Shown here in pieces: positions 1 through 64,000 of a DNA stretch of 64,000 nt (positions are counted from its first letter, which is position 1; each line of letters starts with the position of its first letter). This DNA comes from Heptranchias perlo (Eukaryota). The stretch lies in contig NC_090335.1 in assembly GCF_035084215.1 (NCBI RefSeq), forward strand, positions 56,172,001-56,236,000, written 5' to 3'. Made by a program: the position numbers and the translations under genes. Below the pieces are notes generated by a model. It did not search any database and had not been told where the DNA came from. It saw only the letters and a program-made list of their open reading frames with translations.

Positions 1-239
1 ATTCTTCTTCAATTTCACTTTCTTGCAACCCTCTCCTTCCAATCTCATCCCTTGTCATATTTTCACTATCCGCTCAGATCTTCCTCTCTCTGACCCCAAA
101 CAATCAGTCCTTAGCAAGGGCCTCTGCTTCATCCCTTTATGACCCCATCTCGACAAATTCTGATCTCAACGTGATGCTGAGTACTTCTTCTGCCGCCTTT
201 GCCGTCGTGCCTACTTTTTTGGCCAAGAGGTCAAATCTG

Positions 240-1340
240 ACCCTTTCTCATGTCTTCAGCCTCCCTGATCTACCTGGACTCCTCCCTCTGGCCTGTCAAT
301 TTTCTTTTTAATTGAAGACTGCCAGCACGATATCGACCATGTCAGATTCTCCACTCCCTCTGAACTCGGAGCCTTCCATTTTCTTAGGTCCAATCTCGGC
401 ATCATTATCAAACCCGCTGACAAAGGGAATACTGTTGTATAGCAGAAGGACCGCTATCTCACCAAGGTTCAACACCAACTCTCCTATCTCCCACTGGACT
501 ACAACCCCACTATTGAATACCAAGATATAATTTCCCAGACCATTACTGACTTTATCTCCTCTAGAGATTTTCCACTCAGCTTCGTGAAACCATGAGCTTC
601 CAACCTCATGGTTTCCTAACCACACACAGCCAGCTTATACCTCTTCCCCAAGGTACAGAAACATGACTGACCCATTGGGGTGATTTTAAATGCCAAGAAG
701 GGGTGGGTTGGAGGTGGGTGGGACTTGAAAATAGTTGTTTTTTGGGTCGCGACTGCAACCCGGCTTTATTTCCAGGTTTAACATCGGCACGTAAAAGTAC
801 AGGCTTCCCATTGGGAATGCAAAGTTCAAAAATTTTGCGACCCAAAAAAACAACTGTTTTCAACTCCCACCTGCCCCCAACCCACCCGTTCTTGGGGTTT
901 AAAATCACCCCCATTATTTCAGCCTGCTCCTGACCCATTGAACTAATTTCCTCTTATTTTGACATTTTTTTTCCCCCTTGTCCAATCCCTACTCACCTAC
1001 ATTCATGACTCTTCTGAAGCCCTCTGCTACTTAAACAAATTCCAGTTTTGTGGTTTTGACTGTCTCCTTTTCACTATGGATATGGTCCATCTACACCTCC
1101 ATCCCTCTTAAGACAGCTGCCGGGTCCTCTGGTTCTTTCTTGAACAGCGACCCAACTAGTCCCATCCACCAGCACCTTCTTGCACCTGGCTGAACTTGTT
1201 CTCACATTCAACAACCTTTCCTTTAACTCCACTCATTTAGTTTTGATGAAGGGTCCGCACTTGAAATGCCAACTTGTCTATCCTCTTCATAGATGGTGCT
1301 TGACCTGTTGAGTGTTTCCAGCAGTTTCTGTTTTTATTTG
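240..1340 (+). mobile_element. Degenerate Penelope-like element (RT remnant plus 3' pLTR with decayed hammerhead core), interrupted by a MITE
   Basis: 1180-1237 translates to HLAELVLTFNN../FNSTH, like Penelope RT. 1243-1340 (ttgatgaagggtccgcacttgaaatg...gacctgttgagtgtttccagcagtttctgttttta) resembles the pLTR-type ends at 22470-22600 and 31030-31115. Confidence 0.6.
677..911. mobile_element. Non-autonomous DNA transposon (MITE) with about 75-bp imperfect terminal inverted repeats
   Basis: Left end ggggtgattttaaa...ttttttgggtcgc is the reverse complement of right end gcgacccaaaaaaa...tttaaaatcacccc. CATT flanks both sides (673-676, 912-915). Confidence 0.8.
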
Positions 1341-1349
1341 TAGTAGCTA

Positions 1350-1670
1350 TGATCTTTTGGATGAGATATTAAACCAAGGCCCCATCTGCCCCCCTCTCGG
1401 GTAGATGTAAAAGATTCCACAGTACTATTTGAAGACAAGCAGGGGAGTTTTGCCAGTGTTATGGTCAACATTTATCCTTCAACCAACACCTAAAATAGAT
1501 GATCTGGTCATTTATTTCATTACTGCTTGTAGGACCTTGCTGTGCACAAATTGTCTGCTGCATTTTCTACATTACAACAGTGACTACACATCAAAAGTAT
1601 TCATTTGCTGTAAAGCGCTTTGGGATGTCCTGAGGTCATGAGGCGCTATATAAATGCAATATTGTTCGTT
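1350..1670 (+). mobile_element. Deu-domain SINE (SacSINE1/AmnSINE1-like), 5'-truncated
   Basis: Core ttttggatgagatattaaacc..ggcccc..tctgccc and tail gcgctatataaatgcaa, shared with copies at 16441 and 59670. Confidence 0.7.
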
Positions 1671-1836
1671 CATACTTTCTTGGTACTGGAGTAGCTAACC
1701 AGAGGTCAGGAGCTCAGGTCCCCATAAAGCAAGTAATGAAATTAAATTAAATAAATCTGGGCTGGCACTTCAAGGATGGGAACCTACCACCTCTACCCAG
1801 CCTGGCCTACGCATGATTCCAATCCCACATCCCGTG

Positions 1837-2440
1837 TCAAGGGAGCAGGAGGTAGGCCTCATGGACAAGATGAGCTCGGAAAGCGCACGAGGGTGAGACA
1901 GGAGAGAGACTAGTTAAAGACGTGGGACCTGGGCAGGGGGGGCTTGGGGTGAGATTTTGCTTGTTGGGAAAGGGGGAAGTAGCAGATGCAGCTGAATGGA
2001 TGATCTCAAACTTAGTGACAAAGAAGTCCGTAAGCTCCTCGTCCTTGTTAGAGGTCAGGGTGGAGGATGATCCTGGAGTAGTGGAAAGTTTTGGTAGAGG
2101 AAATTGAAGCTTGATAGCGCTTTGGGCGGGGCAGGTCAAAAAATGATTGAAACCAGAACAAAAGCCAAGAACCACATGGAAAGTTATAACCAGGCGGAAA
2201 GGCATCATTAAGGGGCCAGGTGTTGCTATCCATGAGCAAAGTTTCAAAGAAAGCTAGGATGTCAATTCAGTCACCAACAATAAGGTTGTGATTGCAAGAG
2301 CCTTGTTCACAACTGATTGAACATTCTAGAAGGAAGTGAGGAGAAGGGCAGATTATTGATCAGCTGGCAGAATTTGAGGTGATGGGTGGGGTGAGCAGGA
2401 CGGTAAGGAGATTGGCGAGATTAGTCCCTAGCGGGCACGC
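1837..2440 (-). mobile_element. L2-like LINE fragment
   Basis: Minus strand is similar to the L2 remnant at 19200-19600 (EELTDFFVTKFEII vs ELMYFFITKTETI). Confidence 0.55.
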
Positions 2441-3460
2441 CAAACTGTAAGATTGGCAAGAGGGGAAAATGAGGCAGTTGGGGTTGCTACTTGTAATGAG
2501 GCAATAATCGGTGCCTCAATAGGCCCTTCGCAGAACACCAAGAGAGGCACAGAGGATAGCTGTGGGCTTATCCAGGTGGATTCAAACCTAGGTCAGCAAC
2601 AGGAAAGTAGATAAACAGAGGAGTAGTAATGGATTGGTGGATCATGTAGTTCTTGGCTTTTGTGCTGGATTCAAACATTTTTTGACTTAATACTCACTTA
2701 GAAATGAAACAGCCTTTCTTCTCAAATATTAGAAACTCTTCCTTTACAATTGGGCCATACATTGTCTCAAACATGGCTTTAGGCAGTCGTTTCTCAGACT
2801 CTTCTTCAATCCTTCTATCTAAACAATCATTGAGATGTTTGAGAATGTTACAAAGGCAGACATTTTGTCCTATTAGTATGCTTAGAAGTTATGGTAAACC
2901 AGGTCTAAGATGTATTCTACTCACTTTGTTAAAATCTAAAATAGCTGCTCAAGGACACTTTGTCCTCTTGACAGCTGTAGAATTCTTTTTTTAATCCATC
3001 TATTAATTAGATTGTGTGCTTTAAATTGTTGTGAATAGCTATTTCTAGGCAAATCAGGGCCCTGCAGATACTAATGTTTGACTGCAACCTTAGCTAGTGT
3101 GTGTTTTGTTAGCATTCCATGGGAACTACACAGTATTTATATTGTGATCTTAAAAAAAGAGAATTTGTACAATTGTCACGTCAAAACAGTATTGTTGCTT
3201 TGATGACAATTGATTGACAGCAGCATCTTCAAAGGAATTATGGGTATAAAATCAGAGGAACTTTCTGGGTTTAGTTCTACTTGCAATATCTAGTATCTGT
3301 TCAAACCACAATACTCCATAAGCATTTGACTTATATATACCCTGCAAAAGGCTGAGATATTTCCATAGACTGTTGTTTTGTGTAGACCGCAAAGGAAGAC
3401 CTGAAAGACTCTATTGGAGCAGCAGCTAAGTTTTTTAGTGGATCAAAAGGCCTATGAGCT

Positions 3461-3855
3461 TATGAGTATTCTGCAGTCAGCATTGTAGCAGTTAAATGAG
3501 TACAGCCAGAAGACCAGAAGCAATCATTTTATCCAGCCAGGTTGTGTGGGGTGAACCACATTTGCAGGCAGATAGGTATGGATGGTGCAATTGATTAACT
3601 CGTGACAGGAGAAATGATAGGTGATGCCAAGCAGGTGCTCATCAACATGGGAGAAATTCTCAAAGCTGCAAACTGACTATAACATTATAAAAAAGATGTT
3701 AAAAAAAAACAATTCTGCTGGCAGACATGATTGACTTCAACTGTGTTAATGGAGTTTACAGGCAATATTTTAAAACCAAGCTGCCTGCCAGGTTGCTGCA
3801 TTGCCTTGAGATTTAATTGAAATTGAAATTGAAATTGTGACTGTCTTAGGAACTA
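3461..3855 (+). pseudogene. RIDA: Processed pseudogene of RIDA (RidA/UK114/YjgF family enamine/imine deaminase)
   Basis: Manual translation across frameshifts and stops: STARRPEAIILSSQVV / RQIGMDGAID*LVTGEMIGDAKQVLINMGEILKAAN / KKTILLADMIDFNCVNGVYRQYFKTKLPAR / QVAALP*DLIEIEIE. This is colinear with RIDA (STAKAPGAIGPYSQAV, GQIGMD, EAKQALKNMGEILKAAG, KTTVLLADINDFNTVNEIYKQYF..FPAR, QVAALP..IEIEA). No introns. Confidence 0.85.
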
Positions 3856-4929
3856 TTTTTCAATGGAATTACAGATCAGAAATTATAAATCAGAGATTAA
3901 TGTTATGATGGGGATATGGTACAAAAGGCAAATAAGCCACTGCACTACATGGTTTTATATTTGATGTGTTCTTTGTACTGATCAATAATTTAAAAAAAGA
4001 TCAATTAGAGACACAGATTGTTTTCTAACTTGTTGTTTGCCTTTTCAATTGTCTTTAATAAAAGCCTTTTTCTCTATCTGATGTTTTATACCTTGCAATG
4101 AAAATTCTGCAACATGCAACTGAGTTATCAACTTAGCTTACACTGATTTAAAAATTTTTTTAAAAATGTACACCCTCGATATATATATGCATTATAAATT
4201 GCTATTTGTGGTATATAGTATTTAACTTTTTGCTATTATAATAAATCAATTGTATATAAATTAGGTTAGTTGTTTTAGCTTGTATGATGCTGGTTTGGCA
4301 TTTGTTATTTTCCATGTTTTGACATAGTATATGTCCTATGTCAATTTCGGTAAGCAATTTACTGTAATCAAAGCATCTGTTAAACCTTGACTACATTAAT
4401 TGTGATAAGAGCAGAAAGTGAAAGATGAAGATTTCACATCATAATGTGCATGGTTCTCTAGCAGATACCATCACACCATTTCAGCAAACAATATTTAAAA
4501 AAAATAAAAAGTAACTGAATTACCCAGTTTGACTCATTCTTCCCAAAAGAAGAGCTTAATTTTTCCCTCCAATTTTCTCCCAAAGGTACTAACTAACTCT
4601 TGCTGGGCCACGGTTTCATGGATGACAACAGCCCTCCCTCATGGACATTCTTCATATGTGCACCTACGTTATGAGTGCTGGCTGGCTATTTTACCATAAA
4701 GGGAATCACAGCTGAGCATGAATTTGTTCTTGACTGATGCTCATGTGCACTTTCTACAGGAACCCTGACCAATTTTTCCTCTTCCCAGCCTATCGGAGGC
4801 AATCCAATAGATGTCCAACAGAGATCAAGAATCAAACCTCAGACCCCATGGTCTGCACACATTATTGCTACACCAGAAGGTGCCTTCATCTACTAGGTCA
4901 TCAGCAGAGCTCACCCTCATCTTTGTTTG

Positions 4930-5148
4930 ATGTGGAGATGCCGGTGATGGACTGGGGTTGACAATTGTAAACAATTTTACAACACCAAGTTATAGTCCAA
5001 CAAATTTATTTTAAATTCCACCAGCTTTCGGAGGCTTCCTCCTTCCTCAGGTGAATGGGGCCTGAGGAAGGAGGAAGCCTCCGCAAGCTTGTGGAATTTA
5101 AAATAAATTTGTTGGACTATAACTGGGTGTTGTAAAATTGTTTACAAT
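4930..5148. mobile_element. Short Penelope-type insertion: inverted pLTR pair (88-bp arms) with hammerhead-like cores
   Basis: Arms 4964-5051 and 5061-5148 are reverse complements with 3 mismatches. A 12-bp TSD catctttgtttg is at 4918-4929 and 5149-5160. Each arm carries CTGAGGA-A-GGAGG-AAG-CCTCC-G(A/C)AAGCT. Confidence 0.8.
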
Positions 5149-5289
5149 CATCTTTGTTTGGTTGAGTTTATGGACTTACTAAGTAGGTTATGCCACATAC
5201 AATTCCAGGCCAATTTTCTCTGCATTGTTAATTTGAAATCTTGGCATTGTTTGACACAGAGCTGGGTTTAAACCCCATATTCTAATATC

Positions 5290-5905
5290 AAGAAGAATTA
5301 TTTCCACCATCACATTACCAACCTCCGTTCCTGCCTTACATCCACTAAAACCCTTATTTGCACTTTTGTCACATCTAAACTCGACCTCTCCAACACCCTC
5401 CTTGCTGGTCTTCAAACTTCCATCCTCTATAACTCCGCTACCTACATCCTGCCCTGCATTATGCCTCACATGCTCATACTGACCTACACTGGCTCCCCAC
5501 ACTTTCCCAATAGATTGAATTTTAAATCCTTGACCCGATCTACAAATCCCTCCATAACCTCACTCTAGCCTATCTCTACAATTTTCCCCAGTCTTATGAT
5601 CCCTCCCCCCCACCCCCGTACCCTCGGGTCCTTTGACTCTGACCTCCTTTCCTCTTTCCCTGCCCTACTACTTCTAGCAGAAACTTCAGGCATTTTGGCC
5701 CTACTCTCTGGAATGCTCTCCCTAAACCCTTCCCACACTCTACATCCTTCCTGCCTTTAAAAGCCTTCCCAAAACCCATCTCTACCTGAGCTATCTATAT
5801 CCTCCTAACTCTCCCAAAAAGATTCACATATTCATTCCTTTCCTCCTCCATGAGGCACTTCAAAACATTTTTCTACACTAAAGGCACCATATAAATACAA
5901 GTAAT
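5290..5905 (+). mobile_element. L2-like LINE 3' fragment
   Basis: Pyrimidine-rich L2 3' region ending aaaggcaccatataaatacaag, the tail shared with other L2 copies and Deu-SINEs here. Confidence 0.65.
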
Positions 5906-7884
5906 TGTACTGGTTCTGTTTGGATATAGAACCATTACTCATATTTCTGTGACATTTTCTTTTAAGCGATTGAAGCATTCCTGATAAGTAAGTGCAATTT
6001 TGTGGTAAAACTAGTTAAAATTCTTTTCTGGGACTTTTTAAATAAAATAAACAGGTTTTTCATCACAATTGTTTTCTAAGATTACTTTCTGAAAAATCAT
6101 AACCCAGAATTGCAAATTACAGTATGAGAAAAATCACAAACAGAGAACAATAGAATTTATATCTATTATATATTAAAAGTCAATGAATGGCTCACAATAT
6201 TTCATCTCAAAGTGCACTGAAAACTGCTTTGGCAGCCTCTATGGCAAAATCCATTTTAAAAGCGTTAACATCTACCAGCAGTACCAGTTATTGCTCTAGG
6301 TGATCCTGCAAATGGACATTTTCCATTGTAAATCTGTTGCTGTAATTTTCTGAAAATCAGCACTTACAGTAATTTAAGTGAATTGTCCTGCAGTGTAAGA
6401 CACTAGACACCTAGAGCCTTATACCTCCAGAATACATACATATATAGAAATTACAACACAGAAACAGGCCATTCTCTAATCCAATTCTGGGGTGTGGAAT
6501 TTTAGAAAAATATTAAATGTTGGTTAATATTTCTTCTATATAATGTATAGATTATATATAATCTGCAGATTTATTGTTCCCACTATTCTTATAGGAATGC
6601 ACCACCAGTGGTCCCCAGCTGTACAAAAGAGTCACCTAACTCAAAAAAACCACTTGAAAAGGTGGGAGAGTCTATGTCTAGCTGTGCTGCCACACCCCAT
6701 GACTGCCGACTGTCAAACGTGTTCAATTACTGTACAAATATACACAACTATGACATCAGTGTAGCCTCCTGTAAATGCCTTGTTGAGAATATGCACCACT
6801 AAAATATGTCTGAAAATTTTTATCTGCATTGTTAATTGTTAAATGTTTGCCAGTTTTTCTGTTCCAAGTTATAATTTATATTTGTAATGTTTGGTTTCTT
6901 GAAGTGAAATGTTTTTATATATATAGTGAAGGCAAGTCCTGCAATAGCCCAACCAGGCATTCTGTGACAACTTCATACATAGAAGTTACAACATAGAAAT
7001 AGGCCATTCAGTCCAACCAGTCTGTATCAGCGTTTACCCTCCATGTGAGTAAATAGTCTAATCACATTTACCCACCCTGTTCCCATATCCCTTCAACCCC
7101 TTTTCCTTCATCATAAGTTTTTAATACAAGATACTCAAACAAAACAGGGACTAAGAATGAATCCTTCAAATCATATTGTTGGATTTCCTTTACATGTTTG
7201 TCTACAAATGTTTGTTTTTTAATTTCTCAAAACAGGTATAACCATGAAAATTGGAGGCACTTTCTACAACGTTCTTTTTTTTTGTTGGATGGGGTGGATG
7301 TTATACATTTGATTTATACTTTTTAGCAGTTAATCACATGTGAGAAAATCTACAATAAAGTGACTTATTATGGTATATGGTAGACTTTTAACTGCCAGTA
7401 AGATGACTATTAGTTTGAGCCTCATGGGTGACAGACACTTGAGCCTGACTGCCATGATAGTGGTAGTGCTTCCCCTCTTGTTATTTGTTTTTCTTCCTCT
7501 TCTCCAGTTTTCCTACATAACTCTTCCTTTCCTAAAGACTGCAACTCATACTGGGATAAAGTTCTACAGATACCAGCAGTCCTCTGGTAGCTCACCCAAT
7601 GTAGTCATTGTATTGAGTCTAGTCAGTGACTGTCACCAGGCTAAGTGATTGTAGAAGCTACCATATAAAAGCCCAATCGTATCCTTAACCAAAGTTCACG
7701 CACAAGTAATTTCAATAGGGGTCACTGGACAGCAATCAACAGTGGGAAGCCTGTTTGATTTTTATCCCTCTCTAGGTGAGGGATACTGAGTTCAAATATA
7801 ATGGTCCCAGCTCCCTCCCTTAACTATTCTGGGTAATATTGACTAACTCAATACAGACGCAATTTTTAAAACGTGTTCTTTTAT

Positions 7885-8275
7885 CCCCCACTAATTTTCT
7901 CCACCAGTTTTTCTCTCCTGAAAGGCACGGTTCTGTGGGCACTGGTTGCCTGCCAGTATGTTGACCAAATGGTTATTCTTCAAGTAACGCCCTGTGTGTA
8001 AACAGTGTGTTTACTGGGGGGGGGGGGGGGGAGTGGAAAATCACAGCCAGCCTAATCCTATCCTCACTCCAAGCTAGAATTGCTGAATAGCAATTAGGTG
8101 GATCCTGGATAATTATCCCCCCCAAAACCCTGAAGTACCGAGGCCTATTACTATGTCCCTAGCACAGCCCTCGCTGAAATCACCTAACTCACACTGGCCA
8201 GGGATCAACCCTGGAACCTCCCAGTATTTATGGTGCAGTTACTCACTGAATAACTTGCTGATCCACCAGGGAGCT
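7885..8275 (-). mobile_element. Old tRNA-headed SINE (tentatively AmnSINE2-like)
   Basis: Colinear with copies at 4560-4915, 7480-7860, 12545-12930 and 17211-17595 (+). Minus strand reads ggttccagggttgatccctggccagtgtgagttaggtgatttcagc. Confidence 0.55.
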
Positions 8276-8465
8276 AAACATGCAACTTTTATTACTTTGT
8301 TATAATTTTCCTCACAATTATGGTTCATTATCAGTGCACTGGGGTGTGAAGACGTACACATTAGTCAGATTTACATCTTTGATACATCAATGCAATAGGA
8401 AAATCAGTGTACTAATAAAGATATTTCTTGTAGCCAAATCAGTACTTAAAATATTTTAAGGATCT

Positions 8466-9785
8466 TCAATCTTCCTTCGCCCACCATCTTTTTCTTTTAT
8501 GACTATCCAAAGATTTTTCTACAGTTCGATTTGAATTTAAAGTTGAATTTTGCCACCTGGCTCTCTTTTCTGGTTCACTGTTAATTGTCTTCTTGTGATT
8601 TTTGGTTCGACTGCAGTATCTCTTTTCCATTAGATCTGGTAGAAATCCTTCATGTTTCCTTTTTGGAACAAACTTGAGAGCTTCTTGCCAACTACCAGTT
8701 TCTTTCACAGTCAACAAAATGCTGATCATCTGATTCAATGTAAGATTTTTTGCACCACTATCCCACTTCAAATACTCATCCAAAGGAAGCCGTGCAGTTG
8801 CCAACTTCAAACGCTTTGCATTTGCATGGGACAATCCTGTCTGAATTGACTTATCAACAATGGATCCAATGATGTAGATTTTATCATGCTGAAAAGTCTT
8901 CAATATGCAAGGTGAATCTGCAGTTAAATACACAAGCTTGTCTTTGGGAAAAATGTCAACATATGACTTTTCTGTTACAGTTATCAACAGCCTATCCCAA
9001 GCATCTCCATAACGTTTCAAAAGCTCCTTATGATATGCTCCCTCTGGGCTAAGGTTACAGAAATGTAAGTGAAATGGGTCTAAAGATCTTCTGTTCCACC
9101 CCTCACACTCCAGTAGCTGAGATACAGTATTATCCATTTCTCGACGAGCCATGTAGCTTTCATAGCTCATATCAAGCACCAGTGGCTGACCAAATATCAT
9201 AGACTGGGCTGCCCTCCAATTGTACATTGTATCGAAAGACCGTTGCCAGAATTGTAAGAGAAAAGTATTCTTTAATGCAACTCCTTCCTCATTTTCTCTT
9301 TCCTTCTGCAGATGCTTTGCTGCTTCTTGCTTTAATTTTTGTTTTTCCTTTGTGGCTTTCTTTTTGCCTTCTTTGATTGCTAGGTGCTTAAGATATTTTT
9401 TCTTTGCAGATTTGGAAGGCAGTTCTTGAACTATACTCAGCTGTTCTTCAGTTATGTTCTCTGGCACAGTTTTCCCAGCTAGTTGCCACATTTGAACCAG
9501 TTCCCTTGTGGCAGCAAGGAATGAGTCCCCAAGATCTTCAGAGGGGAGTGGTTTGGGAGCTTCAGTTGCATTTTCTTTCATGACAGTCTTCCAGATATCT
9601 AAATCTAGTTTTTCAGGGCTGACTTTCTTTTCTTCATTCTTTAGACATGGTGTCAAAACCAGTGTCCTGCGGTGTGGCATATATTGGCATCTGGCCAAAC
9701 CCACTTTATACTTCACCTGAGTCTTTATTTGCAGAGTGCAATGCCTACCAAAGCTTTGCAAGAGATGGGTAACATGGAGCCACAT
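8466..9785 (-). CDS. TRMT10C: tRNA methyltransferase 10C (mitochondrial RNase P subunit MRPP1), single coding exon, 439 aa
   Basis: TRM10 SPOUT motifs QPLVLDMSYE, VYLTADSP, IYIIGSIVDK, ARLPLDEYLKW, KNLTLNQM. Also KSAKKKYLKHL and a basic N-terminus consistent with a mitochondrial presequence. Acceptor tcattacag| lies at 9865/9864, upstream of the ATG. Confidence 0.96.
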   Translation of the reverse strand: MWLHVTHLLQSFGRHCTLQIKTQVKYKVGLARCQYMPHRRTLVLTPCLKNEEKKVSPEKLDLDIWKTVMKENATEAPKPLPSEDLGDSFLAATRELVQMWQLAGKTVPENITEEQLSIVQELPSKSAKKKYLKHLAIKEGKKKATKEKQKLKQEAAKHLQKERENEEGVALKNTFLLQFWQRSFDTMYNWRAAQSMIFGQPLVLDMSYESYMARREMDNTVSQLLECEGWNRRSLDPFHLHFCNLSPEGAYHKELLKRYGDAWDRLLITVTEKSYVDIFPKDKLVYLTADSPCILKTFQHDKIYIIGSIVDKSIQTGLSHANAKRLKLATARLPLDEYLKWDSGAKNLTLNQMISILLTVKETGSWQEALKFVPKRKHEGFLPDLMEKRYCSRTKNHKKTINSEPEKRARWQNSTLNSNRTVEKSLDSHKRKRWWAKED

Positions 9786-10696
9786 ATTCTACTCAAATAA
9801 AAAATTCCTGAAATCCAAATAATCTCCAACAATGTTTGAAGAAATCCAAGGGTAACGTTTGATCCTGTAATGAGATAAAAGTATTGGGAGGATTATTAAT
9901 GATTTTTCTAAATTAAACTTTTTACCAGATTCTTGCTAAATCTGTCTGGGCTGAAACACAGAGCTCTCCTTTTCCTCAAAACCCTAGATATATAAAACAA
10001 CGTAGATTGTTAGCCTTTTGTTGCACAGACATTGTCAAAATTCTGACTGCACACTCCATATTCAACTTGTGATTTCCCTCACAACTGGTAGGATATCTGA
10101 ATCGTGGCACAGCATGATTTCACTGTTGCTTCAACTTTAAAAGTTTATCCTTTTGATGACAGGACTTCAAAGCAGTTGCTTTTTATATTACAGTCAGTGC
10201 CCATTATGCCTGTTGTTTTAAATCAGCTCTTCCAGGTGATTTCTGATAGTTGATTGATTGAGATTGCTTCTTCCTGTAGTTAACAGGAGACACATCTTGG
10301 TCACTCTAATGATAAACGAAGAACATCAGTGACTCAGAGCAGCCACACCAGTAGTAACTGGATAGCAAACTCAGTAATTTGAAATTTATCTTAGCCCAAT
10401 AAAATAAAAGGAAAAATTTGATTGTGTCAGTGATTCCTGAAGGACGCATGACGAATGGAATTTGCCACGTTTAACATTTACATTTTTGGCATGTAGGAAC
10501 AGGGCTGATTCAGAACTGAAAATCCAATACCAAAAATTAGCTCATTGTCGATAGATACTCAAGTTTTGTTTGAGTTACTTTTGAAAGGGCAGGGAAAAAA
10601 CTATGACAAACTTTTCCTTGGGAGATTAAATAAGTGAAGTAGTTTGGACAAAAGAGAGTGAATTGTACGTAGACTGTAGAAGGAAGAGACCTGATA

Positions 10697-12380
10697 GCCA
10701 AATGAGTACTTTGCATCAGCCTTTACCAAGGAAGAAGATGCTGCCAGTGTCTTAGTAAAGGAAGATGTAGTTGAGATACTGGATGGGCTAAAAATTGATA
10801 AAGGAGGTACTAGAAGGGCTAGCTGTACTTAAAGTAGATAAGTCACCCGTTCCGGATGGAATGCATCCTAGGTTGCTGAGGGAAGTAAGGGTGGAAATTG
10901 CAGAGATACTGGCCATAATCTTCCAAACATCCTTAGATACAGGGGTGATGCCAGAGGATTGGAGAATTGCAAATGTTACACCCTTGTTCAAAAAAGGGTG
11001 TAAGGATAAACCCAGCAACTGCAGGCCAGTCAGTTTAACCTCAGTGGTAGGGAAACTTTTAGAAATGATAATCGGGACAGAATTAGCAGTCACTTGGACA
11101 AGTGTGGATTGAGTATGGAAAGCCAGCACGGATTTGTTAAAGGCAAATCGAGTTTAAGTAACTTGATAGAGTTTTTTGATGAGGTAACAGAGAGGGTAGA
11201 TGAGGGCATTGCAGTTGATGTGGTGTATATGGACTTTCAAAAGGTATTTGATAAAGTGCCACATAATAAGCTTATCATCAAGATTGAAGCCCATGGAATA
11301 AGGGGGGTAGTAACAGCATGGATACAGAATTGGCTAAGTAACAGGAAGCAGACAGTAGTGGTGAACGGTTGTTTTTCGGACCGGAAGGAGGTGTACAGCG
11401 GTGTTCCCCAGGGGTCGGTACTAGGACCACTGCTTTTCTTGATATATATTAATGACTTGGACTTGGGAGTACAATTTCCAAATTTGCAGATGACACAAAA
11501 CTTGGAAGTGTAGTGAACAGTGAGGAGGATAGTGATAGACTTCAAGAGGATATAGATAGGCTGGTGAAAAGGGCGGACACGTGGCAGATAAAATTTAATT
11601 CAGAAAAATGCGAAGGAAGAACGAGAAGAGGCAATATAAACTAGAGGGCACAATTCTAAAAGGGGTACAGGAACAGAGAGATCGGGGCTACATGTGCACA
11701 AATCATTGAAAGTGGCAGGGCAGATTGAGAAAGTGGTTAAAAAAGCATATGGGATCCTGGGCTTTATAAACAGAGGCATAGAGTACAAAAGCAAGGAAGC
11801 CATGGTGAACCTTTATAAAACTGGTTCGATCACAACTGGAGTACTGTGTCCAGTTCTGGGCACTGCACTTCAGGAAAGATGTGAAGGCCTTAGAGAGGGG
11901 GCAGAAAAGATTTACTGGAATGATTCCAGGGATAAAGGACTTTAGTTACGTGGATAGCTGGGGTTGTTCTCCTTGGAACAGAGAAGGTTGAGAGGAGATT
12001 TGATAGAGGTATTTAAAATCATGAAGGGTCTAGACAGAATAGATAGAGAGAAACTGTTCCCATTAGCGGAAGGGTCAAGAACCAGAGGACATGGATTTAA
12101 GGTAATCGGCAAAAGAACCAAAGGTGACATGAAGAAAAGCTTTTTTACACAACGAGTGGTTATGATCTGGAATGCACTGCTGGACGGGGGAGCGGTGAAG
12201 GAAGATTAAATCATGGCTTTCAAAAGGGAACTGGATAAGTACTTGAAAGGAAAAAATTTGCAGGGTTATGGTAATGGGGCAGGGGAATGGGACTAGCTGG
12301 ATTGCTCTTGCATAGAGCCCGCACGGACTCGATGGGCCGAATGGCCTCCTTCCGTGCTGTAACCTTTCTATGATTCTATG
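10697..12380 (+). mobile_element. CR1 LINE, 5'-truncated and frameshifted, in the TRMT10C intron
   Basis: RT motifs RPVSLTSVVGK, QHGF, DFQKVFDKVPH, GVPQGSVLGP. 3' tail ttctatgattctatg. Confidence 0.93.
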
Positions 12381-12544
12381 AACTTTTCAGTTTCGTGCTT
12401 TCTTATGTAGGATACTTTATGCACTCTTTTGTCACATTTTTAAAAGAAACATACTCTTTGGACCTCAGAAATAACAGAATAAAACCATCAAAATGTAACC
12501 ACTTTGCATAATCATTATTCCAGTTTGCAGGAGTTTTGTCCATT

Positions 12545-26084: not shown

Positions 26085-27215
26085 AAAATTATTTATTCTT
26101 GGGATGTGGGCATTGCTGACAAGGCAGGGATTTATTGTCTATCCATAGGCTCCCTTGAGAAGGTGCTGGTGGGGCTTCTTAAACTGCTGCTGTCAGTGTG
26201 AAGGTGCTTCCACAATGCTGTTAGATAGACAGTACCAGGATTTTTTTTAATGACACAATCAGAGCTTTTTTCTATCTTTTTTTAATTTTTATTTTTAGGC
26301 CCCCCTTTTATAAGAAAGGGGGGGGGGGTTTAGGGTGTGTTTACGTGCAAAAAATCCCAAAAAAACAAAACAAGTGTCAAATTAAAATTTTATTATTTTT
26401 GTCCAGGATGCACACCAGCCCCTGCGGTGCCCACCGGTTGCGGAAAGCCTCAAGCGTTCTGGCAGACACCGCATGCTCCATCTCCAGGGCCGCCCGGGCA
26501 CGGAGAATTCCGCGGAAGAGAGGCAGACAGTCCGAGCGACCGCCCCCACGGGCCACGACCAACCTGGACCTGTGGATAGCCACCTTGGACAGGCCCAGGA
26601 GCAGGCCCACGAGGACGTCCACTGATCTGCCCGCCCCCCTCCTCACCGGGTGGCCAAAGATCAGGAATGTGGGACTGAGGTGCAGCCGGAACTTGAGGAG
26701 CAGCCCCCCCAAATAATCAAACAGGGGCTGCAGCCTCCTGCACCCAGTGAACAAAAGAAACATGGACTCGTCCAGGCCGCAGAAATTGCAGGCAGCCTGG
26801 GAGTCCGTGAAGTGGCGTAACCGCCTATTTGTCGCGACTGCTCTGTGCAACACTCTCCACCCCAGATCCCCAATGGCACACGGGAGGATTCCCTAGTAAA
26901 GAGCCCTCCACTGGGGGCCTCCGCCGGACAGCAGGATGGTACGCCAGGGCGTGTCCGGGCAAGAGACAAGGGCGAGGAAGTGGAGAGTGTGCAGGAGCAG
27001 CCAAAATACCAGGATTTTAACCCAATGACACTGAAGAAATGACAATATATGTCCAGGTTGGGATGGTGTGTGATTTGGAGGGGAACTCAGGTGATTGTGT
27101 TCCCATGCACCTGCTGCCCTTGTCCTTCTATGTGGTGGAGGTTGTAGGTTTGGGAGGTGCTGCAGTGCACCCTATAGCTGGTACACACTGCAGCCACGGT
27201 GCACTAGTGGTGGAG
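26085..27215 (-). mobile_element. 3' fragment of the same LINE family as 51140-54411, split by a Tx1/L1-like insertion
   Basis: 26085-26244 and 27007-27215 are reverse-complement homologous to about 54030-54405. Confidence 0.75.
26245..27006 (-). mobile_element. Tx1/L1-clade LINE 3' fragment with 12-bp TSD
   Basis: LHRAVATNRRL..CNFCGLDESMFLLFTGC is the C-terminal zinc-knuckle region (His decayed). GC/CpG-rich. TSD taccaggatttt at 26233-26244 and 27007-27018. Confidence 0.85.
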
Positions 27216-28735
27216 TGGAACAACACCACCTAGCCTTCAACCAATATCCATTTTCCACAAGCAGGCACTGGTTACCAATCAAGCACAAGAACCCTGGTTG
27301 ATATTTCCCTTTCCTAAACCAGAGATTGAGGTCAATATTCCTTAATGCTACTCCAGCTCAGAGGGAGCTCCTGGTCTTTTATGGTTTAGTATCCTATCAT
27401 ATAGTACACTCACCCATTAAGCCACTGCTCATACTCATTTTGTAGCCTTTAAAGCAAAACACAGACTAAGGAACTTCTTATTCCACTCACTCAAACTATT
27501 TTAGTTTTGAAAAAAAAACAGCATAAAGACAATGAATGCAATATAGATAACTCCATGTTTAAGTAGGTTGCCAGGTTTGCCAATTTTTAAATCATTTCCA
27601 GTTATACACTCTGCACTTCCTTTTAAAAAATGATTTGGCTCTAACATACTATGCCATCAACATATGCTAAAATGAGAAAAAAAAAATGGAGGTTATTTAT
27701 AGGAATAAATGTTGTACAACTTTAAGTGAAAACACCTGTGTGGCAGGTATCAGCTAACTCAGTACAAACTAGGTAGCTTCTGGTCTTTGGTGGTGGTCAT
27801 TTTGTCACCATTAATCAAAACACAGACAAGGTTACTGGTTTTGGGACATAAAACTAGCTGTATTCATGGAGAAGTGTAATAAGAGTGAGACATGACAAGA
27901 TTTTAGACACAAGTGGAAATGACACTATAATCCTAGTGTGAAAAGTGAGGTTGAAACAGGACTTGATCTGAAAAATATTTAATTCATCTAATCCATACCC
28001 AATAAACTGGAGTCAATGTTTTGGCTGTTCTGGGATTTAGTGGTTATGCCTCAGTTTTGATGTGAGGGATACATAAGATTGTTTCTTTCCATTCACTGAT
28101 TTTAAAAAGGGGGAAATGTTTTTACTTCAGAAATATAGAACCTTCAGATGTAGAAGCAGTTTAGAATACTGTTGAAAGAAAAACTAAATTAAATGTAAAT
28201 CACTTTCTAGGAAGCTGTAAATTTTGAGAGTGAAGGGCTGAGCATACCTCTTGAGAAAACCCAATTGTTGCACATTTGGCAGTACAATGCAAGTGTACAG
28301 CCTTAAACATATTCAATACCTTTCCCACTAACCAGGATATTACACATGGCTACAGGCCACAAATAGCATCCATATGCAAAATCTGAGAGACTAGGAGGCA
28401 CACAAGAAAAACATTTCTCCTTTAATAACTAAACAATGACACCTTTCACCACAAGGTAAAATCCCAGTAGTTTAAGAATGGAATTTAGACTGGGGCCCAA
28501 ATGTTCAAGACATTGGGTAACCGTTGCAAAGTGTTTTAACAAAAAGCAAAAAAATACTGCAGAAGCTGGAAATCAAACAAAAACACCGGAGGCAACTTCT
28601 GTGGAGAGACCATTAGTCCACGTTTCAGGTGTGGAACACTCTTAGTTTTTTTTTGTTTCATTACGAAGTATTGTTGCTTTACTGAATTCACTTAAACAAT
28701 TCAGCAAGCAACACTACATCCTCATTTTTTTGCTC

Positions 28736-29785
28736 TCAGTAGCTTTTCTTACTTAAACTTCTTGTAACAATTGGCGATCGAGTGAACTGATTAGTTTTCG
28801 GCACATTTGAAACTTTCTTCAAGTACTTGAAAATGGAGTGAAAGCAAGTTGTAGGAGCCAAATTATGGTTTTCAGTGCCTGCAGAAACTTGCGCACAGTC
28901 CATCTTCATTGAGGCAACAGGCTTGTCTAGAGGTTTGGGGCTCAATAACCAGTTACGGCAATTTTTTTCAATCCAATTCCGACCTGTTTGTCCAACGTTT
29001 TGATGGTCTGCATCATGAGCAGAGTTTATGAAGGCTACAGCAGACACTTTAGTCATTACTTCGCTACGTTCATTTAGTAGGTTCACAAATGCCAACCCAC
29101 CATAGCCATGGGCCAAGAAGGCTACACTTATAGCAGCAGACTTAGATATAAAGTGGTCCCAAATGTAGATGGTGTGCTGTTCAGCACTTTCAACACCCCT
29201 TTTTGGTATTTGTTCAAGCACTTCAAGTTTTAGATTATATTCTTTTTGATCAGAATCACATTGTTTTTTCTCTTCTGCGTCTGAGTCATCTTTTTGCTTA
29301 ATAGCCATAAAGTTGTCATTGGGGTTTAATACTATCACTCCATAGTGCTCCTTTAGCGCTTTTTTAATAAACGGGATTTGAGTGCCAGTGTCCAGGCAAT
29401 CATGCACAATCAATTGATGGGACCATGAACCAGCCCGCATGACTCCACGATCTTGAAGCAGAACAAGTAACTTGGAAGGATTGGTCACGGCACCTTCACT
29501 CATGAAGCAGAAACTCTTGGGGTCATTTTCTGTGGCATCTACGGGAATATAGACTCGTTTCAGTAGACACTCTGTTTCTAAGAGCTCGTATACATACTCG
29601 GCGAGAACTGTTCCAAAGGCGTAGTACCACTGGTGGTTCAAGTTGGTTGCATTACTATATTGTTTGAAAACAAATGGTTGGTTAGTTTCAGTGTGCCTCA
29701 GTTGTCCTTTTTCATTGAAAAAGTATTTGAGTTCTTTCAGTCTCTTTGCATTTTCTAGTTGTTTAGGAATCACTGGTTCTTCCAT
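28736..29785 (-). CDS. FAM172B: FAM172B / ARB2B (Arb2-domain paralog of FAM172A/ARB2A), single coding exon, 349 aa from MEEPV
   Basis: YFFNEKGQLRH, RGVMRAGSW, LDTGTQIPFIKKA..YGVIVLNPN, IWDHFI, AHGYGGLAFV, VSAGTENH. The ORF-track extension 29786-29821 is a polypyrimidine acceptor (ttcttttcttttaag|aaaATG), so the likely start is 29785. It lies between SENP7 and TRMT10C, as human FAM172BP does. Confidence 0.88.
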   Translation of the reverse strand: MEEPVIPKQLENAKRLKELKYFFNEKGQLRHTETNQPFVFKQYSNATNLNHQWYYAFGTVLAEYVYELLETECLLKRVYIPVDATENDPKSFCFMSEGAVTNPSKLLVLLQDRGVMRAGSWSHQLIVHDCLDTGTQIPFIKKALKEHYGVIVLNPNDNFMAIKQKDDSDAEEKKQCDSDQKEYNLKLEVLEQIPKRGVESAEQHTIYIWDHFISKSAAISVAFLAHGYGGLAFVNLLNERSEVMTKVSAVAFINSAHDADHQNVGQTGRNWIEKNCRNWLLSPKPLDKPVASMKMDCAQVSAGTENHNLAPTTCFHSIFKYLKKVSNVPKTNQFTRSPIVTRSLSKKSY

Positions 29786-30879
29786 TTTCTTAAAAGAAAA
29801 GAACAACCCGCTATTCTGCATTAGACCTTAATTCAGTAGTCTAAACGAATAACATTATGCCGTTAAAAAATTTCGGTACTACTGAGCTATTATATAGATA
29901 GTGAAACCTACCCAAATTAAAGCTTAAGCATTTTTGTTGTTTATAAAACTTTACATACCCATCCCTTTATCATACCCATTCCTTTATTACCTACGCTAAT
30001 ATAATTGGTTTAAACAATGTTGTTTAATTAATTATATTAATGGTGGTTCTAAAGTTCTTAGTAACGACTATGTAAAAATAAGGCCAAATTGAGATAATTG
30101 ACCATTTAAAATGTTTATATGTTGTTTACATGATTGTCATGATCAACTTATTCCTCCTTTGCAAAGAGTACCAAACTCTGGGATTCTATTGCCATTCATT
30201 CAATTCTTCAGGAGCAAATTAAATTCAAAGTTCTCAAGGATATTTTGGCCCATCAATCACTTGCTAATCTCTGGGTTTTGGTGCATGCTAATTAGACTTC
30301 GTTATTTGAATGAATACAGCTGTACTTAATCAAATGCAGTTAATCTACACTTTGTATTAAGGACCAGCAACAATAGAATTTGTAAAAGACCTTGGTACAA
30401 ATAATTGGTCCCCCCTCCATGTATTGTGACTTATTTACTACCTGAAAAAATGTTTTATATTGTCAAGAAGAACCAGCAAGTTTAATGCTTCTAATTTGGT
30501 GGGTAAAAAAAAAAGTCCATCATAGCTATTAAAAATGCTTAGCTTAGCCTGACAGGTGTGTATGGCAATGGATTTATCAGTGCTACCATTGTTCTTCTAG
30601 GAGAATAAGATCTCCCTTATTAGTACATGGCCTATGGGATGGTTGGCACCCATGTAGTCCACCTGCCTTTCTTCTGCCACACTTCCTGGGCCTTTGTCAG
30701 ATTTTCTATGCTTTCCTCCTCTGGACCCACATTTTACATAGAATTTGCAGCACAGAAACAGGCCATTCAGCTAACTAGCCTTTGCTGGGGTTCATACTCT
30801 ATACAAGCCTCTTCATCTAACCCTATCAGCATATCCTTCTATTCCTTTCCCCCCCCCCCCCGTGCTTAAATGTATCTAT

Positions 30880-31115
30880 GCTATTTGCCTCAACTACTTG
30901 TCTCATTATCACCTCATTTTGCCTTGCACCATGATCAATTTTGTTATTTAATCACTCCTGCCCCATCACAGACCTCTTCCAGCCCCCTTTCCCTGGCCTT
31001 GCTTAAGAGCTATTCATCTTTCATATTCTAGTTCTGATGAAAGGTCATCTGTTTTTCTCTCTCCATATATGCTGCCTGACCTGCTGATTGTTTCCAGCAT
31101 TTTCTGTTTTTACTA
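30880..31115 (+). mobile_element. Penelope-like pLTR remnant
   Basis: gttctgatgaaaggtcatc...gctgcctgacctgctgattgtttccagcattttctg. The hammerhead core is partly deleted. Confidence 0.6.
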
Positions 31116-31819
31116 AGATTTTGTACTAAGTCGGTGTAATACTGCAATATCTTGCTGTATTTTCAGTTTATCTGTAATTATGTTTCTTGTAATTTCAGTC
31201 AAATGCCTCTGGGCTGCTGTAAAAACCTCTCAACTTTTTCCACTCTAATTTTCTTCCCCTCCTTCTTGAAGGTACTGACTCTTGTTGAGGTACTCTTCTT
31301 GGCTGCTGTCGGCCTTCTGGTATTTTGCTCAAGTGGTCATTCTTCATATGTTGGCAGATGATTTGGCCATGGACACATCACAACCAAACATAATCCTGCC
31401 CTTTCCCAGCATGTACATATCTGCACTTCTAGTATGGATTGTTGGATAGTAATCAGGAGTGGGCACCCTAGACAATTTCCCATTTTCTAACCTAAAAGCC
31501 TTTGACATGCTATCAAGCAGTGTCGATCATGCCAGTTACTCTTAAAAATGTCTGCCGATCAATTAAAGGGACAAAAGTGTTGGGGTATACATCTTCAAAT
31601 CCTTGCATGGTCTCTTCCTCCTGCTTTACACCCCCTTCTGCATTTTTTTGGCTGGTTCACTGACCTTCCTTTGCGTCATCCTTCGTGGCAGAGCTTTCAG
31701 CCAGTTTGGGCCTACTCTCTGGAATTCAGTCCCTAATACCCCTCTGCCTCTCTTCTTTTCCAACTTTTTAAAAAGCCTTCTTAAAACCCATCTTTTCCAT
31801 CAACCTTTTGGTGACCTCT

Positions 31820-32417
31820 CCCGACGTACCCCCGGCTACGACACTTTTTTAAAAAAAAAATGTATAAATTCATGTTATACTTCAATCATTTCAAAACGCC
31901 TTTTGCCTTCTCAGTGAAGAAAACCTGGTTATTTTATGCTGTGGGGAAATGTTTCTTTAAGAGAGAGAGAGAGCAGCTTCTCTTGGTGCCTAGCCCTTTA
32001 AGAGGTTTGTTTTTGCTCCTCCCCTTCCGGTGTGAGGTGGATTCCTTCCTTCCCTTGGAGAGAAAGAGGAGCTAAAAAAAAAGAGAGAGGGGGGCGGAAA
32101 GAGCGTAGAGGCGAACCTGCTGCACGGCTCCTGGAATCTTTTCATTTGAAAGAGAAACGAATAGACAAGGCCTTTGTGCCGGTTGTGTTGGGGTGTTCGG
32201 CCGGCGGTGGTCGCTGGGGGTGTTGTCGCTGACCGCGGCCTGTGGTGATGTGACCGTTAGAGCTTCCTGCCAGCTGACGGATCGAAAACTGTGAGCAGCG
32301 AGCACGGGGCCGCTCTGTTTCCTGTTAACTTCCTAATTGTGCTTTTTTTTTTCCTCCCCAAAAAAAAAGTAATAATTTCCCATTCAGCCACATATCTCTC
32401 GGACCAAATCCCTTAAG
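31820..32417. promoter_or_regulatory. CpG-rich putative bidirectional promoter (FAM172B -/SENP7 +) including SENP7 non-coding exon 1
   Basis: Dense CpG in otherwise CpG-poor DNA, GC box ggggcgg near 32091, ETS-like cttccgg near 32024, strong donor aag|gtgagt at 32417/32418. Confidence 0.7.
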
Positions 32418-32864
32418 GTGAGTGCAGATCTGCTGTTTTGTTTTGACCATTATTTTACAGAATTGTAATTTGGTTTCAGGTGTTGTAAGCATGGATGCAA
32501 CTTAACTTTTTTTTTGTTGATGTTTATTTGCTGCTCGAGATCCGACCGTATGAATATAAATCCTTCACGAGAGCAAAATGTATCTGCGGGATGTTTTCAG
32601 TCATAGCAAAAGTATAAAATATAGCCCACCGTTATTATGTGACTCCTAAAACAAACTTAATTTATTTTTGATCTGTCTTGCATTCACTTGGAAATCAGCC
32701 AGAGGCACTATCTTGGTGAAAAACGTTTGGTAAGTCTTACCTGGAGAAGAAAGTGAGCAGGAAATACATGATCACAATTATGTGACTTGCTTGGTTTTGT
32801 ATTATATAAACAAGTCCTGGAAATGGCGATCCCTTGATGATGATGATGGTGTTGCTTGTTTCAG

Positions 32865-32974
32865 AATTTCACAGACTTATAACAAATGGAAATGACTGGC
32901 ATCTAGCAGCACTTTGACCTGGAAATTCACTTGCTGCAGCACCATCTTGCAGATCTCCTGTGGCGCTGTTCAGG
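32865..32974 (+). other. SENP7: Candidate SENP7 5'UTR exon containing a uORF
   Basis: Acceptor ttgcttgtttcag| and donor cagg|gtaagt. Contains ATG GAA ATG ACT GGC ATC TAG. Confidence 0.45.
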
Positions 32975-35900
32975 GTAAGTCAGAGTATATGTTATTTTAT
33001 AATAGGGCTGTCCTGAACAAAGTGGAATAGGTGAAATGCTACAGGAATTAAGAGTGATGGGTACAAGTAGTGCAAAGTACATGGCCAGTTGTTTACACAT
33101 GAATATTTAGGATGGGATTGGAAAGATTCGGTATTGATTTAAAGGAAGGGTGAGCAGAAATTTTTTAAAAATCAAATATGCTTTTACATTGTGCAATCTT
33201 GTGTGTTATTCAATTCACATATCTAAAGGGCTACTACCAGTGATGGAACTGTAATTGTCAGTACTTCTAATATTACAGCTCAAAATGTTACGCCAGATGC
33301 AGCTCACTTTTGGAAGGACAAGATTGATATTTGTACGGAGTGGGGGGGGGGGGGGGGTTGGTGTGTGTGTAATTACCCACCATTATGGTTTGCTAAAATC
33401 CCAATGGCAACACTGCAGTTTGTAAAGGGTATTACAAAAAACCCATACAACTGTATTCATTGAATCTTTTGAATATTAGGAAAAGGAATAAAATTGTTCA
33501 TTAAAATTATTGGTAAGTATTCTATGGACCAGTTCATCTTGTTCATTTTTTTGAATGTATAATTTAATATCAACTTGTTGATCACGTTACCTTTGCCTCC
33601 AATAAATACAGTTTTGAAATTAGGGTGAGGAGAATGAAGCATCTTTAGATTCTCTCAAGTTATTTTGTCATATCCATTGTAATAGGAATTGAACCTCAGA
33701 GTAATATTTAAAAATAAACTTGATGCTTTTATATAATGCTGGACATTGTGTTTTACACAGATGTTACTTTTCTTCAGGGTGTGATGCAATTCAGAATGCC
33801 TACTTCACACTCGGACAGGCTTTATCTGTTTGTGTTAAGCAAATATTATAATAGACATAATCTGTGCCTGACTTTTTGGAGAATCTATTATTATGAAAAA
33901 ATTGCAGTTAATACTTTTAATACATTTGTGGAGACTGGAGGTGTTGTATTCCATCTCGTATATAGCAAATACACATGTCAATAGTGCATTGTTTCCTGAC
34001 ATCTTGAGCCTCAAATCTCCTATTAATAGTTTGTTTATATATTGCAGAATTGAATGTGCTGGTGCTTTGGAATTCACCCTGTTTACATTGTGGATTTCAG
34101 ACCACTGGTAGCATTAGGGAAAGGTGTACAGTTGTTGAAAAGATTTATTTCAGCTTTAAGTATCAAAATACGTCCCTGGCCTATGTGAGTGAGCTGAGTG
34201 CCCAGTCTGTGTGTAGCTTAAAAAAAGGTGGTCTGCAATTTCCCTTTGTTTGCCATTGGTGGTGCAGAGGAGAAAAGCCACCTCTTATTGTGATGCTTTG
34301 GTATCAGAAGTGCTAACGTTATCGCCCTTGTATTACAGTGCTCCCACTGGAGTTGGTGCTGCCTCTGGCACAAGACTATAATTTAAATGCAGCATTCGAG
34401 CGTCCAACTTCAACGACCACCTTTGACCCATTAAAAATTCTAATCTCCTTGAGATTTGTATACAAAGACTGTAGGGGCAAGGATGTTTGCCCCTCCCCCG
34501 GGCAAGAGGAAGGGATTGTAGGAATGCAGAAGAAGGAACTGACTTTTTAAAAAAAAATTCAAACAAAACTTTAAAAAAATAATTCTCTTAATTTCGCCCC
34601 CGCCCCACTTTTGGGTCCCTCGGCACCACATGTCATCTTCCAGGCCAATCCTACTCTTATCTAAATACTGGTAGTTGCATAAGAGAGCCCAGATGATTTG
34701 TTCTGTAGGGCTTTTCCCCTCTTTACACTCCCAGGAGGATAACACCTCTGGTGAGATTAGGGAGGTGTATGTGCATCATGGGCATGAAGGAAGAAAAAAA
34801 ATCCAAACATTACAAATGCTTTAATGCTGCAGTGAAACAATAGCCATCCATGATGGTATAAATTGCTCACTTAATTGAATTTTGAAGATGTTTTTTCAAA
34901 TCATTGCAGCATCAGCAGACCGTGTCTTCCCCAATACAATTACTGACATTTTTTTGTTCTCTATTCAACATTGTCTGCATTGTGAATGAGATTCAGATGT
35001 ATTTTTTGGATAATTGTATTTATAATTTTGAATGCAGTGATTAATGCTTCTGATCAGATTTTTCTACATAAGGCATTAGCATAGTATCACCTGAGCTCAA
35101 CACCCTTACTGTGCATTTACCCTATAGTTTTTATTTGCAGAAGAGTTTTGGGTTGCTCTGTCAATAATTTGGCAATGTTTTTTTTGTCTTAGATTTTGCA
35201 AATTCAGAAGTAGACAGTTGTATATTTTTGTTCTGTTTGATTTGAACTGGAGATCAAAATTATTTATTGCACAAATACTGGCCAGTTAAAGAAGGCAGAA
35301 AGAAGCACTTTTTGTACAAAGTACATTGCACTCCCCCTCTTTTTAAATATGCTCATTGGGAAATTCTCACTTTTGTATAGTTCTTGTGGTTTCATGAAGA
35401 ACTACCATTTTGTGTTTCTGCACCCTCTAAAGCCATTCCAGTGACCTGGATTATAGAGCAGCATGCCTCCCAGAGTGGCTCTGTTGGTTTGACCAGACCT
35501 GTGTTTTGCACTGGCTTGAAGACCATTTTAGATCTGCCTGAGCTGGGAAAAATTGCTACTGACAATCCATGCATTTGTTTCAGTTTATATTTATTTGCTC
35601 TCAATCCTTTTCTCCTCAAGGTGGTAACTAATACTGGGATGTAGTTCCACAGGTGATTGTGTCCCACTAATATCTCTTCCCCACCCCCCCCCCCCCGCCC
35701 CCAAATTGTCCATTCTTATGTCACTGCATATTTTGTTGGTGAACTATTCACCCATAAGAGCCATCACAGTCGAGCTGCTCTTGTCCTTAATTGTAGAAGA
35801 TAGGCGGAAAAGCTGTTAGTTGAAATCCTCAAGACTCCTTGTTATTCCTTTCACGTTCTGCAAAGCCCATTGATTAAATATTGCAGCTCTGTTTATCTCA

Positions 35901-36884
35901 AGTGAGGGTTAATTCCAACTTCATACTTAAACAGACCAGTGGACTTGCTGAGGATGCCCTGCTCTGTGCCAGAGTTCACCTTCTATAACATTGCACAGAT
36001 GTCAGACTATAAGACCAAAACAATAATTAAACCAGATCTCCATGTTTATGTTGCGAATACGAGCTGCAGTAGAATTAGTTTAAATATTTGCAAAATATAG
36101 GAGCGATTAAGCAACGCAAACCTCTTGCTTTTGTAACACTGCTCTTTACACAAGTTCAAATATGGAATTAACCATCACTTGTTAAACAAGATTACTGAAG
36201 AAAGCATATTAGTCCATGGAAAAAAGATATGTCCCATGTTTTGCATTTCTTTCAAGATACTTTTGAAATCTTCTGTAATGTTTCAGTTGTGTACGACTCA
36301 GATTGTGGCCTGAGGGGATGATTTTACTGCACAAACAGATTAGAAATGAGCTCTGCAGAAGTGTGTATTTTAAAAATAGTTCTTAGACTTTTTTGTTGCA
36401 ATCTCAATCCAGAATAGAGCTCCTTGCTCTTAAACATTTTTCAATTGTTATTTGTTCTGTGTCCTAAATATATTGTAGGAAGTCATACATCAAGCTGTAG
36501 AGACTGATTTTACTTTGTTTGGATAAGCCGTCCTAGTGTAAATATGTAAATCCATTAAAACATTTGTCATATATGGCTTTAATGAAATGGTTTAGTGCAC
36601 AATGTTCATGGAAATTCCCATATAAGGAGGGTTTCCCTCCTTCCTGGTAACTTTCATTAGTGATGTGCAGAGAATCATTTTGTAAATATGCTTTTGGAGA
36701 GAAAGAAAAGAGAAGGAAAAACTAATTCAGTACCCTAGGTTCACTTTTTTGTTTGTTTAACTGGTCTGCAAAACTGCGAATGCAGAAAATAGCTTTTAAT
36801 CTTGCTTAAGCAGCTTGGCAGTTATCAATTGTACAATCTGTACAGGATTGTGTTTTCAGGATAAATTTGCTGTGATGTCTGTCA

Positions 36885-37525
36885 ATGACAATAACTTGCA
36901 TTTATAGAGCACCATGAACATAGAAAAACGTTCCACGGTGCTTTACAGAGGCATGATCCAAAAAATGGATACTGAGCCAAAGAAAAAATTAGGACAGGTG
37001 ACTAAAAGCTTTGGCAGAGGTGAGTTTTAAGGAGACCCTTTAAAGTAGGAGATGGAGGTTGAGAGGCAGTGGAGTTTAAGGAGAGAACCCAAGAGTGTGG
37101 GGTAGGTGGATGAAGGCATGGCTGCCAGTGGTGGGGTGAAGGTAGTTGGGGGGTGGAATCCCCAAGGCCACAGTTCGAGGAGGTTGTTGGGCTAGAGGAG
37201 GTTACAGAGATAGAGGGGTGAGGCAATGAAAGGATCTAAACATGAGGATGAGAATTTTAAATTTGAGGTATTGGGGGACCGGCTCCTAGTGTAGATTAGT
37301 GAGGATAGGTGGGTGGTGGGTTAGAATACTGGAAACAGAGTTTTAGTTGAGCTGAAATTTACGGAAGGTGGAGAATGGGAGCTGACGAGGAGAACATTGA
37401 AATAATAAGTCTGGATGGGCGTTTCAGGAGCAGATGAGCTGTGTAGGGGCAGAGGTGGGCGATGTTAGAGGTGGAAGTAGATAATCTTGATTATGGAGCA
37501 GATAAGGTGACAAGCTCAGCTCAGT
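36885..37525 (-). mobile_element. L2 LINE 3' fragment
   Basis: Begins with the reverse-complement tail caataacttgcatttatagagcacc. Homologous to 20400-21012 and 60160-60505. Confidence 0.75.
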
Positions 37526-39194
37526 CCTAAAGGACGCTATTTAATGATATGTAGGCCACAAAATTGCTGTAATTAGGATTGTTGACTGAGCTGGGAATGA
37601 ACTGTGTGGGGGATGCATTAACTTATAAAATACAGTGTACATATTACCAAACTTATTTCTTGAAATTTTGAATCTGCTAGGCATTAGGGCCTTGGTTTTG
37701 TTTGGTCTTGTACCCATCGATGAGGAAAGTTGCTTTTTTTGAGACTCTCAAGCTCAACAGTATAGAGAGAAGGAGGTTAAGAGGGTACCTCATTGAGGCA
37801 CATTTTTTTAACATTGATTTAAACAATAATGTAACTAAGAATATTTAAATTAGCAAAAAATACATTTAAAACAGAATAACTTATTCATGGGGTGATAAAT
37901 GATTGGTATAATCTTCCAGACAAGGTAGTAGAGACAAAAACATTGAGGCATTCAAAATGAAGTGGAAGGGGAAAGCTAAAGTACCAGAGGGACAAGCTTT
38001 GTTATGCAGTATGGCTTTTCTTATCCTTGAGTTTTGTGCAATACAGCAGATAAATGAGGAGCTGAAATTAGGTATAGGTTGCTAGGGAGAGAGTTTTTAA
38101 AAAGAACAGTGTATAATGCGGCATGAATATTATGTAGGAAAATAAGTATTCCCCTCCCTAACAATTTTTCCATGAACTGGAACTCTCTCTGGTACCCTTT
38201 CAACATTTCCATAGGGATTTTTGGTGTCTCTGGTACAGTACCAAATACTAAAGGTCTTCTGGGAATTGAGTATTATTTCAACAATGATCCAGGGAAAATA
38301 GTGTATTACATAGAATCTAGTTAGCACAAGATGATATTTTTCTCCTAAAGAGTTAGAAGGGATTTGTATCCTCTTAATAGACATAAATTGAACTTATAAA
38401 ATGTTCAGCAAGCAACAGCTCATAAAATATTCTGAGTTAATGGCTTAAAATATGATTGGTGTGCTGACTTCGACTTGCATCCTTGTTTCTTATGTGTAGA
38501 ATTGCTTTGTAATGTTCTTCAACGACTCATTGGATATATTTTCTACAATGCATCACAGTCCATTGTGTTTATAATTTATTGATAATTGAAAATTGTTGAT
38601 CATTAATGATCCTTTGCTTCATTTTGCATCAACCAGATTGGTGTAGCTAGTTGTTTCTGGACTCTTCTATGTCCCTTCTCAAAGTTCCCTTTTTAATGCA
38701 ATACTGCATCAGGTACAAAGTGCTTCAAGTTTCACTTTGAGTGGATCTTCACTGACTTGCCATCTGTTCAACTCTGTTTAGAGCTGCTTTTGGAAGCTTC
38801 TGTGGTGTAAACTTATTTTGTGTAAAATACACACAGCACAGCTATATAGATCTGTTCATCTATACCCTTTTCCTCACCATTTGTAGATTTTTACTGTTTT
38901 AGGTTATATTTCTTTTCACAAAATATACCACTTTGTATTTATCTTTCTTGGACTACATTTGCCAATGCCAGCTCAGTTTTCTAACCTGTCAGTCCTTTTG
39001 CATTCTTCTATCTGCCATGCCCCTCCCTCCCAATTTGGAGATAACAGCAAATTTTGATATTAGTTCCAATGCTCATATCCAAATAATTTGTGTATATTGT
39101 GAATGAGGTTCCAGCACATCCTTGGGGCAAACTACTAACCACATCTTGCAAATCAAGAAACATCCATTAACCTCTACTGTCTGGCTTCTATCTG

Positions 39195-40475
39195 GCCTTA
39201 GAGAGGGTGCAGAAGAGATTTGCTAGAATGGTCCCAGGGATAAGGGACTTCAGTTATGTAGAGAGACTGGAGAAGCTGGGATTGTTTTCCTTAGAGCAGA
39301 GAAGAGTCATAGAGTCATAGAAGTTTACAACATGGAAACAGGCCCTTTGGCCCAACATGTCCATGTTGCTCAGTTTATACCACTAAGCTAGTCCCAATTG
39401 CCTGCACTTTGCCCATATCCCTCTATACCCATGTAACTGTCCAAATGCTTTTTAAAAGACAAAATTGTACCCGCCTCTCCTACTGCATCTGGCAGCTCGT
39501 TCCAGACACTCGCCACCCTTTGAGTGAAAAAATTGCCCCTCTGGACCCTTTTGTATCTCTCCCCTCTCACCTTAAATCTATGTCCCCTCGTTATAGACTC
39601 CCCTACCTTTGGGAAAAGATTTTGACTATCTACCTTATCTATGCTCCTCATTATTTTATAGACTTCTATAAGATCACCCCTTAACCTCCTACTCTCCAAG
39701 GAAATAAGTCCCAGTCTATCTAACCTCTCCCTATAAGTCAAACCATCAAGTCCCGGTAGCATCCTCGTAAATCTTTTCTGCACTCTTTCTAGTTTAATAA
39801 TATCCTTTCTATAATAGGGTGACCAGAACTGTACACAGTATTCCAAGTGTGGCCTTACTAATGTCTTGTACAACTTCAACAAGACATCCCAACTCCTGTA
39901 TTCAATGTTCTGACCAATGAAACCAAGCTTGCCGAATGCCTTCTTCACCACCCTACCCACCTGTGACTCCACTTTCAAGGAGCTATGAACTTGTACTCCT
40001 AGATCTCTTTGTTCTATAACTCTCCCCAACGCCCCACCATTAACGGAGTAGGTCCTGGTCCGATTCGATCTCCCAAAATGCATCACGTCACATTTATCTA
40101 AATTAAACTCCATCTGCCATTCATCGGCCCACTGGCCCAATTTATCAAGGGTAAGAGGTGATTTGACAGAGTAAATAAGGAGTAACTTTCCAGTGGCAGA
40201 AGGGTCGGTAACCAGAGGACACAGATTTAAGGTGATTGGCAAAAGAACCAGAGGCGGCGACATGAGGAAACATTTTTTTTAAGCAGCAAGTTATGCCTGA
40301 AAGGGTGGTGGAAGCAGATTCAATAATAACTTTCAAAAGGGAATTGGATAAATACTTGGGGAGGCGGGAAATTACAGGACTATAGAGAAGGTCCCACTCC
40401 CCTGCTCTACCAAAGAGCCAGCGCAGACACGATAGGCCAAATTGCCTCTTTCTGTGCTGTATCATACTATGATGC
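39195..40475 (+). mobile_element. CR1 3' fragment interrupted by a minus-strand CR1
   Basis: ggccttagagagggtgcagaagagattt...ttagagcagagaag resumes as gtaagaggtgatttgacagag at about 40151. Closely similar to 11886-12380. Confidence 0.85.
39306..40148 (-). mobile_element. Young 5'-truncated CR1 LINE (open frame over its RT C-terminus)
   Basis: WADEWQMEFN..RDLGVQVH..LVRPHLEYCVQFWSP..RLRGDLIEVYK. Tail (ctatgact)n. Confidence 0.93.
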
Positions 40476-41145
40476 TATCCTTCACCCAACCCTCTACCTG
40501 CTGCCACTTTATCTTTAATGACATGGACCTTAATTTTGTAGCAAGTGTCTAAAGTGGCACTTTATCAAAGACTTCAACAGTCTAAATATACCAGACCCCT
40601 GCATTCCCTTTGTCTATACACTCAGTAATTTCTTTAAATAATTGTTAGTCAAACCAATTTGATTAACCCATGATTTTCTAATTGCTTACTGATGTTATCC
40701 CTTACTTTGAGGTGCAATGCTGTAATTCTTCTATTAAAACCCTCAATTCACCTTTTGCCACTGTTGATCTATTAGATAGCTAACATTCTCATCAGTTGTT
40801 TGTGCATTATAGACTTGGCAAGTGATATTGGGAATATACCTTCTAGAAAATAGCACTAAACTGGTTAAATAAATGAAACTGAATAGAGGCAAAAGAATTT
40901 GACAGCCTATGCTTTGAGTGCTAAACAAGAATTCCTTATTCATCTAATGTTTAATTTTATACTAGGAATTCTTTGAGACATGACATTTTAAAGCCTCACT
41001 GTAATAAAATAACTGGAGACTATTTATATTTTTTGTGATCTTTTCATTTATAAATACTGAAAACAAAGCTTGCAACCTTTTTGTTTGACTTTCAAACACT
41101 TCTGAAAATTCTGTTCTTGTACATAGGGACCCTGCAACTGCCCAA

Positions 41146-41205
41146 ATGGATAGAAGTAGGGGGTCAACTCAACCCACTAGCCAGGATGGACCAGAGGCGT
41201 TCAAG
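41146..41205 (+). CDS. SENP7: SENP7 first coding exon (exon starts 41127)
   Basis: Acceptor ttcttgtacatag|, MDRSRGSTQPTSQDGPEAFK, donor |gtactg. Phase 0, compatible with the next exon. Confidence 0.6.
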
Positions 41206-44200
41206 GTACTGAGTTCAACTTTATTGTTTGATCTACAATTTAGACTTAACTTTTTTGGCTTGTACTACTATGCTTTCCTGGTGAAAACAATGAATGATTA
41301 TGGAATGCATTCTTTCTTTATGCTGTTGAGATGTCAGTTGTTTACCATAAATCGGAGGGTGGACCTGCTGTTCATTTTTAGAGGGCTTTGGAGTTAAATC
41401 TAAGTTGATATTTGTAACTAACTGAATTTGCTTGCATTATTTCTACAGGGTTATTGTAGCAATAACCAATTGGAAAAACAGGTTGTTTTGGTTGTCCCCA
41501 TTTTTGTTTTTCCTACTTCAGAAGCACTGGCTAGCACTAATCTGTTTTGTATATTAAAGTGAGTGAATATGCAGACAGTATTACCCTACTAATATCAGTG
41601 TTTCCAGACTTTGTTTAACCCCTCCCCAACCTTCAGTAATGCTCTGCATTGATATAACATTATGTCTCCCATATGACTTACCTAGTTGGTTGGCTAAGAC
41701 TGATAAAACTTTTCCTTGTACAGGGCTGATGAACGTGAGATTTAAATCTTTCATTGGCTGAGGCCTAAGTTATGATACACCAAAATAATCTACTCATTAT
41801 TATTGCATGCAGTAATTGTGGTTATGTTTGCAAGTCTGTGCGATCAGTGTTGCTTTTGAAGAGTTAGGAAGAACGTGTGAGGTTTTTTTTGTTTTGTAGA
41901 ATATCGCATGTTTGTATGGCGCATTAGGTTTTAAAAATGTACCTTGGCAGTATGTTGGTTTTCAACGTTCAATGCCATATAGTGGGAATTAATGCAGGTT
42001 TGAGTTCTGTTCTGCTAACTTCTCAGCCACATTCAATGGGGAAGTGCTGAGTGGGAGCCGCCGTGTCTCCTAGCAAGGAGGATTGAAAGTTAGTGGGGAT
42101 GGCCTACCCACATGTTCCTAATGCACCATGGCAGCTGACTTCAATGGTACTGGTGCTCTGAGAGCAGGCTGTATATGAAATACTTCATAAGGACAGAAGG
42201 CTTGCAGTGCTGCTGGGTCTGCCGGAAGAGGGGAAGGAAAGAGGAATGTTCGTACAGATCAACAGAATGTGGATAAATAGTAGGAATGGATGGTGTTTTT
42301 TTTTTTACTTGATTACCTTTTGGGACCAAAGAGAATTTATGCAGAACATTCACTCAGGAGGTTATATGGATGGGATAAGGCCCATGATTGGATTAATTGT
42401 ATGTGACTTGTTGGGTTGACTTGTTACTTGCTAGTATCAAATTGTTGAGTGTAGCCTATTATTGCTGGTGATATCCTGTTAATAGTAGAGCTGTTTACAC
42501 TTCAGAAAACTGATTTTTGTGCTAAAGCTCTTTGTATGGTATATAATGTGCATCTGATAAAGTCATTTCATTTTTTATTTATAAAAAGAAATATACAACT
42601 TGCATTTATATAGTGCCTTTAATGTAGAAAAAAGTCCCAAGACGCTTCACAAAGGCGTAAACAGACATAAATGGAGAACATGTTTTGAGCCTTGCCCTTT
42701 TTATGGCATATATGATCCAAATTGCGTATTCATCCTTTGCAAATCGAGTTCTATTTTTATGTGCTATATACTCTAGGGGCATTTATTAGTTGTGGTGTTG
42801 ATGTCTAAATTGCGCCCTTCAGGAGCTGATGCCTTAAATCTATTAAACCTGTCCCAGTGGGATGCATGTAGACAACCATTACTGCTTTGAAGCAGGGAAA
42901 CTATAGTGAAGAAAAATGTAATTTTTCATTAAATACTTCTGTTAAGTGATTCGCATCCCTTAGGATGCATTATCTAATTCTTTTAATCTTCTGGCACACT
43001 AATGCTTTTGTAATTGTAAGAAATAAAGTAGATTAGATCCAATGTACTTGTGATCCAAATTAAACACTCCCATGTTACCATTACCCTACTGAAGTAGCAG
43101 AACTTTCAGAAGCATGGAGCCTATTTGAAATTTAACAAAAGGTTCAACACAAACTTTTATTTGATGGAATGCTATCATGATTACAAGGATGTCTAAGCTA
43201 GATTGTTCAAAGTGCTGAAACCTCTGGTTCTGGTACTGTGAAAGAGCACACCTTCAGCCCTGATAAGTTCCTCATGATTGTGATGTGCTAAGTTTGGTTT
43301 TTCAAACCTTCCTTGGGCCTTCACTGTATTAAAGATCTTGCATAATTGCAAGCTATACCTAGTGGCAGATGATGGACTCTCAGTATATTTCAGAATGTTT
43401 GTCTTAATAGGGAAAGGTCATAGAAGCTCCAAAGGTTTACAACGCTACTACCAGTATAAGTGGAGTTAGAGCACACTATGATAACCCTTGTCTATTGTGA
43501 GTTCCAGCTATTGCTGCCAGGACTACTTGGAGAAGTCAATCTGGAAAGTTCTTAATCCAAGTCTGAATAGCTCTTTTGCTTTCTCAAGCCTTCTGTGGCT
43601 GGTCTCTGAGGCAGCTGACATGTTCCCTTGGTTTAGCAAAGTGTTCCCAGGCATAGGTGATTATGTCACCCCTGAATCGCCTTGTCTTCCCTCTACCACA
43701 GATTTGGTACTTCTGTTCATGAATGTTGCAAGTTGAGATAGTCAGCTTTAATATTAATGCTCTGATATCCTCAAAGGAATAAATGCTCCCTTTCCTCAGA
43801 AGCAGCATGCTGCCTGATGTTTATTCAGGAGACTTGTTTGGGAGACTGAGTATTTTAGGTTTTAAGCAAATTTGGGATTTTTTTTTTGGAGGTAGTGAAT
43901 TTGATTATTCTTATCATACAGAGGTATCGTTCATCCTATGCAAGGTGTGCCCAGGAAGTTGAGCCAATGCTGTCTCCCTCTTAGCAATTTGTCTTAAGCA
44001 ATCTTTTTTAGAAGAACTATATACTATTTTGATTATTATGGAAAAATGCCAAGAACTATATCTTATGCCTCGAGAGAAAAAGCCTAAACATTTCTAAAGG
44101 ACAAGATCAGGGATTTGGAATCCTGACAATTAATAGGTCCCCGAGATACTTGTGTGGAGCTTGTGTAGTTATGGAAAGAGTTGGATTCCCTCATGACTCG

Positions 44201-45189
44201 AGATTGAGTAAGCTATTTTTTTCCCTGTTGTTCAGTATTCTGAATATAGAAAGTAAGGGTGAGACTCGGTTGCTTGCTGTGATGTATTCAGCGTTCTGTA
44301 TTATATTTATATCAATTACGTGGGGATCACTTTCCCACAATTTGAACTTTATTTCATCACTCTTCCATTCTGCCTTTCCTTCTGAACGTATAGTGAGCGT
44401 TAGTCGCCTTAGCTTTGCGGAAATTACTTTGGAAACCACTCGCAAATGAGGAGTGGGATGATATTGGTTTGTTTAAATTGACTTATAACCTTCATTTCCT
44501 TGTGGGACTCCTATTAAGAAATGTCCTTAGATTTGGACATGGGCTGACTTGTATAGCACCAGGCATTATTTCTAACTTGATGTTCCTTGGTCCAGACACA
44601 CTTTTGCAGATAGATAGATATATATATTTTTCTGTAATTGAATAGGGCCATATTCCTCAGGCATGGCTTCCCCCACCTTGTTGCTTCTTTCCTGAAATAT
44701 TGTTTGTGTGATCCTGGAGTATTCATGTGACATTCCGGTCCTGTGCAAACTTTTGGATAATGCTTGATGGTTCTTCGTCTTGGCACTGTGGGATTCAAGT
44801 TGATCTGGGGACTGCTGTTATTTCCCCTTGCTCTCCCCTGCACATATTCCTTCTTTCACCTTTTTTTGAAGCCGGAAGAATCATTTTTTTAATATATGGA
44901 TTGAGTTTTGAGAATTCTGGAAGTGAAATCTTATGTAGAATTCCTCTATATATCCTTATGTATATTCCTCCTTTACTTTGTCAAGTGAGATGGGGTGAAG
45001 GTTAATCTTCTGCTAGTCATCCCTTTTGGTGATATCAGACAGTCTGGCTACATATATGTCCAGTATTTCCTTTTTTCCTCTATCCTTCATCCTTGTCATT
45101 TCTCCTTATCTCTGACGATGTTATCTCTTGCGTTATGTTTTTCTCCTATTGGCCTGTGTTCTATTTTTATCCCACACCAAGCACCTTTC

Positions 45190-45425
45190 TAAGAGTTGTG
45201 ATTATGCGTATGGATACAGTAGTCTACAACCCAGAGGTTATGAGTTCAAATACCACCATAGCAAGTTCAGAAATTGAATTCAATATTTGTGGGCTGGCAT
45301 CTGAAAATAATAACCATGAAAACCCAACCCAACTTTGTGGTTGACTCTAGGGGCAATTGGATGGGCAGTAAATGCTGCCTTGCCAGTGTCTCCCACATCC
45401 CAAGAACAGATTTTTTTTTAAAAAA
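45190..45425 (+). mobile_element. Decayed SINE made of the tRNA-like head and 3' tail of the 51140-54411 LINE
   Basis: ccagaggttatgagttcaaataccacc (head) and tgtggttgactct joined directly to aggggcaattggatgggcagtaaatgctgccttgccag..cccacatccca (tail). Confidence 0.7.
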
Positions 45426-46138
45426 TGATATTGCCTCTCCACAACATCATCTAAAGGTGCTTTAGACATTGTTAACCTGGAACCAGTCGTGAGGAGATGT
45501 GTATCATGTCATAACTTCCCAGTTTCTCTTTCTCCCCATCCCCCCCTCTTTTCTGGAGGCTTAGTTCCTCTCGGTCTTATGATGATGGAACAGTTGTGAT
45601 TGGAATGTATAAATATTACTTTGCTTTTTAGCATTGTGGAATAGTGCAGTGGTATATTTTGGCTCCATTGCTTTTTCTCGCAACAAAATTCCACATCCTT
45701 GCAATTCACTCAAGCCTGAAGGTCCTGTGATGCTAAAATAATTTATTAGACTTTCTACATTGTGATGTACTACAAGCATGCCCCTGAAACTTTATGCACT
45801 TTGTAAAGAGTGATCCAAAGTTTGAAATAAGAGGTGACTCTTACTGGCCTGACTCATGGCTGATATTGTTACATTTATTCATTTCTTGTACTGTGAAGCA
45901 GTGCTTTTATTATGTTTGTAAAATATGTGTGTGTTTCAGCCACATAACAATTAATTTCTTAATATTTTGCAGCACTGTGTAGTTAGTTTGTACTTTGACA
46001 TTCCAAATGAATGTGTGTTTTTTGAATTCCAAATGAATGGACGTTTTATTTTGAAGTTTTTAAAATTATTAGATGAATCTTGGAATTCTAATTTTAAAAG
46101 TTTCACTTCAGCATTGCATCATTTTCTTCTCTTTTTAG

Positions 46139-46258
46139 TCTGGGGGCAAATTTAAAATTCCAAAGAAGAAAAAGATCTCTGAGAAGGACAACGTAGAGAC
46201 CCATTCTCCTCTATCCCGACTTGCTGATTCAAAAATTGAAAATTTAAAAGCATCGCAC
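46139..46258 (+). CDS. SENP7: SENP7 coding exon 2
   Basis: Acceptor ctttttag|, SGGKFKIPKKKKISEKDNVETHSPLSRLADSKIENLKASH, donor |gtgagt. NVETHSPLSR resembles human DVHVQSPLSK. Phase 0-0. Confidence 0.75.
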
Positions 46259-46314
46259 GTGAGTTGAAGTGGAATTACATATGCAATCAAATTCTTTTCC
46301 TACCTTCTAATTTT

Positions 46315-47990
46315 ACGAACATACGAATTAAGAGCAGGAGTAGGCCATTCGGCCCTTAAGCCTGATCTGCCATTTGCTAAGATCATGGCTGATCTGATTG
46401 TGACCTCAACCCTACTCTCCCGTCTACCTACTATAACCTTGGACTCTTGTTAATCAGGAATCTATCTAACTCAGCCTTAAAAATATTCAATGACCCTGCC
46501 TCCACCGCTTTCTGGGGAAGGGAGTTCCACAGACTCATGACCCTCTGAGAGAAAAAATTTCTCCTCATCTCTGTCTTAAATGGGAGACCTCGTATTTTTA
46601 AACTGTGTCCCCTAGTTCTCGTCTCTCCCCTAGTTCTAGTCTCTCCCACAAGGGGAAACACCCTCTCAGCATCTACCCCTTCTAGTCCCTTCATGATCTT
46701 ATATGTTTCAATAAGATCACCTCATTCTTCTAAACTCCAATGTATACAAGCCCAACTTGTCCAACCTTTCCTCATAAGATAACCCCCTCATCCCAGGAAT
46801 CAGTCGCGTGAACCTTCTCTGAACCGCCTCTAAAGCAATTATGTCCTTTCTTAAATAAGGAGACCAAAACTGCACACAGTATTCTCGATGTGGTCTCACC
46901 AATGCCCTGTACAACTGTAGCAAAACATCTCTACTTTTATATTCCATTCCCCTTGCAGTAAATGACCACATTCCATTTGCCTTCCTAATCACTTGCTGTA
47001 CCTGCATACTAACTTTTTGTGATTCATGTACTAGGACACCCAGATCACTCTGTACCTCAGAGTTCTGCAATCTCTCTCCACTTAAATAATGTACTGCTTT
47101 TCTAGTCCTCCTGCCAAAGTGGACAAGTTCATATTTTCCCACATTATACTCCATCTGCCAAATTTTTGCCCACTCACTTAACCCATCTATATCCCTTTGC
47201 AGACTCCTTATGTCCTCCTTCACAACTTACTTTCCTACCTACTTTTGTGTCATCAGCAAATTTAGCAACCATACATTCAGTCCCTTCATCCAAGTCATTG
47301 ATATAGATTGTAAATAGTTGAGGCCCAAGCACTGATCCCTGTGGCACTCCACTTGTTACATCTTGCCAAACTGAAAGTAACCCGTTTATGCCTACTCTCT
47401 GTTTCCTGTTAGCTAAACAATCCTTTATCCATGCTAATATGTTACCCCCTACACCATGAGCTCTCACTTGTGTAGTAGCCTTTGATGTGGCACCTTGTCA
47501 AAAGCCTTTTGGAAATCCAAGTACACCACATTCACAAGATCCCCATTATCCATGTTGCTTGTTACTTCCTCAAAGCACTCTAATAAATTAGTCAAACACG
47601 ATTTCCCTTTCATAAAGCTGTGTTGACTCTGCCTGATTGCATCGAGATTTTCTAAGTGCTCTGCTATAACCTCCTTAATAATAGATTCTAGCATTTTCCC
47701 TATGACATGTTAAACTAACTGGCCTGTAGTTCCCTGCTTTCTGTCTCCCTCCTTTTTTGAATAGAGGAGTTACAGTCACTATTTTCCAATCTGATGGGAC
47801 CCTTCCAGAGTCTAGGGAATTTTGGAAAATTAATACCAATGCATCTACTATCTCTGTAGCCACTTCTTTTAAGACCCTAGGATGAAGTCCATCAGGACCT
47901 GGGGACTTGTCAGCTTTTAGTTCTAATAATTTTTCAGAACCCTTTCCCTGGTGAATGTAAATGTTTTAAGTTCCTCCCTCCTTTTCATCT
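46315..47990 (-). mobile_element. CR1 LINE, 5'-truncated, frameshifted
   Basis: NYRPVSLT, DFQKAFDKVPH, GVPQGSVLGP, KFADDTK. Internal 18-bp tandem duplication (GETRTR x2). Confidence 0.93.
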
Positions 47991-48379
47991 CTTGATTCAA
48001 TTTTCTCCACTCCTTACCTGGAAAGGAGTTAATTAATGCACTGGAAGCCCCCTGGTACCTTGTCCAAGTGGCTCCTCTTCATGTGTGAGCCTAGAGAGTG
48101 AATGTTAACCAGTGGTATGGCTGTTGGGCTGCCCAATCTTGTTCTTGCCAGAGCATAAGGTAGATTCTCTTAAGGCTCTCTTTTGTCTCCTCTTGTAATA
48201 ATCTTTACCTCGCGAATGTAGAAGGGTGCCTTTACAAATACTAAGTATATCTAGGTTAGAGTGCAAGAGATTATAGAAATCAGAATGTATGGCTATACTA
48301 GCCCAGTTACAGGCAAAGGTAAGTGTATCACTTAAAGGTGTAAATTTACTTAATATCATGAAAGGTGAGATTATGCAGC

Positions 48380-48810
48380 TAGTCAGGATGCTTACCTAAA
48401 GTAAGGTGCCCAAAACGGAACAAACTACAGCCTAACCAGTGATTTGTATAGGTTTGGCATTACTCATTTGCTTTGGTAATCTCTATCCCTATTTATGGCA
48501 AAAAAAACAGTAAACAACCAATACTCCACTCAATAATAAGATTGAGTGATATCTATTTATGAAACCTAGGACCCCTAATTTTTTAATAAATGGTTTTATC
48601 AACCTGTCCTCCCACTTTTAAAGATTTCTGTGTCTGATCGCTCTCTCTCACATCTACTCCTATTAATGTTTTACCATTTAGTGCATTGGTCCTCTCTTTA
48701 TTCTTTGTCCTAAAGTATATCACCTTACATTTCTCCGCATTACATTTCATCTGACATCGATCTGCCAAATCTAATAACTGGTTTATGTCCTGAAGTTACT
48801 TATAGTCCTC
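48380..48810 (-). mobile_element. Decayed CR1 fragment
   Basis: ADRCQMKCNAEKCKVIYF..KSLKVGGQVDK. Confidence 0.65.
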
Positions 48811-49479
48811 TTCAAAGTTGACATCTGTGTTTTAGGCCGAGATCATGCAGATTATATAAATCAGTAGCTGACACGTTCCAGTGGGGACATTGTTGGCTTC
48901 AGAAAATTAGAATTTAGGCTGGTTTATGGAATATAGGTTTTTGAAAGTGAAATATCAAATATGGTGTTCTGTAGGCGCAGTCTGTGGAAGTAATACCTGA
49001 GTAAGTTAAATAATTCTCCTAACAACCATAATATGATGTATAGTTTCATATTCTCCTCTGCTCCTAGCAATCAGCAAGATCTTGTTGTTTGTTAGAAGTC
49101 TGTTATAATTTCTGACTATATCCTGTTTCACTACTTAATTTTAAAAATAAAACCACAGAATACAAGTCCAGCTCTGCTACGAGAGCATAGAGCAATGGAT
49201 CTCCATTCTGCAAGTAAAACTTGGAAGATTCACCTCAATGTTCAGATTTAATTTTGCAATTACATTTTTTTGAACTACTTCAAATATTTGTTTTTGAGAT
49301 TGATTATTCTTATGCAAATGAAATATATTAAGGCATTCATCGTTTTCTTGGAAAAGATTTTACTCACTTGAACTTTGAGTTGGTGCTATAGATCACACTG
49401 TTCTCTACTCTGTCGATAACCTGGGTGACTACAGTGAAGATGTGAATGGCATCAACATTCTCTGCTCACTGTTCACATA

Positions 49480-50275
49480 TTATGAGCATTTTGGTAGGAA
49501 GAATAAGGAGGCCACACATTGCTTGGATAATAGTTTAAATGGGGTATAGGAGCAAAGGGATCTCAGGGAACAGATACACAAATCACTAAAAGTATTGACA
49601 CAGGTTACTAAGGCCATAAAAAAGGCAAACTTAAACACTGGGCTTCATTTCTAGAAGGATAGAATTGAAAAGCAGAGAAGTTATGTTAAACTTATATAGA
49701 ACCTTGGTTAAACCACACTTGTAGTAAGTACTGTGCACAGTTCTAGTCTCCATATTATAAAAAGGATATCGAGGCATTGGAGAAGGTGCAAAAAAGATTC
49801 ACAAGGATGATACCAGACCTGAGAGTATATACTTATCAGGAAAAGACTAAACAGGCTGGGGCTCTTTTCCCTAGAAAAGAGAAGGCTGAGGGGTGACCCG
49901 ATAGAGGCCTTTAAGATAATGAAAGGGTTTGGTAGGGTAGACGAAAATGTTTCCACTTGTGGGGGAGTCCAAAACTGGAAGGTCATCAATATAAGATAGT
50001 CACTAATAAATCAAATAGGGAATTCAGGAGAAACTTCTTTGCCCAAGAATGGTAAGAATGTGAAATGCGCTACTACAAGGAGTAGTTGAGGCAAGTAGCA
50101 TAGATGCATTTAAGGGGAAGCTAGATAAGCACGCAAAGGAGAAAGGAATAGAAGGGTATACTGACAGGGATAGATGAAGTAAGGAGGGAGGAGGCTTGTA
50201 TGAAGCTTGTATGAACGCTGGCATAGACCAATTGGGCTGAATGCCCTGTTTCTGTGCTGTAGACTCAATGTATCT
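49480..50275 (+). mobile_element. CR1 3' fragment
   Basis: gagaaggtgcaaaaaagattcacaagg..agaaggctgaggggtgacc and 3' end gggctgaatgccctgtttctgtgctgta. Confidence 0.85.
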
Positions 50276-50497
50276 CATAATGTCATAGGAAGGAAGTCTC
50301 ATGATGATGCAAAGAGAAGAGTCTGTAGAAAATGGTTACTTTCAGGCTGCCTCAAACCAGCAGTTTTAAAGTGTAAAGTCTGGCGATGGGACTAACTAGA
50401 GACATTAGTTATGGTACAATTATCTCCCTGTAACATTTAGGAATATATTTCCACTGTTAAAATTTAAGATTTGAAGAAATTTTTGATCTGTTTACAG

Positions 50498-50619
50498 AAA
50501 CGTTGGCCATTCTCCTATAATACTTTCAATAAAACAAGAAATCAAGACTCGATTGTTTATAATCAAAGGAGGAACTACCCTTCAAAGCATAGCTTTCCAG
50601 GAGTTGGAGTACAACTGAA
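50498..50619 (+). CDS. SENP7: SENP7 coding exon 3
   Basis: Acceptor ctgtttacag|, KRWPFSYNTFNKTRNQDSIVYNQRRNYPSKHSFPGVGVQL, donor aa|gtaaga. Phase 0-2 links the flanking exons in frame. Confidence 0.65.
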
Positions 50620-51139
50620 GTAAGAATATGATCATTTTACAAATCTGTTTGTTCAGGTATCTGTATATATTTCACCATTTTGTAGTAGTATATTCGTTCA
50701 TTATTTAAAAAATTGAACTGGCAGTGTTGAAGTGTGGTGGGTTGTTCAGTCAATCTGCTTAAAACACCAGGAGAAGGTAATTTTGATCAAAAAATGGTTA
50801 CAGGATATTACTTATGTTATGTCTCAAGCCGCTTAATGCCAAATGTGTGTTAAGTTAATCAACCTCAACTATAGTGAATCTGAAAGTGACAAATGCCTCT
50901 AACCTAGATCAGGAGTGAATGCCAGTATTAACCTTTCTACGCTTGTGTTGGTAAACGATTGTCCTTGACCACTGAGTTAATCCCTTAATTTCTTGTTGCC
51001 TGTTCTATAATACTCCCATAACTGTTTATCATTTTATTTTATTTCCTTGCAATACATTAGTTTATTTCATTTGCTTTGGTTGTCTTTTTAGCTTTCATGC
51101 CATTTCTATCCTTCATTTGTTTTTATAAGCTCTAATAGC

Positions 51140-54100
51140 ACGGGTGCGGTAGCATAGTGGTTATGTTACTGGACTAGTAATCCAGAGTCATGAGTTCAAA
51201 TCCCGCCACGGCATGGGGAATTTAAATTCCATTAATTAAATTCAATTAAATAAAATCTGGAATTAAAATACTAGTATCAGTAATGGTGGCCATGAAACTA
51301 CCGGATTGTCGTAAAAACCCATCTGGTTCACTAATGTCCTTTAGGGAAGGAAACCTGCCGTCCTTACCCGGTCTGGCCTATATGTGACTCCAGACCCACA
51401 GCAATGTGGTTGATTCTTAATTGCCCTCTGAAATGGCCTAGCAATCCACTCAGTTGTAAAATCTTGCTTAAAAAAAGTCACAAGAATAAAACCGGACGGA
51501 CCACCTGGCATCGGACCACTAGGGACACGACAAAGGCAAACCAAGCCCAGTCGACCCTGCAAAGTCCTCCTCACTAACATCTGGGGACTTGTGCCAAAAT
51601 TGGGAGAGTTGTCCCACAGACTAGTCAAGCAACAGCCTGACATAGCCATACTCACAGAATCCTACCTTACAGCCAGCATCCCAGACTCTTCCATCACCAT
51701 CCCTGGGTATGTCCTGTCCCGCCGGCAGGACAGACCGACCAGAGGTGGTGGTACAGTGATATACAGTCAGGAGGGAGTAGCCCTGGGAGTCCTCAACATT
51801 GACTCTGGACCCCATGAAATCTCATGGCATCAGGTCAAACATGGGTAAGGAAACCTCCTGCTGATTACCACCTACCGCCCTCCCTCAGCTGATGAATCCG
51901 TCCTCCTCTATGTTGAACACCACTTGGAGGAAGCACTGAGAGTAGCAAGGGCACAGAATGTACTCTGGGTGGGGGACTTCAATGTCCATCACCAAAAGTG
52001 GCTCGGTAGCACCACTGCTGACCGAGCTGGCAGAGTCCTGAAGGACGTAGCTGCTAGACTGGGCCTGTGGCAGGTGGTGAGCGAACCAACACGAAGGAAA
52101 AACCGACTTGACCTCGTCCTCACCAATCGACCTGTCGCAAATGCATCTGTCCATGACAGTATTGGGAGGAGTGACCACCGCACAGTCCTTGTGGAGACGA
52201 AGTCCCGTCTTCGCATTGAGGACACCATCCGACGTGTTAAATGGGATCGATTCAGAACAGATTTAGCAGCTCAAAACTGGGCATTCATGAGGTGCTGTGG
52301 GCCATCAGCAGCAGCAGAATTGTATTCCAGCACAATCTGTAACCTCATGGCCCGGCATATTCCTCACACGACCATTACCAACGAGCCAGGGGATCAACCC
52401 TGGTTCAATGAGGAGTGTAGAAGAGCATGCCAGGAGCAGCACCAGGTGTACCTAAAAATGAGGTGCCAACCTGGTGAAGCTACAACTCAGGACTACATGC
52501 ATGCTAAACAGCGGAAGCAACATGCTATAGACAGTGCTAAGCGATTCCACAACCAACGGATCAGATCAAAGCTCTGCAGTCCTGCCGCATCCAGTCGTGA
52601 ATGGTGGTGGACAATTAAACAACTAACGGGAGGAGGAGGCTCTGCAAACATCCCCATCCTCAATGATGGCGGAGTCCAGCAGGTGAGTGCAAAAGACAAG
52701 GCTGAAGCGTTTGCAGCATCTTCAGCCAGAAGTGCCGAGTGGATAATCCATCTCAGCCTCCTCCCGATATCCGCACCATCACAGAAGCCAGTCTTCAGCC
52801 AATTCGATTCACTCCACGTGATATCAAGAAACGGCTGAGTGCACTGGATACAGCAAAGGCTATGGGCCCCGACAACATCCCGGCTGTAGTGCTGAAGACT
52901 TGTGCTCCAGAACTAGCTGCGCCTCTAGCCAAGCTGTTCCAGTACAGCTACAACACTGGCATCTACCCGACAATGTGGAAAATTGCCCAGGTGTGCCCTG
53001 TCCACAAAAAGCAGGACAAATCCAATCCGGCCAATTGCCGCCCCATCAGCCTACTCTCAATCATCAGCAAAGTGATGGAAGGTGTCGTCGACAGTGCTAT
53101 CAAGCGGCACTTACTCACCAATAACCTGCTCACCGATGCTCAGTTTGGGATCTGCCAGGACCACTCGGCTCCAGACCTCATTACAGCTTTGGTCCAAACA
53201 TGGACAAAAGAGCTGAATTCCAGAGGTGAGGTGAGAGTGACTGCCCTTGACATCAAGGCAGCATTTGACTGAGTGCGGCACCAAGGAGCCCTAGTAAAAT
53301 TGAAGTCAATGGGTATCGGGGAAAACTCTCCAGTGGCTGGAGTCATACCTAGCACAAAAGAAGATGGTAGTGGTTGTTGGAGGCCAGTCATCTCAGCTCC
53401 AGGGCATTGCTGCAGGAGTTCCTCAGGGCAGTGTCCTAGGCCCAACCATCTTCAACTACTTCATCAATGACCTTCCCTCCATCATAAGGTCAGAAATGGG
53501 GATGTTCGCTGATGATTGCACAGTGTTCAGTTCCATTCGCAACCCCTCAAATAATGAAGCAGTGCGAGCCCGCATGCAAGCAAGACCTGGACAACATCCA
53601 GGCTTGGGCTGATAAGTGGCAAGTAACATTCGTGCCAGATAAGTGCCTGGCAATGACCATTTCCAACAAGAGAGAGTCCAACCACCTCCCCTTGACATTC
53701 AACGGCATTACCATCGCTGAATCCCCCACCATCAACATCCTGGGGGTTACCATTGACCAGAAACTTAACTGGACCAGCCATATAAGTACAGTGGCTACAA
53801 GAGCAGGTCAGAGGCTGGGTATTCTGTGGTGAGTGACTCACCTCCTGACTCCCCAAAGCCTTTCCACCATCTACAAGACACAAGTCAGGAGTGTGATGGA
53901 ATACGCTCCACTTGCCTGGATGAGTGCAGCTCCAACAACACTCAAGAAGCTCGACGCCATCCAGGACAAAGCAGCCCGCTTGATTGGCATCCCATCCACC
54001 ACCCTAAACATTCACTCCCTTCACCACCGGCGCACAGTGGCTGCACTGTGTACCATCCACAGGATGCACTGCAGCAACTCGCCAAGGCTTCTTTGACAGC

Positions 54101-54411
54101 ACCTCCCAAACCTGCGACCTCTATCACCTAGAAGGACAAGGGCAGCAGGTACATGGGAACAACACCACCTGCATGTTCCCCTCCAAGTCACACACCATCC
54201 TGACTTTGAAATATATCGCCGTTCCTTCATCGTCACTGGGTCAAAATCCTGGAACTCCCTTCCTAACAGCACTGTGTGAGAACCTTCACCACATGGACTG
54301 CAGCGGTTCAAGAAGACGGCTCACCACCACCTTCTCGAGGGCAATTAGGGATAGGCAATAAATGCTGGCCTCGCCAGCGATGCCCACATCCCATGAATGA
54401 ATAAAAAAAAA
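51140..54411 (+). mobile_element. Near full-length single-ORF LINE (APE endonuclease + RT, CR1-group-like) with tRNA-derived 5' head; disrupted copy
   Basis: APE motifs TNIWGL, DIAILTESYL, YRPPS, GDFNVHH, LDLVL, SDH. RT motifs KAMGPDNIP, RPISLLS, DIKAAFD, GVPQGSVLGP, FADD. Stops at 51846, 53270 and 53830, plus several frameshifts. 3' end atgaatgaataaaaaaaaa. Confidence 0.92.
51146..51212 (+). promoter_or_regulatory. tRNA-Thr(AGT)-derived internal Pol III promoter forming the LINE head (not a functional tRNA gene)
   Basis: A box tagcatagtgg (51150-51160), anticodon arm ctgga-CTAGTAA-tccag, B box gagttcaaatccc. The acceptor stem pairs poorly. Confidence 0.8.
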
Positions 54412-55066
54412 GCCTACCAATTGCAATCAGAAGGCATTGCAGTATCTTATGTTCACTTTACCTTACAGGATAGTCTCCAACAGCTAGCGTGCCATCAGAG
54501 GCAACCAGGTAGTATAAAAGAGGCAGCACCAGTACTGACTGAGACAATGAAATTCTCTTCGAGAGTTAGTGTTTCTGGCTGCATTTGCATTGTGTCCATC
54601 TTTTGATCTGGGTGAGGCTGTTATCAGCTCACATATTCGGGCATGCAATGTGCTTTAGCCATTGCTGACCTGTACGGATCTTCCACAACATTGGCAACGG
54701 TCTGTGACTTTTTAGTAAACATATGGATTTTTGTGATGCTTGTGCGTGAGTAGATCCATTATTTATCTAAACATCCCTACAGTATGAAGAGGGAAAACTT
54801 GACAGCAGGGGCTCATATTACAAAACTGGAATGGATGTTGTTCCATAATGCAAAGAGGGCATTACGCTCAGCAGGAACACGACTGTAGCTGAGAATTGTG
54901 CTGAACTGCACTAAAACTACTAATAACTGCAGTTTCTTGAAATACTAAATCCTTTTAATGAACGCAGACTTTTATTTTTCCTAAGTCCTTTTTTTGGTTT
55001 ATTTTAACAGTATTCTCACTAATTCCTTTTTAAAAATGTGTTTGTGTTGCACTTTGCCTACAACAG

Positions 55067-55279
55067 GGAAGCCAGAATTGTACTCAGAGATGTGCTGATG
55101 ACAGATTCAGGAAGACAACATTTGCTGCACGTAAAAAAGAGAGACAGTAGCAATGTCGAAAATACTGACACTTCACATGCAAAGCATCACACATCAGCAA
55201 CCAGTGAACTAAAAGATAATTGTCACGTGGAAACCAAAACATCTCACCAAGATAGTCAGTCCAACATTTTATCCAGCAG
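55067..55279 (+). CDS. SENP7: SENP7 coding exon 4 (HP1-box-like motif)
   Basis: Acceptor caacag|g, EARIVLRDVLMTDSGRQHL resembling human IPRVILTNVLGTELGRKY / LKVMLTNVLWTDLGRKF, donor ag|gtgggt. 213 nt, phase 2-2. Confidence 0.82.
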
Positions 55280-58200
55280 GTGGGTTCTTGAGCTTGCTTC
55301 GACCAGCTGCTAAACGCACATGCTGTGGCATCAGTTTTGTTCCGCTCTTTGTGAAGTCTGCAAAGACTCACCTGTGCAATATTGCCAGCATAATTGTTTG
55401 CTGCCGAAACTTTAAATTCCTATATATGTAAATTGCATTCCTCTTCATTTATCCTCAATGTACCTTAGGAGAGGTCAATTTTCCTCCAAAAATCACTGGG
55501 ACAGTGTCCAGGAGATTTACACCCTCTGAAATAATTTGATCTTTGCCAATCTTATAACTGCATAAAAACACTGATCCTCTCTTTTTTTCAACCATGTGTA
55601 TATATAGTCATCAGCAGATCTTTGCTTTTCTCCCAGTTGGAAAACTTTTGCTTGGTTTTTGGAATTGGATGATTCTACCTCATTTCAATCTGGTCACCTT
55701 TCAACGTTGAGAAGTATGTGTTCTGTTTGCTGGAGTTTTTTTTTACTGTGGTACATGCCTGCACCAGACTTCAAGTTCTGCATGCCCTCTGGAGATTTAG
55801 TTGAAGACTAGAATTTTTTTTTTGCCCAGTGTGTCTCCATCTGTTGGAGTCTGAGTTTTTATAATTAGGAATACAGTCCATATATATATTAAAAATAAAT
55901 ACATTAAAAATCTTGTCTGTACTCCACTTTCTGTTCACAAACTTCCTATTGTCACTATTTTTGGTCACACTTTTTATGTCTACATTTAACATTGTAAATA
56001 CTTGTTTAATCAATTATAATGGGAATTCCCAATCCAGACCGATCCTGGTGATGCCATCATTGCAGGCTGTGACCACTAGTGGTATAGCTCCACTCTATTT
56101 TGACAGTGAACAATGCCACAGGAGATCTACTGGTATCTTAAGCACAGACATTCCAGATGTGAGAGAAAAAAGTCCTCCAGCTCAAGGGGACATAGTAAGC
56201 ATTCATATGACTGACATATTTGAAGAGTGTTAGGTGTGGCAGCATTAGACTGTGGTGAAAAGCCTTTGTGTTCTCCTCAAACCCAACAAGGAGACTTTTG
56301 CCCTGAAATCACAAAAGACAAAAGATGCTATGGAGGCTCCACTATCTCGTGATGTGGGTATGCCTATTTTAAAGTCTTCTAAGCAGTATTCTAAGCTGAG
56401 GTATTTTTTCTAAGGAAGTTCTATATGGCATCTTGGTAAACTGCCTACTTACAGATGAACCTCTGACCTTGGGTTGAAGTTGTCTTTACTCATGGTTCCG
56501 AATGTGTCCTTAAATAGTTGGTCAATGGTACTGCTCCAGTTAGGAATCAGTGTTTGACGTTGCTGGCATGACCTCAAGTCTTCTGTTTCTGGGGAGTATT
56601 GTTTACCTTGACACCACATTTGACAAATCATCCATTTTTGGGTGTACTCTTGGCTACTGCCTCTGCTTTTAAGTCATAACCAAATCCAGACCATGTTAGA
56701 GTTGCCTACTTCTATGGGCTTTCTTGAATTTCCTTTCTATTTCTGTTATGGAATATCATAAGCTCATTTTCAGAGTTGATTTTGGCATGTTGCGTCAATG
56801 GCCCACAGATTTTTATAGTAAATCTTGTATTTTAATTGTGATCTAGGCTATTCCTAGATCTTGTCTGGAAATTGTCAGCTTTCTTTTTCCAGACATGACT
56901 ACCAATTTTTTATTTCATCAAGTTACATCGAAACTACAGCACAGAAACTGGCCATACGACCCAACTGGTGTATGCTGGTGTTTATATTCCACATGAGCCC
57001 CCTCCTTCCCTCCTTCTTCATTCCATTCCTCAGAGATTAAATACAAACTGCATAAATATCTTCAGTGCTTTGGTATATTAAAAATGTGTGTAAATCTAAA
57101 AAAAAATAATCATATTAATTTGGCTAAAACCGAATTGGGTAACCTCTTTGAACAATGTACAGAAGGGTGGTATGAGCTAACAAGTTTGAGAGTTGTTGGA
57201 TCATTTGAAATATGGCCTAGACCCAATTGCAAGGCAGCCATGTGGAACAGTCCTCCTTTTTGTAAAACATTATTATTGCCTGGACTTGCTGTCCAAAGGA
57301 GATATTTTACGATGCTTTGGTTTCAAATCATTGATAACCTATCTCTATTCCTTTGACTTTTATGATGTGAAGGATAAATATGATATAGTACGATCTTCAC
57401 TTATTCAATGTAGTTTATCTTTGTCTTGCTATACTTCCACTAAACTGATTTGGAATATTTGGGCTTTGCTGTGGTAAGTTTTCCATTGCATATGTAGCAT
57501 ACACTGTAGACTGCTCCTAGTGGTGGAGAAACCAAAGGCTGACTTGCAAGTAGGGCTTTTATATAGAATGAGAGCAAAGGCACAACAACCGACAAAATGA
57601 TGGTGGGAAACTGGAGCCCTTCCACCTGCCTTCATTCAAGGCTCACTCAAGCCATTGTTATTCTTGACAATAAATTTGAACAAAACAATCTGATTCAGTG
57701 GCTGTTAAGTTTTTTTGAGTTGGGCCTAATAACAAAAAAAATGCTGTATTTTTGTGTCCTTTTAGCTAAGGATACTGGTAGTGATGAGTATACAAAAATA
57801 GACACTCTTTCTTGCTCTCCTCTTCTTCTCGCACACTTTCCTCCTTCACTTTAGCTTCTCTCGTGCTCTGTTCTTTTTAGCTCTTCAACAGTTTTCTTCC
57901 TCCTTTTACTTTGTTCAGCATTACAGGGAGAGAGCATGGATAAAATGAGGGAGCCAACAGGTTTCTTAACCAGCTGGCAAATGGGCTGCTGAAATAAAAA
58001 AAATTAGGCCAGGTTAATGGTAAACGTTAGTTGGGACTTTTCAACCATCCTGGGCAGTGTATGTGAGTGGGGAAATATCACCTGATTTTCAGAGTAGAAA
58101 ACTAGAGGGACACTCCCAATAACCTTTTCAGCTGGAGGACGAACCGTACTCGGACAGAGGAAGACCATACTCTGCTAGGTAAATTGTGCTTCCACCTACA

Positions 58201-59119
58201 ATAGCAAGTCAATGGTCATTGCAATGTTGCATTAAAATCATTAAGGTCCTTATTTATTGCAGTGGAAAATGTGACATTCTTTAGCCACAGGTAATGTGTA
58301 CACTTCGCTATAGTCTGATACTGGACTTGCTGCTTCTATTTTATTTTTCTTCTCCTTTTCTCCCTCCCTCATCAGAAGCTCCTCCTTAAGCCAAGAGGGT
58401 AAGCAACTTGTTAATTTCCCATAACCCCTTGATGCCAATTAGTAGGATATGTGACAATGTGAGAAAAGATTCATAATATCTGTTCTCCTCCTTCCAGGCT
58501 TTGGTACTACATGGTACTCATTTTTTTTTAACAAAAAAATTATACCACTAAATTACCATTGGGCACTTCAAGTGCTTAATCCCTTCCCTGTTTGTGAAAT
58601 GCTCACCATTTGAATGTTTGCGGTAATGAGTGGGGATAGTTGTGAAATTATGTGTAAACGTGTATTAACATTGCTATGCGAATACAGTGTAAGCAACCCT
58701 GTATTAAAACTGGGCACAGAGTGGTTTGTTCATCAAGATGGTAGGTGCTATTTTCCTGTTGTGTTTAGGTTTTTCTCTTTCAAACATTAACTTTTTTTGT
58801 TGGATTTCAAAATATTAGTCTTTTTATAAACTCTTTCCTCTGGTGTCTCAATTTTCTCCCCAATTCACCTCCCAAAAGTTAATTTATATCCCAATGTCAT
58901 TTTCTTGATGGGACTAAATTGTCCTTAGCCTCCACTATCCCCAGTGCAACATGTCGTTTTGTACTTGCAGAATAGGAAAGGCCTTTCCACCCACCAAAAA
59001 AAATGCCTATGCTGAGTTTATTTTTAATGGATTGGTACTGAAAGTCTTTTCAAAGTGTAATTTACTGCACTTGTGAATTTGTGGTGTCCAACTTCTTCAG
59101 TAGGGTAAAATGTGTTCCT

Positions 59120-59490
59120 GGGAGACTAGGTGGTGCAGTGGGTTTGATATTGGCCTTTCATCTTTGAGACTTTAGTTAAAATCCAGCCCATATTAATAGA
59201 AAAAAGGTTTCCTGTCTGCTGGCTGTAATGTGTAACATGACACATGTTTGGGATGTATTGGTATAGTTCCTAGTGGAGATGAGCCAAAGCACAAAACTGG
59301 CCCTAATTTTGTATTAAGTTAGCAATTTCACTCACAGGCCACAAGATGGCTTGTTTGTCAAATAGAAAAATGCCATAAGGGGTGCTTCTCTAAAGTTGGG
59401 GCTGAGTAAGCTTTACTCTGCATCTAACATAGTATACCTCCGCTGAGAGTGCTTAATGCTGACATTGGATGTCCAAGATGAATAGTCTTC
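59120..59490 (+). mobile_element. Old tRNA-headed SINE resembling LF-SINE
   Basis: ggtgcagtgggtttgatattggcctttcatct..ttaaaatccagccca..gttcctagtgga..cacaaaac match motifs I recall from the LF-SINE consensus. Confidence 0.45.
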
Positions 59491-59669
59491 CATTCTTGTG
59501 TGCAACTATTCTTGTCACCTTTATCCACACGAAAGACAATCCCTCCCCTTGAGCTGTTTCAGTGTCCTTGCATAGAAATGCAGATAATATAACTAATTTC
59601 TTACTCTTGCAGAACAGGTGTTAAATATTGAGGGCTGAGAATTCTCTTAATTAGTTATTAAATGTTTAT

Positions 59670-60066
59670 CAGCATGGTTTAGTTGGCAGCTTTCTCACCT
59701 TGGATTAGAAGGTTGGAGGTTCAAAACCCCCTCCAAAATGTAAGCACATAATCTAAGCTGACACTTCAGTGCAATAGTGAGGCAGTGCTGCATTATCAAA
59801 GGTAATGTCCCTCAGATGAAATGCTAAGCCAAAGCCCCATCTGCCTGTTTAAATGCACTAAAGTCCCCATTTCACTGTTTGCAGAAGAACAGGGAGTTTT
59901 CTGACTCTGGTGACACCATGAAAACTGATTAACTGGTCATTCATCTCACCAGATCTTGCTGTGCACAAATTTGTGGCCATGCATGCCTACACTCAAGTGA
60001 CTGCATTTCAAAAAAAAGCAGAGATGTTGCCCAGAAATGTTAGTGCTATATAAATGCAAGTCTTTG
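59670..60066 (+). mobile_element. Deu-domain SINE
   Basis: Head ggtttagttggcagc..agaaggttggaggttcaaaaccc, Deu-like core, tail gctatataaatgcaagtcttt. Confidence 0.7.
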
Positions 60067-60159
60067 ATTTTATCTGAATCAAAGCTATTTTGATTTTATT
60101 CTGTAACTTTCTAAAGTTTGCTGCACTTCACCTGACCAAAATTAAACCTCTGTGGAAAA

Positions 60160-60505
60160 TCTTGTTCAAATGCCTCCATGGCCTCACCCTGCCCTCCAAC
60201 CTCTGCATTCCTCCAACTCTGGGCTCGTGCATCCCCATCTTCCTTGGCCCCACCAATGGTGGCTGTGTTCTCAGCCGTCTAGGCCTTAAGCTTGGGAATT
60301 CCCTCCCTTAACCTCTTCGTCTCTCCACCTCTTTCTCCTCCTTTTAAGATGCCCCATAAAACCAAACTCTTTGACCAAGCTTTAAGTTACCTGTCCTAAT
60401 ATCTCCTTCTTTGGCTGTGCCAATTTTTGTCTGATTTATGCTACCGTGATGCGCCTTGGGACATTTTACTACATTAAAGGTGCTATATAAATGCACGTTG
60501 TTGTA
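60160..60505 (+). mobile_element. L2 LINE 3' fragment
   Basis: Ends gccttgggacattttactacattaaaggtgctatataaatgcacgttgttg. Confidence 0.75.
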
Positions 60506-63500
60506 TGCTGTACCTAAAATTGAACATTAAGTGTTAATGCAGATACTTTTGCATTTTGTAATCAATTTACATTTTTTATGATTTTATTTTAATAATTTCT
60601 TTTCAATGTAATTGAACATTCCAAACCTAGTTCAACAAAGTTCTATTCAACTCCATCTTCTTTACATATAGCAACTTTACATATTAGAAATGATCCTACT
60701 TAATCCATGCAAACAATAATTCCAAAATAACAATTATAATATGCATATCACACAGGTGGATGTATAAGAGGAAATTACGGTGGATATGGTATGTCACTTG
60801 CTAAATTTTGAAGTTGGGTTCAGATAGTTTGTTTCAAAATGGATGTAGTTAATATGTTGATAAGCTATTGTATGAAATTTGTGTAACCTTAGTTTCTGAA
60901 TGATATTTTACTCATCCTGCTCTTTGAAATCCAGCTTTTAGTGTTGTAATGCAGTCCTTCGTATTCAGGTGACATCTTCTTTTGAAGCTCTCTCTTTGAA
61001 AAATCATCTGAATGCAGATATTGCATTACAGTTTTCACATGCTGTTCAAACTGGCTGCTGATTCAAATTTTGCTAGTTGCATCAAAACCCAAGCATGTTT
61101 TTTTTATTTTGGATTTTGCACTGCAGCGATTATGATGTAAATGTTTGCAATGTGATGGGAAGAGTGGGTAAAAGAAGCTTTTTGTTTGGTGTGCTGCAGG
61201 GATGTTAAATGTCTTATGCATGTATGTAGGATTTTCAGTTAATAGATGGAAATACATAAATGTGTTATTTGAAGCATTAAATAAGTTATCTATGGATGAG
61301 AATCAATGGCACAGCATTATGTTCCCACTCTAAATGGAAATTAAAAAAGTAATTGACAATATGATGTGAGAAAATTTTAGCTTCAAAGCTTGTTAATAGC
61401 ATCTAGTGGAATGCGTTATTAACTTCAGTAATGCTAAGAGAAGTTAGGGTGCTTTTCTGCCCCGTGTTATAGTTGGAGAAATAATTAAATAGTGTTTTTA
61501 GCTTTGGGGCTTTTATTTCTATATCTTAGTGGTGGATGTGAGACTGTGGCTGGGGAAAGTTGGGGACTGAAAAATTTAAGTGATTAAAAAAAGAAAATGG
61601 GCTGTACTGCAGTTGCAGATCTCAAAGCAAAAAGAGCTGGAGAGCCAATAATTTTATTTAGCTACAGTTATAGCATTTGGATGATTTTATTGGTTGGTTA
61701 TACATATTTTTGCATTTTCCACCTTTTTTCTTTGAGACTTTTAGCATAAACCTATTCTTGACTGCACACACAAATTAATTAATTGTTTGAGCTTTCTACA
61801 CATTCGAAAATCCACTTGTAAGGAGGCTATGTCTTGTAGATTTGTTTGTTTTGGGATGAGATGTTCCATCTCTTTGCTCTGGCTGGCATGCTGTTTTCTG
61901 ATCTTCATGATTTGTTAGATGGAGGTAAGACTTTTCCCCTCTCCCCAGGCTATACATCAATTGCAGCTGGGCGACCCTCTCTCACGCTCTGCCTATACAG
62001 CTATAAAGAACAGGAAATGCTTGAGAATGGCCTGGATGTGGCCATTCTCAGACTTTTCCCACAGCAACAAATCGGACCAGGAGCTCCCTAGTATAGAACA
62101 GGGTATCCAGCCTTTTGGACCACGAGATTGGATTCATACACCATAGTTAAGAAAGAAGGCTACGTCTGATTAAATCTCTTTTGGGTCAGGCAGAATCGTG
62201 CATAAACTCCATATTCAACATAATCACCTTTTCTAATAAACATTTCTACATTTATTGAAGAAGCATTCTAAATCATTGCAAACATCACTGGATTTGAGAG
62301 TGTTAGTAACACTGTACTATTCTCAATTGGCACTAATATATCTATATATAAAGTACATATAAAAATAATTGAGACATGGGTATGCATGAAATATCAGACT
62401 CCCATGCACTAAGATTAGCTGGCCTGGTTTGCTCCTTCCTTCCTTTACCTCATTCTTTTCCATACTTGGAACTGGCCGATTTAATTTTCCTTCTCTACTT
62501 TTTATTCCTTCTGCTATCCTTTTTGCTGAATCCTGTTTTATTTGTATCTTGACCTCCTATTTCTTATCTACTTGCTATTTCTGATTGCTTTTGTTTTCCC
62601 TGCCACTCCCTCTCCAATTTAAATGACTCTTCACTTCCCTATTTATCTGTTTTACCAGTGCATTAGCATCCTTTCTGTTCAAGTGTAGCCCACCCTTCTT
62701 CCATCTTCCCCAAAACCGATCTCTCTTTGCTGTGCTGTTCTGGAGAGGCCTCTGATGGGGGAGTGTCCCAACGTGCCCTGGAGCTGCTGCTTTAGATCAG
62801 CCAGGGAGCAGCTCCAATCCCACAGGCTCCTAGGAAACTGTGCTACTGGCTTGAAGTGCAGATTTTTCAATCCACAGGGTGATTTTCCAGGTGGGATGGT
62901 TCATATCAGTTCTCAAGCCAGTCTTGTTTATTTAAAAAAAATTATATTCTGATATTTGCATATAATGTGGGAGGATTTCCTATGTTATAACATTAGAGGT
63001 AGATGCCCAAAAGGGATGTTGCTACTGAGATGGATATCCCATGTTTAAAACCCATGTATTTATTTAACTATTCAAAACAAGGCAGCTGCCTGCCTTCTTT
63101 GCTGGCTAAAAATGCACAGCATGACTGTACTAAGGATGCAGAAAAAAAAATCACTTTTTTTTAAAAAACAAATTGGGAGGCTTTTTTTAAAACTGCCTGA
63201 AGTAATTTCAAGAAACGGCTATAAAAGGAATCGCGGTACAAAGATGTTCGCCCTGTACAGAAATCAATTTCCAGACACAAGTTAATGGCTCATTATAACT
63301 TGCAACAGTTATTGCTGTAAGGTAGAAAGCATACTGCCATTTTACTTGGCTTGATTTTGCATTGTTTTCCTGTATAGTGCATGCATTTACATTTTTTATA
63401 AAGAATCAAAATAGTCTTAGTACCAGAACTTATAGTATGCAATTAGATGATCGTTAATAACTGGATATTACTATTATCGCAATGTATTTATTATGTAGCA

Positions 63501-63551
63501 ATGGTGTTGACATTTTGACACAGTTAATTGCATTTTCTTAATCTGTTCCAG

Positions 63552-63667
63552 TGGAGTGCAGCCTGAGAAGAGATCAGAATGTTGTATCCAGAAGCAGAAT
63601 GAAAATTTAACCAGACCAAAGGAAAATAGTATATCACCCCTGAGAAATTCTGAGAAAGAGGCTAAAG
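63552..63667 (+). CDS. SENP7: Probable SENP7 coding exon 5 (gene continues beyond window)
   Basis: Acceptor atctgttccag|t, GVQPEKRSECCIQKQNENLTRPKENSISPLRNSEKEAK, donor g|gtgtgt. Phase-2 start matches exon 4. No recognisable homology. Confidence 0.55.
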
Positions 63668-64000
63668 GTGTGTAGAAGTATATTATCTAATATGTTGATG
63701 CACTAATTCCAAGATTTGTATTGCAAGCATGTTCAGAAAAGAACTGTGATGCAAGAAATGTTACAAACAGTGAAATCTGCTGTCTACCCCATCGTGCTAA
63801 AAATGAGTACTGACTTGAACATTAATTTGGGAAGGATCTACATATGACTAATACAGAAATTGCACTTGATCTGTCAGGATCTGACACTCATGGAACTTAG
63901 ACCCTTTAATTTCATATCTTCCAATTTCATGATTGGCTAGATTGAAGGTATTGTAAACATTGATAGCAATGTAATTGGATGTCCCCAGAGTCTTAGTATT

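Follow-up and report, generated by a model that had tools for sequence, protein, structure and literature searches.

We found that a tRNA-like head is the fixed 5′ end of the Zenon retrotransposon family in the host genome, and that the sense strand of this family is depleted of T-runs, with the depletion specific to runs of three or more T. From these features, it appears probable that this family is a coding LINE that RNA polymerase III (Pol III) transcribes, its deletion derivatives being SINEs. LINEs are normally coding elements transcribed by Pol II, whereas SINEs are non-coding and transcribed by Pol III; a natural, successful coding element driven by Pol III would break this split. The copy described first lies in a 64,000-nt stretch of Heptranchias perlo DNA (hereafter the window), and its features are as follows.

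51142..54411, + strand: full-length, decayed elasmobranch Zenon LINE copy; 3.1% of its sites differ from the column-wise commonest letter
51143..51213, + strand: tRNA-derived head, short form (ARAGORN, Rfam, copy alignment)
51150..51160, + strand: A box-type sequence, 8 nt downstream of the family's 5′ start
51169..51185, + strand: anticodon arm
51194..51202, + strand: B box-type sequence
51217..51270, + strand: A/T-rich linker of varying length, longest shared T-run T3 (copy alignment)
51271..51456, + strand: conserved 5′ UTR body of about 190 nt, common to the SINE-like deletion forms; a 34-codon upstream ORF and an AUG at 51404 both lie within it
51457..54348, + strand: single APE-RT reading frame, broken in this copy (Pfam, intact-copy comparison), with APE motif I at 51573, FADD at 53505, and the stop codon at 54346..54348
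54349..54411, + strand: 3′ UTR with AATAAA (54357), part of a predicted stem-loop, and an A9 tail
54403..54411, + strand: the A9 tail
54601..54604, + strand: first T4 of the downstream flank, where a Pol III transcript of this copy could first stop

The window copy is dead: its frame contains stop codons at 51846, 53270, 53830, and 54094 and, against a natural intact copy, frameshifts near 51524, 52718, 53318, and 53579. An earlier sequence-only reading had described the element as an APE-RT frame that lacks an ORF1 and ends in an A tail, and the APE and RT pieces recognized by Pfam, together with the A9 tail, bear this out; its proposed start at 51140, however, was corrected to 51142, where the family begins in the copy alignment. 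The predicted fold of 54320–54411 has a z score of −2.4, whereas the head and body fold no better than shuffles (z −0.6, −1.5, and +0.6). No clear target-site duplication was found around it. The window also holds older 3′ fragments of the same family at 27009–27215 (−), 26089–26244 (−), and 45351–45406 (+), which are 74–81% identical.

The sequence-only reading could not tell whether the element had been described. The family itself has been published as elasmobranch Zenon (Stuart et al., 2026; PMC13343379), but its head and T-run depletion appear to have gone unremarked: "tRNA" and "polymerase III" have no match in the main text of that study, nor does "tRNA" in the readable supplement. Stuart et al. 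reported Zenon in five sharks and rays (CarCar, HypSab, RhiTyp, ScyCan, and SquAca_Zenon) as elements with >84% mutual identity, no ORF1, and a poly-A tail that is said to be unique to Zenon among CR1-group elements (PMC13343379). The host family has this poly-A tail and one APE-RT ORF without an ORF1; elasmobranch Zenon (single APE-RT ORF, A tail, about 3.3 kb) is the same family, with no difference in kind in the published description. Within the first 400 nt, motifs of the window copy match all seven elasmobranch Zenon consensus rows of PMC13343379. By eye, all seven rows, from five species, start with the tRNA-like head and body, and SquAca_Zenon-1 is nearly identical to the host copies over its first 400 nt, a likeness to which no percentage is attached. 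The same visual comparison shows an intact A box in all five species and an intact B box in all but the stingray, whose consensus has an imperfect one, while the spacer between the boxes differs. The seven rows contain no T4 in their first 400 nt, whereas two hagfish rows and one coelacanth Zenon row are headless and have T4 runs there. A whale shark preprint (10.1101/443036), as far as it was available, names CR1-Zenon only.

More distant relatives were also sought. The closest proteins among 1.84 billion representatives are 36–40% identical and of single-ORF length, including lancelet and moth proteins. A quick tree of 74 RT rows placed the query with the lancelet and moth proteins in a 37-row set (SH-aLRT 98), with three other LINEs of the host outside it and no row named Zenon. 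The ESM Atlas and PDB returned only generic APE-RT and L1/R2 matches, and no relative was found among viral contigs. A profile of the 5′ region had no match in 80 metagenome relatives (best E 4.7), and an upstream A and B box pair was found in none of these 80, of which only 17 had the ORF start with >400 nt upstream.

In the 3.25-Gb host genome, exact matches to a 22-nt motif across the UTR–ORF border number 6,703; another 22-nt motif, in the tail, has 70,496 matches, short forms included. The first 40 junction matches on one contig (C1) were taken as an unbiased set, chosen so as not to select by similarity: the head is complete in 27, the start falls inside the head in 5, and it falls behind the head in the remaining 8, which are ordinary 5′ truncations. 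Thirty-four of the 40 extend at least 500 nt into the ORF, and in two the head and body are joined directly to the tail. Approached from either side, the result is similar: with the ORF as anchor, 21 of 29 loci extend to the head, and with the head as anchor, 26 of 29 continue directly into the ORF. A junction unique to the window copy had been named as evidence against the proposal; instead, it is family-wide and old, being present in older copies too. As an account of the junction, a chance SINE or tRNA retrocopy beside a truncated LINE was accordingly rejected, with that junction present in thousands of copies, in older subfamilies, and in five other species.

Among 47 full-length copies, three have an open frame of >900 codons, and 39 have a longest terminal A-run of 7–11. 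The natural copies L154 and L168 each carry a 973-codon open frame with PF03372/PF14529 and PF00078. Upstream of the APE-RT frame, the copies examined contain only short ORFs of at most 83 codons and no ORF1. Variants found in at least eight copies comprise 30 synonymous and 14 non-synonymous changes, against 326 and 881 for private variants; the replicating lineage is therefore under purifying selection. A consistent target-site duplication was not found, with 3 of 21 copies reaching at least 5 nt versus 2.1% of shuffled pairs. Separately, four shark gene models named as unrelated host genes (P0001, P0008, P0011, and P0012) contain ORF pieces that are 78–82% identical, either by annotation carry-over or by exonization.

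The head had been read as tRNA-Thr(AGT)-like. Its A box, anticodon arm, and B box were located, and ARAGORN calls tRNA-Thr(AGT) at 51143–51213. Because its Rfam tRNA score (24.6 bits) is below the gathering score (29), the head is tRNA-like rather than a tRNA gene. The Thr label is uncertain: the head matches the host tRNA-Thr(AGT) at 47 of 75 aligned positions and tRNA-Gln at 42–45 of 72, an older head fits tRNA-Gln better (45–48 versus 44 for Thr), and such match counts do not separate the two parents. Complete copies have one starting GGG in common, which precedes the A box by 8 nt, and this 5′ end corresponds to tRNA position 1. Both boxes fit the box consensus in 27 of the 47 full-length copies as trimmed (A box in 31, B box in 42). 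None of the 11 B-box columns differs between young and old copies, compared with about 11% in neighboring segments, a conservation that is not significant alone. In many copies, 21 nt of the anticodon arm (51169–51189 in window numbering) are duplicated in tandem; the spacing from A to B box is 43–44 or 64–66 nt, and both forms occur in young and old copies. Elsewhere in the host genome, a region of contig C38 (G000:C38:2560993-8862823) holds dozens of tRNA-Gln(TTG) arm matches on one strand, many about 3.1 kb apart; it is a large tandem tRNA gene array, and two sites on C38 were confirmed as tRNA-Gln.

The window has no sense run of four or more T (T4+) between one at 51120 and one at 54601. 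At 3,481 nt, no other gap in the window is as long; it is 3.7 times the length of the next (929 nt). The run scan thus agrees with the earlier observations that sense TTTT is missing over about 3.27 kb and first appears at 54601, and that AAAA runs are common (20 A4+ runs were counted). The CR1 at 10697–12380, offered as a control, does have sense T4 runs, but only five in 1,684 nt, fewer than the "many" reported. The earlier estimate of about five expected runs is borne out when base composition is used (4.7, P 0.011), but the expectation drops to 2.7 (P 0.045) when dinucleotides are preserved and to about 2.1 (P 0.08–0.10) under synonymous codon shuffles of two intact copies. As a sole statistic, zero T4 is weak.

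The copies and the makeup of the runs are more telling. T4 is absent from 35 of the 47 full-length copies, and the 16 runs in the remaining copies fall at 14 columns, at none of which a run is the commonest state. T4+ at the expected rate in a consensus had been named as counter-evidence, and no T4 site is common to the 47 copies. The unbiased C1 set has 8 T4 in 114.5 kb, and old copies have 10 versus 30.6 expected. In three intact frames, which are 98–99% alike and count as one observation, there are 4, 7, and 5 runs of T3+ versus about 12.5 expected (P 0.0003–0.018), whereas exact TT is not depleted (73–75 versus 71–74 expected); A-runs and C-runs are not depleted either. None of 30 TTN codons comes after a T-ending codon, though such codons make up 20% of all. 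The TTT:TTC ratio is 3:16, against 38% T-ending among other NNY codons. The depletion reaches amino acid choice: Phe makes up 1.95% of residues versus a median of 4.24% in 117 relatives, only one of which is lower.

Other LINEs behave differently. Forty-five other LINE segments of the host have 96 T4 versus 67 expected, or 4.09 per kb against 0.10 per kb in the family, a control that is conservative because a few segments may be old Zenon members. Eighty metagenome relatives have a median observed/expected ratio of 1.21 for T4 and 1.05 for T3 (lowest 0.58) against a T3 ratio of 0.38 in the family, and only one of them, a 1.5-kb piece, lacks T4; these control LINEs are mostly not Zenon and are T-richer (0.25 in the host genome and mostly near 0.30 in metagenomes, versus 0.20 in the family). 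The shortest Pol III terminators in transfection tests are TTTT (65%) and TVTTT (20–50%) (PMC8466645). No TVTTT common to the 47 full-length copies was found, and the joint depletion of T4 and TVTTT is significant in one of the three intact copies (P 0.013, 0.27, and 0.11). Six older copies carry T4–T6 just behind the head, at the border of the T3 and the A-run, likely due to decay; T extension with age has been described for other SINEs. With TTT reduced, TT unchanged, and Phe halved, the proposed selection against T-runs is supported by a loss specific to runs.

Translation of an uncapped RNA is the weak step of the Pol III account. No in-frame AUG before residue 250 was found in the two 973-codon frames, and an upstream AUG in the body shares the frame of the ORF in 19 of 43 copies of the A-run type, against 1 of 48 copies of the younger, ACG-type subfamily. 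A −1 frame that overlaps the ORF start (51404–51575) spans 76–83 codons in young copies; by eye, it looks conserved in the published shark and ray Zenon consensus starts, where it has its own AUG, and no classical slippery site was seen by eye around it. A start by frameshift or reinitiation through this −1 frame is possible.

The family also gave rise to short, SINE-like forms. An older junction motif has 1,169 matches in the host genome, and of the first 20, 17 are joined to the same tail at deletion points that vary, one continues into the ORF, and two do neither. A pattern for old copies with the ORF leader has 50 matches, and 5 of the 11 loci examined contain head plus ORF (70–86% identical, BLAST). 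The varying deletion points and a retained piece of the ORF leader make repeated deletions within a headed LINE the more probable origin of these forms, rather than the capture of a ready-made SINE. Young head+body+tail forms are rare in the host genome, where one such junction has two exact matches and the C1 set contains 2 in 40; L185, L186, L218, and L237 are young deletion loci of this kind. Assembled contigs from four runs, representing four organisms, reach every one of the 30 bins of the element and include head+body-to-tail joints, but show neither strand, start, nor polymerase and were not used for expression. The joint occurs in many contigs of one run (X21), and expansion of the SINE form would seem to be confined to certain lineages. 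A search with a diverged fragment for a sister family returned the young family. As to the short and non-coding character of SINE2 elements, only the deletion forms fit; the full element is 3.3 kb long, with an ORF under purifying selection.

Transcription by Pol III with read-through to a T4 in the flank is the simplest account because the 5′ end lies at tRNA position 1, the boxes are kept in sharks and rays, and the run-specific loss of T extends to amino acid choice. TFIIIC would bind the A and B boxes, and Pol III would start at the first G, read 3.3 kb without a terminator, and stop at the first flank T4, which lies a median of about 140 nt past the element end. For its translation, the uncapped RNA would depend on unconventional initiation (reinitiation, frameshift, or non-AUG), and the APE-RT protein would reverse-transcribe the RNA that encodes it, priming at the short templated A tail. 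A single template switch onto a tRNA, or onto an RNA derived from one, is the probable source of the head, and repeated internal deletions would afterward have given the SINEs. Purifying selection on the ORF argues that the copied RNA or its locus supplies the protein. For the wider proposition, we put the chances at about even: that through the whole of shark and ray history a major autonomous retrotransposon has been a Pol III gene, whose 3.3-kb uncapped RNA, driven by an internal promoter of the tRNA type, itself serves as the message for a 970-residue enzyme, whose codons and Phe content have been reshaped against terminators, and which yields SINEs by simple deletion.

Three other explanations were weighed. 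If Zenon were transcribed by Pol II as other LINEs are, the head would be a captured, vestigial, or structural 5′ cap region, and T-runs would be avoided for another reason, such as cryptic splice acceptors, U-rich cleavage elements, or RNA decay. LINEs are generally Pol II products that need translation (PMC5786205), and Zenon has an AATAAA near its 3′ end, an A tail, and, in one subfamily, an AUG in frame with the ORF; the weakness of zero T4 alone also speaks for this explanation. We nevertheless regard it as unlikely, since the host's other LINEs, which face identical constraints from Pol II, show an excess of T4, and A-runs and C-runs in Zenon are spared. Moreover, the 5′ end lies exactly at tRNA position 1, the boxes persist in five species while the spacer changes, and AATAAA occurs twice in the first 350 nt of most host copies, which would be awkward for a Pol II RNA, although the second site is AATGAA in the published consensus.

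Labor might instead be split, with a Pol III RNA being copied while capped read-through RNAs made by Pol II, from the same copy or from others, supply the protein; the full-length element would then behave as a giant SINE fed in trans. This would account jointly for the head, the T-run depletion, and the missing AUG; there are thousands of near-full-length copies but only 3 of 47 with frames >900 codons, and the deletion forms show that mobilization in trans works. Pure supply in trans, however, would not maintain the purifying selection seen in shared variants, by which the copied lineage's own ORF mattered, and the 34 young full-length copies against two young deletion forms among 40 are what cis-preference predicts; we consider this division quite improbable. 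Mere coincidence, with a truncated LINE gaining a SINE or tRNA retrocopy as its neighbor and base composition producing the T4 gap, can draw on the low sense T content (0.20) and on the P values of 0.045–0.10 under the stricter shuffles. It is extremely unlikely, however, given that the junction recurs in thousands of copies, in older subfamilies, and in five other species, and that the depletion is specific to T-runs of at least three. Transcription of the coding element by Pol III thus remains our preferred reading.

No paper on a Pol III-driven coding LINE or on a tRNA-like head of Zenon was found in the literature searched, the scope of which ended short of subscription journals, Repbase Reports, and Dfam. 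An mRNA made by Pol III was reportedly described in 1995, and a Pol III claim for human L1 is said to date from that year as well; neither is relied on here. If the preferred reading is true, Zenon would be the first natural, long, protein-coding Pol III unit of a vertebrate found by our search, and two questions would become testable: by what means an uncapped RNA is translated while retaining cis-preference, and whether deletion from a headed LINE can give birth to SINEs. A compact, 3.3-kb, putatively self-promoting LINE with natural intact copies is also an easy subject for assays. If Pol II is used instead, the head and the T-run depletion would still need explaining, and the annotation of a family with >70,000 tail matches changes.

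Among known systems, R2 too is a LINE without an ORF1; a polymerase that is not Pol II produces its RNA, which is translated in the absence of the usual cap or AUG. R2, however, lacks its own promoter: Pol I transcribes it together with rRNA, and a ribozyme releases it. It also inserts site-specifically and uses another endonuclease; the likeness to Zenon lies in the missing ORF1 and in the non-Pol II transcription and unconventional translation proposed here. In chimeric retrocopies of small RNAs and LINEs of the U6-L1 type, the junction varies from copy to copy and does not propagate. A one-off chimera of this kind was rejected for the shark element, in which a single junction recurs in thousands of copies and in five other species.

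Lepidopteran Zenon is likewise a single-ORF, 3.3-kb LINE with an A tail and repeated forms deleted to 5′ plus 3′ parts (Han et al., 2019; PMC6740152), and a moth protein is 34% identical to the host ORF over 658 residues. Unlike in the shark element, no tRNA-like head is visible in the lepidopteran 5′ ends shown, and Persaeus, a deletion derivative of lepidopteran Zenon, is said to lack tRNA homology and a Pol III promoter (PMC6740152). By eye, the hairpin at the end of the body (51433–51456) resembles one after GAAGT in the lepidopteran 5′ UTRs shown, a likeness without support from a profile search; if it is real, the body would be an ancestral Zenon UTR to which the head alone was added. 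In MetaSINEs, a 66-nt Meta domain directly follows a tRNA(Thr)-like head (PMC4824008); such an origin of the body was rejected, as by eye it bears no likeness to BivaMeta-SINE1 or BivaMD-SINE1. Compared with Deu-SINEs, the tail here is the element's own, whereas that of SacSINE1 is L2-2, and by eye there is no likeness to the partial Deu domain available. RTE-1_DAn and related elements are LINEs said to contain a tRNA-like sequence matching many SINE2 elements (PMC5786205); they are a possible precedent from another clade, known from one sentence that gives neither position, box integrity, nor polymerase. The short forms here have the architecture of tRNA-headed bipartite SINEs, in which a tRNA head is followed by a 5′ and a 3′ part of a LINE (Kojima, 2018; PMC5786205). 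In the model given there, the head joins an already deleted, non-coding LINE; in sharks, it sits on a full-length coding element, and SINEs can therefore arise by deletion alone.
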